64,000 nucleotides of DNA, taken from assembly GCF_041248615.1 (NCBI RefSeq), contig NZ_CP158426.1; one strand, written 5' to 3'. Both the position numbers and the translations under genes were made by a program. The stretch comes from Escherichia coli. GTDB taxonomy: Bacteria; Pseudomonadota; Gammaproteobacteria; Enterobacterales; Enterobacteriaceae. Each line of letters begins with the position of its first letter. Positions within the stretch are counted from its first letter, which is position 1. This document shows positions 1-64,000 of this stretch, one piece after another. The notes beneath the pieces were generated by a model. It made no database searches, was not told where the DNA came from, and saw only the letters and a list, made by a program, of their open reading frames with translations.

Positions 1-725
1 TTGTTTATCTTGACTGTATCGTCCTGAAAGTTCGGCAGGACAGTCGCATCATCAACAAATCGGTGTTCCTGGCACTGGGCATCAATATCGAAGGTCAGAA
101 AGAACTGCTGGGTATGTGGCTGGCCGAAAATGAAGGGGCGAAGTTCTGGCTCAATGTGCTGACTGAACTGAAAAACCGCGGTCTGAACGATATCCTCATC
201 GCCTGTGTGGATGGCCTGAAAGGCTTCCCGGATGCCATCAACACAGTATATCCGAAGGCCCGCATCCAGTTATGCATCGTGCATATGGTGCGCAACAGCC
301 TGCGCTTCGTGTCATGGAAGGACTACAAAGCCGTCACTCGCGACCTGAAAGCGATTTATCAGGCTCCCACGGAAGAGGCAGGTCAGCAGGCACTGGAAGC
401 GTTCGCTGCGGCCTGGGACAGTCGCTATCCTCAGATAAGCCGAAGCTGGCAGGCTAACTGGCCGAATCTTGCCACGTTCTTCGCTTATCCAACGGACATC
501 CGCAAAGTGATCTATACGACGAATGCCATCGAGTCGCTAAACAGCGTGATCCGCCATGCGATCAAAAAGCGTAAAGTGTTCCCGACAGACGACTCGGTGA
601 AAAAAGTGGTGTGGCTGGCAATCCAGTCTGCGTCCCAGAAATGGACGATGCCGTTGAAGGACTGGCGAATGGCAATGAGCCGCTTTATTATCGAGTTCGG
701 TGACCGCCTGGACGGTCACTTCTGA
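1..725 (+). CDS. IS256-family transposase, C-terminal part (5' end lies outside the window)
   Basis: Frame of ORF 63..725 stays open back to position 3; translation carries IS256/mutator-type transposase motifs (NEGAKFW, ACVDGL.GF, CIVHMVRNS). Recognised from memory, not searched. Confidence 0.85.
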   Translation, partial: VYLDCIVLKVRQDSRIINKSVFLALGINIEGQKELLGMWLAENEGAKFWLNVLTELKNRGLNDILIACVDGLKGFPDAINTVYPKARIQLCIVHMVRNSLRFVSWKDYKAVTRDLKAIYQAPTEEAGQQALEAFAAAWDSRYPQISRSWQANWPNLATFFAYPTDIRKVIYTTNAIESLNSVIRHAIKKRKVFPTDDSVKKVVWLAIQSASQKWTMPLKDWRMAMSRFIIEFGDRLDGHF

Positions 726-1044
726 GAAAAGGCATTTACACAGAATCCTAAACAGGCTCTACGACATGGCTATTCCGTATGAACCATACGGAGATTTAAC
801 CATGGCACATTCTTTACCATTCCTTCCGGCAACCGATACAGCACATCCTCCGATGTCCATCCCTGCCTGCTGACAGTTTTTTACGCCGGAGGGCCATTGT
901 GTGACAACCACAGTGCTGTAACAGCAACCAGCCTGCTTTACCCAAACTCCAGTCCAGATTTTAACTGAACCGCCATTCACACCCTGACCACACTGCCCGT
1001 ACCGGGACAGCTGTTGCCTGCGTGTCGTCTGGCTGCTGAGGAAT

Positions 1045-1434
1045 ATGACGATGTACGCAAAATCCTTTATTGCATTTGATGGCAACGGGCGTCTGACGGG
1101 TGCCCGTACCGCACAGACTGCACCTTACGATCGCTACACTTGCCACCTTTGCGGCAGTGCGCTCAGATACCACCCGCAATACGACACTGAGCGTCCCTGG
1201 TTTGAACACACTGACGACGGGCTGACGGAGCACGGTCAGCAGTGCCCTTATGTCAGACCGGAACGCAGGGAGATACAACTGATTAAGCGTCTGCAGCAAT
1301 TCGTACCGGATGCCTTACCCGTGGTGCGTAAAGCCAGCCGGCACTGCAGACAATGTCATCACGATTATTATGGGGAGCGGTACTGCACGCACAGCCATAC
1401 CGGGCACTTCAGTGAGGAGGGGGTGGCAGAATGA
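1045..1434 (+). CDS. hypothetical Cys-rich zinc-ribbon-like protein (129 aa)
   Basis: ORF with CxxC-x13-WFEH motif and a second Cys/His cluster (CRQCHHDYYGERYCTHSH); GAGG 3-4 nt before ATG 1045, alternative ATG at 1051; stop overlaps start of next ORF (ATGA). Confidence 0.5.
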   Translation: MTMYAKSFIAFDGNGRLTGARTAQTAPYDRYTCHLCGSALRYHPQYDTERPWFEHTDDGLTEHGQQCPYVRPERREIQLIKRLQQFVPDALPVVRKASRHCRQCHHDYYGERYCTHSHTGHFSEEGVAE

Positions 1435-1856
1435 ACGGTATAAAAACGGGGCTGGGGATCACGCCGGGTGAACACATTATCAGTGCTGATTCTGCGCTCA
1501 GCAGAAATATCCGGCAGTGTTTCTGCCTTTCCTGTCATGGCCGGTTGATTTTGCAGACAGATGCTCAGGGGGCGTGGTTTGAGCACGATTTACATGTCCT
1601 GAGCGAGCAACAGAAGGCAGCCTGCGTGGTGCTGAATCCGGAAAAGTCCCACCCTTACATTGAGGATATGGAGATGTTTTTATCGCCATTACCGGTCGTG
1701 CTGGAGTGGCATTGTGTGATGTGTGAGCAGTTTTTTCATGGGAAGAAATTCTGTGAGGCCTGTGGTACGGGGATTTATTGCAGAGCGGTATGTACGAAGT
1801 CTGTTTACAGCTACCAGCCAGACTTGTTTCAGGACTGCGGAGGTGCGAGTACTTAA
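1431..1856 (+). CDS. hypothetical Cys-rich zinc-ribbon-like protein (141 aa), paralog of upstream ORF
   Basis: CxxC-x12-WFEHDLH motif plus CxxC-x9-CxxC-x4-C-x3-C cluster; start codon overlaps upstream stop (ATGA at 1431-1434), suggesting translational coupling. Confidence 0.5.
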   Translation: MNGIKTGLGITPGEHIISADSALSRNIRQCFCLSCHGRLILQTDAQGAWFEHDLHVLSEQQKAACVVLNPEKSHPYIEDMEMFLSPLPVVLEWHCVMCEQFFHGKKFCEACGTGIYCRAVCTKSVYSYQPDLFQDCGGAST

Positions 1857-2057
1857 TCCGAAATGCCCGACCTGCTCAGGGCGTTCAGAAGTATCGGAAC
1901 CTGCATTTTATCTGGTGTTTCGCACCCACCCCGTTCGTGACACAAAGGCGCGACACCGGATATCCGCAGTCCTGCTTACCTGAATAAAACCCGGGGTATT
2001 GATTGTGTACTGTGGTGCGAAATCGCACCGTGATCGCGGATTCGCCGAATCCGCACT

Positions 2058-2300
2058 GTGGTGTCAACCAACCATACGCGAGAGTCCTCTCCGTATTTAT
2101 CAGTGCCTCAGGACGATTTCTGCATAGTTAATCCAGGGGGCTGCATTGTTTATTTCCCTGCTAATGGACGTGACATCCAGGATATTCATGATCCTGATTT
2201 CCCTGAGCAGTATCAGCGCTTATTGGAGCGTCTGGATTATCAGACGATGCCCGGTACTAAAGCATCAGGCCAGCGTAACTCTGGCTACAGCGGTTTTTGA
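2058..2300 (+). CDS. doubtful ORF (80 aa), possibly a gene remnant
   Basis: ORF begins with GTG, contains no ATG start, no clear ribosome-binding site; same frame as ORF 2328..2894 but separated by two in-frame stops. Confidence 0.25.
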   Translation: MVSTNHTRESSPYLSVPQDDFCIVNPGGCIVYFPANGRDIQDIHDPDFPEQYQRLLERLDYQTMPGTKASGQRNSGYSGF

Positions 2301-2327
2301 CCTGTTGTAACTGTAAGGTGATTTATT

Positions 2328-2894
2328 ATGTATACAGAATCAAATGTTAAGCTTTCCTGTAACGCCCTCTGGCAAAAGTGTGTCCTTGCAACTCTGTATC
2401 GGGCTGCAGCCACACATCCTGAAATTAAATTATTACAATTTAAATTAATACCAGGGCAGGGTATTAATAAGGCCATTCCCTCTCTGATGGCTGATTTTAC
2501 TGGTGAACTGCATAGACTCATTTCTGAATATTTGCAGTGTAAGCGACGTAAAGAGCAATCTGTTGAGCCCACCCCTTTATATTATCTCTGGAGTAGGGAA
2601 GCTGTGGCTAACGATACCACTCCTTATCTTATGGTGCTGCTACTTAATAACGATGTCTGGTGTAAGAGTCGTGAGGTGGTGGTTCTCAGAAATCTGATTG
2701 AGCAGGCGTGGGGAAAAGTATTGGGTGAAGATAACTCCATTACACATCTGGTTGTGTATCCTGAAGTGCTGTCGTTGGTATTTGATGCAGCTAACACATA
2801 CAACGCTGAGCCTGCTGTACTGGAACAGACGGCCCGGGCTTACATTGAATCACATGGTACCATTGAACGTCATCTTGGGTGTAGTGACTTTTAA
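2328..2894 (+). CDS. hypothetical protein (188 aa)
   Basis: ATG preceded by AAGG about 8 nt upstream; moderately AT-rich; followed by a stem-loop at 2911..2938. No family recognised. Confidence 0.45.
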   Translation: MYTESNVKLSCNALWQKCVLATLYRAAATHPEIKLLQFKLIPGQGINKAIPSLMADFTGELHRLISEYLQCKRRKEQSVEPTPLYYLWSREAVANDTTPYLMVLLLNNDVWCKSREVVVLRNLIEQAWGKVLGEDNSITHLVVYPEVLSLVFDAANTYNAEPAVLEQTARAYIESHGTIERHLGCSDF

Positions 2895-2910
2895 CGTCAG
2901 GTGATGCATA

Positions 2911-2938
2911 AGGGCCTTTCGCTGAGAGGCCCTGTTTA
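2911..2938 (+). terminator. putative intrinsic terminator after ORF 2328..2894
   Basis: 7-bp stem AGGGCCT/AGGCCCT with 9-nt loop followed by GTTT; T-run is weak. Confidence 0.3.
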
Positions 2939-3156
2939 CACAATTAAATAAATCGAGCCCGACCAACAATTTTGATGTTAACAGCAGGATTATTGAGGGG
3001 CAATCAATGTGTTCTTCGGTAGCGATTACGGTAGTGAACGGACCTGCTGTCTGAATGGCATCGATCCGCAAGCGTATCGGCGCCATATTCTGAGCGTACT
3101 ACTGAAATGGCTAATGGCAGTAAAGAGAGACTTTACGTATATTTGCATAAAGCAGG

Positions 3157-3186
3157 ATTTTACGACTAGTCAACATTCTTTATAAT
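3157..3186 (+). promoter_or_regulatory. putative sigma70 promoter of orphan gene
   Basis: TAGTCA (3157-3162), 18-bp spacer, perfect TATAAT (3181-3186), about 55 bp upstream of ATG 3240. Confidence 0.3.
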
Positions 3187-3239
3187 TCTTCAGGTTCAGA
3201 GTATCTGACATATAGGGTTATGTATTGGGGAGACATTTA

Positions 3240-3941
3240 ATGTTTGGCCATCTGTTACGATACTTTAGTTTCTGTAAAAAAGATTTATTAGTATTTCATC
3301 CTGAATCTGATTACTCAGATAATTTACATAAAGCCTTCTCTTTTACAAAAAGGCTAGGATTTAATGAAGAATGGAATGGGGTCACAAAAAACAAAGAATA
3401 TGATTATCAGGATGTATTCAGTCATGTCTGTCTGCAGTCTGGTGTGACAGACTTTTCCGCTTCAGCAGGACAATGCTTAAAGTGGAGTCATTATTTTCAG
3501 CCATATTTTGAGAATATCCTTGAATGTCGGGTATGGGTTACCGTTGGACAACTCTGGAAACAGGAACGATTTATTTACAATCCGTCAGTTGCGGATTTTC
3601 AGCGCTGGTCTGAAAAAGGGATTCAGCCTGAAGATTTTAGACATCACTCGGGGTTTAACTTTCATGCGTGGTTGACGACGGAAAATGGTGTGATTGTGGA
3701 TGTTTCCTTTATGAGTACGTTATCGCGGCGATTACCTGAACACCTGAGTGAAGTCAGTGGAAGTGTGATTATTGGCACGCCAGAGACGGTTCTTCCTGAG
3801 TATAAATATGTTCCCATGATTGTCGGTCAGAGGATTGTTGAGAAAATAGAAAAACGCTCTTTCATTGGTTTTCTGGCGCACGACGATATTGATTTATATA
3901 CAGTACCTGCAATCTTGGTTCCGGTATGGAAAGAATGTTAA
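3240..3941 (+). CDS. hypothetical protein (233 aa), AT-rich orphan cargo gene
   Basis: ORF 3225..3941 starts at TTG; in-frame ATG at 3240 sits 6 nt after GGGGAGA. Sampled stretches are clearly AT-rich versus neighbouring core genes. No family recognised. Confidence 0.55.
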   Translation: MFGHLLRYFSFCKKDLLVFHPESDYSDNLHKAFSFTKRLGFNEEWNGVTKNKEYDYQDVFSHVCLQSGVTDFSASAGQCLKWSHYFQPYFENILECRVWVTVGQLWKQERFIYNPSVADFQRWSEKGIQPEDFRHHSGFNFHAWLTTENGVIVDVSFMSTLSRRLPEHLSEVSGSVIIGTPETVLPEYKYVPMIVGQRIVEKIEKRSFIGFLAHDDIDLYTVPAILVPVWKEC

Positions 3942-4260
3942 AGCACGGAATAACACTATGCACTTACCGCTTTCCGGAACTCAGCTTGTTACCTGAGCGG
4001 TCAACAGAGCAGTCTTTCAGTGTCTGCACTTGGTTGCCACTAAACCGGAGTCATTTATCAGAAGTATATGTTCATGGAAGGATATTGTCAGCGCCAGTGA
4101 TATAAGACGGTAATGAGGATAGCCACCCCGCATGGGTTTCCTCAACACTGGTCACTGTGACAAGCGCACCATGATCGTCTTTGTATCGCTGATTGACTTT
4201 CGATAATAGAACATCTTCTGACATAAATTTTAGTACGGTAACAATTAACTAAATTTTCAT

Positions 4261-4527
4261 GTGGTAGCACTGAATCAGGAGACTGCGTTTCCTGATGTGT
4301 GCTTCTGCAGCCGTTACCGGATACAGACTTCGATACCAGTTACTTCGACATCCGCCATGTGTCCTGGGACCCGCTATAACGAAGTTGGAGGTAATCAGTA
4401 CAGCGTTCCCGAAATGCTGTGTGGTCAGCCAGTCTCGATACGAATATCGCTGAACGATGAGTTGCGGATCTACAGTAATGAGAAACTGGTGGCCTCACAT
4501 CGCCTCTGCTCAGTGTCGTCTGGCTAG
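4261..4527 (+). pseudogene. transposase C-terminal fragment (IS21 IstA-like?)
   Basis: Short ORF with C-terminus resembling transposase tails (ELRIYSNEKLVASHRL); weak, from memory only. Confidence 0.3.
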
Positions 4528-4671
4528 CAGATAGTACCGGAACCTCACGCCCCGCTCTGGCAGCAGATCAGTCAGGTGGAACATCGACCACTGAGTGCCT
4601 ATGAGGAGCTGTTGTGATGCATGTGTCAACGACGGATGAAAGTGGCTCTTCCGCAACCTGGGTGGAGATTT

Positions 4672-6098
4672 TCATGCCAGTGGACTCATTACCCTCTGCC
4701 TGAGTAGTTCAAATCCTGCTCGACCATACATCTGGCGTTTCAGCATCTTCAGGCGATTTACATGACCTTCGACAACACCATTACTCCAGTGACTACTGAT
4801 TGCCTCACATATAGCTGCAGCATCAGCTTCCATCCCCGCCGCCACGCGCCGAAATTCTGCTGAACCGCTTTCGTGGACTCGAGTGAACCAACTGCTTAGC
4901 TGTGATTTATTTTGGGTTTTCAGAATACGGTAGAACTCGAGTGCCAGTTGCTGCGCTATTTTCAGCTCAGGTTCTTTTTCACACATCAGACTAATAAATC
5001 GGGAAGCATAATTTTCTTCATCCCTGGTTATTCTCCAGGGCATCAACCAGCGGCTTACCCGGGACACTGAAGGAAGTCTGACGGCAGTAGTAACCGGTGG
5101 GTTCCAGCCTTTACGCCATTTGGCAACCGCATCCCTGACGATGGTTTCACTGCCTGTAAATCCCCGGGCCACCATTTCCCGCCATATCCGGCTGGCGTTA
5201 TAATTACCACTTTCTCGTTGCTCTTTTAACCACTCCCTCCATGGGTCCAGAAGCCCTCGCTTTGGCGGTCGGGTTGACATTTCAGGGAATGTTCCTGAAC
5301 GCACCCAGCGACTGACTGTCACACGCGACAGGCCTGTAATACGGGATATTTCCCTGAAACTACATCCCTTGTTATGCAGGGCCATAACCTCTGTCCAACG
5401 CTGATGCCGTTTTTTGCGGGTTTGTTGTTTTAGGCGTTCCGGACGACGGAGCGATGCTGCAGGCACAGATGGTTCTGGATCAGGTGATTTCTTTGGTGAC
5501 AACTCACTGGCAACAAGACGTATCAGAGGTATATGTCTATACATCATTCGTTCAGGCGCATCGCCAATATTTTTTAGCAGATGCCATCGATCGGCCACCT
5601 GTCTGGCCTGAGGTGCACCTTCACGTGCTGCTGTCGCATAGACTCCACTGCGATCACGCGAGACAATCTGTATTTCCGGATATTTTCTGAACCAGGTCGC
5701 CAGCGTACGCTGATCACGGCCGGGAAGCAGGACGAGGGGACGGTGAGTATCAAGATTGACGATTAACGTACCGTAACGGTGGCCCCGATGCCACGCCCAC
5801 TCATCAATACCGACATGAGGCGAGCCTGACTGTTTCGTCTCCGGGGTATTGATAACCCTGCGAAGGAGAGTATCAGCACTGCAACGGAGACCCACTGCCG
5901 TTGCTGCCCGTTTCCCGGCCTCACCTCCGGCGATTAATCCCAGTTGACGTTGTAAATTTTGTAACGCCTGTGAAGACTGTTGGTGTGAACCGGCGAAGGG
6001 AGCAAGCGACTCGGCAAAAATTTTACGTGAACAAGCCGGGTTACGGCAGTACCAGTGGCGGACAGAAAATACAAGCCATAGCGTATGTCCTGAGCAGG
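4672..6098 (-). pseudogene. ISL3-family transposase, C-terminal ~475 aa, interrupted by IS2
   Basis: C-terminus carries ISL3 signature (SNGVVEGHVNRLKMLKRQMYGRAGFELLRQRV); N-proximal zinc-finger-like RHWYCRNPACSRKIF; ORF runs 12 codons into IS2 end at 6099. Confidence 0.8.
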
Positions 6099-6109
6099 TG
6101 GATTTGCCC

Positions 6110-7015
6110 CTATATTTCCAGACACCTGTTATCACTTAACCCATTACTGGCCTGCTGCCGCAGATATTCCCGTGGCGAGCGATAACCCAGTGCACTATGC
6201 GGATGCCATTCGTTATAATGCTCGAACGCCTCTGCAAGGTTCTTTGCTGCCGTTAACCCGTCTGGTTTAGGCATGATACTGATGTAGTCACGCTTTATCG
6301 TTTTCACGAAGCTCTCTGCTATGCCGTTACTCTCCGGACTCCGCACCGCCGTGTTCTTCGGTTCAAGCCCCAATATCCGGGCAAACTGCCGTGTTTCATT
6401 AGCCCGGTAGCATGAACCATTATCCGTCAGCCACTCTACTGGAGACGCCGGAAGCTCGTTGCCGAAGCGGCGTTCCACCGCTCCCAGCATGACGTCCTGT
6501 ACTGTTTCACTGTCGAAGCCGCCCGTAGTGACTGCCCAGTGCAGTGCCTCACGGTCACAGCAGTCCAGCGCGAACGTGACTCGCAGTTTTTCTCCGTTAT
6601 CACAGCGGAACTCGAACCCGTCAGAGCACCATCGTTGATTGCTTTCTTTCACGGCCACTTTGCCAGTATGTGCCCGTTTCGATGGCGGTACAGCGGTTTT
6701 TCGCTCAAGCAACAGCGCATTCTGGCGCATGATCCGGTAAACACGTTTGGCATTGATCGCAGGCGTACCATCAAGTTCGGCCTGTCTGCGAAGCAGCGCC
6801 CATACCCGACGATAACCATACGTGGGCAGCTCTCCGATAACATGGTGTATACGGAGAAGCACATCCGTATCATCTGAGTGACGGCTGCGGCGACCATCTT
6901 TCCAGTCATCGGTTCGTCTGAGAATTACGTGCAACTGCGCACGCGACACCCGGAGACAACGGCTGACTAAGCTTACTCCCCATCCCCGGGCAATAAGGGC
7001 GCGTGCGCTATCCAC
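6110..7015 (-). CDS. insD: IS2 transposase InsD (orfB)
   Basis: 301-aa [19 protein letters not shown]... matches remembered IS2 InsD. Confidence 0.9.
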
Positions 7016-7338
7016 TTTTTTGCACGCCCGTATTCAACGGCTTCTTTAAGGAGTTCATTTTCCATCGTTTTTTTGCCGAGCAGGCGCTGGAGTTCTTTAA
7101 TCTGCTTCATGGCAGCAGCAAGTTCAGAGGCAGGAACGACCTGCTCTCCTGCGGCCACAGCAGTAAGACTTCCCTCCTGGTATTGCTTGCGCCAGAGAAA
7201 TAACTGGCTGGCTGCCACACCGTGTTGCCGGGCAACAAGGGAGACCTTCATTCCCGGTTCAAAACTCTGCTGAACAATAGCGATCTTTTCCTGTGTAGTA
7301 CGCCGTCTGCGTTTCTCCGGTCCTAAGACATCAATCAT
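6973..7338 (-). CDS. insC: IS2 InsC (orfA)
   Basis: ORF 6973..7383 contains [22 protein letters not shown]...; start placed at that Met (121 aa); overlaps insD as expected for frameshift fusion. Confidence 0.85.
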
Positions 7339-7429
7339 CTGCTCTCCAATGACTAGTCTAAAAACTAGTATTAAGACTATCACTTATTTAAGTGATATTG
7401 GTTGTCTGGAGATTCATGGGGCCAGTCTA

Positions 7430-7569
7430 CCTGTGTAGTACGCCGTCTGCGTTTCTCCGGTCCTAAGACATCAATCATCTGCTCTCCAATGACTAGTCTA
7501 AAAACTAGTATTAAGACTATCACTTATTTAAGTGATATTGGTTGTCTGGAGATTCATGGGGCCAGTCTA
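7430..7569. repeat. perfect tandem duplicate of the terminal 140 bp of IS2 (IRL end plus insC 5' end)
   Basis: 7430..7569 is base-for-base identical to 7290..7429. Confidence 0.85.
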
Positions 7570-7782
7570 ATGTGTATCCGGGATGGATGTTTACCAGAAC
7601 CTTCTCTGTTCCAGTGTGTGGAGTTTTACAGAAGAGGCGACTGTATGCAACTCTTGCCCCGTAACTGTCTTTATTCGTTTCTCCACACTCTCCGGACATT
7701 GTAAATTCCAGATGTGTGGCAGTGTGTTTTTCGTAAATCGTACACAATGCATTTTTACACGGAGTTCAGCCAGTCGTATCAC
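7570..7782 (-). pseudogene. probable N-terminal remnant of the ISL3-family transposase, beyond the IS2 insertion
   Basis: Short frameshifted minus-strand ORFs (7520..7747, 7591..7782) adjacent to the IS2 junction; assignment by position and weak similarity only. Confidence 0.35.
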
Positions 7783-8036
7783 TGAGAGTTTTTTTTCTGA
7801 TTTGTACCACTCATGCAGCAGTGATAAGGAGATATTTTCTCTGTCGGGCCAGCAGGGGCGGTGCCACCTGTTTAGTTTTCTTATGTTTGGTAAAAGAGAG
7901 GCTAAAATATATACAACAGGCGCATGTAATGATTCATATTGTTAATCATTAACCAGTAAGAATTAATGTAGTGGATCGGTAATTCAGGACACCTCGAAAT
8001 CCTGTTAATGTTAAAACAGTGAAAATGGGGTGATGC

Positions 8037-8354
8037 ATGAGCAAAACTCGTCGGACTAAACGCACCTTTTCCCCGGAGTTCAGGCTCGAAGCTATCGAGC
8101 AAGTAGTTAAATACCAGCGCGATGTCAGAGAAGTCGCGCTGGCACTTGAGCTCAATCCTGACCATTTGCGTAAATGGATACGGTTGTATAAGCTGGAACT
8201 TCAGGGTATTGAGCCCGCTGGTAATGCCATACCCCTGAACAGCGAGAAATTCAGCAGCTTAAAAGCGCAGATAAAGCGCCTTGAGATGGAAAAAGAAATA
8301 CTAAAGCAGGCTGCCGTGCTGATGAGCGAAATCCCCGGCAAGCTGTCGCGCTAA
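8037..8354 (+). CDS. IS3-family transposase OrfA (105 aa)
   Basis: MSKTRRTKRTFSPEFRLEAIEQV... with helix-turn-helix and leucine-zipper-like tail typical of IS3 OrfA. Confidence 0.75.
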   Translation: MSKTRRTKRTFSPEFRLEAIEQVVKYQRDVREVALALELNPDHLRKWIRLYKLELQGIEPAGNAIPLNSEKFSSLKAQIKRLEMEKEILKQAAVLMSEIPGKLSR

Positions 8355-8455
8355 TCACACTGCTGAAAGCAAAGCGGCCAGTGCGGATTATTTGTCATTT
8401 ATTCGGTGTTCACCGTAGCGTTTATTACGCGCAGGTGAAGCGTCCTGTTAATGTA
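8355..8455 (+). pseudogene. IS3-family orfB N-terminal remnant (truncated)
   Basis: Reads ...LFGVHRSVYYAQVKRP... typical of IS3 OrfB N-terminus, then ends at the junction near 8456. Confidence 0.45.
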
Positions 8456-8519
8456 TCAGCGCCAATGATATAAGACAGTAATTAGGATTCGGACGATTTC
8501 CTGGACTGCTTTATTATGC

Positions 8520-9229
8520 CAGCCCGCATTGTTGGCGGTACATTTCAGGGATGACTGCACCCAGCGAAAATTTTATACGCCGCTCGTTATACCATCTGAT
8601 GTAAGCATCCACATGCCGCATGAATTTTTCAGGCGTGATACCCAATCATTTACGCCCATAATATATTTCAGTTTTCAGTCTGCCGAAAAAGCCTTCGCAT
8701 GCAGCATTATCAGGCGAGCATCCTTTACGGGACATTGAGCGAATAAGGCCTGCTGTATTCACTCTTTCCAGCCAGGCCAGCGATAATGCCCACCTCTGTC
8801 ACTGTGTATCACCGGTCGTTCGCCAGCATTTAACGTTTCGACAGCGTTATCCAGCATAGTGTTGACCAGTTCAGCATCGGGGCGTGTACTGAGAGACCAG
8901 CTCACAACTTTTCTGTCGAAGCAGTCCACCACCGGTGATAGCCAGACTTTTCCTGCAGGAAGCTGGAACTCCGTGATATCTGTCAGCCATTTCTGATTAG
9001 GTTGCTCCGCCTTAAAATCTCTGGCGATAAGGTTATCCGGAGAAGGTCCGATTTCTCCGCAATATGAGCTGTAGCGGCGATGACGGTTACGGCTGACGAC
9101 AAGCTGTTCCTCCACCATAAGTCTGCGTACAACCTTTTCTGATAGCCGATCCCCCTCATGCCTGAGCATCGCATGCAGGCGACGATAGCCATAACACTGG
9201 TAATTACTGTTAAATATATCTGTCAGCAT
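8520..9229 (-). pseudogene. IS3-family transposase orfB (DDE), frameshifted
   Basis: ORF 8759..9229 has DDE-region motifs (WLTDITEF, HSDRGG); downstream out-of-frame segment encodes SMSRKGCSPDNAACEGFFGRLK. Confidence 0.75.
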
Positions 9230-9337
9230 CGTACGTATCGTGGCGTATTTATCACTGGCTTTCAGTGCAGCCCGGTGATAAAAATAACTGCTACGGGCAA
9301 GGCCCAGAACATGCAGTAATTCTGTCAGGGGATATGT

Positions 9338-10041
9338 TTATCTCAGGGCATCAGTAATCTTTGTTTTTTCTCTGTTGTTCAGGTGACTGATGCTGATGCC
9401 CGGGTCTTTTTTTATTATTTCCTCCGCTTTTTTCAGAATATCCAGTTCCATCTGCCGGCGGCGTATTTCCTGATTCAGTCGGGCGACTTCCTCCCGCAAC
9501 GCATCGCGTTCTGCCTCCAGGGAAGGGGCGTTATGTTTACGCATAGTCTGGTAAGCACTGTTGCCGATAATTTCATCTTTCCATTTATACAATACCGCGC
9601 GACTGACACCAATACGCCTGGCGATTTCACTGGCTGATCCTTGTCGTGTACAGAGTACCATGACAGCCTGACGTTTGACTTCTGGTTCAAAGGACGCAAC
9701 CGGATTGGTCTTACTGGTAAATACACGTCGTCTGTCGGGGGAACGTTCATTAACCCAGCGAGCGAGCATATCGGTACAGGGATAACCCAGAGTCCTGCTG
9801 GTAAACGCCAGGCAGCAGCCGTGGTTAAGATAATGTTCAACGGCAACCTGTTTTTGCTCATCGGAGTAACGGTGCTTATGACGAATGGATTCTTTTGATC
9901 CGCCACCTGCTTCCCATGAACGGATCCAACGCCGCAGATTTCTTTTCGAAGGGTAGCCCAGTTCGCGTACGACGGGGCCAGCTTCTTACCATATTTGAAA
10001 TAAAGCTCAATGGTGCGAATTTTTTGTTCTTCAGTAAACAT
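9338..10041 (-). pseudogene. IS3-family transposase orfA, frameshifted
   Basis: MFTEEQKIRTIELYFKYGKK at 10041 then a frame shift; ORF 9338..9769 carries the helix-turn-helix and coiled-coil tail. Confidence 0.6.
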
Positions 10042-10291
10042 GTTTCATCTCCTGAGAGTCCAGGAAATCGTCCGCATCCCCTAACGGTCAAAAATCGTGG
10101 CGTTGATACAGGGGAAATCCGTAGTTTTTGATGCCAGCCATAACGTGTTTGACTATAAAGTATTACGAAAGGACTTTAATGAGCCCCTGGAATAATTCAT
10201 TAAAGTAATTTACTTCGCTATCCTTTTCCCAGTTACTCACAAAGAAAAATATTCATAAAATAATTCCCGGGCTGGCAGCCCGGGATGATTA

Positions 10292-11554
10292 CTATTTTAA
10301 TGGATTGTTAATCTTTGCATATTCAAACGGGCTGATACATTGTTCTCTGTTCGCACCCAGAAAATCTGCCCACCACTGTAGCATCAGTCGACGTTCTTCC
10401 AGATGTTCTGCTTTATGGATATATGCAGCACGTACACCATTACGCTCCTGATGGCTCATCTGACGTTCCACAGCATCGCGGGACCACAAACCTGATTCAA
10501 TCAATGCACTGCACGCCATCGCCCGGAATCCATGACCACAGACTTCCTGGGTTGTGTCATATCCCATCACCCTCAGGGCTTTATTTACAGTATTTTCACT
10601 GATCGGTTTACGCGGGTCATGTGCTCCCGTAAAGATCAGACCATTTTCACCAGCCCATGTCTGTAGTTCTGTCAGTATGGCTACAGCCTGTTTGCTGAGT
10701 GGCACAAGATGTGGTGTTCGCATCTTGGAGCCCCGGTGTGAGTATTTTACGCCTGGCAGAGGTTCGCGTTCGGCTGGAATAGTCCACATGGCATTGTCAA
10801 TATCAATTTCAGACCAGCGGGAATATCTGAGTTCACTGGAACGAATAAAAACCAGTAAATTCAGCATAACTGCCAGTCGGGTGACAGGCTGACCTTTATA
10901 ACCGTCAATACGCGACAGAAGTTCAGGCAGGCGTGAAAGATCCAGAGCAGGGCGATGCTGGCGTTTTACCGTGGTCAATGCACCAGCCATATCCAGAGCC
11001 GGGTTATATCTGATGATGCCAGACTGTACGGCATAACGCATTACAGCAGATATTCTTTGCTGCAGACGACTGGCGATTTCATAAATTTGTTTTGCTTCTG
11101 CAGCACGAACAGGGATAAGCAGGTCCGGGGTATTGAGTGTTGTGATATCCCGGTTGCCGATAAAGGGGAAAACGTGTGTCTCGAGGCTTTTGATTACTTT
11201 ATCGCTGTGTGATTGTGCCCATTGTTTATTACTGGCATGCCAGCGTCGTGCAATATGTTCAAAAGAGAGTTGTAAATCAGGGACTACTTTTTTAGCTCTT
11301 TTTTGTTCGCAAGGGTCAATCCCCTCTGAAATCAGTTTTCGGGCCTCATCCCGTTTTGTACGAGCTTCGGAGAGAGAAACTTCTGGATATACACCAAGTG
11401 CCAGAGTCTTCTCCTTACCCAGAATACGATAACGGAGACGCCAGTAACGGGAACCATTAGGATGAACCAGCAGGAACATGCCAGCCCCGTCAGTGAGTTT
11501 ATAAGCCTTGTCAGTGTGCTTTGCAGCCCGGATTTTTGCGTCAGTCAGTGCCAT
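10292..11554 (-). CDS. P4-type tyrosine integrase (420 aa)
   Basis: MALTDAKIRAAKH... N-terminus and length typical of P4/CP4-57-like integrases; about 200 bp from the tRNA-Phe 3' end, same orientation. Confidence 0.9.
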   Translation of the reverse strand: MALTDAKIRAAKHTDKAYKLTDGAGMFLLVHPNGSRYWRLRYRILGKEKTLALGVYPEVSLSEARTKRDEARKLISEGIDPCEQKRAKKVVPDLQLSFEHIARRWHASNKQWAQSHSDKVIKSLETHVFPFIGNRDITTLNTPDLLIPVRAAEAKQIYEIASRLQQRISAVMRYAVQSGIIRYNPALDMAGALTTVKRQHRPALDLSRLPELLSRIDGYKGQPVTRLAVMLNLLVFIRSSELRYSRWSEIDIDNAMWTIPAEREPLPGVKYSHRGSKMRTPHLVPLSKQAVAILTELQTWAGENGLIFTGAHDPRKPISENTVNKALRVMGYDTTQEVCGHGFRAMACSALIESGLWSRDAVERQMSHQERNGVRAAYIHKAEHLEERRLMLQWWADFLGANREQCISPFEYAKINNPLK

Positions 11555-11751
11555 AGTTCAGCCTTCTGAATGCGTTAAAGAGGGTACAAATTCTGTCGAA
11601 CTGGGGTATACCCGCAATTATACCCACACAATGGGGTTGATGTGGGGGGAATCTGGTTGAGTTCGGTAGAATTGATTTGGAGGCAGAACGCTTAAATTGT
11701 GGCGTTCTGAAACGAAAAACGGACCTCCGTGGAGGTCCGTTGATATGAATT

Positions 11752-11827
11752 TGGTGCCCGGACTCGGAATCGAACCAAGGACACGGGGATTTTCAATCCC
11801 CTGCTCTACCGACTGAGCTATCCGGGC
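11752..11827 (-). tRNA. pheV: tRNA-Phe (anticodon GAA)
   Basis: Reverse complement reads GCCCGGATAGCTCAGTCGGTAGAGCAGGGGATTGAAAATCCCCGTGTCCTTGGTTCGATTCCGAGTCCGGGCACCA (76 nt); pheV assigned by yqgA-speC context. Confidence 0.95.
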
Positions 11828-11932
11828 AACGGGGCGCATTAAACCTGATTCGCCTCGTCTCGTCAATCAAATTTCTTCAATTTAGTGCAGACTGCACAAT
11901 CTATCATCACTTTGCCGCTATTGCACACATTG

Positions 11933-12640
11933 TCAGGCAAACCAGGCGGTCCAGGCGGCGGAAAGCGGCATTGCCAGAAGGAGTGCTGGAAGCATGTTGA
12001 CCACCGGGAACATTTTAATACCACAGATGCGTAATCCGGTTGCCAGCAGCAATAAACCGCCTACGGCGCTGAAGTCTGCCATCATCGACGGTGTGGTCAG
12101 CGGTAATATCAGCGCGGCAGCCCACGCCAGTGTTAACTGGATGATCAGTAATGGAATGCTAATCACCGACACCGCAATACCCAGCGAGCAGGCGAAGATC
12201 ATCGCCGTAAAGAAATCAAGAAATGACTTGGCGATTAAAATACTCGGATCGCCGGTCATCCCTTCGTTCATCGCCCCGAAGATTCCGGTGCCGCTGGCGC
12301 AAAACAGAACAATAATCGCGACAAAATTCTGAATAAAAGATTCATGCGCTGGCTTCTTACGCGAGTGGTGAAACAGATTATGCGCTTTGACGACCACTGT
12401 ATTGACGCCTTTTTCCAGCAGACAAATTTCGCCGATTAATGCTCCGAGTAAGGTTGCTAAAACCATCGCCGGAAGGTTGGCGCATTTCACCACCAGTAAA
12501 ATACCAATCCCCAGCGATGCCAGACCAAAAATTGATGTCATGGAGACGCGGATACGTTCCGGTAAGCGTTGGCTAAGGAGTGCGCCGAAAACGCCACCCA
12601 GTAAGACTGCACTTGCGTTGATAAAAGGGCCGATGACCAC
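11933..12640 (-). CDS. yqgA: DUF554-family inner membrane protein
   Basis: 235-aa hydrophobic ORF at the K-12 yqgA position. Confidence 0.85.
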
Positions 12641-13038
12641 AAGAGTTCCTGTTAGCTGTATTGTTTGATTTTCTTATTATGAACTTTTGGCGCCGTCGAT
12701 GGCTTGTTTGTTCGCAAAGTCCTGGCTTGCACGCTTTAGCGAAAGGTGCCATGATTGCGCGAATTTTCTCCTCTCTGTACGGAGTTTGCCCGATGCACGC
12801 CACCTCCTTACATTCTCTCGCTTATCGCCGTTTTGCGCGAAACTCTTCTCTTTTTATGCTACTGCTCATGCGGTGAAGTTAACGCACGCTCACTGCAGGA
12901 CAACAGTAAAATCAGAGCGTTTCTGCTTTTACTGATGTCTGGTGGTCGGAGCTGGTGACCAGTTTGACCCATATCTCATGGGGCAGGGTTTTCCACCTTG
13001 TCCGGTATTCTTACTTCCCCTAAACGGGTTTTGCGCTT

Positions 13039-15174
13039 ATGAAATCAATGAATATTGCCGCCAGTAGTGAACTGGTATCCCGACTTTCTACTCATCGCCG
13101 CGTGGTGGCGTTGGGAGATACTGATTTTACGGACGTCGCGGCAGTCGTCATTACCGCTGCGGATAGTCGCAGTGGCATTCTTGCGTTGCTTAAGCGCACC
13201 GGTTTTCATCTACCGGTGTTTTTGTATTCCGAACATGCTGTTGAATTACCTGCGGGCGTTACGGCGGTAATCAACGGCAACGAGCAGCAGTGGCTGGAGC
13301 TGGAATCCGCAGCCTGTCAGTATGAAGAGAATTTGCTGCCACCGTTTTATGACACGCTGACGCAGTACGTTGAGATGGGTAATAGCACCTTTGCTTGCCC
13401 TGGACATCAACATGGTGCGTTCTTTAAAAAGCATCCTGCCGGACGCCATTTTTACGATTTCTTTGGCGAGAACATCTTTCGCGCCGATATGTGTAACGCT
13501 GACGTAAAATTGGGCGATCTGCTTATTCATGAAGGATCGGCGAAAGATGCGCAGAAATTTGCAGCCAAAGTCTTTCATGCCGATAAAACCTATTTTGTGC
13601 TGAACGGCACATCGGCAGCGAATAAAGTGGTGACGAATGCGCTGTTAACGCGTGGCGATCTGGTGCTCTTCGACCGTAACAACCATAAGTCGAATCATCA
13701 TGGCGCGTTGATTCAGGCGGGGGCGACGCCGGTCTATCTGCAAGCTTCACGTAACCCGTTTGGTTTCATTGGCGGTATTGATGCGCACTGTTTTAATGAA
13801 GAGTATCTGCGCCAGCAAATTCGCGACGTTGCGCCAGAAAAAGCCGACCTGCCGCGCCCGTTTCGCCTGGCGATTATTCAGCTGGGAACCTATGACGGCA
13901 CTGTCTATAACGCCCGTCAGGTGATCGATACCGTTGGGCATCTGTGTGATTACATTCTGTTTGATTCCGCGTGGGTCGGTTACGAACAGTTTATCCCGAT
14001 GATGGCGGATAGCTCGCCGCTGCTGTTAGAACTTAACGAAAACGATCCGGGGATCTTTGTGACTCAGTCGGTGCACAAACAGCAGGCGGGATTCTCACAG
14101 ACGTCGCAGATCCATAAAAAAGATAACCATATCCGTGGACAGGCGCGTTTTTGCCCACATAAGCGGTTGAATAATGCCTTTATGCTCCATGCTTCTACCA
14201 GCCCGTTCTATCCGCTGTTCGCCGCCCTGGACGTTAACGCCAAAATTCATGAAGGGGAGAGTGGGCGTCGGCTGTGGGCTGAGTGCGTTGAGTTGGGTAT
14301 TGAGTCGCGCAAGGCTATTCTTACGCGCTGTAAGCTGTTCCGCCCGTTTATCCCGCCCGTTGTTGATGGCAAATTGTGGCAGGATTATCCGACGTCAGTG
14401 TTAGCCAGCGACCGCCGTTTTTTCAGTTTTGAGCCGGGGGCGAATTGGCACGGCTTTGAAGGATATGCCGCGGATCAGTATTTTGTTGATCCGTGCAAGC
14501 TGTTACTCACCACGCCGGGTATCGATGCCGAAACCGGCGAATATAGCGACTTTGGCGTTCCGGCGACGATTCTGGCGCACTACCTGCGTGAGAACGGCAT
14601 TGTGCCGGAGAAGTGCGATCTCAACTCCATTCTGTTCTTATTAACTCCGGCGGAAAGCCACGAGAAGCTGGCACAACTGGTGGCGATGCTGGCGCAGTTT
14701 GAACAGCATATTGAGGATGATTCGCCGCTGGCTGAGGTGTTGCCGAGCGTTTATAACAAATATCCGGTGCGCTATCGCGACTACACCCTGCGCCAGTTGT
14801 GTCAGGAGATGCACGATTTGTATGTCAGTTTCGACGTCAAAGACCTACAAAAAGCGATGTTCCGCCAGCAGAGTTTCCCGTCAGTGGTGATGAATCCCCA
14901 GGATGCGCATAGCGCTTATATTCGCGGTGAAGTGGAGTTGGTGCGGATTCGTGATGCCGAAGGGCGAATTGCGGCAGAAGGGGCGTTGCCTTATCCACCT
15001 GGCGTGCTTTGCGTGGTACCCGGGGAAGTCTGGGGTGGGGCGGTTCAACGTTATTTCCTTGCGCTGGAAGAAGGCGTGAATTTGTTGCCGGGATTTTCGC
15101 CGGAGTTGCAAGGTGTCTATAGCGAAACCGATGCGGATGGCATGAAACGGTTGTACGGTTATGTGTTGAAGTAA
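13039..15174 (+). CDS. speC: ornithine decarboxylase, constitutive
   Basis: 711-aa ORF MKSMNIAASSELVSRL...; length and sequence match remembered SpeC. Confidence 0.95.
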   Translation: MKSMNIAASSELVSRLSTHRRVVALGDTDFTDVAAVVITAADSRSGILALLKRTGFHLPVFLYSEHAVELPAGVTAVINGNEQQWLELESAACQYEENLLPPFYDTLTQYVEMGNSTFACPGHQHGAFFKKHPAGRHFYDFFGENIFRADMCNADVKLGDLLIHEGSAKDAQKFAAKVFHADKTYFVLNGTSAANKVVTNALLTRGDLVLFDRNNHKSNHHGALIQAGATPVYLQASRNPFGFIGGIDAHCFNEEYLRQQIRDVAPEKADLPRPFRLAIIQLGTYDGTVYNARQVIDTVGHLCDYILFDSAWVGYEQFIPMMADSSPLLLELNENDPGIFVTQSVHKQQAGFSQTSQIHKKDNHIRGQARFCPHKRLNNAFMLHASTSPFYPLFAALDVNAKIHEGESGRRLWAECVELGIESRKAILTRCKLFRPFIPPVVDGKLWQDYPTSVLASDRRFFSFEPGANWHGFEGYAADQYFVDPCKLLLTTPGIDAETGEYSDFGVPATILAHYLRENGIVPEKCDLNSILFLLTPAESHEKLAQLVAMLAQFEQHIEDDSPLAEVLPSVYNKYPVRYRDYTLRQLCQEMHDLYVSFDVKDLQKAMFRQQSFPSVVMNPQDAHSAYIRGEVELVRIRDAEGRIAAEGALPYPPGVLCVVPGEVWGGAVQRYFLALEEGVNLLPGFSPELQGVYSETDADGMKRLYGYVLK

Positions 15175-15184
15175 GAATAAAAAA

Positions 15185-15212
15185 ACGGGTCACCTTCTGG
15201 CGACCCGTTTTT
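15185..15212. terminator. bidirectional intrinsic terminator between speC and nupG
   Basis: ACGGGTC ... GACCCGT stem followed by TTTTT; A-run on the opposite side. Confidence 0.6.
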
Positions 15213-15222
15213 CTTTGCGTAA

Positions 15223-16479
15223 TTAGTGGCTAACCGTCTGTGTACCTGTCGGGACACGAACGTGTTTATATTTGAACATCGCCATGAACGCGAAGGCCAG
15301 AACCACGGAGTAACCTGCGAAAATCAGCCATACGGTCTGCCAGTCGGTAATGCCGTTTTGGGTGTACATCTCAACCACTTTACCGCTCACGATGCCGCCG
15401 AGGATACAGCCGAAGCCGTTGGTCATCATCAGGAACATCCCCTGCGCGCTGGCGCGAATTGCCGGGCTAACTTCTTTTTCGACAAACACCGAACCAGAGA
15501 TGTTGAAGAAGTCGAATGCGCAACCGTAAACGATCATCGACAGTACCAGCAGTACAGTACCGAACGGAGTCGGGTCGCCGTAAGCAAACAGAGCAAAACG
15601 CAGGATCCACGCCACAATACTGATCATCATTACGTTCTTAATACCGTAGCGGCTTAAGAAGAACGGGATGGTCAGAATGAACAGGGTTTCAGAGATCTGC
15701 GAAATCGACATGATGATTGACGCATGCTGCACGATGAAGCTGCTGGCAAACATCGGATCTTTGTCGAAGCTGTGCAGGAAGGTATTACCGAACATGTTGG
15801 TAATCTGCAGTTCCGCGCCCAGCAGCATTGAGAAGATGAAGAAGATTGCCATGCGCTTGTTTTTAAACAGAGCGAATGCATCGAGGCCCAGCAGGGTTGT
15901 CCAGCTCTGATTCGCTTGCTGTTTAGCAACCGGAATATGCGGCAGAGTCAGGGTAAACAGAACCAGAATGGCGGAAAGCGCTGCGCCAATATACAGCTGC
16001 ATGTGGCTTAATTCGAAGCCGGACAGGCTCACCACCCACATTGCCATGATAAAGCCGATGGTGCCCCAGATACGGATTGGCGGGAAGTCAGTAACGATAT
16101 CCATCCCGGCATTTTGCAGGCGATAGTAAGAGATGGTGTTGATTAACCCAAGCGTTGGCATATAAGCAAACGAGTTAATCAATATCACAAGGAACATCGC
16201 CTCCGGCGTAGTGACCTCTGCCGCCATGAACAGCGTGATAGCGCCAATGGTGTGGCAAATGGCATAGACCCATTTCGCACTTAACCATTTGTCGGCCACA
16301 ATCCCCAGCAGCGCAGGCATAAAGACCGCGGCGATACCCAGTGAGCTATAAACTGCGCCGATAGAAGCACCGTCAAACTTCAGGGTAACAAACATATAGG
16401 AGCCGAGGGTCGTCAGCCAACTTCCCCACAGACAGAACTGCAGAAAAGAGAGGATTTTCAGCTGCAGCTTAAGATTCAT
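15223..16479 (-). CDS. nupG: nucleoside:H+ symporter
   Basis: Start set at MNLKLQLKILSFLQF with GAGGA upstream (418 aa); the longer ORF start is unlikely. Confidence 0.95.
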   Translation of the reverse strand: MNLKLQLKILSFLQFCLWGSWLTTLGSYMFVTLKFDGASIGAVYSSLGIAAVFMPALLGIVADKWLSAKWVYAICHTIGAITLFMAAEVTTPEAMFLVILINSFAYMPTLGLINTISYYRLQNAGMDIVTDFPPIRIWGTIGFIMAMWVVSLSGFELSHMQLYIGAALSAILVLFTLTLPHIPVAKQQANQSWTTLLGLDAFALFKNKRMAIFFIFSMLLGAELQITNMFGNTFLHSFDKDPMFASSFIVQHASIIMSISQISETLFILTIPFFLSRYGIKNVMMISIVAWILRFALFAYGDPTPFGTVLLVLSMIVYGCAFDFFNISGSVFVEKEVSPAIRASAQGMFLMMTNGFGCILGGIVSGKVVEMYTQNGITDWQTVWLIFAGYSVVLAFAFMAMFKYKHVRVPTGTQTVSH

Positions 16480-16680
16480 GTTAATTTCCTCACATCGTGA
16501 TGCGGATGAGTGTTTGAAAAAGCACATTTGACCGTGCGAGATGATGCGATTCTATCAACTTCGCGGACTGGTTTTTTGTTACCTGTGGCAAATAATTGCA
16601 AACATTCCCAATTTGCAAAACGAAATTGTGATGTGGATAACATTTTTACCCCTGGGCATCGTCAGGGGCGGTTAGTGGAA

Positions 16681-17787
<1,107 letters not shown>

Positions 17788-17824
17788 TTATGCAAGTTGC
17801 CGGAGGCGTGCTCCGGCACTGTTT

Positions 17825-18103
<279 letters not shown>

Positions 18104-18127
18104 TCATCCTCTTTATCGACTCACGCG

Positions 18128-19180
18128 CTAAACCGGCGCGCCAGTGCGTAACTGCTGTAACAAACGCTCCACGGGAGCCGCCAGGCCAACTGACGGCGGT
18201 TGCGCTAAGTTATACCAGAGCGCATTGTCTTCATCCATGCAGCCGATGAATGACGACACGGGAAGCCACATAGGCACAATATCTAAGTGGAAATGGCTGA
18301 AGGTATGCCGAAACGCTGTCAGCTGTGTCAGGTTATCGGCAGCAATCTGCCGTTGCGCCAGCCACTGCCGCAAACTTTCTTCATCGGCAAACTGCGGGAA
18401 ACAGTATAAACCGCCCCACAATCCGCTCGGCGGACGCTGCGCCAGCAATACTTCATCTTCGTGCTGTAACAGCAAAAAGTAGCCGGTGCGCTCTGGCAGC
18501 GTCTGTTTCGGTTTTTTGCCCGGATAAAGCGACCAGCTATTGTTGGCGGCGGCAATACATCCGTTTTGTAGCGGACAGAGCGAGCATTTCGGCTTAGAGC
18601 GCGTACAAATCATCGCGCCCAAATCCATCATCGCCTGATTAAACCGCTCCACGCCGACCGCGGGCGTCACCTGCTCGCTCAAACTCCACAGTTTATTCTC
18701 GACCTCTTTTTTCCCAGGCCAGCCGCTTACAGCATAGCAGCGCGCCAGCACCCGTTTGACGTTACCGTCGAGAATCGGAAAGTGCTTACCTAGAGAAAGC
18801 GAGAGAATCGCGCCTGCGGTGGAACGCCCGACGCCCGGTAACGCCGCGACTTCTTCAAAGGTTTCCGGGAATTTACCGCCGTGTAAGGTCGCCACTTGTT
18901 GTGCCGCTTTATGCAGATTGCGCGCGCGGGCGTAATAGCCAAGCCCGGTCCACAAGTGGAGAACTTCGTCGAGCGGCGCATTGGCGAGATCGGTCACCGT
19001 TGGGAAGCGCGCCATAAAGCGTTCAAAATAGGGGATAACGGTCGCAACCTGAGTTTGTTGCAACATCACTTCTGAGAGCCATACTTTGTAGGGCGTCTTG
19101 TCAATTTGCCAGGGCAGCGTTTTCCGCCCGTATTTATCGTACCAGTCCAGAACCTGGGCTGAAAATTGCGACGCTTGCAT
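18128..19180 (-). CDS. mutY: adenine DNA glycosylase
   Basis: Start set at [25 protein letters not shown] (350 aa). Confidence 0.95.
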
Positions 19181-19340
19181 GGTCACCGAATTCACTGTTG
19201 TTGGGGGCAAGATTGCAGCACAGCGACGGCAGGGTGTAAACCGGAACTTTCCGCAGCCACGGCCTTATCATGCTTGCATCCGGCAACTAACTTTGGATAA
19301 TGCCCGTTTTCAGAACACTTTCACAAGCGACTAAATCTTT

Positions 19341-20060
19341 ATGAAAAACGACGTCATCTCACCGGAATTTGATGAAAACGGCCGCCCGCTGCGCCGTATC
19401 CGTAGTTTTGTGCGCCGCCAGGGGCGACTGACCAAAGGCCAGGAACATGCGCTGGAAAACTACTGGCCGGTGATGGGCGTTGAGTTCAGCGAAGATATGC
19501 TGGATTTCCCTGCGCTTTTTGGCCGTGAAGCGCCGGTGACGCTTGAGATTGGTTTTGGCATGGGCGCGTCGCTGGTGGCAATGGCTAAAGATCGCCCCGA
19601 GCAGGACTTCCTCGGCATTGAAGTGCATTCACCGGGCGTTGGTGCGTGCCTGTCTTCTGCGCATGAAGAGGGCTTAAGCAACCTGCGCGTGATGTGTCAC
19701 GATGCGGTTGAAGTGCTGCATAAAATGATTCCTGACAATTCATTGCGCATGGTGCAGCTCTTTTTCCCTGACCCGTGGCACAAAGCGCGCCATAATAAAC
19801 GCCGTATCGTTCAGGTGCCGTTTGCCGAGCTGGTAAAAAGCAAACTGCAGCTGGGGGGCATATTCCATATGGCGACCGACTGGGAACCTTATGCGGAACA
19901 TATGCTTGAAGTGATGTCTTCTATTGACGGTTATAAAAACCTGTCAGAGAGCAATGATTACGTACCGCGTCCGGCATCACGTCCGGTGACGAAATTTGAA
20001 CAACGTGGTCATCGTCTTGGTCACGGAGTATGGGACTTAATGTTCGAGAGGGTGAAATAA
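19341..20060 (+). CDS. trmB: tRNA (guanine46-N7)-methyltransferase
   Basis: 239-aa [26 protein letters not shown]... Confidence 0.95.
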
Positions 20061-20386
20061 TGGCAAAGAACCGTAGCCGTCGTCTGCGTAAAAAAATGCA
20101 CATCGACGAATTCCAGGAATTAGGATTTTCGGTGGCATGGCGATTCCCGGAAGGTACATCGGAAGAACAGATTGATAAAACCGTTGATGACTTTATTAAC
20201 GAGGTTATCGAACCGAACAAACTGGCCTTTGACGGCAGCGGTTATCTGGCCTGGGAAGGTCTGATCTGCATGCAGGAAATCGGCAAATGCACCGAAGAAC
20301 ATCAGGCGATTGTGCGTAAGTGGCTGGAAGAACGCAAACTGGAAGAGGTACGCACCAGCGAACTTTTCGACGTTTGGTGGGACTAA
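20060..20386 (+). CDS. yggL: DUF469 protein
   Basis: Start at [18 protein letters not shown] (108 aa), overlapping the trmB stop (TAATG). Confidence 0.9.
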   Translation: MAKNRSRRLRKKMHIDEFQELGFSVAWRFPEGTSEEQIDKTVDDFINEVIEPNKLAFDGSGYLAWEGLICMQEIGKCTEEHQAIVRKWLEERKLEEVRTSELFDVWWD

Positions 20387-20418
20387 GAAAGCATACGGGC
20401 GATGACAAATGCAAAACT

Positions 20419-20500
20419 GCCTGATGTGCTACGCTTATCAGGCCTATAAAGATGCACGATCGAGTAGGCTGGATAAGGCGTTTACGCCGCATCCGGCATG
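20419..20500. repeat. REP/BIME palindromic repeats
   Basis: GCCTGATGTGCTACGCTTATCAGGCCTA and GGATAAGGCGTTTACGCCGCATCCGGCA units. Confidence 0.6.
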
Positions 20501-20569
20501 GAAAACGCGCACTTTGTTATCAATCTGGGGCCAGCAAATGCTGGCCTGATTTGTTCTTGAGGGAAGACT

Positions 20570-21289
20570 ATGATGCGCAAAATGCTGCTGGCGGCAGCAC
20601 TTTCAGTGACGGCAATGACCGCTCACGCCGACTACCAGTGCAGCGTCACGCCGCGTGACGATGTGATTGTCAGCCCGCAAACCGTGCAGGTGAAGGGCGA
20701 AAACGGCAATCTGGTGATCACGCCAGACGGCAACGTGATGTATAACGGTAAGCAATATTCCCTGAATGCCGCCCAGCGCGAGCAGGCGAAGGATTATCAG
20801 GCTGAACTACGTAGCACCCTGCCGTGGATTGATGAAGGCGCGAAAAGCCGCGTCGAGAAAGCCCGTATTGCGCTGGATAAAATTATCGTTCAGGAGATGG
20901 GCGAAAGCAGCAAAATGCGCAGCCGTCTGACCAAACTTGATGCGCAGCTGAAAGAGCAGATGAACCGCATTATCGAAACGCGCAGCGATGGCCTGACGTT
21001 TCACTATAAAGCCATTGATCAGGTTCGTGCCGAAGGCCAGCAATTAGTGAATCAGGCAATGGGCGGAATTTTACAGGACAGCATTAATGAAATGGGCGCG
21101 AAAGCGGTGCTGAAAAGCGGCGGTAACCCATTACAGAACGTGCTGGGAAGCCTGGGCGGTCTGCAATCCTCAATCCAAACAGAGTGGAAAAAGCAGGAAA
21201 AAGATTTCCAGCAGTTTGGCAAAGATGTTTGTAGCCGCGTTGTGACTCTGGAAGATAGCCGCAAAGCCCTGGTCGGGAATTTAAAATAA
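20570..21289 (+). CDS. yggN: DUF2884 periplasmic protein
   Basis: 239-aa ORF with signal peptide at the K-12 yggN position. Confidence 0.85.
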   Translation: MMRKMLLAAALSVTAMTAHADYQCSVTPRDDVIVSPQTVQVKGENGNLVITPDGNVMYNGKQYSLNAAQREQAKDYQAELRSTLPWIDEGAKSRVEKARIALDKIIVQEMGESSKMRSRLTKLDAQLKEQMNRIIETRSDGLTFHYKAIDQVRAEGQQLVNQAMGGILQDSINEMGAKAVLKSGGNPLQNVLGSLGGLQSSIQTEWKKQEKDFQQFGKDVCSRVVTLEDSRKALVGNLK

Positions 21290-21393
21290 TCCTCTATTTT
21301 AAGACGGCATAATACTTTTTTATGCCGTTTAATTCTTCGTTTTGTTACCTGCCTCTAACTTTGTAGATCTCCAAAATATATTCACGTTGTAAA

Positions 21394-21407
21394 TTGTTTA
21401 ACGTCAA
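21394..21407 (+). promoter_or_regulatory. putative FNR box in ansB promoter
   Basis: TTGTTTAACGTCAA approximates TTGAT-N4-ATCAA about 58 bp upstream of the ansB ATG; ansB is known to be anaerobically activated. Confidence 0.4.
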
Positions 21408-21464
21408 ATTTCCCATACAAAGCTAAGGGATAATGCGTAGCGTTCACGTAACTGGAGGAATGAA

Positions 21465-22511
21465 ATGGAGTTTTTCAAAAAGACGGCACTTGCCGCACTG
21501 GTTATGGGTTTTAGTGGTGCAGCATTGGCATTACCCAATATCACCATTTTAGCAACCGGCGGGACCATTGCCGGTGGTGGTGACTCCGCAACCAAATCTA
21601 ACTACACAGCGGGTAAAGTTGGCGTAGAAAATCTGGTTAATGCGGTGCCGCAACTGAAGGACATTGCGAACGTTAAAGGCGAGCAGGTAGTGAATATTGG
21701 CTCCCAGGACATGAACGATGATGTCTGGCTGACACTGGCGAAAAAAATTAACACCGACTGCGATAAAACTGACGGCTTCGTCATTACCCACGGTACCGAC
21801 ACGATGGAAGAAACCGCTTACTTCCTCGACCTGACGGTGAAATGCGACAAACCGGTGGTGATGGTCGGTGCAATGCGCCCGTCCACGTCTATGAGCGCAG
21901 ACGGTCCATTCAACCTGTATAACGCGGTAGTGACCGCAGCTGATAAAGCCTCCGCTAATCGTGGCGTACTGGTAGTGATGAACGACACCGTGCTTGATGG
22001 CCGTGATGTCACCAAAACCAACACCACCGACGTAGCGACCTTCAAGTCTGTTAACTACGGTCCTCTGGGTTACATTCACAACGGTAAGATTGACTACCAA
22101 CGTACCCCGGTACGTAAGCACACCAGCGACACGCCGTTCGATGTCTCTAAGCTGAATGAACTGCCGAAAGTCGGCATTGTTTATAACTACGCTAACGCAT
22201 CCGATCTTCCGGCTAAAGCACTGGTAGATGCGGGCTATGATGGCATCGTTAGCGCTGGCGTGGGTAACGGCAACCTGTATAAAACCGTATTTGACACCCT
22301 TGCAACCGCTGCGAAAAACGGCACTGCAGTAGTGCGTTCTTCCCGCGTACCGACGGGCGCTACCACTCAGGATGCCGAAGTGGATGATGCGAAATACGGC
22401 TTCGTCGCCTCTGGCACGTTGAACCCGCAAAAAGCGCGCGTTCTGCTGCAACTGGCTCTGACGCAAACTAAAGATCCGCAGCAGATCCAGCAGATCTTCA
22501 ATCAGTACTAA
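21465..22511 (+). CDS. ansB: L-asparaginase 2 (periplasmic)
   Basis: 348-aa ORF with signal peptide and TGGTIAG active-site motif. Confidence 0.95.
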   Translation: MEFFKKTALAALVMGFSGAALALPNITILATGGTIAGGGDSATKSNYTAGKVGVENLVNAVPQLKDIANVKGEQVVNIGSQDMNDDVWLTLAKKINTDCDKTDGFVITHGTDTMEETAYFLDLTVKCDKPVVMVGAMRPSTSMSADGPFNLYNAVVTAADKASANRGVLVVMNDTVLDGRDVTKTNTTDVATFKSVNYGPLGYIHNGKIDYQRTPVRKHTSDTPFDVSKLNELPKVGIVYNYANASDLPAKALVDAGYDGIVSAGVGNGNLYKTVFDTLATAAKNGTAVVRSSRVPTGATTQDAEVDDAKYGFVASGTLNPQKARVLLQLALTQTKDPQQIQQIFNQY

Positions 22512-22627
22512 TCACTTCGCCCCGGTATCGTGCCGGGGCTTATTCACTTCAGACTCACGTCCATTGCCAATTTTTATTACCCTAATGATAATCACCGGAA
22601 TAAATTATTCCGCGCGAGGGTTTTCGG

Positions 22628-23635
22628 GTGAAAAAGCAATGGATTGTTGGTACGGCGCTGTTTATGTTGATGACTGGTAATGTCCGGGCAGATGGTGAAC
22701 CGCCAACTGAAAATATCTTAAAAGATCAATTCAAAAAGCAGTATCACGGCATTCTCAAGCTTGATGTCATCACCTTAAAAAATCTTGATGCTAAGGGTAA
22801 TCAGGCCACCTGGTCAGCGGAAGGCGATGTCTCTTCCAGTGACGATCTCTATACCTGGGTCGGTCAGTTGGCAGATTACGAGCTGCTCGAACAGACCTGG
22901 ACGAAAGATAAACCGGTGAAATTCTCGGCGATGTTAACCAGTAAAGGAACGCCCGCGTCTGGCTGGTCGGTGAACTTTTACTCTTTTCAGGCGGCAGCCA
23001 GCGATCGTGGGCGGGTGGTTGACGATATCAAAACCAATAATAAATATCTGATCGTGAATAGCGAAGATTTCAATTATCGCTTTAGTCAGCTTGAGTCTGC
23101 GTTGAATAACCAGAATAACTCGATTCCTGCACTGAAAAAGGATGTAAAAGCGCTTGATAAGCAAATGGTGGCGGCGCAGAAAGCAGCGGATGCATATTGG
23201 GGAAAAGATGCAAACGGTAAGCAAATGACCCGCGAAGACGCCTTTAAAAAAATTCACCAACAGCGTGATGATTTTAATAAACAGAACGATAGTGAGGCGT
23301 TCGCGGTTAAATATGACAAAGAGGTTTATCAACCGGCGATTGCGGCATGTCATAAACAGAGTGAAGAGTGTTATGAAGTGCCAATTCAGCAGAAACGAGA
23401 TTTTGATATCAATGAACAACGGCGACAGACTTTTCTGCAATCACAAAAACTTAGCCGTAAATTGCAGGATGACTGGATAACGCTCGAAAAAGGGCAATAT
23501 CCGTTAACGATGAAAGTTTCAGAAATAAACAGTAAAAAAGTCACGATTTTGATGAAAATTGACGATATCAACCAGGCTAATGAACGCTGGAAAAAAGATA
23601 CCGAACAATTGCGGCGCAATGGGGTGATTAAGTAA
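22628..23635 (+). CDS. yggM: DUF1202 protein
   Basis: 335-aa ORF with signal peptide; GTG start. Confidence 0.85.
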   Translation: MKKQWIVGTALFMLMTGNVRADGEPPTENILKDQFKKQYHGILKLDVITLKNLDAKGNQATWSAEGDVSSSDDLYTWVGQLADYELLEQTWTKDKPVKFSAMLTSKGTPASGWSVNFYSFQAAASDRGRVVDDIKTNNKYLIVNSEDFNYRFSQLESALNNQNNSIPALKKDVKALDKQMVAAQKAADAYWGKDANGKQMTREDAFKKIHQQRDDFNKQNDSEAFAVKYDKEVYQPAIAACHKQSEECYEVPIQQKRDFDINEQRRQTFLQSQKLSRKLQDDWITLEKGQYPLTMKVSEINSKKVTILMKIDDINQANERWKKDTEQLRRNGVIK

Positions 23636-23656
23636 TTTTTGCGATGACGCAAGAGT

Positions 23657-23693
23657 TGTAGCCGGATGTTGCGTACACGCCGCATCCGGCAAT
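23657..23693. repeat. REP element
   Basis: TGTAGCCGGATGTTGCGTACACGCCGCATCCGGCAAT palindromic unit between convergent yggM and hemW. Confidence 0.5.
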
Positions 23694-23699
23694 ACAAAT

Positions 23700-24836
23700 T
23701 TACTCAGCCAGAAAAAGCTCCAGCAGCGAATTTAAAAACAACTTCCCATGTTCCGTTATCTGCCAGTAATCCGCACATTCTGTGAGATAACCCTGAGCGA
23801 TAGCCTCGTCTAACTGTGGGCGAATAACCTCTTCTGAAAGGCCAGTATACTGGCTAAACTCCACGCGCGGCGCGGCTTCCAGCAAACGGAAGCGATTCAT
23901 AAAGAACTCAAATGGTTTATCTGCGGCTTCGACATCACGCTGGCTTTCCAGATACCGCCCCTGCATAAAACCACGTGGATGACGCGTTTTGGTGGTACGC
24001 AGAATGCGCCCATCCGGGAAGGTCACTTTGCCATGCGCGCCGCAGCCAATACCGATGTAGTCACCAAAGCGCCAGTAGTTGAGATTGTGCTGGCACTGAT
24101 AACCGGGTTTGGCGTAAGCGGAAGTTTCATATTGCTGATAACCCGCTGCGGTTAATAACTGATGCCCCTGTTCGAAAATGTCCCACAGCGCGTCATCGTC
24201 CGGCAGTACAGGAGGGCGCGAGCCAAACAGCGTATTGGGTTCGATGGTCAGTTGATACCAGGAAAGATGCGGCGGATTCAGTTCAATGGCCTGGCGTAGA
24301 TCGCCTAGCGCCTCTTCCAGTGATTGATCCGGTAGCCCATGCATCAAATCGAGGTTAAAGCTACGTAACCCTAAACCGCTCGCCAGATTTGCCGCTCGTT
24401 TCGCTTCTTGCGGGCCATGAATGCGCCCAAGTCGTTTCAGCTTTTCTTCGCTAAAACTCTGTACGCCAATGGAGATGCGGTTCACACCAGCACGCTGATA
24501 ATCAACAAAGCGATCGGCTTCAACCGTACCAGGGTTCGCTTCCATCGTAATTTCTGCATCCGCTGCCAGCGGCAAACGCGCACGTACGCCGTTCAGCAGC
24601 GTTTGCATCGCCGGGCCGGAAAGCAGGCTCGGCGTACCACCGCCAATAAAGATTGTCTTTACTTCACGGCCCTGAGCGTAAGCCACATCGTTGTCCAGAT
24701 CGTTAAGCAGATGCTGAACATAATCGTCGTGCGGCACTTCTCCTTTCAACGCGTGAGAGTTGAAATCGCAGTACGGGCATTTCTGCACGCACCACGGGAT
24801 GTGAATGTAGAGACTCAGCGGCGGTAATTTAACCAT
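23700..24836 (-). CDS. hemW: heme chaperone, radical SAM family
   Basis: 378-aa ORF with CxxxCxxC radical-SAM motif (CVQKCPYC). Confidence 0.9.
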
Positions 24837-25422
24837 TACGTAAAGCGTCCAGCAGCAGTTTCAACGCCTGACCACGGTGGGAAATGGCGCTCTTTTCTTC
24901 GCGGGTCAGTTCGGCAGCGGTTTTCCCTTCGGAAGGTACGAAGAAGATTGGATCATAACCAAAGCCACCAGTGCCCGCTGGTTCACGAGTAATCACGCCT
25001 GGCCAGCTACCGTGGCATACCAGCGGAGTGGGATCTTCCGCGTGACGCAGATATACCAGCACGCAGTGGAAACGCGCCTGACGTTGGTCGTCCGGTACGT
25101 CTTTCATTGTTTCCAGCAGTTTTTGCAGATTCTTTTGATCGGTCGCGTCTTCACCGGAATAACGCGCGGAGTAAATACCCGGCGCGCCACCCAGCGCATC
25201 TACCGCCAGACCGGAGTCGTCGGCAATTGCCGGTAAACCGGTCACTTTTGCCGCATGGCGCGCTTTCAGAATCGCGTTTTCGATAAAGGTCAGGCCGGTT
25301 TCTTCAGCGGAATCTACGCCGAGGTCTGTTTGGGCAACGATATCAAGACCGAAGTCGCTAAGCAGCGACGCCAGCTCACGCACTTTACCGGCATTGCCGG
25401 TTGCGAGGACAACTTTTTGCAT
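24829..25422 (-). CDS. rdgB: dITP/XTP pyrophosphatase
   Basis: 197-aa [20 protein letters not shown]...; overlaps hemW by 8 bp. Confidence 0.9.
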
Positions 25423-25429
25423 AGGATAC

Positions 25430-25732
25430 CTAATTAATTAACGCCGCGATTTCTGGCGGGATTTGTTGCGGATTAATGATTTTAATTTGTTTGTGGCGGC
25501 CAAGTTCGCCTTTTTCAATCACCACCTGGCTTTTGGCAACCCGGAATAGCTTACCGAGAAACTTCACCAGATGGCTGTTGGCCTGGCCGTCAACCGGCGG
25601 CGCGGTAATGGCGACTTTTACCTCGTCGCCATGTAAACCGACAATAGAATCACGGCTGGCTTTCGGCTGAATATAGAGCCGTAAAACCAGACCGTCATCA
25701 TTAACTGTTACGGCACTCATAACGCCATCCAC
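25430..25732 (-). CDS. yggU: DUF167 protein
   Basis: 100-aa ORF at the K-12 yggU position; overlaps yggT. Confidence 0.8.
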
Positions 25733-26283
25733 AGCCCCGGCAGCAGCATATTTCCGGTCGCCTGCAAGACTTCTGCGACACCCATATTGATGACATACAG
25801 CAGCAGAACGAGGATCATCGGCGAGAAATCAATCCCACCCATTGCCGGTAGCAAGCGGCGAATCGGGCGCAGCAGCGGATCGGCCAGCTGAATCAGCACG
25901 TATTCAATCGGGCTACGACCCTGGCTTACCCAGCTCATAATCGCCATCACCAGCAGGACCCAGAAAATCAGCAGGCCGATGGTTTTCAGCAGAATTAATA
26001 AACCGGCAATCCAAATGATTGGCAGGAAGGTCACCACTTTAAACAGCACGATGGCTTTAATGAAACTGAGAATATAGGCAACCAGCAGCGAGGCGCTATC
26101 AATGGGTCCCATTGCCGGAATAACGCGGCGCAGTGGCCCGATAATCGGCTGCGTTACCTTCACTACAAACTGTGAGAAGGGGTTGTAAAAATCACAATGA
26201 GCCCACTGCATCCAGATGCGTAATAACAGCACCATGGTATACAGCTCAATGACCGTTGAAAGCAGGAAAGTCAACGTATTCAT
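25717..26283 (-). CDS. yggT: YggT-family membrane protein
   Basis: 188-aa hydrophobic ORF. Confidence 0.85.
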
Positions 26284-26300
26284 GGCGTTCCTTTAATTCC

Positions 26301-27005
26301 TTATTTTTTAGAGTAATCACGCGCACCAAAAATTGCAGTGCCGATACGAACCATCGTGCTACCTGCCGCAATGGCGGCTTCCATATCGTCCGACATTCCC
26401 AGAGAGAGCGTGTCGATATGCGGGTAGCGCGTTTTCAGTCCGGCAAATGCTACAGCCATTTGGCGTGCAACTTCAAACTGCCTTACATATTCTGACTCAG
26501 GCGCAGGGATTGCCATCAGCCCGCGCAGACGTAAACGCGGTAGTTCAGCGACCGCAGCTGCCAGCTCGTCCAGTTCAGCCAGTTGAATCCCGGACTTACT
26601 GTTTTCATCACTAATATTAATTTGAATCAGTACGTTAAGAGGGGGAAGTTCTGCCGGGCGCTGGTCGTTCAGACGGGTAGCGATGCGCAAACGGTCGATG
26701 GTATGACACCAGTCGAAATGCTCTGCCACCAGGCGGCTTTTATTAGACTGCAACGGGCCAATAAAATGCCATTCTAATCCTGTTACGCCCAGTTCCTGAA
26801 AGTGGCGAATTTTATCTACCCCTTCCTGAACGTAGTTTTCACCAAATTGACGCTGCCCGGCATCAATGGCTTCTGCGATGGCGCTCGCAGGTTTTGTTTT
26901 ACTGACTGCAAGCAGCGTAATTTCTTCTGGAGAACGGCCGCAACGCGTTGCAGCCGCTGAGATTTTGTCCCGGACCTGTGCCAGGTTATGCGCAATATCG
27001 TTCAT
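26301..27005 (-). CDS. yggS: pyridoxal phosphate homeostasis protein
   Basis: 234-aa ORF MNDIAHNLAQVRDKI... Confidence 0.9.
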   Translation of the reverse strand: MNDIAHNLAQVRDKISAAATRCGRSPEEITLLAVSKTKPASAIAEAIDAGQRQFGENYVQEGVDKIRHFQELGVTGLEWHFIGPLQSNKSRLVAEHFDWCHTIDRLRIATRLNDQRPAELPPLNVLIQINISDENSKSGIQLAELDELAAAVAELPRLRLRGLMAIPAPESEYVRQFEVARQMAVAFAGLKTRYPHIDTLSLGMSDDMEAAIAAGSTMVRIGTAIFGARDYSKK

Positions 27006-27022
27006 TTTCCGAGGATCTTAGT

Positions 27023-28003
27023 ATGAATATGGAAGAAATTGTGGCCCTTAGTGTAAAGCATAACGTCTCGGATCTACACCTGTGCAGCGCCTGGCCCGCA
27101 CGATGGCGTATTCGCGGGAGAATGGAAGCTGCGCCGTTTGACGCGCCGGACGTCGAAGAGCTACTGCGGGAGTGGCTGGATGACGATCAGCGGGCAATAT
27201 TGCTGGAGAATGGTCAGCTGGATTTTGCTGTGTCGCTGGCGGAAAACCAGCGATTGCGCGGCAGTGCGTTCGCACAACGGCAAGGTATTTCTCTGGCGTT
27301 ACGGCTGTTACCTTCGCACTGCCCGCAGCTCGAACAGCTTGGCGCACCACCGGTATTGCCGGAATTACTCAAGAGCGAGAATGGCCTGATTCTGGTGACG
27401 GGGGCGACGGGGAGCGGCAAATCTACCACGCTGGCGGCGATGGTTGGCTATCTCAATCAACATGCCGATGCGCATATTCTGACGCTGGAAGATCCTGTGG
27501 AATATCTCTATACCAGTCAGCGATGTTTGATTCAGCAGCGGGAGATTGGTTTGCACTGTATGACTTTCGCATCGGGATTGCGGGCTGCATTGCGGGAAGA
27601 TCCTGATGTGATTTTGCTCGGAGAGCTGCGTGATAGCGAGACAATCCGTCTGGCGCTGACGGCGGCAGAAACCGGGCATCTGGTGCTGGCGACATTACAC
27701 ACGCGCGGCGCAGCGCAGGCAGTTGAGCGACTGGTGGATTCATTTCCTGCGCAGGAAAAAGATCCCGTGCGTAATCAACTGGCAGGTAGTTTACGGGCAG
27801 TGTTGTCACAAAAACTGGAAGTGGATAAACAGGAAGGACGCGTGGCGCTGTTTGAATTACTGATTAACACACCCGCGGTGGGGAATTTGATTCGTGAAGG
27901 GAAAACCCACCAGTTACCGCATGTTATTCAAACCGGGCAGCAGGTGGGGATGATAACGTTTCAGCAGAGTTATCAGCAGCGGGTGAAAGAAGGGCGCTTG
28001 TGA
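27023..28003 (+). CDS. yggR: PilT-like type IV pilus retraction ATPase homolog
   Basis: Start at MNMEEIVALSVKH (326 aa); Walker A GATGSGKST. Confidence 0.85.
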   Translation: MNMEEIVALSVKHNVSDLHLCSAWPARWRIRGRMEAAPFDAPDVEELLREWLDDDQRAILLENGQLDFAVSLAENQRLRGSAFAQRQGISLALRLLPSHCPQLEQLGAPPVLPELLKSENGLILVTGATGSGKSTTLAAMVGYLNQHADAHILTLEDPVEYLYTSQRCLIQQREIGLHCMTFASGLRAALREDPDVILLGELRDSETIRLALTAAETGHLVLATLHTRGAAQAVERLVDSFPAQEKDPVRNQLAGSLRAVLSQKLEVDKQEGRVALFELLINTPAVGNLIREGKTHQLPHVIQTGQQVGMITFQQSYQQRVKEGRL

Positions 28004-28034
28004 CGTTGCTGTGTCTGATACGAATTGTAAATAT

Positions 28035-28131
28035 GCCCGATGCGCAAGCTTATCGGGCCTACAAGGGAAGCGTAACTTTGAATTCGCACTCACTGTAGGT
28101 TGGATAAGGCGTTTACGCCGCATCCAACATG
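28035..28131. repeat. REP/BIME repeats
   Basis: GCCCGATGCGCAAGCTTATCGGGCCTACA and GGATAAGGCGTTTACGCCGCATCCAACA units. Confidence 0.5.
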
Positions 28132-28176
28132 AAACAATGAGCACATTGTCAGAAATCTGTGCGCTAGTAAATCGCC

Positions 28177-28593
28177 TTAATATCCCTGCTCGAAATAGCT
28201 TTCGAGAATAATAACCGCAGAGGCAGAGTCGACTTTGCCTTTGTTGAGCGCCCGATAGCCGCCCTGTTCAAACAGACCGGAACGTGCCTCCACGGTGCTA
28301 AGTCGCTCGTCATGGAGCTTTACTTCAACACCGAAACGACCATGAATACGGTTGGCAAATTTACGCGCTCTGGCGGTTAACGGCTGTTCGGTGCCGTCCA
28401 TATTCAGCGGCAAACCGACGATGATTTCGTCCGGCTGCCACTCTTTCAGTAAACGCTCGATAATGTTCCAGTCCGGCGTACCGTCCTGCGCTTTAATTGC
28501 AGGCAAAGGGCGAGCGGTGCCGGTAATGCGTTGGCCGACCGCTACGCCAATGCTTTTGGTGCCGAAGTCGAAGGCGAGTAAGGTTCCACTCAT
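28177..28593 (-). CDS. ruvX: Holliday-junction-resolvase-like pre-16S rRNA nuclease
   Basis: Start at [20 protein letters not shown] (138 aa). Confidence 0.9.
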
Positions 28594-29156
28594 CAGGCGT
28601 GTCCTGCCACACCAGGCATGGTGAGAATATCCACACCAATCAGTTTTGCCGCCTCGCGCCAGCGGTCGGCAATCGGCGTTTTGAACAGAATATTCAGATC
28701 TGCCGGGGCCGTTAGCCACGCGTTATCGAGAATTTCTTGTTCCAGTTGACCTTTCTCCCAGGAGGCATAACCCAGAGCCACCAATACGTCAGACGGTTGT
28801 TTATCGGTGCCGAGCGTTTCCAGCACATCGCGGGAAGTGGTCATCACTGTGTTGTCTGAAATGCGAATGCTGGAAGCAAAATTGGAGGGCGGAGTATGCA
28901 AAATAAACCCGCGATCTTCAGCCAGCGGACCGCCGAGCATAACCGGTTTATCCAGACGGATTGATTCATCACGCGGCTCCGGCGTGATCTTCAGCTTTTC
29001 CAGAATCCCTTCAATTTTGAGATTTTCCAGCGGCTTGTTGACGATGATCCCCATTGCACCATTGGTATTATGTTCGCAAATGTAGACCACGGAACGACGG
29101 AAAATCGGATCCTGGAGAGCAGGCATGGCAATAAGAAAGTGATGCTGTAAATTCAT
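28593..29156 (-). CDS. yqgE: DUF179 protein
   Basis: Start at [15 protein letters not shown] (187 aa). Confidence 0.85.
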
Positions 29157-29264
29157 TGTCAGAGGTTCTGTTTCCTGGTTCAAAAAAGCAACAGCGCCCA
29201 GTATGCGTGGAAAGAAGGGCGCTGTCACTCAGAGTCTCAACGAGATCCTTCTCGCTAAGGTGGG

Positions 29265-30215
29265 TTACTGCTGCTGTAAACGTGCTTCGATGGCATCCAT
29301 TAACATTCCGGTGATCGACACCGGAAACTCTGCTTCAATCTCACGAATACAGGTTGGGCTGGTGACGTTAATTTCAGTCAGACGGTCGCCGATGATATCC
29401 AGACCAACAAAAATCAGCCCTTTTTCTTTCAGCGTCGGCCCAATCTGACGGGCGATTTTCCAGTCACTTTCCGTCAGCGGACGAGGTTCACCGCGACCAC
29501 CGGCAGCCAGATTGCCACGGGTTTCGCCCCCCTGCGGAATACGCGCCAGGCAATACGGCACCGGCTCGCCATCCACTACCAGCACGCGTTTGTCGCCATC
29601 TTTAATGGCTGGCAGGTAATTTTGCGCCATGCAGTAGCGAGTGCCATGCTCAGTCAGGGTTTCGGCAATCACGCCGAGGTTTGGATCACCTTCTTTCACG
29701 CGGAAAATCGACGCGCCGCCCATACCGTCCAGCGGCTTAAGAATGATGTCGCTGTGTTTTTCCCAGAAAGCTTTTAGCTGCGCTTTATTGCGTGTGACCA
29801 GCGTTTCTGGTGTTAAGTCAGAGAACCAGGCAGTGAACAGTTTTTCGTTACAATCGCGCAGGCTCTGCGGCTTGTTAACGATCAGCGTCCCTTTATCTTC
29901 GGCACGTTCCAGAATATAGGTCGCGTAGATAAACTCGGTATCAAACGGCGGGTCTTTACGCATCAGGATCACATCGAGATCGGCCAGCGGCAGATCCTGC
30001 TCACCCGTGAACTCGTACCATTTATCGTAGTTCTGTTCGACGCTCAAAGTACGGGTACGAGCGCGAGCCTCACCATTGATCAAATAGAGATCGGCCATCT
30101 CCATATAGTGAAGTTCGTAACCACGACGCTGTGCTTCCAGCAACATAGCGAAACTGGAATCTTTCTTGATGTTGATGTTTGCGATGGGGTCCATCACGAT
30201 GCCGAGCTTGATCAT
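29265..30215 (-). CDS. gshB: glutathione synthetase
   Basis: 316-aa ORF MIKLGIVMDPIANINIKKDSSFAM... Confidence 0.95.
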   Translation of the reverse strand: MIKLGIVMDPIANINIKKDSSFAMLLEAQRRGYELHYMEMADLYLINGEARARTRTLSVEQNYDKWYEFTGEQDLPLADLDVILMRKDPPFDTEFIYATYILERAEDKGTLIVNKPQSLRDCNEKLFTAWFSDLTPETLVTRNKAQLKAFWEKHSDIILKPLDGMGGASIFRVKEGDPNLGVIAETLTEHGTRYCMAQNYLPAIKDGDKRVLVVDGEPVPYCLARIPQGGETRGNLAAGGRGEPRPLTESDWKIARQIGPTLKEKGLIFVGLDIIGDRLTEINVTSPTCIREIEAEFPVSITGMLMDAIEARLQQQ

Positions 30216-30227
30216 TATTCTTCTCCG

Positions 30228-30959
30228 TTAGCCCAAATCGCCAAAACGCACTTGTAGCGCGGTAATGGCGGTGAGCGCAGTTGTCTCAGTACGCAAAACG
30301 CGAGGTCCCAACAGGATATCAGTAAATTGATAGCGGGCAGTCATGGCAATTTCATCTGCCGATAAACCGCCTTCCGGGCCAATCAGCAGGCGGACGCGTT
30401 CGACCGGTAACGGCAACGTATTGATGCTGTTGCTGGCGCGCGGGTGAAGATTCAGTTTCAGTCCTTCATCCTGCTCTGCACACCAGGCTTCCAGATCCAT
30501 CGCTGGACGGATTTCCGGCACCCGGTTACGGCCACACTGCTCACAGGCAGCAATTGCAATCTTCTGCCACTGCTGGAGCTTCTTGTTCAGACGTTCACTA
30601 TCCAGTTTAACGCCGCAGCGCTCAGAAAAAAGTGGCGTAATGAGGCTTACACCGAGTTCGATCGATTTCTGGATAGTAAATTCCATTTTTTCACCACGCG
30701 ACATCACCTGACCGAGGTGAATATGCAGCGGAGATTCGCGATCGTCGATCTGGCCTTCCAGCACCTTCACTTCCACGCTTTTTTTGCTGGCGCTGGTAAT
30801 TTCGGCGTCAAAGACCTGGTTGCTGCCGTCAAACAATTGCAGCGCCTGTCCCGGCCCCATACGCAGTACGCGCCCGATATGGTTGGCGGCATCTTCGCAA
30901 AGCGCGATGTGAGAATGGCTGGTCAGTGGTTCAGGATGATAAATGCGGGGGATACGCAT
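30228..30959 (-). CDS. rsmE: 16S rRNA m3U1498 methyltransferase
   Basis: Start at [12 protein letters not shown] (243 aa). Confidence 0.9.
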
Positions 30960-31038
30960 AGTTAAAAATCCGCGTCGTCTCCCCACGCGGTTGTACGCGT
31001 GGGGTAGGGGTTAACAAAAAGAATCCCGCTAGTGTAGG

Positions 31039-31746
31039 TTAGCTCTTTCGCGCCTGGCAAGCGCGTTGCACATACGGGTTATGATTGCCCTGCACCTTCG
31101 CGATGCGTTCATCACGCTCGCACTCCCAGTCGGTAACTGGATACATCTTGTCCCATGCGTTGAACAGCTGCGTTTGCTGACGAGAGAGTGTCAGGTTGTA
31201 TTGGTCACGCATATAGAAGTAGGTGCGCGCAATGGCACCGCGTGCACGCGCTGGTGGCTCGGCAACTTTTTCTTTGAAATCGACCTTCATGGCGCATTGA
31301 CCGTACTGGCCTTCACCGCCATTCCACTGGCTGTACATAAAGTTGCCGCGATCGCCATTCACCTCACCGACTGACGGCTGCAGGTTATGCATATCGCTTT
31401 CCATCTTGCGATAGACCGGATCTTTGGCGCAATTTTTACGTCCACCGTCCTGCCAGCACTGGCGCTGGTGACCGAATTGCCAGGCAGGAACGACGTGTTC
31501 CCACTCTACGCGGCTGGCACGGTTTTCATTTTTTCGCACCTGATAGCCGCACGATTGCAGATCAACAACGCCTTTTTTGCCCTGCCAGTTAATTTTACAT
31601 CCGCAATAAAACGTACCGGGCGCGTCAGCGTGGACTTTTACCGCCGCGGCTTTCGCTTGAGAAAAACTATTGATACCTTCGGCCAATGCCGGGCCGGAAA
31701 ATGCTGCGCTCAGTACCACCGCAGCAATAGACAAATAACGGTACAT
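31039..31746 (-). CDS. endA: periplasmic endonuclease I
   Basis: Start at [22 protein letters not shown] (235 aa). Confidence 0.95.
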
Positions 31747-31840
31747 CACTTACTCCGTGTTAAAACGAGCCAGCAACGTAGCGAAAGTTGTTTTGGTATG
31801 CAATCAGCCAGATCAGGAAAGTTCCTGATAGTTCAGGTGG

Positions 31841-32338
31841 TTATTTCGCAACCAGCTGTTCGCCGCAGTGAACACAGCGATAGACGGCTTCGCCACGAAC
31901 TACGCGATTATGACGGCGTACGGTAAGCTGATGCTCCTGGCACTTGCAGCGGTAGGGGAAGGTGTTGCGGCGCACGGATTGCAGTTCGAACTGATGCGTA
32001 CGGCGGGCGGGAACGCCCAGCACGCTTTCCATCATCCACTTCCACTCTTTGCCATGTGGCGCTACGCGGCCGAAATGTTTCCATACCAGCAAATGTGCCA
32101 GTTCGTGCGGCACCACTTCTTCAATAAAGGCTTCACTGTTTTCCAACAGCAAAACGGGATTGAGACGAATTTCATAGCTTTCCAGCCAGGCTGTTCCGGC
32201 AGAGGTTCCGCGCTGGGTGTAAGAGAGTTTTGGCTCCGGGTAGTTACGCCCTAGCTTCAGGTTGGCCTGGGCGAGTTTTTCCCGCAGGCGACGCATAACG
32301 GCCTGTTGGATGGCGATAGGGAGACGGGATGTTTTCAT
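31841..32338 (-). CDS. sprT: SprT-family protein
   Basis: Start at [14 protein letters not shown] (165 aa); HELAH zinc motif. Confidence 0.85.
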
Positions 32339-32414
32339 AGCGGCAGAGGATAGAGCGAAGAAAAGATGACTGCAAGAGGTGGCTTCCTCCATGATGGGAG
32401 GAAGCCTGAGGAGA

Positions 32415-33809
32415 TTAATCGTGAGCGCCGATTTCGCGCAGTTTACGACCTTTCATCAGATTACGTTCAATATGTTCCAGCGAAACGTGTTTGGTTTCCG
32501 GTACCAGCCACAATGTCAGCAGGATAAACAGTACGTTCAGAGCAGCATACACCCAGAAGGTGTTGGCGTTACCCAGCGTGTTGAGCATGGTCAGGAACGT
32601 TGCGCCAACGATCATGTTGGCAATCCAGTTGGTGGCAGTGGAGCAGGTGATGCCAAAATCGCGGCCTTTCAGCGGCTGAATTTCGGAGCACAGTACCCAA
32701 ATCAGCGGACCGGCACTCATGGCAAAACCGACAATAAACATCAGCAGCATGGCGATGGCGAAATACTGCGCCGACGGAGAGTGGATACCGATATGCATCA
32801 TTGTACCGAGTACGCCCATACCAGCAGCCATCACCAGGAAGCCCAGCGTTAGCGTTGGTTTACGTCCCCAGCGGTCAACAAGGCCGATTGCGATAAAGGT
32901 GGCAAGTACGTTGGTCAGGCCGACAATCACTGTCCCCCACATTTGCTCGGTGGTGTTGGTATAACCCGCCAGTTCGAAGATTTTCGGCGCGTAATACATG
33001 ATGACGTTCATCCCGGTGAATTGCTGCATTACCTGCAATAGTACGCCAAGGAACACCGCGCGGCGGAAGTTGCTATTCTCTTTAAACAGCGCCCAGCCAC
33101 TCTGTTTAACCTGCAAACTTTCACGGATTTCATCCAGTTCGCGTTTCGCTTCCGCGCTGGTGTCACGCAGGCGTAGCAGCACGCGTTCGGCATCAACAAA
33201 ACGGCGTTTGGCGGCAAACCAACGTGGGCTGTCTGGCAGGAAGAAGACACCAATCAGCAGCAAAATTGCCGGGATGATAATCACACCCAGCATCCAGCGC
33301 CATGCACCGGTGTAGCTGAAGGCGGTATCAGAAAGATAAGCGCCGAGGATCCCGATAGTGATCATCAACTGATACATCGAGATCATACTGCCGCGAATTT
33401 TTTCCGGCGCAATTTCAGAGAGGTACAGCGGTGCGGTATAAGAGGCCACACCCACTGCCAGCCCCAGCAAAACGCGGGAAAGAATCAGTACTTCAACGTT
33501 TGGCGCAGCAGCAGAGAACAGTGAACCGGCAACAAACAAGATTGCGCCGATCATCAGGCTCTTTTTGCGCCCGAGTTTAAAGGAGAGCCAGCCGCTGCCC
33601 ACCGCACCGACTGCCGCACCGAACATCATGGAGCTTACGACCCATTCTTGCGTGTGCGAAGTAATCTGGAATTCATCTGCAATAAACGGCAGTGCGCCAG
33701 CAATTACACCGATATCCAGGCCAAAGAGTAATCCCGCCAGAGCGGCAAGGAAGCAGACGAAAAACGTCATTGCCTTGTTTGACCGCCCCTGTTTTTTAGC
33801 GTCAGGCAT
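32415..33809 (-). CDS. galP: galactose:H+ symporter
   Basis: Start at [18 protein letters not shown] (464 aa); major facilitator sugar-porter motifs. Confidence 0.95.
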
Positions 33810-34189
33810 GATGCCCTCCAATATGGTTATTTTTTATTGTGAATTAAGATAGGTGAGTACGACGTAAAAAGATGTGAAGCAAATCACATCAGTGTAATCG
33901 CTTACACTAACATTTATCTTAGTTATGATTTAAGTGCATGAAAATAATTGAGTTATATCATCATAGATTAAACGCTGTTATCTGCAATTAAGACTTTACT
34001 GAAAAGAAATGTAACAACTGTGAAAACCGAATAATAATATGAAAATATTACAAATCTTTGTCTGGTGTGGTTGGTGTAATCGGTTTCAGTAGCGATGATA
34101 ATTTGCGGTAAAACGTGTTCAGGAAGAATGATGTTATTGTGCGGGCAGCTTTTTGCCGGATGCCGCGTGAACGCCTATCCACCGCGGTG

Positions 34190-34222
34190 AGGTAAAAGAA
34201 AAAGGCCAGCGCGAGGCTGGCC
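34190..34222 (-). terminator. metK intrinsic terminator
   Basis: GGCCAGC-GCGAG-GCTGGCC hairpin followed on the minus strand by a T-run. Confidence 0.5.
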
Positions 34223-34244
34223 TTTGAAAGCAGGTGAAGAAAGA

Positions 34245-35399
34245 TTACTTCAGACCGGCAGCATCGCGCAGCAGCTGCGCTTTGTCGGTTTTTTCCCACG
34301 GGAAATGTTCGCGACCAAAGTGACCGTATGCTGCGGTTTCTTTGTAGATCGGGTGCAGCAGATCCAGCATCTGAATCAGACCGTATGGACGCAGGTCAAA
34401 GAACTCACGTACCAGCAGAGTCAGTTGTTCAGAAGGCACTTTCTCGGTACCGAAAGTTTCCACCATGATAGAGGTCGGTTCAGCCACGCCGATTGCGTAG
34501 GAAACCTGAATTTCACAACGATCGGCCAGGCCAGCAGCAACGATGTTTTTCGCGACATAACGTGCTGCGTACGCTGCGGAACGGTCCACTTTTGATGGAT
34601 CTTTACCAGAGAATGCACCACCACCGTGACGTGCCATGCCGCCGTAGGTATCAACGATAATTTTACGACCAGTCAGACCGCAGTCACCCATCGGGCCACC
34701 GATAACAAAACGACCGGTCGGGTTGATGAAGAATTTGGTGGCAGAAGTCAGCCATTCAGCCGGCAGAATCGGCTTGATGATCTCTTCCATTACCGCTTCT
34801 TGCAGCGATTTCTGGTCGATTTCTTCAGAGTGCTGAGTGGAAAGCACGACAGCATCGATACCAACGATTTTGCCGTCGTCATACTGGAAAGTCACCTGGC
34901 TTTTCGCGTCCGGGCGCAGCCACGGCAGAGTGCCGTTTTTACGCACTTCAGCCTGACGCTGTACCAGACGGTGTGCATAGGTGATAGGCGCTGGCATCAG
35001 CACGTCGGTTTCATTGGTTGCGTAGCCAAACATCAGACCCTGGTCACCCGCGCCCTGTTCCAGCGGATCGGCACGGTCAACGCCCTGGTTGATGTCAGGA
35101 GACTGTTTGCCGATAGCGCTCAGAACCGCACAGGAGTTAGCGTCAAAGCCCATGTCGGAATGTACATAGCCAATTTCGCGAACGGTGTTACGGGTGATCT
35201 CTTCGATGTCTACCCAGGCGCTGGTGGTGATTTCGCCGCCAACTAAAACCATGCCGGTTTTTACGTAGGTTTCGCAAGCAACGCGTGCTTTCGGATCCTG
35301 TTCGAGGATCGCGTCTAAAACGGCATCAGAGATTTGGTCAGCAATTTTGTCAGGATGCCCTTCAGAGACGGACTCGGACGTAAAAAGGTGTTTTGCCAT
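34245..35399 (-). CDS. metK: S-adenosylmethionine synthetase
   Basis: Start at [18 protein letters not shown] (384 aa). Confidence 0.95.
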
Positions 35400-35702
35400 A
35401 TTTAATATCACCTAAAGAGAATTTGGTTAGCTCAAACTGTTGTGTGGATTTTCTGTGGTAGCGGATCCTACCACGACTCTGCAGGTTAAAAACACTGGCA
35501 GTCTGAGTGTTAATCGGTATGGATGGATTAACATCTGGATGGCTATTTTAGGTCAGTTCTTCACCCAATTTCCACTTTTTTTTGAATCGTGTCTCATTCT
35601 GTTAAAAACGTGGCTGGAAATTTTTCCTGACAATGCTGGCATTCTGCGTATTTATCTTTTGCAATTTTCTGCCATTGTGGGGTATAAAACGCGGCGCGCG
35701 GC

Positions 35703-35918
35703 TTAAATAAAAAGCACACGACGTTTCTTTCGTGTTGCCACTTCCAGCCGGGTTGAAATCAGAGTTTTGGCTTGTGGGTTCGTCTTAACAGGCGGCCGTG
35801 GAGGTGATACGAAATAATGAACCGTTGTCTGCTGCTTAACCTGTCTCACCGTTCTGGTGAAGATTCGTTCCCCGCACTCTGCATCTCTGCTTTGCATACC
35901 TGCCGATGTTATACCCAT
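35703..35918 (-). CDS. yqgC: small ORF matching K-12 yqgC in position and length (71 aa); doubtful gene
   Basis: 71-aa ORF in the metK-speA divergent region; coding status uncertain. Confidence 0.3.
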
Positions 35919-36053
35919 CTCGGCGCTTCTCAGGATTCAAGAGCTGGTTACAGTTACTGAGGACTGAACAAGGGCGCTCTTGTAAAAACAAGAGTTTTCT
36001 CGTGGTTTCGCCGAACTGTCACACTTACGTTCGGTTATGTGCTTAATAATGTT

Positions 36054-36185
36054 ATGAAAAAGAAACCGGTTGCGCAGTTGGAGCGTCAGCATTCACTGCT
36101 GGAAAATCCATGTGCTTATGGGTTGTTATCGCAGTTCCAGGCTGCGATAGTCGTTAACTGTTTTACACTTAATAAAATAATTTGA
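36054..36185 (+). CDS. yqgB: small protein YqgB (43 aa)
   Basis: [43 protein letters not shown] immediately upstream of speA, as in K-12. Confidence 0.6.
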
Positions 36186-36193
36186 GGTTCGCT

Positions 36194-38170
36194 ATGTCTG
36201 ACGACATGTCTATGGGTTTGCCTTCGTCAGCGGGCGAACACGGTGTACTACGCTCCATGCAGGAGGTTGCAATGAGCTCCCAGGAAGCCAGCAAGATGCT
36301 GCGTACTTACAATATTGCCTGGTGGGGCAATAACTACTATGACGTTAACGAGCTGGGCCACATTAGCGTGTGCCCGGACCCGGACGTCCCGGAAGCTCGC
36401 GTCGATCTCGCGCAGTTAGTGAAAACTCGTGAAGCACAGGGCCAGCGTCTGCCTGCACTGTTCTGTTTCCCACAGATCCTGCAGCACCGTTTGCGTTCCA
36501 TTAACGCCGCGTTCAAACGAGCGCGGGAATCCTACGGCTATAACGGCGATTACTTCCTCGTTTATCCGATCAAAGTTAACCAGCACCGCCGCGTGATTGA
36601 GTCCCTGATTCATTCGGGCGAACCGCTGGGCCTGGAGGCCGGTTCCAAAGCGGAGTTGATGGCGGTGCTGGCACATGCTGGCATGACCCGTAGCGTCATC
36701 GTCTGCAACGGTTATAAGGACCGCGAATATATCCGCCTGGCATTAATTGGCGAGAAGATGGGCCACAAGGTCTATCTGGTCATTGAGAAGATGTCAGAAA
36801 TTGCCATTGTGCTGGATGAAGCAGAACGTCTGAATGTCGTTCCTCGTCTGGGCGTGCGTGCACGTCTGGCTTCGCAGGGCTCGGGTAAATGGCAGTCCTC
36901 TGGCGGGGAAAAATCGAAGTTCGGCCTGGCGGCGACTCAGGTACTGCAACTGGTTGAAACGCTGCGTGAAGCCGGGCGTCTCGACAGCCTGCAACTGCTG
37001 CACTTCCACCTCGGTTCGCAGATGGCGAATATTCGCGATATCGCGACAGGCGTTCGTGAATCCGCGCGTTTCTATGTTGAGCTGCACAAGCTGGGCGTCA
37101 ATATTCAGTGCTTCGACGTCGGCGGCGGTCTGGGCGTGGACTATGAAGGCACCCGTTCGCAGTCCGACTGTTCGGTGAACTACGGCCTCAATGAATACGC
37201 CAACAACATCATCTGGGCGATTGGTGATGCGTGTGAAGAAAATGGTCTGCCGCATCCGACGGTAATCACCGAATCGGGTCGTGCGGTGACTGCGCATCAC
37301 ACCGTGCTGGTGTCGAATATCATCGGCGTGGAACGTAACGAATACACGGTGCCGACCGCGCCTGCAGAAGACGCACCGCGCGCCCTGCAAAGCATGTGGG
37401 AAACCTGGCAGGAGATGCACGAACCGGGAACTCGCCGTTCTCTGCGTGAATGGTTACACGACAGCCAGATGGATCTGCACGATATTCATATCGGCTACTC
37501 TTCCGGCACCTTTAGCCTGCAAGAACGCGCATGGGCTGAGCAGCTTTATTTGAGCATGTGCCATGAAGTGCAAAAGCAGCTGGATCCGCAAAACCGTGCT
37601 CATCGTCCGATTATCGACGAGCTGCAGGAACGTATGGCGGACAAAATGTACGTCAACTTCTCGCTGTTCCAGTCGATGCCGGATGCGTGGGGGATCGACC
37701 AGTTGTTCCCGGTTCTGCCGCTGGAAGGGCTGGATCAAGTGCCGGAACGCCGCGCTGTGCTGCTGGATATTACCTGTGACTCTGACGGTGCTATTGATCA
37801 CTATATTGATGGTGATGGTATTGCCACGACAATGCCAATGCCGGAGTACGATCCAGAGAATCCGCCGATGCTCGGTTTCTTCATGGTCGGCGCATATCAG
37901 GAGATCCTCGGCAACATGCACAACCTGTTCGGTGATACCGAAGCGGTTGACGTGTTCGTCTTCCCTGACGGCAGCGTAGAAGTAGAACTGTCTGACGAAG
38001 GCGATACCGTGGCGGATATGCTGCAATATGTACAGCTCGATCCGAAAACGTTGTTAACCCAGTTCCGTGATCAAGTGAAGAAAACCGATCTTGATGCTGA
38101 ACTGCAACAACAGTTCCTTGAAGAGTTCGAGGCAGGTTTGTACGGTTATACCTATCTTGAAGATGAATAA
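36194..38170 (+). CDS. speA: biosynthetic arginine decarboxylase
   Basis: Start at [17 protein letters not shown] (658 aa). Confidence 0.95.
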
Positions 38171-38187
38171 TTAAGATTATTCCGCTG

Positions 38188-38228
38188 GCGGGTCGATTTA
38201 TTTACGTAAATCGGCCCGCTTTCTTTTT
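38188..38228 (+). terminator. putative intrinsic terminator after speA
   Basis: Imperfect long hairpin GCGGGTCGATTTA...TAAATCGGCCCGC followed by TTTCTTTTT. Confidence 0.45.
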
Positions 38229-38315
38229 ATATATTCTTAAAAATAATTTAGCTGCTTTTCTTATTAAATAATCCCCCTACAATCGCTGCATTAATTAAAT
38301 ACAGAGGGAACGGTT

Positions 38316-39047
38316 ATGAAAAAATGGAAAGTACGTAGCGCGTTGATAGCATTAGTCGTGCTGCTGGCCGGTTGTTCCAGTAATGCGCAGTATAATAGCA
38401 GTACATCGGGCAATGTCGGCACCGCCTGGGGTGGGGATGTGCACTCATCGGTTCAGGGCGTATCTGCTGAGCGAGCCTGGCGCGATCCGGCAGAGATGAT
38501 CGTTATTAGTTATTCGACTACTGTTCCTTCGGGCTACGACCGCGTTTATAGCATTCGTATTAACGAACTGGAATATGCTATTCGCGATGGTAATTTTAAT
38601 TCTCTACCTATTACGCGGGTTTATGATTCATCCAATAATGAACCACGCTATATTGTCCATGCCAGAATCGGAATGAATTATCAATTATATATCCGTAATT
38701 ACAGTCGTAACACCAACTACGAGATCGTTGCTACGGTTGATGGCCTGGATGTGCTGAACGGCAAGCAAGGTTCGCTGAATAACAATGGCTATATTGTGAA
38801 TGCCGGAGATTCGTTAGCGATTAAAGGATTCCGCAAAGATAAACATACCGAAGCGGCTTTTCAGTTCGCCAACGTTGCTGATTCCTACGCAGCCAATTCG
38901 GCGCAAGGCGATGTGCGTAATACCGGTGTAATCGGCTTTGCCGCCTTTGAATTACAAGGCACGGCGCAAAACGCGCTGCCACCGTGCTCTGGACAAGCGT
39001 TTCCGGCGGACAACAATGGCTATGCGCCGCCACCGTGTCGGAAATAG
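38316..39047 (+). CDS. hypothetical lipoprotein (243 aa), not in K-12 at this position
   Basis: Signal peptide with lipobox LLAGCSS; sits in an enlarged speA-speB spacer; C-terminal PPC...PPPC motif. Confidence 0.6.
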   Translation: MKKWKVRSALIALVVLLAGCSSNAQYNSSTSGNVGTAWGGDVHSSVQGVSAERAWRDPAEMIVISYSTTVPSGYDRVYSIRINELEYAIRDGNFNSLPITRVYDSSNNEPRYIVHARIGMNYQLYIRNYSRNTNYEIVATVDGLDVLNGKQGSLNNNGYIVNAGDSLAIKGFRKDKHTEAAFQFANVADSYAANSAQGDVRNTGVIGFAAFELQGTAQNALPPCSGQAFPADNNGYAPPPCRK

Positions 39048-39182
39048 TAACCTCGCTTGATGCCTCGCCCATTTAAGGCGATAATTAGCACAAAATTGTG
39101 TTTCGCAAATCCAACCCTTCCTCGTCGGGCCTAACGACGCGGAAGGGTTTTTTTATATCGACTTTGTAATAGGAGTCCATCC

Positions 39183-40103
39183 ATGAGCACCTTAGGTCAT
39201 CAATACGATAACTCACTGGTTTCCAACGCCTTTGGTTTTTTACGCCTGCCGATGAACTTCCAGCCGTATGACAGCGATGCTGACTGGGTAATTACCGGCG
39301 TGCCGTTCGATATGGCCACTTCTGGTCGTGCGGGTGGACGCCACGGTCCGGCGGCGATCCGTCAGGTTTCGACGAATCTGGCCTGGGAACACAACCGCTT
39401 CCCGTGGAATTTCGACATGCGCGAGCGTCTGAACGTGGTGGACTGCGGCGATCTGGTGTATGCCTTCGGCGATGCTCGTGAGATGAGCGAGAAGCTGCAG
39501 GCGCATGCCGAAAAGCTGCTGGCTGCCGGTAAGCGTATGCTCTCCTTCGGTGGTGACCACTTTGTTACCCTGCCGCTGCTGCGTGCTCATGCGAAGCATT
39601 TCGGCAAAATGGCGCTGGTACACTTTGACGCCCACACCGATACCTATGCGAACGGTTGTGAATTTGACCACGGCACCATGTTCTATACCGCGCCGAAAGA
39701 AGGTCTGATCGACCCGAATCACTCCGTACAGATTGGTATTCGTACCGAGTTTGATAAAGACAACGGCTTTACCGTACTGGACGCCTGCCAGGTGAACGAT
39801 CGCGGCGTGGATGACGTTATCGCCCAAGTGAAACAGATTGTGGGTGATATGCCGGTTTACCTGACCTTTGATATCGACTGCCTGGATCCTGCTTTCGCGC
39901 CGGGAACCGGTACGCCAGTAATTGGCGGCCTGACCTCCGATCGCGCTATTAAACTGGTACGCGGCCTGAAAGATCTCAACATTGTTGGGATGGACGTAGT
40001 GGAAGTGGCTCCGGCATACGATCAGTCGGAAATCACCGCTCTGGCTGCGGCGACGCTGGCGCTGGAAATGCTGTATATCCAGGCGGCGAAAAAGGGCGAG
40101 TAA
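39183..40103 (+). CDS. speB: agmatinase
   Basis: 306-aa [32 protein letters not shown]... Confidence 0.95.
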
Positions 40104-40150
40104 GCGCCGGATAAGATGCGTTATGCGTCAAATCCGGCGTAATAAAATGC

Positions 40151-40909
40151 TTACTTAACTCCATCCGCGCTCATACGATCGCGAATATGCTGGGCGCGTT
40201 CGGCGGATGCTGGATGGTCGTCAAACATTGAGCTTTGACGGCCTTCTTCCAGCTTCGCCAGTTTTTCAAAGCTGGTGGCAAGACCTGCCGGGCTGATGCC
40301 GCGTTGGCGCAGAAGATCGTAAGAATAATCATCGGCTTCTGCTTCCTGGCGCTGGGAGAATTGCGAATTAACTAATTTCTCGCCCAGATCACCGAGTTGT
40401 GATTGAGATAAACTGCCGACAATCCCGCCCGCAGAGGCCGCAGCTACTCGTACGGCATTTGTACCAAGTGCCACCTGCATCCCTTTTTTCACATGGCCCA
40501 ACGCTACGTGCCCCATCTCGTGACCGATCACCGCTTCGACTTCGTTATCTGTCATCATATCCATCAGCCCGCTATAGACGCGGATACAGCCGTTAGCCAT
40601 TGCAAAGGCGTTCACATCCTTCGCCATATACACTTTGTAATTCACCGGCTGACCGTTGATATTGTTGCCTAGCGCATTGGCAATAGTTGTCAGACGTTTA
40701 GCGTATTCGCTATTGGCTGGCGCAATCGTCGCCTTGCTGTCCATCTCCTGACATGCCTGATCGCTCAGGGTTTTCACCTGCGCATCACTCAAACTGTAAG
40801 CCTGAAAAGCTTCCGCTCCTGATGAGAGCAGTCCGTTGGCGTCCATATTCTGGCAACCGCTCAGTACCGTTGCCACGCTCATTGCTACCAATAAGGCGCG
40901 AATTTTCAT
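40151..40909 (-). CDS. loiP: M48-family metalloprotease lipoprotein
   Basis: Start at MKIRALLVAMSVATVLSGCQ (252 aa); HEMGH zinc motif. Confidence 0.9.
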   Translation of the reverse strand: MKIRALLVAMSVATVLSGCQNMDANGLLSSGAEAFQAYSLSDAQVKTLSDQACQEMDSKATIAPANSEYAKRLTTIANALGNNINGQPVNYKVYMAKDVNAFAMANGCIRVYSGLMDMMTDNEVEAVIGHEMGHVALGHVKKGMQVALGTNAVRVAAASAGGIVGSLSQSQLGDLGEKLVNSQFSQRQEAEADDYSYDLLRQRGISPAGLATSFEKLAKLEEGRQSSMFDDHPASAERAQHIRDRMSADGVK

Positions 40910-41186
40910 GTTTTCTCTTCCGCACAAGGTCAGGATTATTCTAAAAATGCGCCGTTTGCAGGTGAATCGACGCTCAGTCTCAGTATAAGGAAAAGCGCAG
41001 CGGACGGGCGAGCAGATTGCGCAACATGCGAGCATGATCCAGAGATTTCTGAAGCGGCAAAAGGATGTTCCATGTACATGACGCGCGGCTTGCGGTAAAT
41101 TGTTGGCAAATTTTCCGGCGTAGCCCAAAACGCGCTGTCGTCAAGTCGTTAAGGGCGTGCCCTTCATCATCCGATCTGGAGTCAAA

Positions 41187-43178
41187 ATGTCCTCACGTAA
41201 AGAGCTTGCCAATGCTATTCGTGCGCTGAGCATGGACGCAGTACAGAAAGCCAAATCCGGTCACCCGGGTGCCCCTATGGGTATGGCTGACATTGCCGAA
41301 GTCCTGTGGCGTGATTTCCTGAAACACAACCCGCAGAATCCGTCCTGGGCTGACCGTGACCGCTTCGTGCTGTCCAACGGCCACGGCTCCATGCTGATCT
41401 ACAGCCTGCTGCACCTCACCGGTTACGATCTGCCGATGGAAGAACTGAAAAACTTCCGTCAGCTGCACTCTAAAACTCCGGGCCACCCGGAAGTAGGTTA
41501 TACCGCTGGTGTGGAAACCACCACCGGTCCGCTGGGTCAGGGTATTGCCAACGCAGTCGGTATGGCGATTGCAGAAAAAACGCTGGCGGCGCAGTTTAAC
41601 CGTCCGGGCCACGACATTGTCGACCACTACACCTACGCCTTCATGGGTGACGGCTGCATGATGGAAGGCATCTCCCACGAAGTTTGCTCTCTGGCGGGTA
41701 CGCTGAAGCTGGGTAAACTGATTGCGTTCTACGATGACAACGGTATCTCTATCGATGGTCACGTTGAAGGCTGGTTCACCGACGACACCGCAATGCGTTT
41801 CGAAGCTTACGGCTGGCACGTTATTCGCGACATCGACGGTCATGACGCGGCATCCATCAAACGCGCAGTAGAAGAAGCGCGCGCAGTGACTGACAAACCG
41901 TCCCTGCTGATGTGCAAAACCATCATCGGTTTCGGTTCCCCGAACAAAGCCGGTACCCACGACTCCCACGGTGCGCCACTGGGCGACGCTGAAATTGCCC
42001 TGACCCGCGAACAGCTGGGCTGGAAATATGCACCGTTCGAAATCCCGTCTGAAATCTATGCTCAGTGGGATGCGAAAGAAGCAGGCCAGGCGAAAGAATC
42101 CGCATGGAACGAGAAATTCGCTGCTTACGCGAAAGCTTATCCGCAGGAAGCCGCTGAATTTACCCGCCGTATGAAAGGCGAAATGCCGTCTGACTTCGAC
42201 GCCAAAGCGAAAGAGTTCATCGCTAAACTGCAGGCTAACCCGGCGAAAATCGCCAGCCGTAAAGCGTCTCAGAATGCGATTGAAGCGTTCGGCCCGCTGT
42301 TGCCGGAATTCCTCGGCGGCTCTGCTGACCTGGCACCGTCTAACCTGACCCTGTGGTCTGGTTCTAAAGCAATCAACGAAGATGCTGCGGGTAACTACAT
42401 CCACTACGGTGTTCGCGAGTTCGGTATGACCGCGATTGCTAACGGTATCTCCCTGCACGGTGGCTTCCTGCCGTACACCTCCACCTTCCTGATGTTCGTG
42501 GAATACGCACGTAACGCCGTACGTATGGCTGCGCTGATGAAACAGCGTCAGGTGATGGTTTACACCCACGACTCCATCGGTCTGGGCGAAGATGGCCCGA
42601 CTCACCAGCCGGTTGAGCAGGTCGCTTCACTGCGCGTGACCCCGAACATGTCTACATGGCGTCCGTGTGACCAGGTTGAATCTGCAGTGGCATGGAAATA
42701 CGGCGTTGAGCGTCAGGACGGCCCGACTGCGCTTATCCTCTCCCGTCAGAACCTGGCGCAGCAGGAACGTACTGAAGAGCAGCTGGCAAACATCGCGCGC
42801 GGTGGTTATGTGCTGAAAGACTGTGCCGGTCAGCCGGAACTGATCTTCATCGCGACCGGTTCTGAAGTTGAACTGGCGGTTGCTGCCTACGAAAAACTGA
42901 CTGCTGAAGGCGTGAAAGCGCGCGTGGTTTCCATGCCGTCTACCGACGCGTTCGACAAGCAGGATGCGGCTTACCGTGAGTCTGTACTGCCGAAAGCGGT
43001 TACTGCACGCGTTGCGGTGGAAGCGGGTATTGCTGACTACTGGTACAAGTATGTTGGCCTGAACGGTGCTATCGTCGGCATGACCACCTTCGGTGAATCT
43101 GCTCCGGCAGAGCTGCTGTTTGAAGAGTTCGGCTTCACCGTTGACAACGTTGTTGCGAAAGCAAAAGAACTGCTGTAA
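41187..43178 (+). CDS. tktA: transketolase 1
   Basis: Start at [28 protein letters not shown] (663 aa). Confidence 0.95.
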
Positions 43179-43200
43179 TCGGTAAGATGCTTTGTGAGAA

Positions 43201-43225
43201 GGGCCGCGAAAGCGGCCCTTTTTTT
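43201..43225 (+). terminator. tktA intrinsic terminator
   Basis: GGGCCGC-GAAA-GCGGCCC hairpin followed by TTTTTTT. Confidence 0.6.
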
Positions 43226-44132
43226 ACTTAGTAGAGATAAACGGAACTGTGCTGCCGGGGATCATGGTATCGGGCAGTTTACCGTCCCAACGTTCGGCAG
43301 TGGTGAGGGCTACAAGTCCGGGATTATCCCGCAGAGCTTCACCGCGCAGGCGGATCGCTTCTGCTTCAGCCGCACTTTTTAAACGAATAGTTTCAGCCTC
43401 TGCCGCGCCTCTTACGCGAATAGTTTCCGCTTCTGCTTTAGCTGCCGCCAGTTTACTGTCTGCTTCTGCCTGGGCCTGAGTTACCGCTATTTGCGCCTGG
43501 ATTTTCTCTGTTTCCAGATTTTGCTTACGCGTGGCAATGGCGACTTCTGCTTTCATTCGGTCTTCAATCGACTTTTCATAAGCGTCAGAAAAATCAATAT
43601 TTTCAATCTGGACCCCGTCAATTACCACTGGCCCAACAACGGCTTTGCGCATGGCATTTTGCAGATCCTGAACCAGTTTTGTACGATCCTGTACCGCGCT
43701 GATGGCGGTATATTGGCCGAAAACGTTCTCCAGTTGAGTTGGCAACTGACGGACAATCAGACGATCTTTTAATGCTTCAATGGTGTTGTAGGTGGTATAA
43801 ACCGCGCCTGCTTCTGAAGGTTTAATGTGGAAGCTGACTGATACTGTCATTTGTGCCGGTTGCTGGTCGCGGCTGTAGGCCTGTAATCCCTGATAGACCA
43901 CAGCCTGATTACGCGTGGAAATTTTCTCCACGCTTTCCATAAACGGGATCTTAAAACCCAGACCCGGCTCGGCAACTTTTACGATTTTTCCGTAGCGCAG
44001 CAAAATGCCGCGTTCACCTTCATTAACGGTGTAATACGAGAGAAATGGCAGCACAACCACGGCAAGCACGCCAATGGCGATAGCAAGAGATTTTTGTGGG
44101 CGAAATGAGGTTAATGAAACAGGTGCTTTCAT
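43224..44132 (-). CDS. SPFH/band-7 (prohibitin-like) membrane protein, not in K-12 at this position
   Basis: Start at MKAPVSL with AAGGAAG upstream (302 aa); N-terminal TM helix, SPFH-like core, Ala/Glu-rich repeats at the C-terminus. Confidence 0.7.
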   Translation of the reverse strand: MKAPVSLTSFRPQKSLAIAIGVLAVVVLPFLSYYTVNEGERGILLRYGKIVKVAEPGLGFKIPFMESVEKISTRNQAVVYQGLQAYSRDQQPAQMTVSVSFHIKPSEAGAVYTTYNTIEALKDRLIVRQLPTQLENVFGQYTAISAVQDRTKLVQDLQNAMRKAVVGPVVIDGVQIENIDFSDAYEKSIEDRMKAEVAIATRKQNLETEKIQAQIAVTQAQAEADSKLAAAKAEAETIRVRGAAEAETIRLKSAAEAEAIRLRGEALRDNPGLVALTTAERWDGKLPDTMIPGSTVPFISTK

Positions 44133-44508
44133 ATGAATCTTCCTTGAGTAAAGTGGGGAATATGTCACATGAGGTAAGGAGAAAATAGCCGACAGGTGAG
44201 AATTCAGAATCTATAAAGGGGTATAGCGAAAAAACGTTGCATTAAAAAAGTATGTTTTCGGATATTCAATAAATAAATGGCGATATGCATCACAAATACA
44301 ATAACAAACAAAATGTTGATTTTGTGATAAACATAACAAATACAAAGTTGACTTTAAAAATATCAATTTCATATTGTTGTTATTTAAGGTTTTATTATTT
44401 TGGTTTATGGGGTTTTTCTTCTCGCGTACCCAATTGCTTTCATTAAACCGCACGAGTATTTTATTTTTACCGCCGGACGGTACCCTAAAAATAAAATAAG
44501 GATAATTT

Positions 44509-44952
44509 ATGCGGCTTAGTGATTATTTTCCAGAATCATCAATCTCAGTTATACATTCAGCAAAAGATTGGCAGGAAGCTATCGATTTCTCGATGGCATC
44601 ATTGCTGGATAAAAACTATATCAGCGAGAATTACATTCAGGCAATTAAAGATTCCACCATTAACAATGGCCCTTATTATATTCTCGCGCCAGGTGTGGCA
44701 ATGCCTCATGCGCGACCGGAATGTGGGGCGCTTAAAACCGGGATGTCTTTGACGTTACTTAAACAAGGCGTTTATTTTCCGGGGAATGACGAACCGATTA
44801 AATTACTCATCGGGCTTTCTGCTGCCGATGCCGATTCGCACATTGGCGCTATTCAGGCGTTAAGTGAATTACTGTGCGAAGAAGAAATACTCGAACAACT
44901 CTTAACAGCATCATCAGAAAAACAATTAGCGGACATTATCAGCTGCGGATAA
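44509..44952 (+). CDS. cmtB: PTS mannitol-type IIA component (cryptic)
   Basis: 147-aa ORF at the K-12 cmtB position. Confidence 0.85.
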   Translation: MRLSDYFPESSISVIHSAKDWQEAIDFSMASLLDKNYISENYIQAIKDSTINNGPYYILAPGVAMPHARPECGALKTGMSLTLLKQGVYFPGNDEPIKLLIGLSAADADSHIGAIQALSELLCEEEILEQLLTASSEKQLADIISCG

Positions 44953-44979
44953 TGACTCTCTCCTCTACAGGATAATATT

Positions 44980-46368
44980 ATGGAAAACAAGTCTGCTCGT
45001 GCAAAGGTCCAGGCTTTTGGGGGCTTTTTGACGGCAATGGTCATCCCCAATATCGGTGCTTTTATTGCCTGGGGTTTTATTACTGCATTATTTATTCCTA
45101 CTGGTTGGCTGCCGAATGAACATTTCGCCAAAATTGTCGGCCCGATGATTACCTATTTATTGCCCGTGATGATTGGTTCTACCGGTGGTCATCTGGTCGG
45201 CGGTAAACGCGGCGCGGTCATGGGCGGAATTGGTACGATTGGTGTGATCGTCGGCGCAGAGATCCCGATGTTCCTTGGCTCAATGATTATGGGGCCGCTC
45301 GGTGGGCTGGTCATAAAATATGTCGATAAGGCACTGGAAAAACGCATACCTGCTGGTTTTGAGATGGTTATCAATAACTTCTCATTAGGTATCGCGGGGA
45401 TGCTCCTTTGTCTGCTGGGTTTTGAAGTGATCGGCCCGGCGGTGTTAATTGCCAATACTTTCGTCAAAGAGTGTATTGAGGCGCTGGTACATGCGGGTTA
45501 TCTGCCTCTGCTGTCAGTCATCAATGAACCGGCGAAAGTGCTTTTCCTTAATAATGCGATCGATCAGGGCGTCTATTATCCGCTGGGAATGCAACAGGCT
45601 TCGGTTAACGGTAAATCCATCTTCTTTATGGTGGCCTCTAACCCAGGTCCGGGCCTGGGGCTGCTGCTGGCGTTTACCTTGTTTGGTAAAGGGATGAGTA
45701 AACGTTCTGCGCCCGGGGCGATGATTATTCACTTCCTCGGTGGGATCCACGAACTGTATTTCCCATATGTGCTGATGAAGCCGCTGACTATTATTGCCAT
45801 GATTGCGGGCGGTATGTCTGGCACCTGGATGTTTAACTTACTGGACGGTGGTCTGGTGGCTGGCCCAAGTCCGGGGTCTATCTTTGCTTACCTGGCGCTG
45901 ACGCCGAAAGGTTCGTTCCTGGCGACAATTGCCGGTGTTACGGTAGGTACCCTGGTGTCCTTTGCTATCACTTCGCTGATACTGAAGATGGAAAAAACGG
46001 TGGAAACGGAGAGCGAAGATGAGTTTGCTCAGTCAGCCAATGCGGTTAAGGCGATGAAACAAGAGGGTGCATTCTCGTTAAGCCGGGTTAAGCGTATCGC
46101 CTTTGTTTGCGATGCGGGGATGGGCTCCAGCGCGATGGGCGCAACCACCTTCCGTAAACGTCTGGAAAAAGCGGGGCTGGCAATTGAAGTAAAACATTAC
46201 GCGATAGAAAACGTGCCTGCGGATGCGGATATCGTCGTTACTCATGCCAGTCTGGAAGGGCGCGTGAAACGTGTGACGGATAAATCACTGATATTGATTA
46301 ATAACTATATTGGCGATCCAAAACTCGACACTTTATTTAATCAATTAACCGCAGAACATAAACACTGA
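44980..46368 (+). CDS. cmtA: PTS mannitol-type IICB component (cryptic)
   Basis: 462-aa membrane ORF. Confidence 0.85.
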   Translation: MENKSARAKVQAFGGFLTAMVIPNIGAFIAWGFITALFIPTGWLPNEHFAKIVGPMITYLLPVMIGSTGGHLVGGKRGAVMGGIGTIGVIVGAEIPMFLGSMIMGPLGGLVIKYVDKALEKRIPAGFEMVINNFSLGIAGMLLCLLGFEVIGPAVLIANTFVKECIEALVHAGYLPLLSVINEPAKVLFLNNAIDQGVYYPLGMQQASVNGKSIFFMVASNPGPGLGLLLAFTLFGKGMSKRSAPGAMIIHFLGGIHELYFPYVLMKPLTIIAMIAGGMSGTWMFNLLDGGLVAGPSPGSIFAYLALTPKGSFLATIAGVTVGTLVSFAITSLILKMEKTVETESEDEFAQSANAVKAMKQEGAFSLSRVKRIAFVCDAGMGSSAMGATTFRKRLEKAGLAIEVKHYAIENVPADADIVVTHASLEGRVKRVTDKSLILINNYIGDPKLDTLFNQLTAEHKH

Positions 46369-46382
46369 TTACAGAGGTAAAA

Positions 46383-47660
46383 ATGAAAACCAAAGTTGCT
46401 GCTATTTATGGCAAGCGGGATGTCCGTCTGCGCGAATTTGAATTGCCCGAAATTACCGATAATGAACTGTTAGTGAGTGTAATTTCTGACAGCGTCTGTT
46501 TATCGACCTGGAAAGCGGCGTTACTCGGTAGTGAACATAAACGCGTACCCGACGATTTAGAAAATCATCCGGTCATTACCGGGCATGAATGTGCCGGGGT
46601 TATTGTTGAAGTGGGTAAAAATCTCACCGACAAATATAAAAAAGGCCAGCGTTTTGTATTGCAACCGGCGATGGGGTTACCAAGCGGATATTCAGCGGGC
46701 TACAGCTACGAATATTTTGGCGGTAACGCCACCTATATGATTATTCCTGAAATAGCCATTAACCTGGGCTGCGTATTACCGTATCACGGCTCTTATTTTG
46801 CTGCGGCGTCGCTGGCAGAGCCTATGTGCTGCATTATTGGCGCTTATCATGCCAATTATCACACCACGCAATATGTTTATGAGCATCGCATGGGCGTTAA
46901 ACCTGGCGGCAATATTGCGCTGCTGGCATGTGCTGGCCCGATGGGCATTGGCGCTATCGATTATGCCATTAACGGCGGCATACAACCGTCGCGGGTGGTG
47001 GTGGTCGATATCGACGACAAACGCCTGGCCCAGGTACAGAAGCTGCTGCCGGTGGAGCTGGCGGCCAGTAAAGGCATTGAGCTGGTGTATGTGAATACCA
47101 AAGGGATGAGCGATCCGGTACAGAAGCTGCGGGCGCTGACAGGAGATGTCGGGTTCGATGACATTTTTGTTTATGCGGCGGTGCCTGCTGTCGTTGAGAT
47201 GGCTGACGAATTACTGGCGGAAGATGGCTGCCTGAACTTCTTTGCCGGGCCGACGGATAAAAACTTCAAAGTGCCGTTTAATTTCTACAACGTCCATTAC
47301 AACAGCACGCACGTCGTCGGTACATCCGGCGGTTCAACGGACGACATGAAAGAGGCGATTACCCTTAGCGCCACGGGACAGTTACAGCCGTCGTTTATGG
47401 TGACCCATATTGGTGGCCTGGATGCGGTGCCAGAAACCGTGCTCAATCTGCCGGATATCCCAGGCGGTAAAAAACTCATTTATAACGGCGTGACCATGCC
47501 GCTCACTGCCATTGCCGATTTTGCCGAAAAAGGCAAAACCGATCCGCTGTTTAAAGAGCTGGCGCGGCTGGTTGAGGAAACGCACGGCATCTGGAATGAG
47601 CAGGCCGAGAAATATCTGCTGGCGCAATTTGGCGTTGATATCGGGGAGGCCGCACAATGA
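46383..47660 (+). CDS. yggP: zinc-dependent dehydrogenase-like protein
   Basis: 425-aa ORF at the K-12 yggP position. Confidence 0.8.
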   Translation: MKTKVAAIYGKRDVRLREFELPEITDNELLVSVISDSVCLSTWKAALLGSEHKRVPDDLENHPVITGHECAGVIVEVGKNLTDKYKKGQRFVLQPAMGLPSGYSAGYSYEYFGGNATYMIIPEIAINLGCVLPYHGSYFAAASLAEPMCCIIGAYHANYHTTQYVYEHRMGVKPGGNIALLACAGPMGIGAIDYAINGGIQPSRVVVVDIDDKRLAQVQKLLPVELAASKGIELVYVNTKGMSDPVQKLRALTGDVGFDDIFVYAAVPAVVEMADELLAEDGCLNFFAGPTDKNFKVPFNFYNVHYNSTHVVGTSGGSTDDMKEAITLSATGQLQPSFMVTHIGGLDAVPETVLNLPDIPGGKKLIYNGVTMPLTAIADFAEKGKTDPLFKELARLVEETHGIWNEQAEKYLLAQFGVDIGEAAQ

Positions 47661-48622
47661 TGTCCCTGGCGTGGCCATTATTTCGCGTTACGGAACAGGC
47701 AGCGTTGGCTGCCTGGCCGCAAACCGGATGTGGCGACAAAAATAAAATTGATGGCCTGGCGGTCACCGCGATGCGCCAGGCATTAAACGATGTCGCTTTT
47801 CGTGGGCGAGTGGTTATCGGCGAGGGAGAGATTGACCATGCGCCGATGCTGTGGATTGGCGAAGAGGTGGGCAAAGGCGATGGGCCAGAAGTCGATATCG
47901 CGGTTGACCCGATTGAAGGCACGCGGATGGTGGCGATGGGGCAGAGCAATGCGCTGGCGGTGATGGCCTTCGCCCCACGAGGCAGCCTGCTACACGCGCC
48001 CGATATGTATATGAAAAAGCTGGTTGTTAATCGACTGGCGGCGGGCGCGATTGATCTGTCTTTGCCTCTGGCGGACAACTTGCGTAACGTGGCGCGGGCG
48101 TTAGGTAAACCGCTGGACAAGCTGCGCATGGTTACGCTTGATAAACCGCGCCTGAGTGCCGCAATTGAGGAAGCAACACAGCTGGGCGTGAAGGTTTTTG
48201 CCCTGCCGGATGGCGATGTCGCCGCCAGCGTGCTGACCTGCTGGCAGGATAATCCTTACGACGTGATGTACACCATTGGCGGTGCGCCGGAGGGCGTGAT
48301 TTCTGCCTGTGCCGTTAAAGCATTAGGCGGGGATATGCAGGCCGAGCTGATTGACTTTTGTCAGGCTAAAGGGGATTACACGGAAAATCGGCAGATTGCA
48401 GAGCAGGAGCGCAAGCGTTGCAAGGCAATGGGCGTTGACGTTAACCGTGTGTATTCGGTCGATGAACTGGTGAGGGGGAACGATATCCTCTTTAGCGCTA
48501 CGGGCGTGACGGGCGGCGAGCTGGTGAACGGTATCCAACAGACGGCGAATGGGGTGCGGACGCAGACATTACTGATCGGCGGCGCGGACCAAACGTGTAA
48601 TATAATAGACTCCCTGCATTGA
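47657..48622 (+). CDS. yggF: fructose-1,6-bisphosphatase class II (GlpX-like)
   Basis: 321-aa ORF; start overlaps yggP stop. Confidence 0.85.
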   Translation: MMSLAWPLFRVTEQAALAAWPQTGCGDKNKIDGLAVTAMRQALNDVAFRGRVVIGEGEIDHAPMLWIGEEVGKGDGPEVDIAVDPIEGTRMVAMGQSNALAVMAFAPRGSLLHAPDMYMKKLVVNRLAAGAIDLSLPLADNLRNVARALGKPLDKLRMVTLDKPRLSAAIEEATQLGVKVFALPDGDVAASVLTCWQDNPYDVMYTIGGAPEGVISACAVKALGGDMQAELIDFCQAKGDYTENRQIAEQERKRCKAMGVDVNRVYSVDELVRGNDILFSATGVTGGELVNGIQQTANGVRTQTLLIGGADQTCNIIDSLH

Positions 48623-48643
48623 TGGTGATCTATCGGAAGACCA

Positions 48644-49153
48644 ATGGCGACGCTGACAGAAGATGATGTGCTTGAGCAACTGGAGGCACAGGACAATTTA
48701 TTTTCATTTATGAAAACTGCGCATACCATTTTGCTCCAGGGGATACGCCAGTTTCTGCCGTCGCTGTTTGTCGATAACGATGAAGAGATCGTCGAATATG
48801 CAGTGAAGCCGTTACTCGCCCAAAGCGGCCCGCTTGACGATATTGATGTTGCACTGCGTTTGATTTATGCGTTGGGGAAAATGGATAAATGGTTGTACGC
48901 CGATATCACGCATTTTTCCCAGTTCTGGCATTACCTGAACGAACAGGATGAAACGCCCGGATTTGCCGATGACATGACCTGGGATTTTATCAGCAACGTC
49001 AATAGCATAACCTGCAATGCGACGCTCTATGACGCATTGAAAGCGATGAAGTTCGCCGATTTCGCCGTCTGGTCAGAGGCGCGTTTTAGCGGAATGGTCA
49101 AAACGGCGCTGACGCTGGCAGTAACGACCACCTTAAAGGAATTAACGCCGTGA
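48644..49153 (+). CDS. yggD: MtlR-like putative transcriptional regulator
   Basis: 169-aa ORF at the K-12 yggD position. Confidence 0.8.
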   Translation: MATLTEDDVLEQLEAQDNLFSFMKTAHTILLQGIRQFLPSLFVDNDEEIVEYAVKPLLAQSGPLDDIDVALRLIYALGKMDKWLYADITHFSQFWHYLNEQDETPGFADDMTWDFISNVNSITCNATLYDALKAMKFADFAVWSEARFSGMVKTALTLAVTTTLKELTP

Positions 49154-49863
49154 AAATTGAATTAACGGTGAATGGGCTGAAGATACAGGCACAGTACCAG
49201 AACGAAGAGATTGAAAATGTACATAAACCGTTGCTGCACATGCTGGCGGCCTTACAGACGGTAAATCCGCAGCGGCGTACGGTGGTTTTTCTTTGCGCTC
49301 CGCCGGGGACGGGTAAATCAACCCTAACCACCTTCTGGGAATATCTCGCGCAACAAGACCCGGAACTGCCCGCTATTCAGACGCTCCCGATGGATGGTTT
49401 TCACCATTACAATAGCTGGCTGGATGCGCATCAATTGCGCCCCTTCAAAGGCGCACCAGAGACATTTGACGTTGCGAAACTGACGGAAAATCTGCGCCAG
49501 GTCGTGGAAGGGGATTGTACGTGGCCGCAGTACGATCGACAAAAGCATGATCCTGTTGAAGATGCGTTGCACGTTACCGCACCACTCGTCATCGTCGAAG
49601 GAAACTGGTTGTTACTGGATGATGAAAAGTGGCTGGAGTTGGCATCTTTCTGCGATTTTTCTATTTTTATTCATGCACCTGCTCAAATTCTGCGGGAGCG
49701 CTTGATTAGTCGTAAAATTGCGGGAGGATTAACGCGGCAAGTAGCCGAAGCATTTTATGCCCGCACCGATGGCCCCAATGTCGAGCGTGTGCTGATGAAT
49801 AGCCGTCAGGCCAATCTGATAGTAGAGATGACTGAAGAAGGCCGGTATCACTTCACAAGCTGA
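49150..49863 (+). CDS. yggC: P-loop nucleoside/pantothenate-kinase-like protein
   Basis: 237-aa ORF with Walker A APPGTGKST; ATGA overlap with yggD. Confidence 0.8.
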   Translation: MKIELTVNGLKIQAQYQNEEIENVHKPLLHMLAALQTVNPQRRTVVFLCAPPGTGKSTLTTFWEYLAQQDPELPAIQTLPMDGFHHYNSWLDAHQLRPFKGAPETFDVAKLTENLRQVVEGDCTWPQYDRQKHDPVEDALHVTAPLVIVEGNWLLLDDEKWLELASFCDFSIFIHAPAQILRERLISRKIAGGLTRQVAEAFYARTDGPNVERVLMNSRQANLIVEMTEEGRYHFTS

Positions 49864-50147
49864 CAATTTATTCCAGTTATTGTAGGGTTATTATTACGCC
49901 AGCCTGGAATAAAGCTTCCCACAAAAGGGGATAAAAGTGTGATGTGAGTCAGATAAATGTCTTCTTCGGCTGGACAAACATTCCTTTTATTCCACGTTTC
50001 GCTTATCCTAGCTGAAGCGTTTCAGTCGATTAAATGTTCGACAATTAACCAATCAGTCGCAGTTTGCGACAGGTAAGGTTTCCCCGGACGATTTGCTGGA
50101 TTACTCTGTCTGGCAAATTTGCTCAGGGAAAACCTTGCAGGAGATCT

Positions 50148-51167
50148 ATGACCGTACGCGTAGCGATAAATGGCTTCGGTCGCATCGGGCGTAATGTGGT
50201 TCGTGCTTTGTATGAATCCGGACGTCGGGCGGAAATTACCGTGGTGGCAATCAACGAACTGGCGGATGCTGCGGGCATGGCGCATTTGTTGAAATATGAC
50301 ACCAGCCATGGCCGTTTTGCATGGGAAGTACGACAGGAACGCGATCAACTTTTTGTTGGTGATGACGCCATCCGCGTATTGCATGAACGTTCACTGCAAT
50401 CGCTCCCCTGGCGTGAACTTGGCGTTGATGTAGTCCTCGACTGCACCGGCGTATATGGCTCCCGCGAACATGGCGAAGCGCATATTGCCGCCGGGGCTAA
50501 AAAAGTGCTCTTTTCACATCCTGGCAGTAACGATCTCGATGCGACCGTTGTTTACGGCGTCAATCAGGATCAACTTCGTGCGGAACACCGCATCGTTTCT
50601 AACGCTTCCTGTACCACGAATTGCATAATTCCCGTCATCAAATTGTTAGATGATGCGTACGGTATTGAGTCCGGCACTGTGACCACAATTCACTCCGCCA
50701 TGCACGATCAACAGGTTATTGATGCATACCATCCTGACCTGCGTCGCACCCGGGCAGCCAGCCAGTCGATCATTCCGGTCGATACTAAACTGGCCGCCGG
50801 TATCACACGATTTTTTCCGCAATTTAACGATCGCTTTGAAGCGATTGCGGTACGTGTGCCAACCATAAATGTGACGGCAATCGATTTAAGCGTGACGGTG
50901 AAGAAACCTGTAAAAGCCAATGAAGTCAACCTGTTGCTGCAAAAAGCAGCACAAGGTGCATTTCATGGTATAGTTGACTATACGGAATTGCCGTTGGTCT
51001 CTGTAGATTTTAACCACGATCCGCATAGTGCCATTGTCGATGGTACTCAAACCCGGGTCAGTGGCGCACACCTGATCAAAACGTTGGTCTGGTGCGATAA
51101 CGAATGGGGCTTTGCTAACCGAATGCTCGACACGACGTTAGCTATGGCTACTGTTGCTTTCAGGTAA
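50148..51167 (+). CDS. epd: erythrose-4-phosphate dehydrogenase
   Basis: Start at [21 protein letters not shown] (339 aa). Confidence 0.9.
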
Positions 51168-51216
51168 GACGCAAGCAGCGTCTGCAAAACTTTTAGAATC
51201 AACGAGAGGATTCACC

Positions 51217-52380
51217 ATGTCTGTAATTAAGATGACCGATCTGGATCTTGCTGGGAAACGTGTATTTATCCGTGCGGATCTGAACGTACCAGTAAAAGAC
51301 GGGAAAGTAACCAGCGATGCGCGTATCCGTGCTTCTCTGCCGACCATCGAACTGGCCCTGAAACAAGGCGCAAAAGTGATGGTAACTTCCCACCTGGGTC
51401 GTCCTACCGAAGGCGAGTACAACGAAGAATTCTCTCTGCTGCCGGTTGTTAACTACCTGAAAGACAAACTGTCTAACCCGGTTCGTCTGGTTAAAGATTA
51501 CCTCGACGGCGTTGACGTTGCTGAAGGTGAACTGGTTGTTCTGGAAAACGTTCGCTTCAACAAAGGCGAGAAGAAAGACGACGAAACCCTGTCCAAAAAA
51601 TACGCTGCACTGTGTGACGTGTTCGTAATGGACGCATTCGGTACTGCTCACCGCGCGCAGGCTTCTACTCACGGTATCGGTAAATTCGCTGACGTTGCGT
51701 GCGCAGGCCCGCTGCTGGCAGCTGAACTGGACGCGCTGGGTAAAGCACTGAAAGAACCTGCTCGCCCGATGGTGGCTATCGTTGGTGGTTCTAAAGTATC
51801 TACCAAACTGACCGTTCTGGATTCCCTGTCTAAAATCGCTGACCAGCTGATTGTTGGCGGTGGTATCGCTAACACCTTTATCGCGGCACAAGGCCACGAT
51901 GTGGGTAAATCCCTGTACGAAGCTGACCTGGTTGACGAAGCAAAACGTCTGCTGACCACCTGCAACATCCCGGTTCCGTCTGATGTTCGTGTAGCAACTG
52001 AGTTCTCTGAAACTGCACCGGCTACCCTGAAATCTGTTAACGATGTGAAAGCTGACGAGCAGATCCTGGATATCGGTGATGCTTCCGCTCAGGAACTGGC
52101 TGAAATCCTGAAGAATGCGAAAACCATTCTGTGGAACGGTCCGGTTGGCGTGTTCGAATTCCCGAACTTCCGCAAAGGTACTGAAATCGTGGCTAACGCT
52201 ATCGCAGACAGCGAAGCGTTCTCCATCGCTGGCGGCGGCGACACTCTGGCAGCAATCGACCTGTTCGGCATTGCTGACAAAATCTCCTACATCTCCACTG
52301 GCGGCGGCGCATTCCTCGAATTCGTGGAAGGTAAAGTACTGCCTGCAGTAGCGATGCTCGAAGAGCGCGCTAAGAAGTAA
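51217..52380 (+). CDS. pgk: phosphoglycerate kinase
   Basis: Start at [25 protein letters not shown] (387 aa). Confidence 0.95.
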
Positions 52381-52389
52381 AAAATCACA

Positions 52390-52413
52390 GGGCAGGGAAA
52401 CCTGCCCTTGTTT
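52390..52413 (+). terminator. putative terminator after pgk
   Basis: GGGCAGG-GAAA-CCTGCCC hairpin followed by TTGTTT. Confidence 0.45.
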
Positions 52414-52594
52414 CAGCGCGCTTTTAAAGCACGCACTTTTTCATACTCTAAATAATTCGAGTTGCAGGAAGGCGACAAGAGAGTGAATCCCCAGGAGCTT
52501 ACATAAGTAAGTGACTGGGGTGAGCGAACGCAGACGCAGCACATGCAACTTGAAGTATGACGAGTATAAGGCCCGACGATACAGGACAAGAGAC

Positions 52595-53674
52595 ATGTCT
52601 AAGATTTTTGATTTCGTAAAACCTGGCGTAATCACTGGTGATGACGTACAGAAAGTTTTCCAGGTAGCAAAAGAAAACAACTTCGCACTGCCAGCAGTAA
52701 ACTGCGTCGGTACTGACTCCATCAACGCCGTGCTGGAAACCGCTGCTAAAGTTAAAGCGCCGGTTATCGTTCAGTTCTCCAACGGTGGTGCTTCCTTTAT
52801 CGCTGGTAAAGGCGTGAAATCTGACGTTCCGCAGGGTGCTGCTATCCTGGGCGCGATCTCTGGTGCGCATCACGTTCATCAGATGGCTGAACATTATGGT
52901 GTTCCGGTTATCCTGCATACCGACCACTGCGCGAAGAAACTGCTGCCGTGGATCGACGGTCTGCTGGACGCGGGTGAGAAACACTTCGCTGCTACCGGTA
53001 AGCCGCTGTTCTCTTCTCACATGATCGACCTGTCTGAAGAATCTCTGCAAGAGAACATCGAAATCTGCTCTAAATACCTGGAGCGCATGTCCAAAATCGG
53101 CATGACTCTGGAAATCGAACTGGGTTGCACCGGTGGTGAAGAAGACGGCGTGGACAACAGCCACATGGACGCTTCTGCACTGTACACCCAGCCGGAAGAC
53201 GTTGATTACGCATACACCGAGCTGAGCAAAATCAGCCCGCGTTTCACCATCGCAGCGTCCTTCGGTAACGTACACGGTGTTTACAAGCCGGGTAACGTGG
53301 TTCTGACTCCGACCATCCTGCGTGATTCTCAGGAATATGTTTCTAAGAAACACAACCTGCCGCACAACAGCCTGAACTTCGTATTCCACGGTGGTTCCGG
53401 TTCTACTGCTCAGGAAATCAAAGACTCCGTAAGCTACGGCGTAGTAAAAATGAACATCGATACCGATACCCAATGGGCAACCTGGGAAGGCGTTCTGAAC
53501 TACTACAAAGCGAACGAAGCTTATCTGCAGGGTCAGCTGGGTAACCCGAAAGGCGAAGATCAGCCGAACAAGAAATACTACGATCCGCGCGTATGGCTGC
53601 GTGCCGGTCAGACTTCGATGATCGCTCGTCTGGAGAAAGCATTCCAGGAACTGAACGCGATCGACGTTCTGTAA
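52595..53674 (+). CDS. fbaA: fructose-bisphosphate aldolase class II
   Basis: Start at MSKIFDFVKPGVITGDDVQKVF (359 aa). Confidence 0.95.
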   Translation: MSKIFDFVKPGVITGDDVQKVFQVAKENNFALPAVNCVGTDSINAVLETAAKVKAPVIVQFSNGGASFIAGKGVKSDVPQGAAILGAISGAHHVHQMAEHYGVPVILHTDHCAKKLLPWIDGLLDAGEKHFAATGKPLFSSHMIDLSEESLQENIEICSKYLERMSKIGMTLEIELGCTGGEEDGVDNSHMDASALYTQPEDVDYAYTELSKISPRFTIAASFGNVHGVYKPGNVVLTPTILRDSQEYVSKKHNLPHNSLNFVFHGGSGSTAQEIKDSVSYGVVKMNIDTDTQWATWEGVLNYYKANEAYLQGQLGNPKGEDQPNKKYYDPRVWLRAGQTSMIARLEKAFQELNAIDVL

Positions 53675-53698
53675 GATATTCCTTTCTGCTTATCTCAA

Positions 53699-53722
53699 GG
53701 CCCGCTCTGCGGGTCTTTTTTT
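53699..53722 (+). terminator. fbaA intrinsic terminator
   Basis: CCCGC-TCT-GCGGG hairpin followed by TCTTTTTTT. Confidence 0.6.
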
Positions 53723-53738
53723 CGCCAAAAGCAAAATT

Positions 53739-53840
53739 GCCTGATGCGCTACGCTTATCAGGCCTACACGTATCCTGCAATATATTGAATTTGCAGGTTT
53801 TTGTAGGCCGGATAAGGCGTTCACGCCGCATCCGGCATGA
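53739..53840. repeat. REP/BIME repeats
   Basis: GCCTGATGCGCTACGCTTATCAGGCCTAC and GTAGGCCGGATAAGGCGTTCACGCCGCATCCGGCA units. Confidence 0.55.
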
Positions 53841-54031
53841 CAAAGCGCACATTGATATCTGTCTGAGCCCCGCTCTGCGGGGATTTTTTCGCCAAAAGCA
53901 AGGTGATTCAGATGAGAAATCTGTGATCTATTTGGCAAAATTATGCTTTATTGTTTACCCTTGTCAGACTGCCCGTCATAAGGCGGCGGAGTGTATTTCT
54001 CCATTTTGAGTCAGTTGAAAAGGAATATTGA

Positions 54032-54892
<861 letters not shown>

Positions 54893-54900
54893 TCAACGCT

Positions 54901-54935
54901 GAGGCCAGATAATACTCTCTGGCCTCTCTCTTATT
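54901..54935 (+). terminator. putative terminator after mscS
   Basis: GAGGCCAGA ... TCTGGCCTC 9-bp stem; weak T-run. Confidence 0.4.
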
Positions 54936-55030
54936 AGTTTTTCTGATTGCCAATTAATATTATCAATTTCCGCTAATAACAATCCCGCGATATAGTCTCT
55001 GCATCAGATACTTAATTCGGAATATCCAAC

Positions 55031-55666
55031 GTGTTTTCTTATTACTTTCAAGGTCTTGCACTTGGGGCGGCTATGATCCTACCGCTCGGTCCACAAAATG
55101 CTTTTGTGATGAATCAGGGCATACGTCGTCAGTACCACATTATGATTGCCTTACTTTGTGCTATCAGCGATTTGGTCCTGATTTGCGCCGGGATTTTTGG
55201 TGGCAGCGCGTTATTGATGCAGTCGCCGTGGTTGCTGGCGCTGGTCACCTGGGGCGGCGTAGCCTTCTTGCTGTGGTATGGTTTTGGCGCTTTTAAAACA
55301 GCAATGAGCAGTAATATTGAGTTAGCCAGCGCCGAAGTCATGAAGCAAGGCAGATGGAAAATTATCGCCACCATGTTGGCAGTGACCTGGCTGAATCCGC
55401 ATGTTTACCTGGATACTTTTGTTGTACTGGGCAGCCTTGGCGGGCAACTTGATGTGGAACCAAAACGCTGGTTTGCACTCGGGACAATTAGCGCCTCTTT
55501 CCTGTGGTTCTTTGGTCTGGCTATTCTCGCAGCCTGGCTGGCACCGCGCCTGCGCACGGCAAAATCACAGCGCATTATCAATCTGGTAGTGGGATGTGTC
55601 ATGTGGTTTATAGCCTTGCAGCTGGCGAGAGACGGTATTGCTCATGCACAAGCCTTGTTCAGTTAG
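55031..55666 (+). CDS. argO: arginine exporter
   Basis: 211-aa LysE-type [28 protein letters not shown]... Confidence 0.9.
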
Positions 55667-55758
55667 GCGCTATCTGATGGAAAAATAAAACAGAGGCGCT
55701 AAGCTTGCCTCCAGAGGTCCTGAATTTTGGGCAAGTCAATTAACACGGAGAGACTAAC

Positions 55759-56499
55759 GTGAAGTTCAAAGTTATCGCCCTGGCGGCATTAATGGGTATT
55801 AGCGGGATGGCAGCGCAGGCTAACGAATTGCCGGATGGACCGCATATTGTCACCTCCGGTACGGCAAGCGTGGATGCGGTGCCAGACATTGCCACTCTTG
55901 CGATTGAAGTTAACGTGGCCGCGAAGGATGCCGCTACTGCCAAGAAACAGGCAGATGAGCGCGTCGCACAATACATTTCCTTCCTTGAACTCAATCAGAT
56001 CGCGAAAAAAGATATCAGCTCAGCGAACTTACGCACCCAGCCAGATTATGATTATCAGGATGGTAAAAGTATCCTGAAAGGCTACCGCGCTGTGAGAACG
56101 GTGGAAGTCACGCTCCGTCAGTTAGACAAACTGAATTCCTTGCTGGATGGCGCGCTGAAGGCGGGTCTTAACGAAATTCGTTCTGTGTCGCTGGGCGTGG
56201 CGCAGCCGGATGCCTATAAAGACAAAGCGCGTAAGGCAGCGATTGATAACGCGATTCATCAGGCGCAGGAACTGGCGAACGGCTTTCATCGTAAACTGGG
56301 GCCGGTATATAGCGTGCGCTACCATGTTTCCAACTATCAGCCCAGCCCAATGGTGCGGATGATGAAAGCCGATGCCGCGCCGGTGTCCGCCCAGGAAACT
56401 TACGAGCAGGCCGCTATTCAGTTTGATGATCAGGTCGATGTGGTCTTCCAGTTAGAACCTGTGGATCAACAACCCGCTAAAACACCTGCAGCACAATAA
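55759..56499 (+). CDS. yggE: DUF541 periplasmic protein
   Basis: 246-aa ORF with signal peptide. Confidence 0.85.
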   Translation: MKFKVIALAALMGISGMAAQANELPDGPHIVTSGTASVDAVPDIATLAIEVNVAAKDAATAKKQADERVAQYISFLELNQIAKKDISSANLRTQPDYDYQDGKSILKGYRAVRTVEVTLRQLDKLNSLLDGALKAGLNEIRSVSLGVAQPDAYKDKARKAAIDNAIHQAQELANGFHRKLGPVYSVRYHVSNYQPSPMVRMMKADAAPVSAQETYEQAAIQFDDQVDVVFQLEPVDQQPAKTPAAQ

Positions 56500-56665
56500 T
56501 ACTTGTAGCCCGACGTATTCGTCGGGCTAATGCCTTTACCCGATATTGCCTCCTTTTTCTGTAATTTTCTGTAAAACCATGACGTAATCACCTATCTTTG
56601 CTCGCGGTTTCATCAAGGATAGGCTGACTGAAACGGTTAAGCGGACAAGGATGCGGGGGAGGGGG

Positions 56666-57562
56666 ATGGACATTTTTATTTCGAAAAAGATGCGCAATTT
56701 CATTTTATTAGCGCAAACCAATAATATTGCCCGGGCGGCAGAAAAAATCCATATGACGGCTTCGCCATTTGGTAAAAGCATTGCCGCGCTGGAAGAACAA
56801 ATTGGCTATACGCTATTTACCCGCAAAGATAATAATATCAGCCTCAATAAAGCCGGACAGGAACTGTATCAAAAACTGTTCCCGGTTTATCAACGGCTTT
56901 CTGCGATTGATAATGAAATCCATAACTCAGGACGTCGTTCACGAGAAATTGTGATTGGCATAGATAATACTTATCCGACAATTATTTTCGATCAGTTGAT
57001 TAGTCTCGGAGATAAGTATGAAGGCGTGACCGCCCAGCCAGTTGAGTTCAGCGAAAACGGCGTTATCGATAATCTTTTTGACCGCCAGTTAGATTTTATT
57101 ATCTCCCCACAGCATGTATCTGCACGAGTTCAGGAACTGGAAAACCTGACTATCAGTGAACTACCACCGCTGCGATTAGGCTTTCTCGTTTCTCGCCGTT
57201 ATGAAGAGCGTCAAGAGCAAGAGCTGCTTCAGGAGCTGCCCTGGCTACAAATGCGCTTTCAGAACCGGGCCAACTTCGAAGCAATGATTGATGCGAATAT
57301 GCGACCTTGTGGGATCAATCCAACCATTATTTATCGTCCCTACAGTTTTATGGCCAAAATCAGCGCCGTGGAGCGCGGACATTTTCTGACGGTGATCCCG
57401 CATTTTGCCTGGCGACTGGTGAATCCGGCAACGCTGAAATATTTTGATGCACCGCACAGGCCGATGTATATGCAGGAATATCTTTATTCAATCAGAAATC
57501 ATCGTTATACCGCCACGATGCTTCAGCATATTGCTGAAGATCGTGACGGGACGAGTCATTAA
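56666..57562 (+). CDS. ygfI: LysR-family transcriptional regulator
   Basis: Start at MDIFISKKMRNFILLAQTNNIARAAEKIHMT (298 aa); 3' end overlaps scpC 3' end by 4 bp. Confidence 0.8.
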   Translation: MDIFISKKMRNFILLAQTNNIARAAEKIHMTASPFGKSIAALEEQIGYTLFTRKDNNISLNKAGQELYQKLFPVYQRLSAIDNEIHNSGRRSREIVIGIDNTYPTIIFDQLISLGDKYEGVTAQPVEFSENGVIDNLFDRQLDFIISPQHVSARVQELENLTISELPPLRLGFLVSRRYEERQEQELLQELPWLQMRFQNRANFEAMIDANMRPCGINPTIIYRPYSFMAKISAVERGHFLTVIPHFAWRLVNPATLKYFDAPHRPMYMQEYLYSIRNHRYTATMLQHIAEDRDGTSH

Positions 57563-59037
57563 CCCAGCATCGAGCCGGTTGCAATTAAATTACGGTGTAA
57601 GTCGAAGACGTGGCTAAGATCGTGGTGAATATGTCCGCCAGGCGCATTTTCCAGATAGCGATGCAGATAATCCCGATACATAGGATGTGCACAATTATCA
57701 ATGATAGTGCGGGCGCGTTGAAGCGGGGAAAGACCGCGCAGATCGGCGATCCCTTGTTCGGTGATGATCACTTTGACGCTGTGTTCGCTGTGATCAACAT
57801 GGCTGCACATTGGCACGACGGTTGAGATCTTGCCTTCTTTAGCAATCGACGGGGCCATAAAGATCGACAGATACGCGTTGCGTTCAAAATCACCGCTGCC
57901 GCCGATGCCGTTCATCAGATCGACCCCGGCTACGTGTGTTGAGTTGGCATGCCCGTAAATATCAAACTCCAGGCCGACGTTCAGAGCGATGACGCCCAGA
58001 CGACGGATGATTTCCGGGTTATTGGAAATCTCCTGCGGACGCAACACAATGCGGCTGGCAAAGTAATCCATATTGTCGTAAATCTTGCGCAGGGAATCGG
58101 CCGAGATTGTCAGGCTGGAGGCGCTGGCCCCGCTGATTTTGCCGGTTTCCAGTAAATGCACCACCGATTCCTGTAGCACTTCCGAATACATCATAAACGG
58201 AGGAATTACCGGGTTTTCCCCCAGACGCGCCATTACCGCATTATTGATATTGCCCACGCCACTTTGCAGCGGCAGAAATTCCGGCGGAATACGCCCATGC
58301 GCCATTTCCTGCAATAAGAACGTGACCACGTTATCGGCAATCTGCTGGCACATGGGATTTTGCTTATCCAGCATATTACCGGCGTCGGGCAAGTTGGTTT
58401 CCACGACGGCGACAATCTTTTTCGGATCGATTTGCACATAGCGGGTACCGACGCGATCCATTGCATGGAAGATCGACACGCTATTGCGCCGCGGTGGCGC
58501 GCCAGGAATCACAATATCCGCCAGTTCTGCAACGCGCGGATCGTGATAGTGATTGAGTTCAATGATCACTTTCTTCGCCCGCAGCAGCCAGGTCGGCGCA
58601 TTACCGATCCCGCTGGTTAACCAGACTCGACCATCCGGTGCCAGTGCCGATGCTTCAATGACGGCAACATCAATGTCGCCGAAGAAACCGTAATTGACCA
58701 TTTGCGCCACTTCGCTCAAATGCAGGTCAACGAAACTCACCGCGCCCTGATTGATCTTTTTACGTAAACCGGACGATGTTTGATATGGCGCACGCCAGGA
58801 AACAGCATCGGCGTCAGAAAGTACATCGTCAGCGGCGGCGCTGATTGACGCACCCGTCAGAAGGCGAATTTGATACGGCTTTTTGGCCTCATGCTGTTCG
58901 TTAGCTCTGCGGGCAATCGCGGTGGGTAGGGCTTTCGGCGAACCCGCCGGGGTAAAGCCGCTAAATGCCACCATGTCGTTATGCTGGATAATTTCTGCCG
59001 CTTCATTGGCGGTCATCCTTGTCCACTGAGTTTCCAT
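57559..59037 (-). CDS. scpC: propionyl-CoA:succinate CoA transferase
   Basis: 492-aa ORF METQWTRMTANEAAEIIQHNDMV... Confidence 0.9.
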   Translation of the reverse strand: METQWTRMTANEAAEIIQHNDMVAFSGFTPAGSPKALPTAIARRANEQHEAKKPYQIRLLTGASISAAADDVLSDADAVSWRAPYQTSSGLRKKINQGAVSFVDLHLSEVAQMVNYGFFGDIDVAVIEASALAPDGRVWLTSGIGNAPTWLLRAKKVIIELNHYHDPRVAELADIVIPGAPPRRNSVSIFHAMDRVGTRYVQIDPKKIVAVVETNLPDAGNMLDKQNPMCQQIADNVVTFLLQEMAHGRIPPEFLPLQSGVGNINNAVMARLGENPVIPPFMMYSEVLQESVVHLLETGKISGASASSLTISADSLRKIYDNMDYFASRIVLRPQEISNNPEIIRRLGVIALNVGLEFDIYGHANSTHVAGVDLMNGIGGSGDFERNAYLSIFMAPSIAKEGKISTVVPMCSHVDHSEHSVKVIITEQGIADLRGLSPLQRARTIIDNCAHPMYRDYLHRYLENAPGGHIHHDLSHVFDLHRNLIATGSMLG

Positions 59038-59060
59038 TTTTACTCCTTCGTTCGCAGGGA

Positions 59061-59846
59061 TTAATGACCAACGAAATTAGGTTTACGTTTTTCGAGGAAA
59101 GCGTTCATCCCTTCCTGGTAATCTTCGCTGTCATACACCGCGCGGCGCATCCCCTGAATACGTTCAAATTCATCGGAGTTCATGGTGTGTGCTTCGCCCA
59201 GTACACGCAGCTCTTCTTTGATAACGGCAATGGCTAACGGCGCTTTCTCAGAGATGTGGTGCGCCATTTGTAAGGTGAAATCTTCCAGTTCTTCCACTTC
59301 CACAACATGGTTGAGGATGCCGACAGCCAGCGCGCGCTGGGCGGTGATTGGCGAAGCGGTAAAAATCAGCTCTTTGACAATGTGGAAGCCCGCGTCGCGG
59401 GTCAGGTTGTGAATGCCGACCAGGTTATACGGGACGCCGAGGTTTACAGGCGTCATTGAGAAGGTTGAGGTACTGGCGGCGATGATCAGATCGGAACTCA
59501 TGATCATTTCAAATGCGCCACCCCAAACACTACCTTCCACCATCGAAATGATCGGTTTCGGGAATTTTTGGATCATGCGGGTGATTTGACGCAATGGATC
59601 ATCATAGGAGAGCGGATCGCGACCGCCAGACGGCAGTTCGTGAATATCGTGACCTGCGGAGAAGACTTTGGATCCACTCGGTGCGCGCAAAATGATACAG
59701 CGAATTTCCGGCCGGTTGAGATCGCTTAACGCCTGCATAAGATCATCAATAAAGACTTTACTTAAGGCATTAAGTTTTCGGCCATAGTTAAACTCAATGA
59801 CCGCCACTTTGTTGATAGTGACAACGTTAACATACTGATAAGACAT
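59061..59846 (-). CDS. scpB: methylmalonyl-CoA decarboxylase (crotonase fold)
   Basis: Start at MSYQYVNVVTINKVAVIEFNYG (261 aa). Confidence 0.9.
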   Translation of the reverse strand: MSYQYVNVVTINKVAVIEFNYGRKLNALSKVFIDDLMQALSDLNRPEIRCIILRAPSGSKVFSAGHDIHELPSGGRDPLSYDDPLRQITRMIQKFPKPIISMVEGSVWGGAFEMIMSSDLIIAASTSTFSMTPVNLGVPYNLVGIHNLTRDAGFHIVKELIFTASPITAQRALAVGILNHVVEVEELEDFTLQMAHHISEKAPLAIAVIKEELRVLGEAHTMNSDEFERIQGMRRAVYDSEDYQEGMNAFLEKRKPNFVGH

Positions 59847-59856
59847 AAAAATTCCT

Positions 59857-60852
59857 TTAATCAAAATATTGCGTCTGGATAAATTCACTGAGCTGCCGCA
59901 GGCCGGTGCGCGGTGAGAGCGTATTGTTTTTGACCGCTAAAAGCGTCTGGCGGTAATAGCGATCGAAATCTTCATTCGCGAACAGGTGATTCAGTACTTC
60001 TTCTTCGGTCTGCTTACGCAGCCATTCCACCGATTGTTGTTGCCGCACTTGTTGTAAACGACCACTGGCAGTTAGCGCGGTTTTGAAGTCGATGATGGCG
60101 TGCCAGATCTCATCGATTCCACGTTTTTCCAGTGCGCTACAAGTCAGAACCCGTGGCTGCCATTCGTCGTATTTACGTCGCAGAATATGCAGGGCACTCT
60201 CGTACATATGCCGGGCAATGGCGACATTGGTATGGTTATCGCCATCGTCTTTGTTGATAACGATCAGATCAGCCACTTCCATCAGCCCTTTTTTAATGCC
60301 CTGCAGATCATCGCCGCCACCGGCAATTTGCAACGAGATAAAACAGTCCACCATGCGGGCGACTTCTGTTTCCGACTGCCCGACGCCAACCGTTTCGACA
60401 ATCACTACGTCATAACCCGCTGCTTCGCATAACAGCATTAATTCCCGCGCTCGCTGACTGGCACCGCCCAGATGACCGGAGGATGGTACCGGGCGAATAA
60501 ACGCCGCTTCGGCACGCGCCAGGTCATTCATGCGGGTTTTATCCCCGAGAATGCTACCGCCAGTGACCGGGCTGCTGGGATCGACCGCAATAACCGCGAC
60601 CTTTAATCCCTCTCGAATCAACAACATGCCAAAGGCCTCAAGAAAGGTACTTTTCCCCGCGCCGGGGGTGCCGGTAACGCCCAGTCGCAGGGTGTTACCG
60701 CAGTACGGCATAATGGCATCAAGCAGCTGCGTACTTAGTGCCTGATGACGCGGGTGACGGCTTTCCACCAGCGTCATGGCCTGGGCGAGTGTGGCACGCT
60801 CACCCTGACGTAAGCGGCGAATACTTTCTGCCAGCGTGGCTTCATTAATCAT
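59857..60852 (-). CDS. argK: methylmalonyl-CoA mutase-associated GTPase (MeaB-like)
   Basis: 331-aa ORF with P-loop GTPGAGKST; overlaps scpA by 8 bp. Confidence 0.9.
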
Positions 60853-62989
60853 GATGCTGGCTTATCAGATTCAGTACGTCGCGCACACTGTCGAGCATAG
60901 GTGTACCTGGACCATAAATCGCCGCCACGCCGCGCTCTTGCAGGAAGGCGTAATCCTGCGGCGGAATGACGCCACCCGCGACCACGCAGATATCTTCGCG
61001 TCCCCATTTTTTCAGCGCTTCGACCAGTTCCGGGATCAGCGTTTTATGACCGGCAGCCAGTGAGGATGCGCCCACTACGTGAACGTCGTTTTCTACGGCC
61101 AGGCGGGCGATCTCTTCAGGTGTAGAGAACATCGGGCTTAAATCTACGTCGAAACCGAGATCGGAATAGGCGCTGGCGATCACTTTCGCGCCGCGATCGT
61201 GTCCATCCTGGCCCATCTTAGCGATCAGAATGCGCGGGCGACGACCATTGTCGGCAAGGAACTGCTCCGTTTGCGCAACAATGGCATCGAACTCGGAGGC
61301 CGATTTCTCAGACTGATGATAGCTTTGCGCAATCACGCCGGTAACACACTGGCTTGGCACCAGATAACGGTCGAAAGCGGCTTCCAGCGCATCGGAAATT
61401 TCACCCAGGGTGGCGCGAACGCGAGCGGCATTAACAGCGGCAGCCAGCAGGTTTTCGTTATGCTGTGCGGCGTGAGTCAGGGCGTTCAACGCGGCGGTTA
61501 CGGCGGCATCATCACGGGTGGCGCGAATGCGTTCCAGCGAAGCAATTTGCTCGTTACGCACCATCACGTTGTCGATCTCAAGTACATCGGTTTCGTCTTC
61601 GTGATCCAGTTTGTACTTGTTGACACCAACGATGACACGCTTGCCCTGGTCGATCAGCGACTGTTCGCGCGCTGAGGCCTCTTCGATCATTCGTTTTGGC
61701 AGACCTGCTTCGATCGCTTTCGCCATGCCACCGGCTTCGTCGATCTGTTGGATAATAGCTCTGGCTTGTTTGACGATTTGATCGGTCAGCGACTCAATGT
61801 AATAGGATCCGGCCAGTGGATCGACGGTGCGGCAGAGTTCTGATTCTTCCTGGATGATGATCTGGGTGTTGCGGGCAATGCGTGCTGAGAAATCGGTAGG
61901 CAAACCAAGCGCTTCGTCAAAGGCGTTGGTATGCAGTGACTGAGTACCGCCCAGCGTCGCAGCCAGCGCTTCAATGGTGGTGCGGATAACGTTGTTATAC
62001 GGATCCTGTTCAGTCAGGCTCCAGCCTGAGGTCTGGCAGTGGGTACGCAGCGCCAGTGATTTCGGGTCCTGTGCGCCAAATCCACTGACCGCTTCGCTCC
62101 ATAAATAACGTGCCGCACGCAACATGGCGACGTTCATAAACAGATCCATGCCGATGCCGAAGAAGAACGACAGGCGAGGAGCGAAGTCATCAATTTTCAG
62201 TCCGGCAGAGATTGCTGCTTTGATGTACTCAATCCCATCAGCGAGCGTAAATGCTACCTGCTGCACGCAGTTGGCACCCGCTTCACCCATGTGGTAACCG
62301 CTGATACTGATGGTATTAAATCGCGGCATGTTGCCGGAACACCAGGCGATGATGTCGGCGATAATGCGCATTGACGGTTTTGGTGGGTAAATATAGGTGT
62401 TGCGGCAGAGGTACTCTTTGAGAATATCGTTTTGAATGGTGCCGGTCAGTTTATCAGGTGTAACACCTTGCTCTTCTGCGGCGACGATATAAAACGCCAG
62501 TACTGGTAGCACTGCGCCATTCATGGTCATCGAAACCGACATTTTATCCAGCGGGATCTGGTCGAACAGGACTTTCATATCTTCCACGGTGTCGATAGCG
62601 ACGCCCGCTTTGCCGACGTCGCCCGCCACGCGCGGGTTATCGGAGTCGTAGCCACGGTGGGTGGCAAGGTCAAACGCAACGGAAAGACCTTTTTGCCCGG
62701 CGGCCAGGTTACGGCGATAAAAAGCGTTGGACTCTTTTGCTGTTGAAAAACCAGCATACTGACGGATGGTCCACGGTTGGGCGGTATACATAGTGGCACG
62801 CGGGCCACGAACGTAGGGCGGCAAACCAGGAAGGGTACCTGTCACCTCCAGATTATCGAGATCGGCTTCGGTATACAGCGGCTTGATGGCGATCCCTTCC
62901 GCGGTTTGATGAACCAGCGAGTCGACAGTTTTCTCCCGACGGCTCAATTCCTTGTTGGCAAGCTGTTGCCACTCCTGCACGTTAGACAT
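60845..62989 (-). CDS. scpA: methylmalonyl-CoA mutase
   Basis: Start at [25 protein letters not shown] (714 aa). Confidence 0.9.
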
Positions 62990-63192
62990 TATTTGCTCCG
63001 TAAAACGCAATCAAAATGAGGGTATTTGCGCCTACGGTGAGCTTTTTACGTGGGTTTGTCGCCAGCAAAAAAAATGCATTCAGACGTCGTTTTTTGCCGC
63101 CTGAGATTTGTCTATTTTGTGATGTGATTCAAGGAATACAAAAAGAAGTGAGGACAACGCCTGATATGTGCTATCAGGCATTATTTGATGGA

Positions 63193-64000
63193 TTAATCCT
63201 GACGAAGGACTTTGTGACCATAATCGAGTAACGCATCAGTGACTTTACGCATCATGCGGCTTTCAGGAGCAAAGCGGTGCCAGTAGAGCATCCGTCGTTG
63301 AAATAGCCCAGGCGTTAAGTCAATCAGTTCACCGCTGGCCAGCTCTTTCTCGATTTGCAGGTGCGGGATCATACAGCAGGTGGTGCCCTGGCGAGCAAGT
63401 TGTACGAACGCTTCTGAAGAATTAACGATATGGCAGGGCACGCTGCCTGGAGGCAGATCGAAGTTTTGCTGCAAAAAGGCCTGGTGCATATCGTCAAGAT
63501 GGTCAAACGCGACCACTGGCGCTTTCAGTAATGCCGAACGCGTTACGCCGTTAGGGAAATATTTTTCGGCAAAGGGTTTTGAGCTGACGAACAGATAGTC
63601 GAGCGCACCAAGTTTATCGACAAGACAACTCGGCAGCGCCTGATGTTGAATACTCACCGCGCCGACCACTTCGCCGCGGCGCAGACGTTCCTGAGTGCGG
63701 GTTTCATCTTCTACCTGCAAGTTGAGGCGGATAGGCGAATCAGCCAACACAGGAGCCAGTGCAGGAAGCAACCACGTCGCCAGACTGTCGGCGTTGACCG
63801 CCAGTGAAAGCAGCAGCGGAGTCGAACCGGTTTGTTCATCGCCCAGCCACTCTTCTTCCAGCAACTCCACCTGGCGCAGCAGTGCCAGCAGTTTTTGCCC
63901 TTGTTCCGTCGGGCGCGGCGGTACGGTACGCACCAACAGCGGCTGCCCGAACATATTTTCCAGTTGCTTAATGCGCTGTGAGACGGCTGATTGTGTAATG
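63193..64000 (-). CDS. argP: LysR-family regulator ArgP/IciA, C-terminal part (5' end outside the window)
   Basis: Minus-strand frame open to the window edge; full gene would need about 894 nt from its stop at 63193. Confidence 0.85.

Follow-up and report, generated by a model that had tools for sequence, protein, structure and literature searches.

Our work indicated with high confidence that positions 1-11774 of the analysed window (64 kb, E. coli NRZ14408 chromosome 960001-1024000) make up the integrase-proximal third of a GI-pheV-type genomic island 34.4 kb long. The decayed, tRNA-targeted pheV island proposed in a preliminary description of this DNA was confirmed as an observation and supported as an interpretation, and it is a member of an already well-described kind of mobile DNA. 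The sequence anatomy, the boundaries and the states of the locus in other strains were observed directly. The composition signal by itself was modest, with the GC content ranging from 0.41 to 0.54 per 1-kb interval.

The pheV attachment site and the extent of the island

The features at the tRNA end of the island were as follows.

10292-11554, minus strand: intP4, intact P4-type tyrosine integrase, 420 aa (Pfam architecture; P4 Int similarity)
11609-11625, minus strand: motif GGGTATAATTGCGGGTA, candidate arm-type Int site and/or -10 region of the int promoter
11752-11774, minus strand: attL core, the last 23 nt of pheV, TTCGATTCCGAGTCCGGGCACCA (repeated at record 937408-937429)
11752-11827, minus strand: pheV, intact tRNA-Phe(GAA) (ARAGORN; Rfam, 68.3 bits; 76/76 nt identical to K-12 pheV)

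The tRNA-Phe(GAA) gene was the single tRNA detected in the window by ARAGORN and Rfam, and it was assigned to pheV based on its identity to the K-12 gene and on its neighbours yqgA, speC and nupG, which show the same synteny in K-12. The P4-type integrase gene, described earlier as about 200 bp away in the same orientation, begins 197 nt from the 3' end of the tRNA gene and is encoded on the tRNA strand. The Pfam domains Arm-DNA-bind_3, Phage_int_M and Phage_integrase were identified in its product (E 3e-29, 2.4e-27 and 2e-16, respectively), the catalytic-domain HMM was covered at positions 8-170 of 172, and the motifs IRSSELR, HGFRAM and SHQERNGVRAAYIH, candidates for the catalytic R...HxxR...H...Y residues, were recognised by eye in the translation. 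Compared to phage P4 Int, the identity was 54.4% over residues 1-408 (97% of the length, E 9e-150), while the NCBIfam PRK09692 score (245 bits) was below cutoff; the identical protein accession is carried by several strains. The motif GGGTATAATTGCGGGTA was present once in the window and once in the 50-kb upstream locus, about 55 nt inside the far attachment site and in the same orientation, with no further copy in the searched DNA and a chance expectation of 0.

The island ran beyond the left edge of the window for a further 22.6 kb, as had been anticipated, and the far attachment site, attR, was found at record 937408-937429, 34.4 kb from pheV. This site reads TTCGATTCCGATTCCGG-CACCA, and the native pheV terminator comes next, as at the empty sites of K-12 and BEN2908, the 22-nt repeat and the terminator together spanning record 937408-937470. 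Compared with the 23-nt attL core, attR was identical at 21 positions and differed by one substitution and a 1-nt deletion. The site was unoccupied in K-12 MG1655 and BEN2908, so the insert is not present in all relatives, and three states of the locus were resolved, namely the empty site, kps only, and kps plus the island.

Just 148 bp separates pheV from yghD in K-12, so all DNA between them elsewhere is accessory; in NRZ14408 the interval was 50.9 kb and included the kps capsule genes. Capsule genes are counted within pheV pathogenicity islands in older literature, and the whole 50.9 kb might be regarded as one island gained in a single event, in which the internal tRNA repeat would be incidental. 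This is very improbable, since BEN2908 carries pheV, the native terminator, an IS110 remnant and kpsF in succession with no integrase island, and exactly this arrangement was matched by the DNA past attR in NRZ14408. Moreover, the terminator-IS110-kps junction was detected in 1,548 genomes at coverage of at least 80%, and no att copy was found at the yghD edge of the locus. The kps capsule locus beyond attR is a separate, independent insertion from the 34.4-kb island.

For the integration of the 34.4-kb island, we infer that a P4-type tyrosine integrase recombined the island attP with the 23 nt at the 3' end of pheV. The event would have restored an intact pheV with a 3' end and a terminator supplied by the island, and the native 3' end and native terminator would have been displaced to the far side to form attR.

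Insertion sequences and decay of the island

The claim that 1-11751 contains insertion sequences of at least five families was borne out, and IS256, IS66, IS21, ISL3 and IS3 together accounted for about 6.2 kb (about 53%) of this span. The elements and remnants were as follows.

1-759, plus strand: right-hand 759 bp of IS1414, IS256 family (NCBIfam transpos_IS256, 251.8 bits, above cutoff; annotation)
760-768: right copy of the 9-bp IS1414 target-site duplication (GF43 9001-9009 aligns to both flanks)
3009-3185, plus strand: C-terminal remnant of IS66-family TnpC (tblastn with IS66 TnpC; DNA matches to ISEc23/ISEc43 tnpC)
About 4304-4623, plus strand: IS21-family remnant, istA 3' end through istB start, with a frameshift and an internal stop
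4644-6098, minus strand: ISEc38, ISL3 family, 1,455 of 1,722 bp (NCBIfam transpos_ISL3, 330 bits)
6099-7429, minus strand: IS2, IS3 family, intact, 1,331 bp (NCBIfam; inverted repeats; boundaries)
7430-7569, minus strand: perfect 140-bp tandem repeat of the IS2 left end (copies 140/140 identical)
8037-8484, plus strand: IS3-family orfA fragment, frameshifted and C-terminally truncated (partial NCBIfam transpos_IS3 match; annotation)
8485-10079, minus strand: decayed IS3-family element, 1,595 bp (inverted repeats; ORF 8759-9229; annotation; flanks)

The IS66 relic matched residues 458-500 of the 511 of TnpC (42% identity, E 1.9e-6) and occupied the same place in each of the module's two allele groups, being present in ZJ3920, RM10042 and CV839-06. 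The IS21 remnant showed about 92% DNA identity to the istA/istB junction and a match to Pfam Mu-transpos_C_2 (E 5.8e-11). In the decayed IS3-family element, the 23-bp inverted repeats were 96% complementary, the transposase contained a frameshift and a stop, ORF 8759-9229 matched NCBIfam transpos_IS3 with 189 bits, and no target duplication was found at the flanks. The ISEc38 copy was missing 267 bp; the IS2-associated event had taken away one inverted repeat and the 5' end of the transposase gene, with the breakpoint at 6098/6099; an intact copy with inverted repeats is present in FXCREC004. Both proteins of the adjoining IS2 scored above the NCBIfam cutoff (TnpA 272.9 bits, TnpB 700.8 bits). 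The 140-bp repeat of the IS2 end was specific to NRZ14408, being single copy in GF43 and TUM9803, and could be an assembly artefact; the deletion junction was located at 7569/7570. The complete IS1414 was intact and covered window positions -554 to 759 (1,314 bp), with boundaries taken from GF43, which is without IS1414, and with the left copy of the target duplication at -563 to -555. Among 5,426 genomes, this insertion was detected in NRZ14408 only.

The blocks of the island differed in distribution among genomes, the IS2-associated deletion was common to other strains, and two complementary deletions were found in near-identical strains. We infer that the island was reshaped by IS activity after integration. 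The relics common to other islands, namely IS66, IS21, the two IS3-family fragments and the ISEc38 insertion, would be the older ones. IS2 would then have inserted into ISEc38, with an adjacent deletion taking the DNA between ISEc38 and 7570, and the IS1414 insertion and the 140-bp IS2-end duplication, confined to NRZ14408, would be the last steps. The deleted block was most likely GntR-cit-acnB...enterotoxin...MarR, its size and content being uncertain because it was assembled from two other strains and the module of FXCREC004 lies near the yjh/sgc genes, not at pheV.

The island retains int in intact form, one AlpA-family gene and the two att arms, and no relaxase, coupling protein or T4SS was found among its annotated genes. 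Given the two changes in attR and the lack of transfer genes, the island probably persists as a near-fixed passenger, capable of no more than rare excision and dependent on a helper for any movement. The tandem arrays at tRNA-Phe in GF43 and TUM9803 show that this tRNA is still a hotspot; they say nothing of this island moving.

Backbone genes and the orphan gene 3240-3941

The remaining genes and gene remnants of the span were as follows.

1051-1434, plus strand: DUF7828 + Zn_ribbon_11 protein, 127 aa, backbone (Pfam, E 2.7e-31 and E 9.7e-5)
1431-1856, plus strand: DUF7828 + Zn_ribbon_11 protein, 141 aa, second of the pair (Pfam)
2058-2300, plus strand: 80-aa ORF, probably the remnant of a second Gp2/YagK-type gene (ORF list)
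2328-2894, plus strand: YagK/YfjJ-domain ("inovirus-type Gp2") protein, 188 aa, backbone (Pfam; PHROG; dN/dS)
3240-3941, plus strand: orphan gene, 233 aa, predicted papain/transglutaminase-like Cys79-His142-Asp154 hydrolase
4135-4224, minus strand: DUF4222 gene remnant, N-terminal 30 codons only (annotation)
10106-10195, plus strand: phosphoethanolamine-transferase gene remnant, C-terminal 29 codons (annotation only)

All ORFs named earlier as intact were indeed intact, and the one given as 1045..1856 was resolved into two overlapping, paralogous ORFs, with matches in 4,974 of 5,426 genomes. The label of uncharacterised cargo genes stood for one ORF only: three of the four belong to the island backbone, and true cargo in the span is limited to the gene 3240-3941. 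The product of 2328-2894 matched Pfam YagK_YfjJ_C (E 9e-10) and PHROG 32179 (E 6e-54). For ORF 2058-2300 there was no NCBIfam match; in FXCREC004 the identical ORF (L005 16207-16449) carries a YagK/YfjJ-domain annotation, and ZJ3920 has a complete 615-bp Gp2 gene at this position. The DUF4222 gene is intact (about 72 aa) in the module copies of ZJ3920, CV839-06 and RM10042, and the short piece 10106-10195 had no NCBIfam match. CP4-type backbone genes and one orphan predicted cysteine hydrolase make up the surviving ORFs.

The survival of intact ORFs amid decay had been taken to suggest selection for the cargo, an argument that is weak as put. Such survival by itself is no evidence of selection; the island copies of different strains were 99.9-100% identical, so intact ORFs would be expected anyway, and one strain, identical over the adjoining DNA, was without all four ORFs. 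It is a serious possibility, somewhat short of even, that the four ORFs are intact by chance and recency, as neutral passengers with nothing in NRZ14408 selecting for them. However, when divergent copies were compared, each of the four had a dN/dS well under 1 (0.08-0.42), which shows that they are real genes. Against other island copies the values were 0.11-0.28 for 1051-1434, 0.17-0.41 for 1431-1856 and 0.29-0.42 for 2328-2894, and the 233-aa gene gave 0.10-0.18 between genera. For this gene the match reached 80% coverage or more in 65 of the 66 genomes, and the catalytic-type residues were conserved across 64 diverse homologues. The low dN/dS, near-full matches and conserved residues mark these families as functional, although selection for keeping them in NRZ14408 is not demonstrable.

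The neighbours of homologues of the 233-aa gene included a P2 Old-type nuclease (Kluyvera, Klebsiella), ArdA (Providencia), type I R-M systems (other E. coli) and, in an element from a metagenome, ArdC/UmuDC.

No profile in Pfam, NCBIfam, PHROGs or PADLOC matched the product of 3240-3941, and no PDB sequence match was obtained. The product fits papain/transglutaminase-like hydrolases, with Cys at a helix N-terminus, His and Asp on the following beta-strands, and fold similarity to known members. The nearest known relatives were the Cys-His-Asp deamidases of the SseI/Pasteurella multocida toxin C3 type, together with transglutaminase-like cysteine hydrolases (TglA, LapG, PeiW, protein-glutaminase). 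The gene is a member of an undescribed family of predicted Cys-His-Asp hydrolases. It is a tentative and rather unlikely proposal that it founds an undescribed stand-alone SseI/transglutaminase-like Cys-His-Asp family, distributed as single-gene modules in hotspots near the integrases of mobile elements, beside defence or anti-defence genes, which may serve as an anti-phage, anti-defence or toxin effector; if true, a protein target would be modified by deamidation, transglutamination or proteolysis. This small conserved gene for a predicted cysteine enzyme is the sole fresh element of the island, and the one item here possibly worth experiments.

Comparison with known systems

The cryptic prophages CP4-57, CP4-44 and CP4-6 of K-12 share with this island a P4-like integrase at a tRNA or tmRNA gene, an AlpA-family regulator, YagK/YfjJ-family and YagM-family proteins, a GTPase, antirestriction and RadC/JAB proteins, the CbtA/CbeA toxin-antitoxin pair and Ag43. 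The NRZ14408 island differs from them in its integration site, its MFS, hydrolase, LysR and 233-aa-gene modules, and its IS load. Phage P4 targets leuX, whereas the island sits at pheV; the integration modules are alike in the integrase domains (54% identity), the tRNA 3'-end target, int abutting att, and a candidate arm-type or promoter motif between int and core.

This integrase similarity, together with the AlpA-family regulator, the YagK/YfjJ proteins and the yee/yfj-type module common to the CP4 prophages, might point to a degraded P4-like satellite prophage that once replicated and was packaged with a helper, the remainder being phage debris; an original phage integration was also suggested for GI-pheV by Nhu et al. 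(2024, PLoS Genet, PMC11537424). Such an origin is improbable, as no P4 primase/helicase (alpha), sid, psu, delta, capsid-size-determination, cos or structural genes were found among the annotations of the 34.4 kb, the tested backbone ORFs matched PHROGs of unknown function only, and the content was island-like (Ag43, MFS transporter, hydrolase, LysR, TA system).

A GI-pheV island agrees best with these features. In the survey by Nhu et al. GI-pheV was found in 52% of complete genomes, and published work already covers its integrase, its att repeats, its modular structure and its erosion by IS elements (PMC11537424). The discovery value here is small, as about every second complete E. coli genome carries such an island. 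The likeness includes insertion at the pheV 3' end with intP4 directly adjacent in the same orientation, an IS-separated module mosaic with whole-module loss via IS elements, a distal end that carries flu (Ag43) and yee (CbtA/CbeA etc.) modules, and an attR of the type TTCGATTCCGAGTCCGG-CACCA with the same 1-nt deletion (PMC11537424 Table 1), the 23-bp attR being listed for 536, APEC O1, ED1a and REL606 among examples. Differently, attR in NRZ14408 has one additional G-to-T substitution, and the integrase-proximal third is unusually IS-dense (53%) and without the classical virulence modules pap, sat, iuc, fec and pix. The locus provides a cleanly resolved worked example of this island type, with exact att and IS boundaries, three site states, capsule locus and integrase island as separate acquisitions, the complementary deletions and one strain-unique insertion.

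The tRNA-Phe gene, the integrase and the far limit of the island

The sole tRNA gene in the window, tRNA-Phe(GAA) (11752-11827, minus strand), was identical to K-12 pheV in 76/76 nt and had the neighbours yqgA, speC and nupG, as K-12 pheV does. The DNA from 12000 to 64000, spanning yqgA to argP, was ordinary core genome; an ES036 (CssrF) sRNA, matched by Rfam in this part (53760-53802, minus strand), is unrelated to the island. Beside the tRNA gene, the integrase ORF was located.

10292-11554, minus strand: integrase, 420 aa, oriented like the tRNA and starting 197 nt from its 3' end

The domains Arm-DNA-bind_3, Phage_int_M and Phage_integrase were identified in this ORF, and phage P4 Int matched it with 54.4% identity over 97% of the length (E 9e-150). 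Because of this domain set and identity, the label "P4-type" was correct, and the preliminary description had also placed the integrase properly, about 200 bp from the 3' end of tRNA-Phe. Motifs consistent with the catalytic residues were recognized in the translation by eye.

The same description held that the island ran past the left edge of the window, and proposed a leftward search for a repeat of the tRNA-Phe 3' end and a comparison with empty pheV loci; both supported it. In the annotated NRZ14408 chromosome (NZ_LT599825.1, hereafter the record), which megablast matched to the window at 960001-1024000 with 100% identity, the core genes gsp...yghD resumed 50.9 kb left of pheV, and the pheV-yghD spacing in K-12 is just 148 bp. 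A 25-nt query of the tRNA 3' end, allowing as many as 3 mismatches, gave no upstream match because the far repeat, attR, carries a 1-nt deletion. With a 17-nt core query, one more copy in the same orientation was found (record 937408-937429), which reads TTCGATTCCGATTCCGG-CACCA, compared with TTCGATTCCGAGTCCGGGCACCA in pheV. No further att-like copies were present in the 61.8 kb examined. The att-bounded island was 34,367 bp (record 937408-971774), and window 1-11751 was its integrase-proximal third.

After attR stood AAGAACCCGCCCACAAGGCGGGTTTTTGCTTTTGGATCT, the terminator of pheV in K-12, where the site is unoccupied. In BEN2908, this native terminator, an IS110 remnant and kpsF come straight after pheV, the same DNA that follows attR in NRZ14408, and the intact pheV of NRZ14408 had a different, island-borne hairpin terminator downstream. 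This arrangement of att repeat and terminator is the anatomy expected of integrase-mediated recombination at a tRNA 3' end.

Outside attR, 16.6 kb with the IS110 remnant and a group-2-type kps locus were found (L002, the locus left of the window).

L002 10826-27407 (record 920826-937407): group-2-type kps locus with kpsF, E, D, U, C and S homologues and an ABC transporter pair

This locus also contained a JUMPstart element (L002 11909-11947) and two large hypothetical region-2 genes, and its IS110 remnant adjoined the native pheV terminator. The terminator-IS110-kps junction, as in NRZ14408, was detected in 1,548 genomes. Since the kps locus lies outside attR, it was acquired separately, and together with the IS110 remnant it is an insertion distinct from the integrase island.

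Insertion sequences and the probable order of events

The exact boundaries of the insertion sequences were determined by pairwise comparisons.

-554..759: IS1414 (IS256 family), 1,314 bp, 9-bp target duplication, intergenic
3009-3185: IS66 TnpC C-terminal relic
about 4304-4623: IS21 istA/istB-junction relic
4644-6098: ISEc38 (ISL3 family), 267 bp missing
6099-7429: IS2, intact, its right end cutting ISEc38
7430-7569: IS2-left-end repeat, a perfect 140-bp tandem copy of 7290-7429
8037-8484: IS3-family orfA fragment
8485-10079: decayed IS3-family element with good inverted repeats, without target duplication

Five families were represented within 1-11751, accounting for about 6.2 kb (53%), which agrees with the earlier wording of a heavily decayed stretch with at least five families. 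The IS21 relic was missed by tblastn with IstA of IS100 and ISEc12 and was recovered by DNA search and Pfam. The fragment 3009-3185 was also considered as a remnant of the OLD-family nuclease of Kluyvera and Klebsiella, which was rejected as no tblastn similarity was found. No match was obtained in an NCBIfam search of the fragments 3009-3185, 4135-4224, 4261-4527, 10106-10195 and 2058-2300. Additionally, a 33-nt near-repeat, TCAGCGCCARTGATATAAGACRGTAATKAGGAT (30/33 identical), was observed downstream of the 233-aa gene described below (4088-4120) and abutting the left inverted repeat of the decayed IS3-family element (8456-8488), and could mark one end of an element not yet recognised. Further left in the island, an Ag43/Cah autotransporter gene (L002 32331-37764, record 942331-947764) was interrupted by an intact ISEc12 (IS21 family), and an Rfam "IS102 RNA" match (L002 37783-38019) lay just upstream of its N-terminal fragment.

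The IS2 left end and the 140-bp repeat abutted unrelated DNA at 7570 without target duplication; together with the cut in ISEc38, these are the hallmarks of an IS-associated adjacent deletion. GF43 and TUM9803 shared the arrangement of NRZ14408 with its IS2 junction at 99.9-100% identity, without IS1414 and with a single copy of the 140 bp at the same junction. The IS1414 copy was present only in NRZ14408, and the 140-bp duplication, likewise found in NRZ14408 alone, is either very recent or an assembly artefact. In FXCREC004, the 760-6098 block was found with ISEc38 intact, followed by GntR, amidohydrolase and MFS transporter genes, citCDEFXG, acnB, then malX and an enterotoxin gene. FXCREC004 was considered as a size reference for the deletion and rejected as unsuitable for an exact size, as its module lies near yjh/sgc genes, probably in the leuX region, and not at pheV. 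The inferred order would begin with the old relics and ISEc38, followed by IS2 insertion and loss of the metabolic/enterotoxin/MarR block, and IS1414 and the 140-bp repeat would have come last, in NRZ14408 alone.

Backbone genes and the 233-aa ORF

Besides a 233-aa ORF (3240-3941), the following ORFs survived in the span.

1051-1434 and 1431-1856: paralogous pair with DUF7828 and Zn_ribbon_11
2328-2894: YagK/YfjJ-domain protein

The zinc-ribbon pair was matched in 4,974 of 5,426 genomes (median, four locations in each), and Hha-like, Gp2, YagM-family and AlpA genes were located just to its left. These genes, the pair and 2328-2894 are CP4-like island backbone; a literature search on DUF7828, PF11682 and PF11726 gave nothing useful.

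The 233-aa ORF, the sole item of the span not already catalogued, had no match in Pfam, NCBIfam, PADLOC, PHROG or PDB sequences, and sequence-profile searches of the PDB with its family gave chance-level matches only. It was rare (66/5,426 E. coli genomes) and formed two allele groups with a common micro-synteny of Gp2, YagK/YfjJ, IS66 relic, 233-aa ORF and DUF4222. Full-length homologues were found in Kluyvera, Klebsiella aerogenes and Providencia (61-68% identity in alignment), the interspecies DNA homology being confined to the ORF itself. The dN/dS was 0.08-0.09 within E. coli and 0.10-0.18 between genera, where dS was near saturation; the ORF is under strong purifying selection.

A sensitive search of 1.84 billion proteins revealed about 90 cluster representatives, mostly stand-alone proteins of 180-250 aa, and Cys79, His142 and Asp/Glu154 were kept across 64 of them. 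A first AF2 model, built on 9 sequences, was of mediocre quality (pLDDT 71) and was replaced by a confident model from those 64 sequences (pLDDT 93.7, pTM 0.89), which resembled SseI and transglutaminase-like Cys-His-Asp enzymes. We conclude that the ORF belongs, as a predicted member that is distant and undescribed, to the papain/transglutaminase-like Cys-His-Asp hydrolase fold.

The neighbours of the homologues varied, and in other genera defence or anti-defence genes were among them. Recorded were a P2 Old-type nuclease, CdiA with ArdA, UmuDC and ArdC together with a resolvase, and type I R-M systems; no conserved partner gene was found in seven contexts. In an island with a P4-like integrase beside T6SS genes, the homologue directly followed the P2 Old-type nuclease gene (PADLOC Old, E 3.6e-77) in Kluyvera (locus L006, 6149-7855) and Klebsiella aerogenes (locus L008, 6136-7842); the Kluyvera nuclease was stand-alone and not part of a two-gene system according to PADLOC. 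The two genes may work as a pair or may just share a defence hotspot, and a role of the family in defence, anti-defence or toxicity is a lead, not a finding. Of the whole island, only this family of orphan hydrolases has some potential.

Prospects of mobility and comparison with GI-pheV

An intact int, an AlpA-family gene and undisturbed att-flanking arms were retained in the island. The motif GGGTATAATTGNGGGTA occurred once per arm in the same orientation, with no other copies in 114 kb.

11609-11625: GGGTATAATTGNGGGTA, int-pheV spacer
L002 27484-27500 (record 937484-937500): GGGTATAATTGNGGGTA, just inside attR

It is an inferred candidate for an arm-type Int site or for a promoter/operator of int. 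No transfer genes were annotated in the island, and attR differed from attL, the last 23 nt of pheV, at two positions; single att mismatches can cut deletion frequency by orders of magnitude (Nhu et al., PMC11537424). Given the two attR changes and the lack of annotated transfer genes, excision would be expected to be rare or nil, and transfer to depend on a helper.

In GF43 and TUM9803, a second element preceded the island, which was distal: a CP4-like island with a 19-bp att repeat at the junction in GF43, and an SPI-7-type ICE with a 50-nt tRNA-Phe 3' repeat in TUM9803. These tandem arrays show tRNA-Phe to be a target that is still active, and are no proof of movement by the NRZ14408-type island itself. 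The annotated "tRNA-Ser" at the ICE/island junction of TUM9803 (locus L017, 19853-19930) was a chimera with the 3' 50 nt of tRNA-Phe, and is a misannotated ICE att repeat.

The observation was confirmed, and the interpretation of the span as a tRNA-targeted island was essentially right. GI-pheV, defined by Nhu et al. 2024 and found in 52% of complete E. coli genomes, has intP4 as its only conserved gene, a 23-bp attR (TTCGATTCCGAGTCCGG-CACCA) in many strains, IS-separated modules including flu and yee, and IS-mediated module loss (PMC11537424). NRZ14408 was not found in the accessible part of the supplements of that paper. All defining features of GI-pheV that were tested were present in the NRZ14408 island, which differed only in its particular modules, its IS load and a single additional substitution in attR. 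The island is of a known kind and an ordinary one, and therefore of little interest as a find.

Follow-up and report, generated by a model that had tools for sequence, protein, structure and literature searches.

Two small overlapping genes in the 64,000-nucleotide stretch of Escherichia coli DNA analysed here (the window), which we call znA and znB, encode ancient paralogues that belong to one small protein family restricted to Enterobacterales. We are nearly certain of the identity of the pair and of its context: the genes are part of a conserved, co-oriented module of integrative islands with a P4-type integrase, and the module also occurs on some large plasmids. The order of the module is Rep1, AlpA (on either side of Rep1), ZnA, ZnB and Rep2, so that the two putative zinc proteins lie between an apparently active and an apparently dead Rep-like gene. 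Our preferred reading, which we hold tentatively, makes ZnA and ZnB zinc-binding accessory subunits of the Rep/AlpA module. The genes borne by these tRNA-integrated islands include those for virulence, capsule, adhesins, anti-restriction and defence, and the replication and movement of the islands after excision are poorly understood.

A first-pass annotation made from the letters of the window had described a translationally coupled pair of paralogous, zinc-ribbon-like proteins. The feature is confirmed as real, non-random and well described; its interpretation as a whole is partly supported. As had been stated, the two plus-strand frames overlap by ATGA at 1431–1434, and GAGGAGG at about 1418–1424 precedes the znB start. 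The length of 141 residues given for ZnB holds, but the 129 residues given for ZnA most likely have to be shortened to 127, with translation starting at ATG 1051 and not at 1045, because the homologues and the RefSeq entry begin with MYAKSF and because GAGGA at 1038–1042 lies 8 nt 5' of this ATG. The paralogy was borne out by pairwise BLASTP (31% identity over 81 residues, E 2e-9) and by the membership of both proteins in the same two Pfam families. Identical proteins already stand in RefSeq, one under the name 'DUF7828 domain-containing protein', the other as a 'putative zinc ribbon protein'.

DUF7828 (PF25165) matches ZnA with an E-value of 2.8e-31 over model positions 1–87 of 87 and ZnB with 3.7e-22 over positions 2–86 of 87, and it is matched by all 22 family members that were aligned. 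Zn_ribbon_11 (PF11682, formerly DUF3279) matches ZnB over its full length (E 3.8e-15) and ZnA more weakly (E 1e-4), the weaker match arising because in the window allele the fourth ribbon cysteine is serine and a tryptophan is arginine. The family is already catalogued without an assigned function, both window proteins are exact, full-length members of it, and UniProt entries use the name 'Ybl85'. A literature search found no paper mentioning DUF7828/Zn_ribbon_11 proteins, and the conserved pairing, the A and B lineages and the AlpA/Rep link are in none of the annotations that we saw for the family. What is new here is the existence of two lineages, their conserved coupling, the linkage to AlpA and to an apparently active and an apparently dead Rep, the leader motif and a 44-residue ORF. 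Some members are mislabelled in databases as 'DNA-directed RNA polymerase, beta subunit/140 kD subunit', 'ribosomal protein L37AE/L43A' or 'DNA polymerase III subunit alpha', and none of the searches that we ran supports these labels.

Conserved columns were read from the alignment of the 22 members. C33, C36, W52-F53-E54-H55, C101 and C104 are invariant, and C67, C114 and C117 are nearly so. The C-terminal ribbon has the spacing CxxC-x9-CxxC, and between E54-H55 and the ribbon only C67 and proline residues are conserved. From this pattern we infer two zinc sites per protein, a CCHC site (C33, C36, H55, C67) and a CCCC site (C101, C104, C114, C117). The shared architecture seen at first reading thus stands as far as the invariant CxxC and WFEH are concerned, but the spacing of 12–13 residues between them does not: 15 residues were counted in A, and 13 in the B protein. 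WFEHDLH had also been read as an HxxH, which fell away, as B-lineage homologues have WFEHDQQ or WFEHDTR. The general description as a small, Cys/His-rich, duplicated and translationally coupled pair of zinc-ribbon type is supported, with zinc binding itself predicted from the conserved residues.

In the window allele of znA, AGC (Ser) at 1393–1395 replaces C117, the fourth cysteine of the C-terminal ribbon, and CGG (Arg) at 1339–1341 replaces the conserved Trp99. Each change is a single base, and both residues are kept in other E. coli znA alleles; the second zinc site of WP_000270956.1 may be weakened. This Trp-to-Arg, Cys-to-Ser allele is widespread in E. coli.

Table 1. Positions of the genes and elements discussed in the text, in the window and in other sequences.
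Feature	Sequence	Position	Strand	Remarks
IS1414 (IS256 family), right end	window	1..759	+	transposase C-terminus 63-725
Leader motif TGCCC-N(3-8)-GGGAC[GA]G	window	994..1010	+	continues ...CCTGC...AAGGA
znA	window	1051..1434	+	A-lineage DUF7828 + Zn_ribbon_11 protein, 127 aa, RefSeq WP_000270956.1; start first read at 1045
znB	window	1431..1856	+	B-lineage DUF7828 + Zn_ribbon_11 paralogue, 141 aa, RefSeq WP_001013324.1
Hairpin pair	window	2008..2062	+	two DNA hairpins, GTGCGAAATCGCAC and GCGGATTCGCCGAATCCGC, with ACTGTGGTG direct repeats on both sides
Rep2	window	2328..2894	+	YagK/YfjJ_C-domain Rep-like paralogue after znB, without the HUH histidines (PYLMVLLLN) and the YLAK tyrosine motif
P4-type tyrosine integrase	window	10292-11554	-	marks island boundary
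tRNA-Phe (pheV)	window	11755-11827	-	marks island boundary; tRNA found by Rfam
ES036 (CssrF) sRNA	window	53760-53802	-	Rfam, 47.3 bits
Rep1/Hha genes upstream of the window	NZ_LT599825.1 (E. coli NRZ14408)	958757-959356		window = 960001-1024000 there, 100% identity
Rep copies compared	L002	23757-24356		
Rep copies compared	L008	6713-7318 / 8839-9474		
Rep copies compared	L017	7753-8322 / 9903-10469		
44-aa mini zinc-ribbon ORF	L008	7731-7865	+	absent from window
44-aa mini zinc-ribbon ORF	L009	7722-7856	+	absent from window
44-aa mini zinc-ribbon ORF	L013	7732-7866	+	absent from window
44-aa mini zinc-ribbon ORF	L017	8732-8866	+	absent from window
44-aa mini ORF, further copy	L026	about 4891-5034		
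44-aa mini ORF, further copy	L015	about 7695-7913		

Both znA and znB are under purifying selection. Between genera dN/dS is 0.15–0.28 for A and 0.10–0.21 for B, at dS values of 0.4–1.5, which supports both frames as coding, in agreement with the first-pass annotation. The order A then B recurs in Mixta, Hafnia, Superficieibacter, Yokenella and K. aerogenes, at locus L024, on a Klebsiella IncFIB/HI1B plasmid and on an E. coli IncF plasmid. Outside the E. coli type of the window the stop/start overlap is mostly 13 nt long (ATGCGxATGCTGA) and lies behind a GGAGG-type site, and in K. aerogenes the two genes do not overlap, about 60 nt separating A from B. In E. coli the B protein (MNGIKTGL...) represents a diverged form of this B lineage, with which it has WFEHD and TGIY[SC] in common.

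The pairing is conserved within limits and is not obligatory. The neighbourhood survey, proposed at first reading as a check on whether the two genes always co-occur, found the A-then-B order in many genera but also single and non-adjacent copies. A stop codon interrupts B in Salmonella diarizonae, where A is intact; in Yersinia proxima, B is truncated; an intact A stands beside a pseudogene or truncated B at loci L006 and L011. Distant relatives occur singly at L022, L023 and L031 and as two non-adjacent copies at L021 and L026, and A/B recombinant chimeras exist (P0074). We also observed tandem reiterations, AlpA-Rep-Zn-(Zn fragments)-Rep-ZnA-ZnB in Serratia sp. Ag1 (L010, 271-4234) and AlpA-Rep-Zn-(Zn fragment)-AlpA-mini ORF-ZnA at L026 (1762-5587), and a third Zn lineage (MQFKK...) exists.

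The pair sits in a genomic island at pheV (Table 1); apart from the tRNA, Rfam finds one unrelated sRNA in the window. A contig scan with one narrow peptide pattern yielded 12 loci, and the neighbourhood survey was extended with contigs encoding relatives and with plasmid matches. When HMM matches of the family, of Rep-like proteins and of AlpA were mapped on all fetched loci, an AlpA and/or Rep-like gene adjoined the Zn gene(s) in every one of the 17 loci whose upstream sequence extended for at least about 2 kb, and a Rep gene was present on both sides in 9 of these 17. The Rep and AlpA neighbours are usually co-oriented with the Zn genes, and two arrangements were seen repeatedly, AlpA - x - Rep - ZnA - ZnB - Rep and Rep - AlpA - ZnA - ZnB - Rep. 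The order near AlpA and the Rep-like genes is conserved in many genera and the genes downstream vary, which marks the pair as part of the core module of the element. The earlier assignment to an island was correct in this respect, but its description as cargo was not.

The Rep-like neighbours are YagK/YfjJ ('inovirus Gp2') proteins of ~190–220 residues, with Pfam matches to YagK_YfjJ_C (13 of 19) and REP_ORF2-G2P (12 of 19). Upstream copies, including YfjJ and YagK of K-12, have kept an HUH-like motif (HYHVVLLLN or HAHVVFWLD) and a tyrosine motif (YLAK or YLTK); by these motifs and by their family HMMs they qualify as HUH Rep-like proteins, and they are apparently active. In the copies after znB the HUH and Tyr-Lys motifs are gone (PYLMVLLLN, ECKMVLMLN) in every genus examined, and this second Rep looks like a conserved, catalytically dead paralogue. 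An NCBIfam scan of ten neighbouring proteins was informative only for a GTPase encoded nearby, which matched GTPase families.

In the window itself, IS1414 separates znA from intact genes for an HUH-type Rep1 and for Hha that lie just upstream of the window. Relatives free of the insertion sequence align from window position 760 onward, and in them (for example strain AR13438, NZ_CP097170.1) Rep1 is located 372 nt upstream of znA. The AlpA-like gene of the window is found elsewhere and in inverted orientation. The module of this strain is probably impaired, judged by its sequence, because IS1414 cuts off Rep1 and because ZnA lacks one ribbon cysteine.

The same islands carry ArdB/KlcA-type antirestriction, DUF932 and RadC/JAB genes, and the island in the window also has a separate CbtA/CbeA system. 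Defence systems are often the next genes after the module. At one locus (L031, 5641-8420) a Gabija-like OLD-TOPRIM ATPase and a UvrD helicase are encoded just beyond the module, and in K-12 CP4-57 (L003, 8352-14356) AbpAB and RnlAB follow yfjJ. The proximity of these defence systems suggests that the AlpA/Rep(/Zn) module borders a hotspot of defence cargo.

A motif in the leader of znA starts about 45–65 nt 5' of the start codons of A-lineage genes, very divergent ones included. It was found at the equivalent position in 17 loci, once per locus, with constant arms and a variable spacer, and a single stray match was seen in K-12 CP4-6, without a Zn gene. We regard it as a candidate operator, promoter or 5'-UTR element. 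A reading as RNA structure was dropped because RNAalifold showed no covariation in the conserved leader, and a simple promoter scan upstream of znA found no sigma-70 consensus promoter. On the other side of the pair, the 470-nt gap between znB and Rep2 contains two DNA hairpins that are single-copy in the window (DNA fold of 2008–2062, -17.2 kcal/mol, z = -2.8). In other genera the znB stop is followed by Rep2 within about 10–80 nt (about 10 in Hafnia and Superficieibacter), and there is no such gap.

Between alpA and znA some loci have an unannotated 44-residue ORF (MEKRRRTQPWxIPxRWTCPRCxRxYCGAxPCPVCFRP...), which encodes a stand-alone mini zinc ribbon like the C-terminal ribbon of the family (family HMM E 2e-4). 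Its in-frame pN/pS is 0.24–0.49, compared with roughly 0.8–2.4 in the other two frames.

Of the 5426 complete E. coli genomes, 3817 (~70%) contain related sequence by megablast, with a median of two places per genome; in 1334 genomes 80% or more of the 1.1-kb query is matched, which amounts to a near full-length pair region. When 1.84 billion representative proteins were searched exhaustively with a profile, only 273 clusters were returned at E <= 0.001, showing that the family is small. All named matches are from Enterobacterales: Escherichia, Salmonella, Citrobacter, Klebsiella, Enterobacter, Serratia, Yersinia, Hafnia, Mixta, Erwinia, Photorhabdus, Budvicia and Pectobacterium. Among plasmid records only 33 match; most are large conjugative plasmids of Klebsiella, and several of the 33 are chromosome-sized though labelled plasmids. 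Contigs of metagenome-assembled genomes assigned to Bacillota (L005), Collinsella (L016) and Veillonella (P0188) also carry the module, with proteins up to about 89% identical to those of E. coli, and these Gram-positive and Negativicutes matches are probably binning contamination and not part of the real distribution.

The AlphaFold2 (AF2) model of ZnA is compact and confident (pLDDT 90.5, pTM 0.82), and it has no fold match in the PDB. Sequence searches of the PDB, whether started from the single protein or from a profile, yielded nothing significant, the similarities seen being to eL43 and to IAP zinc sites. A fused A-(GGGGS)6-B model, built with 10 true gene pairs as a crude test of a putative ZnA-ZnB heterodimer, showed no confident complex (pLDDT 57, pTM 0.29), values to be read with the shallow alignment in mind, which also lowered the single-domain confidence. 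NCBIfam and PADLOC scans of the pair gave no match, and in PHROGs the sole match was one PHROG of unknown function (E 0.011). No Pfam match to CoiA, Ogr_Delta, Com or TraR/DksA appeared even at E <= 10, and none to HNH was found. A phage origin of the pair was rejected, as tblastn against 50,697 phage records found no homologue.

In the accessory role proposed for them within the Rep/AlpA module, ZnA and ZnB would be supplied in roughly equal amounts by translational coupling. They may recognise island DNA, be it the origin, the nick site or their own conserved leader, or alternatively may bridge the active and dead Rep paralogues, and their part would be in replicating or mobilising the island after its excision, or in the control of those steps. 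This role is favoured by the paralogy and shared domains, the purifying selection, the A–B adjacency, the module map, the Rep motifs, the leader motif and the confident model of ZnA. A zinc-finger DNA-binding domain is often part of HUH enzymes, for example IS91-family transposases and Helitron Reps, and the absence of such a domain from the ~200-residue Rep-like neighbours also counts for the role. So does the report that AlpA and Gp2-like genes are adjacent at the integrase-distal end of Pseudomonas islands and are likely core functions there (bioRxiv 10.1101/2024.08.29.610337). Several observations speak against the accessory role. The pI of both proteins is near neutral (5.7–8.0), which is atypical of DNA binders; the numbers of Zn and Rep genes are unequal, with one Rep and two Zn genes at L011, L024, L032 and L033; and fold searches gave no relative hinting at an activity. 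In addition, no Zn gene turned up when K-12 CP4-57 and CP4-6 were scanned, though yfjJ and yagK are present, so Rep-like genes can exist without Zn genes. If the pair does work with the HUH Rep-like genes, it would offer a handle on how islands replicate and move after excision.

A bolder version of the accessory role, which we consider doubtful, is that ZnA, ZnB, the HUH Rep1, the dead Rep2 and AlpA form an unrecognised multi-subunit DNA-processing machine that replicates or mobilises excised P4-integrase-type islands of Enterobacterales. The 44-residue mini zinc ribbon would join it in some genera, and the Zn proteins, which have no relative of solved fold, would recognise the origin or nick site or pair the active with the dead Rep.

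The position of small, putatively two-zinc proteins directly downstream of AlpA and co-oriented with it, together with the specific motif 5' of each A-lineage gene, would also suit stand-alone regulators of transcription or translation of island genes. Such proteins would be independent of Rep, would act on RNA polymerase, DNA or mRNA as analogues of P2 Ogr, P4 Delta or Mu Com, and would possibly autoregulate through the leader; P4 Delta, a tandem duplicate of an Ogr-like unit, is a precedent. However, the Pfam searches failed to connect the pair with Ogr_Delta, Com or TraR/DksA, its cysteine spacing is unlike that of Ogr/Delta, its pI is near neutral, and it is linked to Rep-like genes no less tightly than to AlpA. 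We give a regulatory role a real chance, though we think it unlikely. Less likely still is an accessory function in defence or anti-defence, for example inhibition of host restriction or immunity on entry of the island, or sensing of phage. The antirestriction, DUF932 and RadC/JAB genes of the same islands and the Gabija-like, AbpAB and RnlAB systems found at two of the loci would fit it, but PADLOC recognised nothing in the pair, which keeps a fixed place beside AlpA/Rep while the cargo downstream varies; moreover, purifying selection is steady, with no arms-race diversification, and homologues are absent from the phage records searched.

The toxin-antitoxin-like module suggested in the first-pass annotation is the least probable of these readings, and we put hardly any weight on it. 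Two small, overlapping and presumably co-transcribed genes on a mobile element are what such an addiction pair would look like, but a type II system consists of two different proteins, a toxin and its cognate antitoxin, whose co-occurrence is obligatory. ZnA and ZnB, by contrast, are paralogues built from the same domains, and no toxin, antitoxin or defence model of NCBIfam or PADLOC matches them, so that they could not be placed among type II systems. Single-copy members exist, an intact A is found next to a B that is truncated or a pseudogene (as in Salmonella diarizonae), and the island already has its own CbtA/CbeA system. The remaining probability lies with something else altogether.

Among known systems, the C-terminal CxxC-x9-CxxC ribbon resembles that of the archaeal and eukaryotic protein eL43/L37Ae. 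The best E-value of 0.057 is not significant and the similarity is that of a generic rubredoxin-type ribbon, but it probably gave rise to the label 'ribosomal protein L37AE/L43A' used by JGI. The resemblance to the finger of CoiA and to HNH proteins that had been noted at first reading is superficial, consisting only of CxxC followed by aromatic-x-H, and found no backing in Pfam, sequence or fold. CoiA has an N-terminal finger and a PD-(D/E)xK-type nuclease domain and is much longer than ~130 residues, and it was rejected for proteins of 127 and 141 residues that have no further domain and no CoiA match; an HNH nuclease, which has a beta-beta-alpha-metal motif with conserved His ... Asn ... 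His/Asn, was likewise rejected, with a Pfam match in 0 of 22 family members, no nuclease domain and no conserved catalytic Asn or His. With IS91-family transposases and Helitron Reps the pair shares the association of a zinc module with an HUH-motif Rep-like protein. This is a functional analogy only: ZnA and ZnB are separate polypeptides, and homology as well as interaction with Rep would be hypothetical. The pair could not be assigned to the Ogr/Delta family, which it does not match in Pfam. Unlike Ogr and Delta, whose cysteine spacing is CxxC-x22-CxxxxC and to which they have no detectable sequence similarity, ZnA and ZnB have the spacing CxxC-x9-CxxC, two predicted zinc sites each and a distinct N-terminal domain, and they are encoded by two separate genes and not by a fused one. 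They are nonetheless like P2 Ogr and P4 Delta in being small zinc-binding proteins, as predicted, of P4/P2-type mobile elements, and P4 Delta is itself a duplicated Ogr unit, which parallels the duplication that gave rise to A and B.

Follow-up and report, generated by a model that had tools for sequence, protein, structure and literature searches.

When two open reading frames (ORFs) follow each other in the same frame and only stop codons keep them apart, it has to be asked whether they are the pieces of one broken gene or two genes that happen to share a register. This question is raised by a locus of Escherichia coli located near the beginning of the window (the whole stretch of 64,000 nucleotides that was analysed). 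The upstream ORF (2058..2300, plus strand), read directly from the sequence, starts with GTG, encodes 80 amino acids and is preceded by the in-frame stop TGA 2031-2033; the downstream one (2328..2894, plus strand) starts with ATG, encodes 188 amino acids and has its stop codon at 2892-2894. The two are in frame with each other (2328-2058 = 270), and two in-frame TGA codons are found between them, at 2298-2300 and 2319-2321. An AAGG (2315-2318) sits within TAAGGTGA, and the AAGGTG core (2315-2320) ends 7 nt 5' of ATG 2328. Rereading of the sequence confirmed the ORF, TGA, AAGG and ATG positions of a preliminary description of this DNA, which had proposed either a remnant of an older gene followed by a functional 188-aa protein or the breakage of a longer gene. 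The 80-aa ORF had also been described as having no ATG and no obvious ribosome-binding site. The former is correct for its start but not for its interior, where codon 64 is an ATG (QTMPG); the latter stands, as no Shine-Dalgarno-like sequence is found 5' of GTG 2058, nor 5' of GTG 2103, an alternative start used by PGAP in some genomes.

By itself, the same-frame arrangement is not more than chance would give (1-in-3 odds), and short ORFs are common, the first 6 kb of the window containing 53 with a length of 40 aa or more. The non-random feature is that both ORFs match one protein family in Pfam. The evidence presented below makes it very probable that the locus derives from two tandem paralogues of this family (PF11726), here named A and B, in a CP4-type island, of which A has been reduced to a stub by a rearrangement and B is complete (Table 1).

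Table 1. Features of the A/B locus and its upstream flank (positions of the window).
Feature	Position	Strand	Remarks
Non-coding DNA after the second zinc-ribbon (DUF7828) gene	1857..2144		Source of codons 1-29 of the 80-aa ORF
Chimaeric 80-aa GTG ORF	2058..2300	+	29 unrelated codons plus the 51-codon gene A remnant
Gene A 3' remnant, codons 154-204 and native TGA	2145..2300	+	tblastn, Pfam, pN/pS
A-B intergenic spacer, 27 nt, with B's Shine-Dalgarno sequence and the second in-frame TGA	2301..2327	+	
Gene B, complete 188-aa YagK/YfjJ-family protein	2328..2894	+	
GC-rich stem-loop, 17 nt after B's stop	2911..2933	+	10-bp stem, 3-nt loop

Domain Content and Intact Relatives

Direct BLASTP of the two ORFs against each other or against a nearby 199-aa paralogue was uninformative, these proteins being too diverged, and profile and family alignments were used instead. 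The 80-aa ORF matches PF11726 with 20.4 bits at profile positions 119-164 of 170, i.e., at the C-terminal end, and lies below the gathering cut-off of 25.8 bits, as a fragment and not a member protein. The 188-aa protein scores above that cut-off (39.3 bits, E 8.3e-10), its residues 52-157 covering profile positions 26-135 of 170, and its C-terminus carries the family motif (ERHLGCSDF vs QRNFGYSGF). Since the profile is followed through positions 119-164 and then restarts at 26-135, the two matches cannot come from one domain.

Relatives in which both genes are intact lead to the same result. In E. coli FDAARGOS_1059 (locus L013) and strain C3 (L014), A and B are separate RefSeq genes 27 nt apart, annotated as "inovirus Gp2 family protein" (A, 204 aa, WP_000628304.1) and "YagK/YfjJ domain-containing protein" (B, 188 aa). 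Both frames are also open in APEC E19035 (L007); A is full-length but frameshifted or nonsense-bearing in L004, L005, L006, and L015. All 13 loci compared have kept the stop TGA of A, the spacer, the AAGGTG and the ATG, and the spacer shows at most 2-3 substitutions among A/B loci, measuring 27 nt in 12 of them and 21 nt in L016. The shorter spacer (L016 919-939) has lost 6 nt (TAACTG, between the direct repeats TGTAAC/TGTAAG), with the Shine-Dalgarno sequence and the frame kept. The 90% cluster of A comprises 717 sequences, with relatives of 200-208 aa across Enterobacterales, and that of the 188-aa form of B comprises 3028. All close relatives of B begin with MYTESN, and the distant ones (178-212 aa) align from B residue ~6 onward.

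Alignment with intact homologues, which the preliminary description had suggested as a check, thus gave a clear outcome: the homologues begin consistently at the equivalent of ATG 2328 and none spans both ORFs. The suggestion of a longer gene that was broken fails, as in the intact relatives A and B each have a start and a stop codon of their own, and TGA 2298 is native to A. The alternative of a remnant next to a functional 188-aa protein was essentially right, except that the remnant derives from a separate neighbouring paralogue and not from an earlier form of the 188-aa gene. At no time did the two ORFs make up a single gene; that they are in register is a coincidence due to the length of the 27-nt spacer. 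The ancestral order, which some strains still possess, would have been A (204 aa, ending in TGA), the 27-nt spacer with B's ribosome-binding site, B (188 aa) and a GC-rich hairpin.

According to an approximate reading of coverage classes, window positions 1900-3000 are matched over 80% or more of their length in ~497 complete E. coli genomes, which appear to share the truncated-A junction; by the same approximate reading, most of full-length A is present in ~362. Some of the islands with full-length A differ upstream: a degraded "TOTE conflict system archaeo-eukaryotic primase domain" pseudogene lies directly before A (L004 3317-3577; L005 and L006 3180-3522), and ahead of it come a further YagK/YfjJ paralogue (187 aa) and a DUF3987 (P4-alpha-like) gene. 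The upstream genes of the full-A islands form a satellite-like replication module, unlike the zinc-ribbon module of the window.

The Gene A Remnant and Its Breakpoint

In a tblastn search of window positions 1800-2330 with intact A, residues 154-204 of A were found at 2145-2297 with 78% identity (E 2e-26), and similarity upstream of 2145 was at chance level (best E 0.65). What survives is therefore 51 of the 204 codons of A, together with its own TGA stop. The megablast comparisons place the border at the same point from both sides: in the full-A classes, similarity to the window does not start before 2145-2148, L004 and L006 match 2145-2341 only, and L008 matches only up to 2145. The junction is nevertheless uncertain by ~45 nt, because of a possible weak similarity to A at 2101-2146 (CAGTGCCTCAGG...). 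The DNA before it (1857-2144), which has no Pfam match in any frame and no Rfam match, accompanies the zinc-ribbon (DUF7828) module in L008 and L009. Given a remnant of 51 codons and a junction at ~2145, the 80-aa ORF is a chimaera of 29 codons of unrelated, incidentally open DNA and the last 51 codons of A, and 2145-2300 is a pseudogene fragment of a separate tandem paralogue.

The close relatives of the 80-aa ORF are all short (122 aa or less), and in the longer ones the similarity does not extend upstream of V(H/Y)FPANGR, where they continue with the family core ...IWAKEYTQSFKCHYHVCLFFNKDAYY.... The family-invariant residues L186 and K188 are changed to Q and M in the remnant of the window, and these changes are private to it. 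Annotation of the remnant by PGAP is inconsistent: L011 has an 80-aa CDS here, L002, L003, and L012 have a 65-aa one that starts at GTG 2103, and GF43, a 100% identical genome, has none.

Mechanistically, a single rearrangement would have fused the DNA downstream of the zinc-ribbon gene pair to codon 154 of A, at ~2145, removing the promoter-proximal three quarters of the gene, including its His-x-His core. GTG 2058 would be an accidental start within the unrelated DNA, and the frame of the remnant would still be open only through its shortness and its former coding role.

Two candidate features of this segment were considered and rejected. A degraded 5' portion of A upstream of 2145 was suggested by a 14-nt match, ATATCCGCAGTCCT ("YPQS" vs "YTQS"), which 11-17 of 300 shuffles equal, and frameshift-corrected translations extend no Pfam match. 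Palindromes and 9-nt direct repeats at 2009-2063 (GTGCGAAATCGCAC; GCGGATTCGCCGAATCCGC) gave no significant stability (z of -1.36), with no compensatory changes in L008 or L009 and no Rfam match, and were treated as chance.

A separate rearrangement was noticed in strain 4314 (L008, beside tet(A)), in which window 1762-2145 runs directly into window 1623-964, copied in inverse orientation (L008 3087/3088). Position ~2145 recurs here as a breakpoint in an apparently independent event, which may be a coincidence or mark a fragile or module-boundary site.

Gene B and the Hairpin Downstream

Gene B (WP_000287899.1) has kept its full length; its ATG is the start codon in every relative, and a good Shine-Dalgarno sequence precedes it. 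Its ORF is intact in 9 of the 11 sampled loci, the other two (L005 and L015) carrying nonsense alleles; in L004 and L006, B is deleted after codon 5. As these alleles show, B can be dispensed with. A search for promoters gave no sigma-70-like site 5' of either ORF. In some genomes PGAP starts B at the internal Met54, giving 135 aa (L003 4588-4995; L007 3340-3747); this is an annotation inconsistency and not a truncation, the 188-codon frame, the Shine-Dalgarno sequence and the ATG being intact there.

Within B, positions 2450-2462 exist in two forms. The form in the window, L001, and L002 is ACCAGGGCAGGGT; in L003, L005, and L007 it is ACCTTGCCCTGGT, which differs at a single base from the reverse complement of the former. 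An inverted repeat, TTAATACC / GGTATTAA, borders the segment, and the protein toggles between IPGQG and IPCPG. This micro-inversion polymorphism looks like a quasi-palindrome template-switch mutation.

The stem-loop that follows B had been placed at 2911..2938 and called terminator-like. The structure is real at 2911-2933, where 2911-2920 pairs with 2924-2933 around a GCU loop, and the extension to 2938 merely adds GTTTA. The stem is strong (-17 kcal/mol, z = -3.6; 2 of 200 shuffles fold as well), but a proper U-tract is missing: of a Rho-independent terminator it has the stable GC-rich stem-loop and not the U-run, the 3' side being GUUUACA with only three consecutive U, and a terminator scan with a threshold of 5 T in 8 passed it over. 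The hairpin is present in all B-bearing relatives, in some of them with a 5' arm shortened by 1 nt (-14.2 kcal/mol), and probably stabilises or weakly terminates the B transcript. A segment corresponding to window 2863-2960, which comprises the hairpin with ~30 nt of the 3' end of B before it and ~27 nt after it, is also found alone and unannotated in E. coli strains such as ACN001 and ET220 (91-98 nt, 97-98% identity); these lone copies are presumably still smaller relics of the same island.

Selection on the Remnant and on Gene B

Substitutions were compared in 11-13 loci taken from a "spread" listing; as these sequences are related and the counts small, the comparison is supportive and not definitive. 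The 51 remnant codons of the truncated class show 3 synonymous and 12 nonsynonymous changes (pN/pS 1.14, indistinguishable from neutral), with no third-position excess among the truncated-class loci. The same 51 codons in full-length A show 6 synonymous changes and 1 nonsynonymous (pN/pS 0.05; Fisher p 0.007 vs the truncated class). Gene B accumulates 41 synonymous and 31 nonsynonymous changes plus 3 nonsense ones (pN/pS 0.25; binomial p 3e-9 vs neutral), its segregating changes being distributed as 21, 11, and 43 over the three codon positions, i.e., with a third-position excess. These patterns support, though not definitively, a remnant that drifts neutrally and a gene B under purifying selection.

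Island Context

In the identical genome GF43, the unit lies in a CP4-type island with an integrase, AlpA, and Hha/YmoA. The order there is a 199-aa Gp2-like gene, two zinc-ribbon genes, the A stub and B; the island also includes an IS66 transposase fragment, a 233-aa hypothetical gene, and fragments of Mu, ISL3, and IS3, and elsewhere Ag43, a YeeP-like GTPase, an antirestriction protein, RadC, and CbtA/CbeA.

Several features of the flanks were observed in passing. From position 760 on, but not before it, the window is 99.9% identical to the GF43 island (L001); the left end of the window carries an IS256-family transposase fragment (63-725), and the upstream 199-aa Gp2-like gene of GF43 is replaced here. 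The tandem paralogous "putative zinc ribbon" genes (DUF7828 plus Zn_ribbon_11) occupy 1045-1434 and 1431-1856, and their stop/start overlap, ATGA 1431-1434, suggests that they are translationally coupled. About 75 nt after the hairpin, 3009-3185 encodes a C-terminal remnant of an IS66-family transposase (...CCLNGIDPQAYRRHIL...), given by PGAP as an incomplete "transposase domain-containing protein".

Alternative Explanations

A single gene of ~279 codons interrupted by nonsense mutations at TGA 2298 and TGA 2319 would explain why the ORFs share a frame and a Pfam family with a gap of only 27 nt. The profile order is nonetheless the wrong one, with the C-terminal part first and then a restart; the intact relatives L013 and L014 have separate genes that share the TGA and the spacer with the window; the family members are uniformly 180-210 aa, the second TGA belongs to B's Shine-Dalgarno sequence, and none of 5.8 billion proteins spans both ORFs. 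The probability left to this explanation is negligible. Programmed read-through or recoding of the stops, joining A (or its remnant) to B, would account for a spacer length divisible by three in every locus compared (27 nt in 12 of them and 21 nt in L016) and is equally improbable: two in-frame TGA codons would have to be bypassed, no recoding signal or Rfam element was found, the fused product is absent from databases, and the spacer holds a normal Shine-Dalgarno sequence at the right distance.

More can be said for the idea that the 80-aa (or 65-aa) ORF is a functional small protein, a free-standing C-terminal piece of YagK/YfjJ, although we regard it as very improbable. In none of the 7 sampled loci of the truncated class is the frame interrupted, several genomes have it as a CDS in their PGAP annotation, and the junction is common to hundreds of genomes. 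Against this, the pN/pS of 1.14 (12 nonsynonymous vs 3 synonymous changes) comes with no third-position excess, neither GTG 2058 nor GTG 2103 has a Shine-Dalgarno sequence, the annotated start varies, the newest annotation of an identical sequence omits the ORF, and two family-invariant residues are mutated here (L186Q and K188M). Moreover, the 51 codons are predicted to be devoid of the beta-sheet core of the fold. Decay could also have reached B, so that neither ORF would be functional. Such a reading draws on the loss of every candidate catalytic residue in B, the nonsense alleles in L005 and L015, the deletion in L004 and L006, the abundance of IS remnants and the lack of a predicted promoter close by. 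It is countered by the pN/pS of 0.25 with its third-position excess (43 vs 21 and 11; p 3e-9), by intact frames in 9 of 11 loci and a full-length cluster of 3028 sequences, and by the invariant Shine-Dalgarno sequence and ATG together with the retained scaffold residues and predicted fold, and we consider it rather improbable. The preferred reading, a tandem pair with a truncated A and a complete B, makes of the whole arrangement a case of ordinary decay in an E. coli genomic island, mostly annotated already in RefSeq.

Family Features and a Possible Function for Gene B

In the literature, YagK/YfjJ appears as annotation mentions only, and no functional work was found; NCBIfam and PADLOC gave no matches for A, B, or the zinc-ribbon proteins, and no defence-system assignment. 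More information is provided by the alignment of A-type relatives, in which R37, D39, R65, W97, E100, H108-x-H110, N116, W140, P158, Y185-L-x-K188, K192, R197, and G200 are invariant. H108-Y-H110, a His-hydrophobic-His motif, is present in 37 of 37 A-type relatives, and the equally invariant Y185-L-x-K188, on its C-terminal side, is a Y-x-x-K motif with a presumed catalytic role. The H-x-H segment gives weak matches to Pfam REP_ORF2-G2P and Rep_1 and to the PHROG "replication initiation protein", and many family members have precomputed PF23343 matches. Alignments and predicted models together suggest that the family may have an HUH-type Rep/nickase-like fold.

Gene B departs from this pattern. 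At the positions of R37, D39, R65, H108, H110, Y185, K188, and K192 it has Q, K, D, P, L, Q, R, and E, respectively, and all the B alleles examined are devoid of the His-hydrophobic-His and tyrosine motifs; W97, E100, N116, W140, P158, R197, and G200 are retained. The nearest distant relatives of B (P0112-P0114, ~30% identity) still have H-Y-H. The predicted model of B (pLDDT 75.7) shows the same topology and the same top matches, fold-level similarity being kept. On the basis of these alignments and models, the A-type proteins are most likely Rep-like nickases and B a non-catalytic derivative. Devoid of nuclease activity, B would act, for example, as a DNA-binding or regulatory partner. We put forward tentatively, as a possibility well short of the probable, that B is a conserved, catalytically dead HUH Rep-like derivative, serving as a DNA-binding regulator, decoy or partner that controls the nicking, replication or mobilisation of CP4-type islands. 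The same tentative reading holds that selection keeps B beside active-type paralogues, namely A and the upstream 199-aa Gp2-like gene of related islands. If true, B as a nickase-derived regulator would be the first functional handle on the YagK/YfjJ family.

Implications and Comparison with Known Systems

For annotators, the 65-aa or 80-aa "YagK/YfjJ domain-containing protein" CDS of many E. coli genomes is a pseudogene stub, and the 188-aa gene starts at the equivalent of ATG 2328 and not at Met54. For work on the E. coli y-ome, the putative HUH Rep-like signature of YagK/YfjJ, apparently lost in the still-constrained sub-lineage of B, may be useful. Beyond annotation, the result matters little.

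Both ORFs match, B above the curated cut-off, the family of YagK and YfjJ, from the E. coli K-12 cryptic prophages CP4-6 and CP4-57 (PF11726, formerly DUF3296 / Inovirus_Gp2), and size (~190-210 aa), island context and RefSeq product names agree with this. Unlike the family in general, B represents a diverged, almost Escherichia-only sub-lineage that has lost the invariant R, D, H-x-H and Y-L-x-K, and unlike the complete members, the upstream ORF retains the last quarter only. With regard to the predicted fold, the closest known system is that of the Rep/nickase domains of the HUH superfamily (parvovirus NS1, AAV Rep, SIRV1 ORF119, and rolling-circle Rep; PF23343, Rep_1). As for the remnant, it resembles the truncated pseudogene remnants of IS-rich E. 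coli islands, which are likewise cut at the 5' side by a rearrangement junction, neutral and inconsistently annotated, and, like them, it adjoins transposase fragments (IS66, IS3, ISL3, and Mu). The only twist with respect to such remnants is that the A remnant lies in frame with the next, paralogous gene.

Follow-up and report, generated by a model that had tools for sequence, protein, structure and literature searches.

The stretch of Escherichia coli DNA analysed here (64,000 nucleotides, hereafter the window) contains, amid transposase remnants and insertion sequences, an open reading frame listed in RefSeq as a "hypothetical protein" (WP_000466879.1), and the question raised by this locus is whether the frame is a functional gene and, if so, what its product could do for the elements that carry it. 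The frame lies on the plus strand (3240–3941), begins with the ATG at 3240, ends with the TAA at 3939–3941 and specifies 233 amino acids. A mechanical list of open reading frames opens it at the in-frame TTG at 3225; that the ATG is the start follows from the fact that all homologues align to the Met at 3240 and that the nucleotide homology across genera, which is confined to the coding sequence, begins at 3237 (and ends at 3908). A ribosome-binding site, GGGGAGA (3227–3233, plus strand), can be read directly from the sequence 6 nt 5′ of the ATG; the frame and its ribosome-binding site are thus present as claimed by the original prediction, which was made from the sequence without database searches.

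The same prediction had credited the gene with a promoter of its own. A σ70 promoter-like site scoring 10/12 in a consensus scan is found on the plus strand at 3159–3186, where TTTACG (3159–3164) and TATAAT (3181–3186) are separated by a 16-nt spacer, but sites of this kind number 6 in the region vs 3.6 ± 2.0 in shuffled sequences, so that the two elements are present and their function as a promoter is plausible only. The site overlaps the 3′ end of a transposase-domain remnant (3009–3185, plus strand; a RefSeq partial pseudogene in three strains) that directly precedes the gene; it falls inside the segment common to two types of E. coli island (see below) and displays no conservation across genera. 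The AT-richness noted earlier is borne out, the GC content of the gene being 39.5% (GC3 35%) vs 51.2 ± 3.7% in 702-bp segments of the core part of the window, of which only 1% have a GC content as low. As to the terminator-like structure predicted upstream, a GC-rich hairpin of 10 bp does occur on the plus strand at 2911–2933 (RNA fold −19.2 kcal/mol, z = −2.8), but a terminator scan does not call it because its U-tract (UGUUUAC) is weak; a search for a terminator 3′ of the gene found none.

This hairpin is located directly past the stop codon of the upstream gene (2328–2894, plus strand), whose product of 188 aa has a YagK/YfjJ domain, belongs to the backbone of CP4-type islands and matches no PADLOC model. 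Its annotation comes from RefSeq on a matching block, ~95% identical, of strain RM10809-3, in which a 567-bp CDS of the same length and position is named "YagK/YfjJ domain-containing protein". On the other side of the 233-aa gene are found a DUF4222 fragment, a Mu-transposase fragment, ISEc38 and IS3-family elements, i.e., the insertion-sequence debris anticipated from the sequence. The attribution to an island at pheV is equally well founded, since a tyrosine integrase (10292–11554, minus strand; from the list of open reading frames and the RefSeq annotation of a 99%-identical region) is followed by tRNA-Phe (pheV, the attachment site of the island; 11752–11827, minus strand, found by ARAGORN with yqgA adjoining) and then by the stretch from yqgA to speC.

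Within the species the gene is sporadic and always chromosomal, being carried by 66 of 5,426 complete E. coli genomes (~1.2%); at least 80% of the coding sequence aligns in 65 of these 66 carriers, and an IS1 element divides one E. coli copy. Next to ypjA, on another island of the CP4 type, there is a second allele with about 97.7% identity (WP_000466881.1), and the two types of island have only positions 2148–4192 of the window in common. Both insertion sites are published defence hotspots: the pheV site (yghD–yqgA, tRNA_Phe) is hotspot #5, where 141 of 484 occupied islands contain defence systems, and the tmRNA site is hotspot #9, with 402 of 649 (Hochhauser et al. 2023, PMC10121019, S1 Table). 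On the other hand, none of the E. coli neighbours compared with the PADLOC models matches any of them, and no recognised defence gene adjoins the 233-aa gene in this species.

The first indication that the frame is more than island debris comes from its relatives. HMMER searches of 1.84 billion representative sequences yield 90 clusters, each defined at 50% identity, at E ≤ 1e-3 and 53 at E ≤ 1e-10, spread across the Proteobacteria and consisting nearly always of stand-alone proteins of 180–250 aa; the term "orphan" originally applied to the gene must therefore be abandoned. Full-length homologues with 39–69% identity occur in Kluyvera, Klebsiella aerogenes and Providencia, a scan of genomes adds homologues in Erwinia, Pluralibacter, Pseudomonas, Paraburkholderia, Duganella and Collimonas, and a 46%-identical relative is common in Salmonella, Klebsiella, Enterobacter and E. 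coli. The full-length homologues accordingly span Gamma- and Betaproteobacteria and include those of soil and marine non-pathogens. One apparent member of 4113 aa (P0063) was discarded as a spurious repeat motif lacking the conserved His described below, and the N-terminal extension of another (P0075) gives no Pfam match.

The family as a whole, on the other hand, has neither a name nor a model. Neither the query nor any of the 72 aligned members gives a Pfam match by hmmscan, even at E ≤ 10, families of the Peptidase_CA clan included; NCBIfam has no match, PADLOC-DB v2.0.0 (5,027 models) has none at E ≤ 1, and the single PHROG match is not significant (E 0.15). Sequence searches of the PDB, whether started from the protein or from the profile of its family, retrieve no true match, ZnuA and PEG10 being chance matches, and among the 145 structural relatives in AFDB50 not one has a meaningful functional name. 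WP_000466879.1 was found neither in the literature searched nor in the DefensePredictor supplements searched. The initial failure to place the protein in any known family agrees with these searches, no confident match to a characterised housekeeping or transposase family having emerged from Pfam or NCBIfam, and the protein founds an uncatalogued enzyme family.

The gene is also under purifying selection, with dN/dS values of 0.076 for the pair of E. coli alleles and of 0.07–0.25 across genera. These values bear on the most deflationary explanation of the locus, namely that the frame is decaying or spurious and simply belongs to the debris of an island ridden with insertion sequences. IS elements and gene fragments do surround it, the Erwinia psidii copy is frameshifted and, as mentioned above, IS1 interrupts one copy in E. 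coli; nevertheless, the dN/dS values, the full-length homologues in two classes of Proteobacteria, the confident structural model and the nearly invariant motifs, both of which are presented in the following paragraphs, effectively refute this explanation, and the homologues are not confined to pseudogene contexts.

What kind of protein is being preserved is suggested by the alignment of 72 family members, reaching down to about 19% identity, together with an AlphaFold2 model built from it (pLDDT 93.7, pTM 0.89). The modelled protein consists of a helical, family-specific N-terminal region of ~70 residues and of an α/β core in which Cys79 (codon TGC, 3474–3476, plus strand) occupies the N-terminus of a helix (residues 79–94) packed on an antiparallel sheet, whereas His142 (CAT, 3663–3665, plus strand) is the first residue of strand 142–147 and Asp154 (GAT, 3699–3701, plus strand) ends the consecutive strand 152–154. 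Cys79, the predicted nucleophile, is preceded by Gln78 within an SAGQC motif and is conserved in 69 of the 72 sequences; His142, the predicted general base, is present in all 72, as are Trp144 and Thr146 of the same N-F-H-A-W-x-T motif, and follows the Cys at a distance of 63 residues. Position 154, the predicted third member of the triad, is Asp in 60 sequences and Glu in the remaining 12 within a D-x-S/T motif whose last position, 156, is invariably Ser or Thr (72/72). Gly103 and Pro192 are likewise found in all 72 sequences, within the motifs Thr101-x-Gly103 and Tyr190-x-Pro192, to which Gly196 can be added.

The order Cys79–His142–Asp154 of the predicted triad and the layout of the model assign the protein to the papain/transglutaminase-like superfamily as a fold class. 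The structure prediction and fold search originally proposed as a check have thus produced a confident model with a recognisable layout, and Foldseek finds no significant match for it in the PDB, the weak matches displaying the same theme. At the level of sequence the resemblance is limited to short motifs: YGQCW, NFHCW and DPT of the animal transglutaminase TG2 (the TG2 fragment being verified against PDB 6kzb) resemble the motifs of the family, but an hhalign comparison with the TG2 core aligned the His motif alone, placing His142 on the catalytic His335 with a non-significant probability of 3%, and a wider PDB search for TG2-like relatives retrieved only further animal transglutaminases. 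Membership in Transglut_core (PF01841), as judged from sequence, is therefore unproven.

If the protein is a putative enzyme, how does its gene move and what does it move with? The gene is horizontally acquired and travels as a one-gene cargo module. An all-against-all comparison of the neighbours across loci reveals no common partner family, a lipoprotein gene accompanying it in two lineages only, and between genera the coding sequence alone is conserved, in keeping with the "horizontally acquired, self-contained" gene postulated at the outset. The carriers are integrase islands, integrative and conjugative elements (ICEs) and a Tn7-like element; in Kluyvera an integrase directly follows the homologue, so that the element there must be very small. 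A survey of neighbours and of integrase association, which had been recommended as a check, has thus given no shared partner and has found integrase islands and ICEs among the carriers. The companion suggestion of a "toxin-like" function is weakened by the same survey, no conserved antitoxin or immunity neighbour having been detected.

The association with ICEs, some copies of which place the gene next to umuDC, raises the possibility that the protein is an anti-defence or establishment factor of these elements, inactivating an immune protein of the recipient by proteolysis or deamidation. Anti-restriction genes are indeed found nearby in some genomes (ArdA in Providencia, ArdC at locus L025 and a KlcA-type gene in E. 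coli HB-Coli0), and the closest fold matches include SseI and the Pasteurella multocida toxin (PMT), deamidases that act as host-disabling effectors. However, the family is absent from 50,697 phage genomes, is represented among 72,556 plasmids by just two weak partial matches (23–26% identity, both in Pantoea) and has a single match in IMG/VR, which is the same E. coli island; moreover, its members usually point in the same direction as the defence operon of the element that carries them, instead of being located in a leading region. A function in anti-defence is consequently quite improbable.

A related proposal is that the protein is an orphan toxin or immunity module of interbacterial competition, left over from CDI/TPS or type VI secretion (T6SS) loci. 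Three lineages adjoin TPS/CDI loci: in Providencia 445 bp separate the homologue from a PT-VENN CdiA upstream of it, in E. coli RM10809-3 the gene is 0.9 kb from a TPS/haemagglutinin locus and in Collimonas the homologue is 2.8 kb from a large haemagglutinin-like protein. Furthermore, T6SS genes are close to the Kluyvera and Klebsiella copies, and folds of the PMT/SseI type are found in toxins. Yet the members possess no pre-toxin or delivery domain, their N-termini being homologous and complete throughout, and they are accompanied by no conserved immunity or antitoxin gene; the position of CdiI in the Providencia contigs is taken by a separate gene of 76 aa, and a near-invariant predicted catalytic triad would be unusual in an immunity protein. 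Taken together, these facts make such an origin very improbable.

A different and more suggestive set of neighbours is encountered in other bacteria. Lineages were counted as clusters below 75% identity, and in the about 25 obtained, a small set sampled opportunistically from loci gathered with a 9-sequence alignment, and hence with a bias toward closer relatives, only 1–3 flanking genes per locus being tested in the second batch, a known or candidate defence gene occurs within about 5 kb in 12 (14 if two weak matches are counted). In a Pseudomonas lineage a complete type III CBASS (cyclase, HORMA, Trip13 and NucC) is directly upstream of the homologue at six loci (L009, L010, L065, L066 and L072, with L076 added by clustering of family members), and a second lineage has the same arrangement, with TIR proteins and CapH/CapP-like genes in addition. 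Three lineages have IetAS, which immediately precedes the family member in two of them; the three homologues concerned occupy dispersed branches of the family tree and are only 25–28% identical to one another. In Kluyvera, K. aerogenes and E. psidii it is an Old nuclease that immediately precedes the homologue. ThsB-like TIR proteins, the SIR2 candidate PDC-S65 and an AbiJ-like gene are also among the neighbours of family members, a type IIG restriction-modification gene and Mrr lie near an ICE-borne member, and Mrr-like and HNH nucleases lie near the member on the Tn7-like element. In Duganella the neighbour is the C-terminal half of a GajB-like protein; a full Gabija system was considered at this locus and rejected, GajA not being detected.

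The orientation of the family members beside such systems is biased. Among the eight lineages in which a system directly adjoins the family member, six have the latter as the co-oriented 3′ gene (p = 0.004), these being the two cases of type III CBASS, two of IetAS, one of Old and the GajB remnant, and the gaps separating it from the upstream NucC, IetS or Old gene are 43–178 bp. Such a position is what could be expected of an accessory or regulatory subunit of the neighbouring abortive-infection systems, especially those with a Trip13/IetA-type AAA+ ATPase, which are found in five lineages if account is taken of the fact that the TRIP13 and IetA models cross-match; a subunit of this kind might process, reset or potentiate the effector, or remove a phage inhibitor. 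The two CBASS lineages provide an additional argument in that the homologue has diverged in step with NucC (43% vs 45% identity), whereas the cyclase (81%), Trip13 (72%) and HORMA (59%) have remained more similar. Against a dedicated subunit stand the lack of any such system beside the gene in most lineages, E. coli included, the mechanistic disparity of the partners (a nuclease, a protease and a TOPRIM nuclease), the promoter-like site belonging to the E. coli copy and the fact that canonical type III CBASS and IetAS function without this homologue (cf. PMC13069673). An accessory role of this kind is, on these grounds, unlikely.

How much weight the tally itself can bear depends on the comparison chosen. 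With baselines that are assumed values, the 12 of ~25 lineages are significant against 5–20% (p about 1e-6 at 10%), but p is 0.04–0.27 against the 30–40% plausible for island cargo, so that the enrichment in defence genes does not clearly exceed what generic island cargo would show. The anti-phage context suggested by the original sequence reading therefore gains circumstantial support from the hotspot sites and the defence genes of other lineages, but not from the neighbours in E. coli, where no recognised defence gene adjoins, nor from a clear statistical excess over island cargo.

This leaves room for the view that the protein is an ordinary, non-immune enzyme carried as mobile cargo (an amidase, an acyltransferase or an enzyme of protein maintenance, for instance) and that its defence neighbours merely reflect the content of the hotspots. 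A member with the full triad is found between iscS and iscU inside an iscR-iscS-X-iscU-iscA operon, others adjoin an alpha-galactosidase or isochorismatase/SDR/LysR genes, several of the sampled lineages have no defence match among the flanking genes tested, and the zero PADLOC matches and the non-significant enrichment over island cargo point in the same direction. Chance co-residence is, nonetheless, a poor explanation for a co-oriented position that recurs independently after defence operons in distant lineages, and a sporadic distribution coupled with a low GC content suits an accessory gene of biological conflict better than one of metabolism; the non-immune alternative is thus unlikely.

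The preferred reading, to which we attach an about even chance of being right, is that the protein is a soluble cytoplasmic thiol enzyme that acts alone and modifies proteins covalently in the conflict with phages or mobile elements. We infer its catalysis, the class of its substrates and its role in defence as follows. By analogy with the papain/transglutaminase superfamily, Cys79 at the N-terminus of its helix would attack a carbonyl group, with His142 on the adjoining strand as general base, itself oriented by Asp154 on the strand that follows; a thioester acyl-enzyme intermediate would result. Resolution of this intermediate by water would amount to proteolysis or glutamine deamidation, while its resolution by an amine would produce a cross-link. 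As one-gene cargo endowed, in E. coli, with its own ribosome-binding site and promoter-like site, the gene moves between the hotspots of integrative elements and, in other bacteria, has repeatedly come to lie behind anti-phage operons as their last gene; its product would act as a stand-alone immunity enzyme on a phage or host protein.

A broader formulation can be put forward tentatively: the family may constitute an unrecognised immunity module built on a transglutaminase/papain fold, which would operate either alone or as a mobile appendage on the 3′ side of type III CBASS, IetAS and Old, widening or protecting the action of these abortive-infection systems; its target, a phage or host protein, would be cleaved, deamidated or cross-linked. 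To our knowledge, no characterised bacterial defence system uses transglutaminase/papain-type chemistry. A defence role, if true, would thus represent a new catalytic principle in bacterial immunity, transglutaminase/papain-type modification being delivered by a single gene of 233 codons, and would offer a handle on IetAS and on the effector end of type III CBASS, both incompletely understood, since the family has been recruited to both repeatedly. Should the defence role prove wrong, a widespread enzyme family that the databases do not model would nevertheless have been defined. The family is in any case cheap to test, because the protein is small, predicted to be soluble and confidently modelled, with three obvious point mutants.

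As to known systems, those closest to the family include Transglut_core proteins, the BTLCP proteases (LapG), protein-glutaminase, TglA and the animal transglutaminases TG2 and FXIII, from all of which the family is set apart by having no Pfam match at E ≤ 10. Among the closest matches in fold are two glutamine deamidases, the C-terminal domain of SseI (SrfH; 4g29) and the C3 domain of PMT (2ebf), with which the identity is 11% and a match at the sequence level is absent; unlike them, the 233-aa protein has no secretion or translocation domain. Atu2299 (PDB 2hly), an uncharacterised structural-genomics protein, is 11–12% identical in a Foldseek match that is not significant.

In genomic organisation the family recalls the Cap genes of CBASS and the ietH helicase gene of ietHAS, in that it too is an extra gene appended to a core system, in this case after NucC or IetS, and genes gained in this manner can be essential (PMC13069673). 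Unlike Cap and ietH genes, however, the family spans several types of system and usually occurs without any of them: it is not consistently associated with the core genes, type III CBASS being present in 2 of ~25 lineages and IetAS in 3 of ~25, and E. coli and most lineages have neither. The literature on IetAS describes no partner resembling the 233-aa protein, and the literature searched contains no account of a transglutaminase associated with CBASS or NucC, nor of the family as a Cap component. A further parallel is offered by the single-gene candidate defence systems of island hotspots (the PDC-S series of PADLOC and the PD-T4/PD-Lambda series): unlike these, the 233-aa protein matches none of the 5,027 PADLOC models, but, like them, it is encoded by a one-gene, low-GC cargo distributed sporadically at tRNA and tmRNA hotspots.

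A family member placed inside a housekeeping operon is found on metagenome contigs (loci L035–L038), in which the gene order is iscR, iscS, X, iscU and iscA, X being P0096, a distant relative of 229 aa (L035:7001-7690) that carries the full Cys-His-Asp signature and whose identical protein sequence is indexed by 42 blocks of the collection. The P0096 gene could be a selfish insertion in this Fe-S assembly operon; alternatively, its placement could point to Cys/persulfide chemistry as the target of the wider family.

Directly upstream of some other family members, and co-oriented with them, lies a gene for a predicted lipoprotein of ~181–205 aa (L015:7395-7940, L007:7259-7876 and L082:709-1281; the copy at L061:5390-5934 is frameshifted), whose motifs include YYKMG.DWG, GSGSR..ITYSS and VAEGK and which yielded no match in the PDB. 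Such lipoproteins are found both in the Enterobacterales ICE subclade and in a metagenome lineage unrelated to it, with 47% identity between them, whereas the neighbouring family members share only 27% identity over 85 residues.

A very small integrase element, present in K. aerogenes (L021:6136-12701) and Kluyvera (L002:7345-12026), carries as cargo essentially an Old-family nuclease and the family member, the Klebsiella version also carrying AlpA together with two unknown ORFs (270 and 410 aa). The element is inserted next to a T6SS cluster that also contains a T5orf172/MUG113 gene. The Old-nuclease/integrase setting of the Kluyvera copy is shared by the Erwinia psidii orthologue, which is broken into three frames (L012:7995-8688); such inactivated copies are occasional, another being that of E. 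coli strain 3908 (matches H1/H28), interrupted by IS1A.

In the pheV island of the window, ~1.4 kb upstream of the gene (3240-3941), two tandem paralogues of 129 and 141 aa (1045-1434 and 1431-1856, plus strand) overlap by their stop and start and are 31% identical over 81 aa; both are named “putative zinc ribbon protein” in RefSeq, and neither was matched by PADLOC. Downstream, nested IS elements occupy 4672-7383 on the minus strand, with an ISEc38 (ISL3-family) transposase ORF of 487 aa, compared to 539 aa in strain CREC-544, and IS3-family ORFs at 6110-7015 and 6973-7383. Since the alignment with CREC-544 is broken at 6098, where the IS3-family element abuts ISEc38, the sequence comparison suggests an IS insertion or rearrangement at this position particular to one strain.

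Elsewhere, a family member is embedded in a dense defence island (L027–L029, ~2300-14600), in which a type III CBASS, transcribed divergently from CapH/CapP-like genes (HTH plus Peptidase_M78), is followed by the family member and, beyond it, by at least four TIR_2-domain genes and one LD_cluster3 gene. Finally, the gene at L093:1486-2436, which immediately precedes another distant relative, displays a weak match (E 0.0015) to the RES domain; RES domains are NAD+-degrading toxins, belonging to the RES-Xre toxin-antitoxin pairs.

Follow-up and report, generated by a model that had tools for sequence, protein, structure and literature searches.

Two described systems come closest to the locus that we report here. 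One is the insertion of IS1353 into IS1326 (PMC5640717). The other is the relationship between IS4321/IS5075 and Tn21 in which, according to the summary of Partridge and Hall 2003 given in PMC11187229, insertion takes place at one fixed position in the terminal inverted repeat of another element, in many contexts. Elements of the IS4321/IS5075 type have a DEDD transposase, and a seekRNA base-pairs with the conserved target (PMC11187229). The literature that we searched, which did not take in the primary IS1353 papers or ISfinder, mentions only IS1353 in IS1326 and describes no target preference for IS1353-like elements; the rule that we outline below cannot be claimed as new.

The DNA that we analysed, hereafter called the window, is a 64,000-nucleotide stretch of an Escherichia coli genome (NZ_CP158426.1). 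It includes a tRNA-Phe (pheV) island (tRNA at 11752-11827, integrase at 10292-11554), in a region dense with IS elements and pseudogenes. Both sites discussed below lie in this island. A sequence-only reading of the window had reported a 31-bp sequence at 4088-4118 that recurs at 8456-8486 with three mismatches, and had suggested that it may be a solo terminal fragment of an IS3-family element. The repeat is present at exactly these positions: 3 of the 31 nucleotides differ, and a second match with three or fewer mismatches arose in 0 of 100 dinucleotide-preserving shuffles of the window. It can be extended without gaps to 33 nt (4088-4120 against 8456-8488, 30/33 identical), and TGT lies immediately 5' of it at both sites (TGTCAG at 4086, TGTATCAG at 8452). 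When 220-nt stretches centred on the repeat region were aligned globally, the flanks showed no similarity beyond about 35 nt on either side. The homologous unit that the two sites share is 4086-4114 (site A) against 8452-8482 (site B). Both sites have AGGAT after the repeat, although its origin differs: it belongs to a DUF4222 gene at site A and to the end of a nested IS at site B, and the few bases common to the two sites beyond this unit are coincidental. Both sites also occur in related strains, where other IS elements have come or gone between them.

Both 31-mers come from an IS21-family left end (IRL), of which they form the outer tip. The idea of a solo terminal IS fragment was therefore sound, since the repeat does match an IS terminus. 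Indeed, the check proposed with it, local alignment of the two sites and comparison with IS ends, gave no extension of the similarity but did identify such a terminus. The two tips are different variants, one of IS21 type (site A) and one ISEc62-like and lengthened by a 2-nt insertion (site B), which means that a single recombination between copies of one element did not produce them both. Of the old deletion or recombination that had been envisaged, one part stands (the junctions come from old IS-driven rearrangements) and the other falls (recombination between copies of one element, because the variants differ). Both copies are non-functional scars, severed from the rest of an IS21-family element. 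We propose that these scars are the outer 29 nt of an IS21-family IRL, cut at the point where IS21-family ends harbour elements of the IS1353/ISKpn38 group, and we put the probability of this reading at about 0.87. The features at and around the two sites are listed in Table 1.

Table 1. Features at and around sites A and B, in window coordinates.
Feature	Coordinates	Strand	Basis
Site A, solo IS21-family IRL outer tip, 29 nt, TGTCAGCGCCAGTGATATAAGACGGTAAT	4086..4114	+	29/29 identical to IS21 IRL
DUF4222 gene, 5' part and upstream region, 11-nt internal deletion	4115..4298	-	aligned to intact genes of ECONIH1 (L043) and C012 (L042)
istA 3' fragment and istB start, IS21-like	4304..4623	+ (as site A tip)	92% to IS21 (L010 4465-4783), 80% to ISEc62
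Truncated IS3-family element, orfA and orfB start, left flank of site B	7967..8454	+	intact copies match 7967 to 8454, then diverge
Site B, IS21-family IRL outer tip, 31 nt, TGTATCAGCGCCAATGATATAAGACAGTAAT	8452..8482	+	28 identical positions to ISEc62, 27 to IS21
Nested degenerate IS3-family element (IS1353/ISKpn38 relative), 1599 bp	8483..10081	-	frameshifted transposase; PGAP IS3 family transposase pseudogene
IS21-family IRR outer tip, 29 nt, minus-strand TGTATCAACGCCACGATTTTTGACCGTTA	10082..10110	-	26 identical positions to IS21 IRR of L010

The origin of the site A tip can be read from plasmid pECO-fce. The tip matches positions 3504-3532 of the plasmid locus (L010), about 100 bp upstream of the istA gene of an element that PGAP names IS21; the perfect match upstream of this istA covers 32 nt, and the IS21 in question interrupts umuC with a CTAT duplication. 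Several matches to the repeat are annotated umuC, and we considered whether it might derive from that gene. It does not: an IS21 or a composite interrupts umuC at these places, and the repeat is the end of the IS. Plasmid umuC has been struck independently at two points 10 bp apart, by IS21 (CTAT, L010 ~3495-3504) and by an ISEc62-type composite (AAGG, L004 ~3000-3010), and IS21-family insertion may have a local hot spot there.

At nt 29, its inner side, the site A tip is fused to the interior of a DUF4222 gene, for which PGAP annotates a partial CDS at 4115..4298. In the window the tip is joined to GAGGATAGCCACCCCGCAT, which corresponds to GCGGATAGCCGTCCCGCAT of the DUF4222 gene, and the 11-nt deletion follows. 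The intact gene of strain ECONIH1 reads ...CATGCAGGGAT|GCGGATAGCCGTCCCGCATAAACACCACCCGGGTTTCC, and in strain C012 the tip is joined to GCGGATAACCGTCCCGCATAAACACC. C012 is 92.6% identical to the window over the tip/DUF4222 module, and the junction must therefore be old. No IRR partner was found for the site A tip. An istA fragment (4304-4623) does lie nearby, parted from the tip by the DUF4222 fragment and annotated by PGAP as a 'Mu transposase domain-containing protein' pseudogene. C012 does not have this second junction, so the fragment need not derive from the same IS21 copy as the tip. As a separate observation, the minus strand of 4063-4091 has CTGACA in the outer end of the tip and TATACT in the flank, with 10/12 consensus matches; this is a consensus match only.

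The left tip at site B carries a 2-nt AT insertion after TGT. Its sequence precedes the istA gene of ISEc62 in L005, and a 41-nt match to it lies about 100 bp upstream of ISEc62 istA on plasmid p510016_80. Because the truncated IS3 fragment could equally account for the TGT at 8452-8454, the outer boundary of site B is ambiguous by 2-3 nt. On the far side of the nested element, the minus-strand terminus at 10110 (TGTATCAA) has the same AT insertion after TGT. Both tips (8452-8458 and 10104-10110) read TGTATCA, as against TGTCA. The same 2-nt insertion in both ends points to a distinct IS21-family variant as the lost element, rather than to random decay. Site B is an IRL tip, a nested IS that has become a pseudogene and an IRR tip, from which the istA/istB body has gone. 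With istAB absent and the subterminal repeats absent or displaced, the pieces at site B, like those at site A, are remnants rather than elements. Neither window site has a target duplication, and none of the 4-8 bp kind made by IS21-family elements surrounds 8452...10110. The IS21-type body at B could have been lost when each end carried a nested copy and these two copies underwent homologous recombination; alternatively, the tip-IS-tip unit may have moved as a mini-IS21, with IstA/IstB supplied in trans.

A perfect 140-bp tandem duplication lies to the left of site B, at 7290-7569 (7290-7429 = 7430-7569), and takes in the left end of the IS2-like element found at 6110-7420. H2 and H4, the closest relatives, are 140-141 bp shorter here, and the duplication is perhaps peculiar to this strain or an artefact of assembly.

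The nested element has intact homologues of 1604 bp that encode a single 510-aa IS3-family transposase and end in GGGGATGCGGACGATTTCCTGGAC. The transposase of the homologue on pB7A_99 matches NF033516 (E=7.8e-128) and the Pfam families rve, HTH_Tnp_1 and HTH_21. At the amino acid level, the transposase of the intact homologues is 61% identical to that of ISKpn38 and 52% identical to an IS3-family transposase beside IS1326. The gene for the latter (L013) lies between IS1326 istA and tniB, in an In2-type context; from what is established for Tn21 and from this context (IS1326 istAB, then tniB) we take the element to be IS1353. In the window copy (8483-10081), which differs from other copies by about 5%, there is a frameshift and the left terminus is degenerate (TAGGATTCGG); the terminal inverted repeats of this copy (8485-8507 and 10057-10079) are 96% complementary. 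A cluster look-up returned no ISfinder name for the nested element, only 'IS3 family transposase'.

The junction between an IS21-family tip and an element of this group recurs well beyond the window. In L009 and L011, a 29-nt IS21 IRL tip identical to that of site A abuts an IS1353-like end, and in L011 just 13 nt of the IS1353-like element are left. L008 is an otherwise intact ISEc62 with an element in its IRR, and removal of the element and 3 bp restores the ISEc62 end exactly. On pB7A_99 (L004 3010-4667), a 28-nt tip, an intact element (L004 3036-4639) and a second 28-nt tip lie inside umuC, flanked by an AAGG duplication. IRR tips stand beside the element in L007, L014 and L015. The element in L013 sits 28-29 nt from the IRL terminus of IS1326 (TGTTGAGTTGCATCTAAAATTGACCCAC), and ISKpn38 (L012) likewise sits 28-29 nt from a TGT terminus. 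Within the E. coli collection, about 930 genomes have a junction of the IS with an IRL tip and about 1040 with an IRR tip; the counts may overlap, and many copies are clonal.

Scanning one genome per species yielded 26 loci from Alpha-, Beta- and Gammaproteobacteria. Over all loci collected, TGT stands exactly 28-29 nt outside the IS end at 26 of the 53 identifiable ends; at nearly all other offsets the count is 0-3. One tip per nested insertion is the expected maximum unless both flanks are tips, and a tip is missing from roughly half of the IS ends, as it should be where an end faces inward in a nested insertion. Some elements, however, have no tip on either side examined: L006 (next to sat), L019, L026 and L030. 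Nested insertions are bordered by 3-bp duplications in L016, L020, L025 and L029, and IstB or IstA genes adjoin the nested IS in L020, L025 and L029. Tip-IS-tip composites are found in Paraburkholderia (L022) and in Mesorhizobium (L023), the latter with an 8-bp CCTCGATC duplication.

The tips have in common the TGT at the terminus and, near nt 21-26, a C-rich motif, and are otherwise widely different. Across them it is the distance from the terminus that is constant, not the sequence. For several tips in other genera there is no istAB within 4 kb, and assignment of these to the IS21 family is by TGT terminus and repeat architecture only. In the Pantoea, Rahnella and Klebsiella loci, where we listed the flanking ORFs and read ten through, no istAB was found near the TGT tips.

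Two further observations concern these loci. In L012, L016, L017 and L028 (Klebsiella, Pantoea, Rahnella and Paraburkholderia), tips of the TGTAG/TGTAA type lie beside ISKpn38-like elements and are preceded by a common AT-rich flank (TTTAACATAAT...ATTATGCGCAC), with no istAB within 4 kb; the host element there may have its own target preference. In addition, composites recur in unrelated bacteria (L004, L022, L023 and window 8452-10110) and may be mobilisable as mini-IS21 units. Two of them carry IS21-type target duplications (AAGG in L004, CCTCGATC in L023).

How might such junctions form? The nested element lies 28-29 nt from the terminal TGT, just past the first subterminal repeat, and its insertion generates a 2-3 bp target duplication. 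It could recognise this position through a DNA feature of IS21-family ends or through ends bound by IstA. The recurring junction suggests position-specific targeting of IS21-family ends by the whole clade. That the transposase actively chooses the target, as opposed to such insertions being selectively retained, is something we infer from static junctions, many of them clonal. More tentatively, and at somewhat less than even odds, the IS1353/ISKpn38 group may be made up of IS21-family parasites that insert at a fixed 28-29 nt inside either end, in either orientation and whatever the local sequence, across Alpha-, Beta- and Gammaproteobacteria, disabling the host end and giving rise to tip-IS-tip composites that may be moved by IstA/IstB. 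If this is true, the two 31-mers of the window are footprints of an interaction between the IS1353 group and the IS21 family.

At site A, a nested IS may formerly have sat at nt 29 of the tip and been lost by an excision or deletion anchored at its own end. This past presence is suggested because the tip ends at the nesting position. No base of a nested IS can be demonstrated at site A, and the position of the break is the sole argument. The intact DUF4222 gene has GGGATGCGGA (10 nt, L043 ~1466-1475) at the breakpoint, identical to nt 2-11 of an IS1353-like end, which hints at an event anchored on an IS end. The presence of GGGATGCGGA in DUF4222 (window 4115-4133) may be chance, or it may be a microhomology or pseudo-end that guided the deletion. 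We had also considered GAGGAT (4115-4120) as a 6-nt remnant of the nested IS, and alignment with intact DUF4222 genes ruled this out.

Could the site A tip instead have been cut at nt 29 by an unrelated deletion, whether by chance or at a fragile point, with no IS1353-like element ever nested there? This we regard as unlikely. It would account for the absence of any site A nucleotide that comes unambiguously from a nested IS, and for a junction partner that is plain DUF4222. Against it, the break, which the DUF4222 alignment places at tip nt 29, falls on the very nucleotide that borders the IS in L009 and L011, where the tip is identical, and in the junctions of about 930 E. coli genomes. L011, with the tip and 13 nt of the IS end followed by unrelated DNA, has the form of an intermediate, and the identity of GGGATGCGGA at the DUF4222 breakpoint to nt 2-11 of the IS end would be a further coincidence. 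Loss of a nested element remains our preferred account of site A.

Three other identities for the repeat fare much worse. The sequence-only reading suggested the solo terminal inverted repeat of the IS3-family element beside site B, a leftover of a deletion or of recombination among its copies. The repeat does adjoin that element directly at B, and the 4-6 nt after it are similar to the element's end; the IS3-like sequence noticed after the repeat is indeed the end of the nested IS at B, but at A it is the DUF4222 gene. However, other E. coli genomes hold hundreds of intact copies of the element whose match to the window starts only at 8485, where the element's own inverted repeats begin, and the IS21 IRL that precedes istA is identical to the repeat. 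Judged by the boundaries of intact copies, the repeat (TGTCAGCGCCA...GTAAT) is absent from both IS3-family elements adjoining site B: copies of the right-hand element start at 8485 and those of the left-hand element end at 8454, so 8455-8482 belongs to neither, and 8456-8482 has no IS3-type inverted partner. A partner sought at 10080-10110, on the idea that the repeat was part of the right-hand element's inverted repeat, turned out to be the IS21 IRR tip. An IS3-family terminus is thus very improbable. Even harder to credit is that the site A 31-mer is native DUF4222 coding sequence, as might be supposed from C012, where it falls within an intact 72-aa ORF and within a full DUF4222 CDS annotated by PGAP, and where the Pfam match to DUF4222 extends to residue 47, inside the tip. 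In ECONIH1 the intact gene keeps 97% identity as far as the junction and is unrelated beyond it (MRDGYPHPCMRPMYNF... against ...YPHYCLISLALT), both gene and protein diverging exactly at the tip boundary, and in over 1500 genomes that have DUF4222 genes the match to the window begins no earlier than 4134; the 29 nt are, after all, identical to IS21. Nor do we give much credence to a functional cis element of the island, such as a promoter, an RNA or a recombination site, with two copies under selection. IS21 ends supply promoter hexamers, and at site A a -35-like CTGACA points outward from the TGTCAG terminus, with TATACT 17 nt away. Promoter-like matches are, however, no commoner than in shuffles, both copies lie amid pseudogenes and IS debris, and they descend from different IS21-family variants. 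An Rfam scan of 3000-11000 found no matching family, and comparison with shuffles gave no above-chance promoter or terminator signal at the scars.

Scars of this kind are an ordinary feature. Those in the window help to date and order the rearrangements of the island and are otherwise of little importance. There is also a practical consequence for annotation: a stretch of 28-29 nt that begins with TGT beside an IS1353-like end should be labelled an IS21-family tip and not part of the flanking gene. The labels that PGAP places under tip sequence are umuC, DUF4222 or 'none'.

How do the window sites compare with known systems? The ends of IS21 and ISEc62 are their immediate source: site A is the first 29 nt of the IS21 IRL, and site B and 10082-10110 match the ISEc62/IS21 IRL and the IS21 IRR, respectively. 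The difference is that the outermost 29-31 nt alone survive. The window ends lack istA/istB and the subterminal repeats or have them displaced, and so cannot function as IS21 ends. In general, the 1.6 kb that a nested element places between the terminal cleavage site and the subterminal repeats should inactivate an IS21 end.

IS1353 in IS1326 (In2, Tn21) is the closest parallel to the nested insertion. The IS3-family transposases, of about 510 aa, are 52% identical, the terminal repeats are near-identical (GGGGTGCGGAC...TTGGAC), and in both cases the element is nested in an IS21-family element, 28-29 nt from the left terminus in IS1326. Whereas IS1326 keeps istA and istB, the host elements in the window are reduced to tips of 29-31 nt, and at site A the nested IS has gone as well. 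The literature that we searched presents IS1353 in IS1326 as one isolated case of nesting and states no rule.

IS911, another member of the IS3 family, reportedly targets sequences that resemble its own ends (Loot, Turlan and Chandler 2004). It sets a precedent, in that an IS3-family transposase steers insertion beside a specific DNA feature rather than at random. The ends of the IS1353 group carry GCGGAC, which is complementary to the GTCCGC core present in several subterminal repeats of the IS21 family. The likeness goes no further than resemblance, and many target tips do not have the GTCCGC core (for example IS1326, ...TTGACCCAC).

With IS4321/IS5075-Tn21, the window sites and their relatives share a fixed position inside the terminal repeat of another element. 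The two systems differ in that the transposase here is a DDE enzyme of the IS3 family and in that the targets vary widely, with only the distance from the terminus constant. A clade of IS3-family elements that selects its position in this way would be the DDE-transposase counterpart of IS4321/IS5075-Tn21 and, if the rule is true, a natural system for asking how a transposase recognises the end or the transpososome of another element.

Follow-up and report, generated by a model that had tools for sequence, protein, structure and literature searches.

The window analyzed here is a stretch of 64,000 nucleotides (64 kb) corresponding to positions 960001-1024000 of NZ_LT599825.1, the chromosome of E. 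coli NRZ14408. Its segment 4300-8300 is identical (100%) to positions 964300-968300 of that chromosome and lies within the tRNA-Phe genomic island, whose integrase gene adjoins tRNA-Phe and yqgA. In RefSeq, positions 4672-6096 are annotated as 'ISL3-like element ISEc38 family transposase, incomplete, missing N-terminus', and the gene beside this remnant as an IS3 family transposase with a programmed frameshift. We compared the locus with a set of 5,426 complete E. coli genomes and described the following features.

4622-4643, no strand assigned: outer arm of about 21 bp (TGTCAACGACGGATGAAAGT), found with ISEc38 copies at other loci
4644-6098, minus strand: ISEc38 remnant, the 3' 1455 bp of a 1722-bp element, collinear with the copies at loci L003, L004 and L005 up to 6098
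4644-4666: transposase-distal terminal inverted repeat of ISEc38 (GGCTCTTCCGCAACCTGGGTGGA), kept in the window
4672-6098, minus strand: ISEc38 transposase pseudogene, truncated to residues 66-539 of 539
6099-7429, minus strand: complete IS2 of 1331 bp, identified by IS2 models and alignment to K-12 IS2A
6099-6139: IS2 right inverted repeat, IRR (TGGATTTGCC...)
6110-7015: IS2 orfB, open
6973-7338: IS2 orfA, open
7015-7021: IS2 A6G frameshift site (AAAAAAG)
7388-7429: IS2 left inverted repeat, IRL (TAGACTGGCC...)
7430-7569, minus strand: exact 140-bp tandem copy of 7290-7429, that is, of IS2 positions 1-140
7570-8036, no strand assigned: island DNA, not ISL3, collinear with island DNA of relatives

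From a comparison of multiple copies, the core of ISEc38 measures 1722 bp and ends in terminal repeats of 23 bp (21 of 23 positions identical). Target-site duplications of 8 bp are usual in the ISL3 family. The ISEc38 core at loci L003, L004 and L005 has no direct repeat alongside; it is flanked by inverted arms of about 21 bp, which are identical at these three loci and swapped at L006. In the window, the partner arm past the 5' end of the element is absent, having been deleted. The remnant comprises 1455 bp and one terminal repeat of an element that is complete with 1722 bp and two. The missing 5' 267 bp contain the second terminal repeat, the promoter region and codons 1-65. The retained part is at least 99.5% identical to intact copies, which are found in strains 746, F1022 and AR13438 and on plasmid CP019954, and ISEc38 sequence of this kind is found in 3,518 of the 5,426 genomes. 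At this locus ISEc38 has been a repeated target of other insertion sequences: IS2 in strain 4FM, and ISEc31 in strains 3908 and TUM14759.

The transposase frame at 4672-6098 consists of 474 sense codons and a stop codon at 4672-4674, close to the roughly 475 codons up to 6099 given in the initial annotation of this DNA. It matches the NCBIfam model NF033550 for ISL3-family transposases (329 bits, cutoff 180) and the Pfam domain DDE_Tnp_ISL3 (E=5e-35). Alignment to an intact family member, proposed there as a check, supports the assignment: strain 746 has an intact ISEc38 transposase of 539 aa at the same island position, and its residues 66-539 match the 474 residues of the frame throughout (100% identity). 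Of the Zn_ribbon_ISL3 domain (residues 40-84), the first CxxC is missing from the truncated protein. The longer open reading frame at 4672-6135 (487 aa) is a hybrid, as it takes its GTG start and its first 12 codons from the IS2 IRR, and the limit of the ISEc38 frame coincides exactly with the IRR terminus TGGATTTGCC at 6099. This ISEc38 copy is dead, as had been proposed: a complete transposase cannot be encoded, and two ends cannot be presented.

The adjoining IS2 is collinear with K-12 IS2A without gaps at 95.5% identity. Its IRL and IRR each differ from those of K-12 IS2A by a single base within the 41/42-bp repeat; the lengths of the IS2 terminal repeats, the structure of the ends and the direct repeats have been described (PMC3299598). 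Counting the stop codon, 121 of 122 orfA positions and 289 of 302 orfB positions are identical to K-12, and both products score above the cutoffs of the IS2 models for TnpA (NF006928, 273.5 bits, cutoff 229) and TnpB (NF006918, 700.8 bits, cutoff 597). Judged by its sequence, the element is an intact IS2, a variant or isoform of K-12 IS2A. NRZ14408 contains many IS2 copies, with 12-17 matching places in the genome. The initial annotation had assigned the entire interval 6099-7569 to IS2. An intact IS2 is indeed present there, but the 1471 bp are made up of IS2 at 6099-7429 and the 140-bp tandem copy, which had been overlooked.

The 5-bp target duplication of IS2 is absent in the window, the left flank being GCAGG and the right flank ATGTG; K-12 IS2A is flanked by ATTAC on both sides. 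The lack of 5-bp repeats shows that a rearrangement followed the insertion and does not exclude the element from IS2. The DNA beyond the far IS2 end had initially been taken for short frameshifted remnants of the ISL3 transposase, and the locus for an ISL3 gene split by IS2. Neither of the two open reading frames within 7520-7782 matched a Pfam or NCBIfam family, and comparison of 7570-8036 with the missing 5' part of ISEc38 (blastn, blastn-short and tblastn) returned only 7-10-mers at chance level. The segment 7570-8036 is found in 568 of the 5,426 genomes. It is 99.6-99.8% identical to island DNA located 1.2-25 kb from ISEc38 in IS2-free relatives, where it carries no annotation and separates the gene of a MarR-family regulator from the remnant of an IS3-family orfA (from 8037 in the window). 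Position 7570 corresponds to a site 333 bp upstream of the MarR-family gene in strains 746, F1022 and AR13438. The segment is non-IS island DNA, and the supposed ISL3 remnants are dropped.

A simple nested insertion, in which IS2 entered an intact ISEc38 and a decayed N-terminal part survives at 7570-7782, would explain the exact coincidence of the ISEc38 frame's end with the IS2 terminus. It could also draw on the result of in silico excision, since removal of 6099-7569 keeps the frame open for about 66 further codons, and on a genuine case of IS2 within an ISEc38-like element only 14 bp away in strain 4FM. However, the residues added by the excision (...HLEFTMSGECGETNKDSYGARV...) are unlike the true N-terminus of ISEc38 (MGNSMHSLKTLLQLPCGWRC...). 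Excision as a means of gene restoration was tried with both 6099-7569 and 6099-7429 and was rejected, as the frame obtained is accidental and has no N-terminal similarity. The initial annotation had named two outcomes that would speak against nesting: no continuous transposase frame after removal of IS2, and a segment 7570-7782 unrelated to ISL3 transposases. The second was found; a stop-free frame does appear after removal, but by accident. Nesting is refuted by the mapping of the far flank to island DNA, the missing target duplication and the missing similarity to the ISEc38 5' end, and we assign it a negligible probability.

The copy next to ggt in strain 4FM (NZ_CM137007.1) shows what a real IS2 insertion into an ISEc38-like element looks like. 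There, IS2 is flanked by the target duplication GTATC/GTATC, ISEc38-like DNA lies on either side, and an ISL3 N-terminal fragment resumes directly past IRL. The 4FM IS2 has the same orientation as the IS2 of the window, and its site is only 14 bp further into the ISL3 element. However, 4FM possesses both the target duplication and the continued N-terminal part, whereas the window has neither. None of the marks of a nested insertion (host element on both sides, target duplication of the guest, and restoration of the host by excision) is present in the window. The window and 4FM form a clean pair of negative and positive controls for the automated detection of nested insertion sequences. An insertion sequence that abuts a truncated one is not necessarily nested in it, and 'in-silico excision' is misleading for the reconstruction of insertion history at this locus.

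More than 20 relatives have an intact, IS2-free ISEc38 at exactly this place in the island, next to the same left flank. The order of arrival proposed in the initial annotation, ISL3 first and IS2 later, is thus upheld. In the IS2-free relatives the two breakpoints could be placed base for base: window position 6098 maps to 4406 in L004, 4650 in L005 and 8164 in L008, and position 7570 maps to 29573, 5810 and 33331, respectively. The sequences that now flank IS2 are not contiguous in these relatives. Both breakpoints are present in strains 746 and F1022 at a distance of 25,166 bp and in AR13438 at a distance of 1,159 bp; all three strains have an intact ISEc38 and no IS2. Three complete genomes of independent origin (NRZ14408, TUM9803 and GF43), with Germany, Japan and chicken meat as sources, share both IS2 junctions at 100% identity. 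Among the 5,426 complete genomes there is no intermediate with a single junction, and no genome was found with IS2 and its target duplication at just one of the two sites.

We conclude, with a probability of about 0.9, that this IS2 marks an IS2-associated deletion junction and that the missing 267 bp from the 5' end of ISEc38, like the island DNA next to them, were lost and not moved elsewhere. The proposed course of events is as follows. ISEc38 was first resident in the tRNA-Phe island, and IS2 arrived later. An IS2-associated deletion would then have removed the DNA from ISEc38 position 267/268 (window 6098) to window 7570, leaving a single intact IS2 whose two flanks had never been neighbours before. 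The extra 140-bp copy of the IRL end would be a secondary event or an artefact. The pseudogene and the insertion sequence are both in the RefSeq annotation already, and the locus is an ordinary IS-associated deletion scar of a known kind; the significance of the present reading is mainly that of correct annotation.

The extent of the loss depends on the ancestor. Over the 3,499-bp left flank, F1022, which retains the 25-kb configuration, has no mismatch to the window, AR13438 has four and strain 746 has six; the right flank does not discriminate between the 25-kb and the 1.16-kb ancestors. A loss of 25,166 bp is most likely, being weakly favoured by the comparison of 0 versus 4 SNPs in one flank. 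From an ancestor already of the shortened AR13438 type, no more than 1,159 bp would have been lost. The 25,166-bp cargo includes genes for a GntR regulator, an amidohydrolase and an MFS transporter, citCDEFXG, an acnB-like gene, agaR, malX/malY-like genes, remnants of IS66 and IS100, and a MarR gene. Behind the scar, a metabolic module of 25 kb with citrate lyase, aconitase and PTS genes has probably disappeared from the tRNA-Phe island.

Read back from its end product, the deletion may have arisen either by attack of an IS2 dimer junction or by recombination between two IS2 copies. Both routes lead to the same product, and an intermediate genome was not found. Insertion sequences that transpose by the copy-out-paste-in pathway, IS2 included, form IS dimers, and the products of their IR-IR junctions include deletions that begin exactly at the IR end (PMC9333248). 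A two-step minicircle pathway has been described for IS2 (PMC3299598). By the first route, IS2 would have inserted at one site, and intramolecular attack on the other site by the reactive, transposase-made IRR-IRL junction of a tandem (IS2)2 dimer would have removed the interval along with one IS2 copy. We consider the chances of this route to be a little under even. Both deletion endpoints fall exactly at IS2 termini, which is behaviour described for IS-dimer junctions, and IS2 dimers have been reported (PMC9333248). The arrangement of the 140-bp copy, [1-140][1-1331] in IS2 orientation, is the expected residue of a dimer junction attacking its own copy, and both IRL joints adjoin TGTGTA. On the other hand, homologous recombination between two copies would give an identical end product, the 140-bp copy may be an artefact, and neither a dimer nor an intermediate was seen among the 5,426 complete genomes. 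The deletions known for IS30, IS911 and IS2 dimers (PMC9333248) are similar to that in the window in that they start at the IR terminus and keep one IS copy; they may also target inner IS sequences (PMC9333248), as in the 140-bp structure. They differ in that no dimer or junction was observed here, where the mechanism is deduced from the end product alone.

The second route, for which we see equally near-even odds, would have begun with two independent IS2 insertions of like orientation: one copy within ISEc38 with the target duplication GCAGG, the other upstream of the MarR-family gene with the target duplication ATGTG. RecA-dependent recombination between the two copies would have followed. 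This route accounts for a single intact IS2 with unlike flanks and agrees with the many IS2 copies of the genome and with the repeated IS hits on ISEc38 at this locus. Against it, neither of the two single insertions is found in the 5,426 complete genomes.

The 140-bp copy contains IRL, the promoter region and the first 16 codons of orfA, and its joint with the complete element is located exactly at the IRL terminus. The bases beside the duplicated unit differ on the two sides, so the boundaries of the unit are unambiguous. The copy is absent from the two other genomes that have the same junctions. Among the E. coli genomes, the 80-bp joint is full-length in LT599825 only; the '163 records at 80% or more' returned for it are an artefact of two 40-bp pieces joined by the search tool. 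The joint had no match in metagenome contigs, and an exact look-up of the joint-spanning 47-aa open reading frame in the ORF index found none.

The assembly itself could be at fault, either because the ISEc38-IS2-flank join was mis-assembled through the repeated IS2 or because the 140-bp copy alone stems from a contig overlap left untrimmed during finishing; as an account of the locus, this explanation is very improbable. In its favour, the copy occurs in LT599825 alone, with no trace in metagenome contigs or ORF records, and an insertion sequence pasted in up to its terminus and joined to a contig beginning 140 bp within the element would produce exactly the observed structure. However, three independent complete assemblies contain both main joints at 100% identity, and since the joints co-occur in all three and neither is found alone, mis-assembly of the main junction is unlikely. 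As to the 140-bp copy, no similar duplication exists elsewhere in the 64-kb window, and transposase chemistry likewise predicts that the joint falls exactly at the IRL terminus. For the copy itself, a by-product of transposition and a finishing artefact are about equally likely.

If the copy is a by-product of transposition, a dimer junction, or an IS2 minicircle with subsequent recombination, may have targeted the resident IS2 140 bp from its IRL; IS30 has been reported to target 'inner sequences of IS copies' (PMC9333248). It can be speculated, although we regard it as rather doubtful, that the structure formed by positions 1-140 and the complete IS2 is real and is a natural trace of the attack by an (IS2)2 dimer junction or minicircle on its own IS2 copy, 140 bp from IRL, that the same pathway made the 25-kb deletion, and that both IRL joints were chosen beside TGTGTA. 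If true, the locus would be one of the rare cases in which the IS-dimer decay pathway, characterized mainly on plasmids to date, has left its record in a genome. Replication slippage between TGTGTA microhomologies was also considered for the copy and rejected, because it predicts a period of 139 bp and an 'A' at the joint, where 140 bp and 'CC' are observed. The TGTGTA motif adjoins the two IRL joints as IRL|CCTGTGTAG and IRL|ATGTGTATC.

A 9-mer, TGTATCCGG, occurs both in the right flank (7573-7581) and in the deleted ISEc38 DNA that lay directly beyond the left breakpoint. A microhomology deletion through this 9-mer from a 4FM-like insertion was rejected, as the left joint lies 14 bp from that of 4FM and IRL is separated from the motif by four additional bases (ATGT). 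The number of shared 9-mers in the whole sequence comparison is about what chance predicts; the position of this one, a post hoc observation, is suggestive of an IS2 target preference. The deleted ISEc38 segment with TGTATCCGG is the place where the IS2 of strain 4FM made its GTATC duplication.

Embedded in the ISL3 DDE domain of the ISEc38 transposase is an IS21/IstA-like N-terminal HTH module. A Pfam search returned two separate DDE_Tnp_ISL3 stretches in this protein. The insert is matched by positions 2-104 of the NCBIfam IS21 model (E=1.6e-16), by IstA of IS100 (BLASTP, E=2e-11) and by the structures PDB 8B4H/8Q4D (IS5376 IstA residues 10-107; about E=1e-10). The 370-position ISL3 model is stretched over residues 31-535 of the ISEc38 transposase; therefore, in contrast to the latter, typical ISL3 transposases lack the insert of roughly 165 aa. 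The module and the arms that flank ISEc38 are located as follows.

Features of ISEc38 in the window and in the loci compared
Window, about 5100-5400, minus strand: IS21/IstA-like HTH module, residues 301-398 of the intact protein L004:2983-4599:- (L004, an IS2-free relative with intact ISEc38)
Window, 4622-4643: ISEc38 arm
L003 (comparison locus with an ISEc38 copy), 1506-1526 and 3249-3270: ISEc38 arms
L006 (ggt-adjacent ISEc38 copy), 2096-2116 and 5174-5194: ISEc38 arms

In the copies compared, an arm of about 21 bp invariably flanks the 1722-bp ISEc38 core on each side; the two arms are mutually inverted repeats (TGTCAACGACGGATGAAAGT ... ACTATTGCACCGTTCGTGACA), and no direct target repeat is visible around the core. 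The order of the arms in L006 is swapped relative to the transposase orientation, and in L004 and another comparison locus, L005, one arm is set off from the core by an additional 24 bp. The 1722-bp definition may not match the real ends of ISEc38, or its preferred palindromic target.

In strains 3908 (NZ_CM128561.1) and TUM14759 (NZ_CP128877.1), another IS3-family element, ISEc31, interrupts the ISEc38 that occupies this position of the island; the ISEc38 match there is in two pieces over about 2.8 kb. Together with the IS2 insertion in strain 4FM and the window, these interruptions amount to at least three strikes of IS3-family elements on ISEc38. The sequence TGTGTA adjoins both IS2 IRL joints (window 7430-7434 and 7570-7581), and the 9-mer TGTATCCGG is common to the right flank (7573-7581) and the deleted ISEc38 segment (L004 4415-4423), its site in ISEc38 being the place of the GTATC target duplication made by the 4FM IS2. 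This coincidence may reflect an IS2 target preference, or else chance.

The island with its IS2 scar is also present in TUM9803 (L002, NZ_CP135671.1; 11313-11390), where it borders on no more of tRNA-Phe than a 3'-terminal stretch of about 50 nt, an att-type repeat that is followed by a ParA-encoding element. The fragment is labeled tRNA-Ser by PGAP, and ARAGORN found no tRNA in it. In this strain the island and a second integrative element appear to form a tandem.

Two direct repeats of 33 nt, 91% identical to each other and about 4.4 kb apart (window 4088-4120 and 8456-8488), enclose the whole block of Mu remnant, ISEc38, IS2 and IS3 orfA remnant; they may be the ends of older, decayed IS copies.
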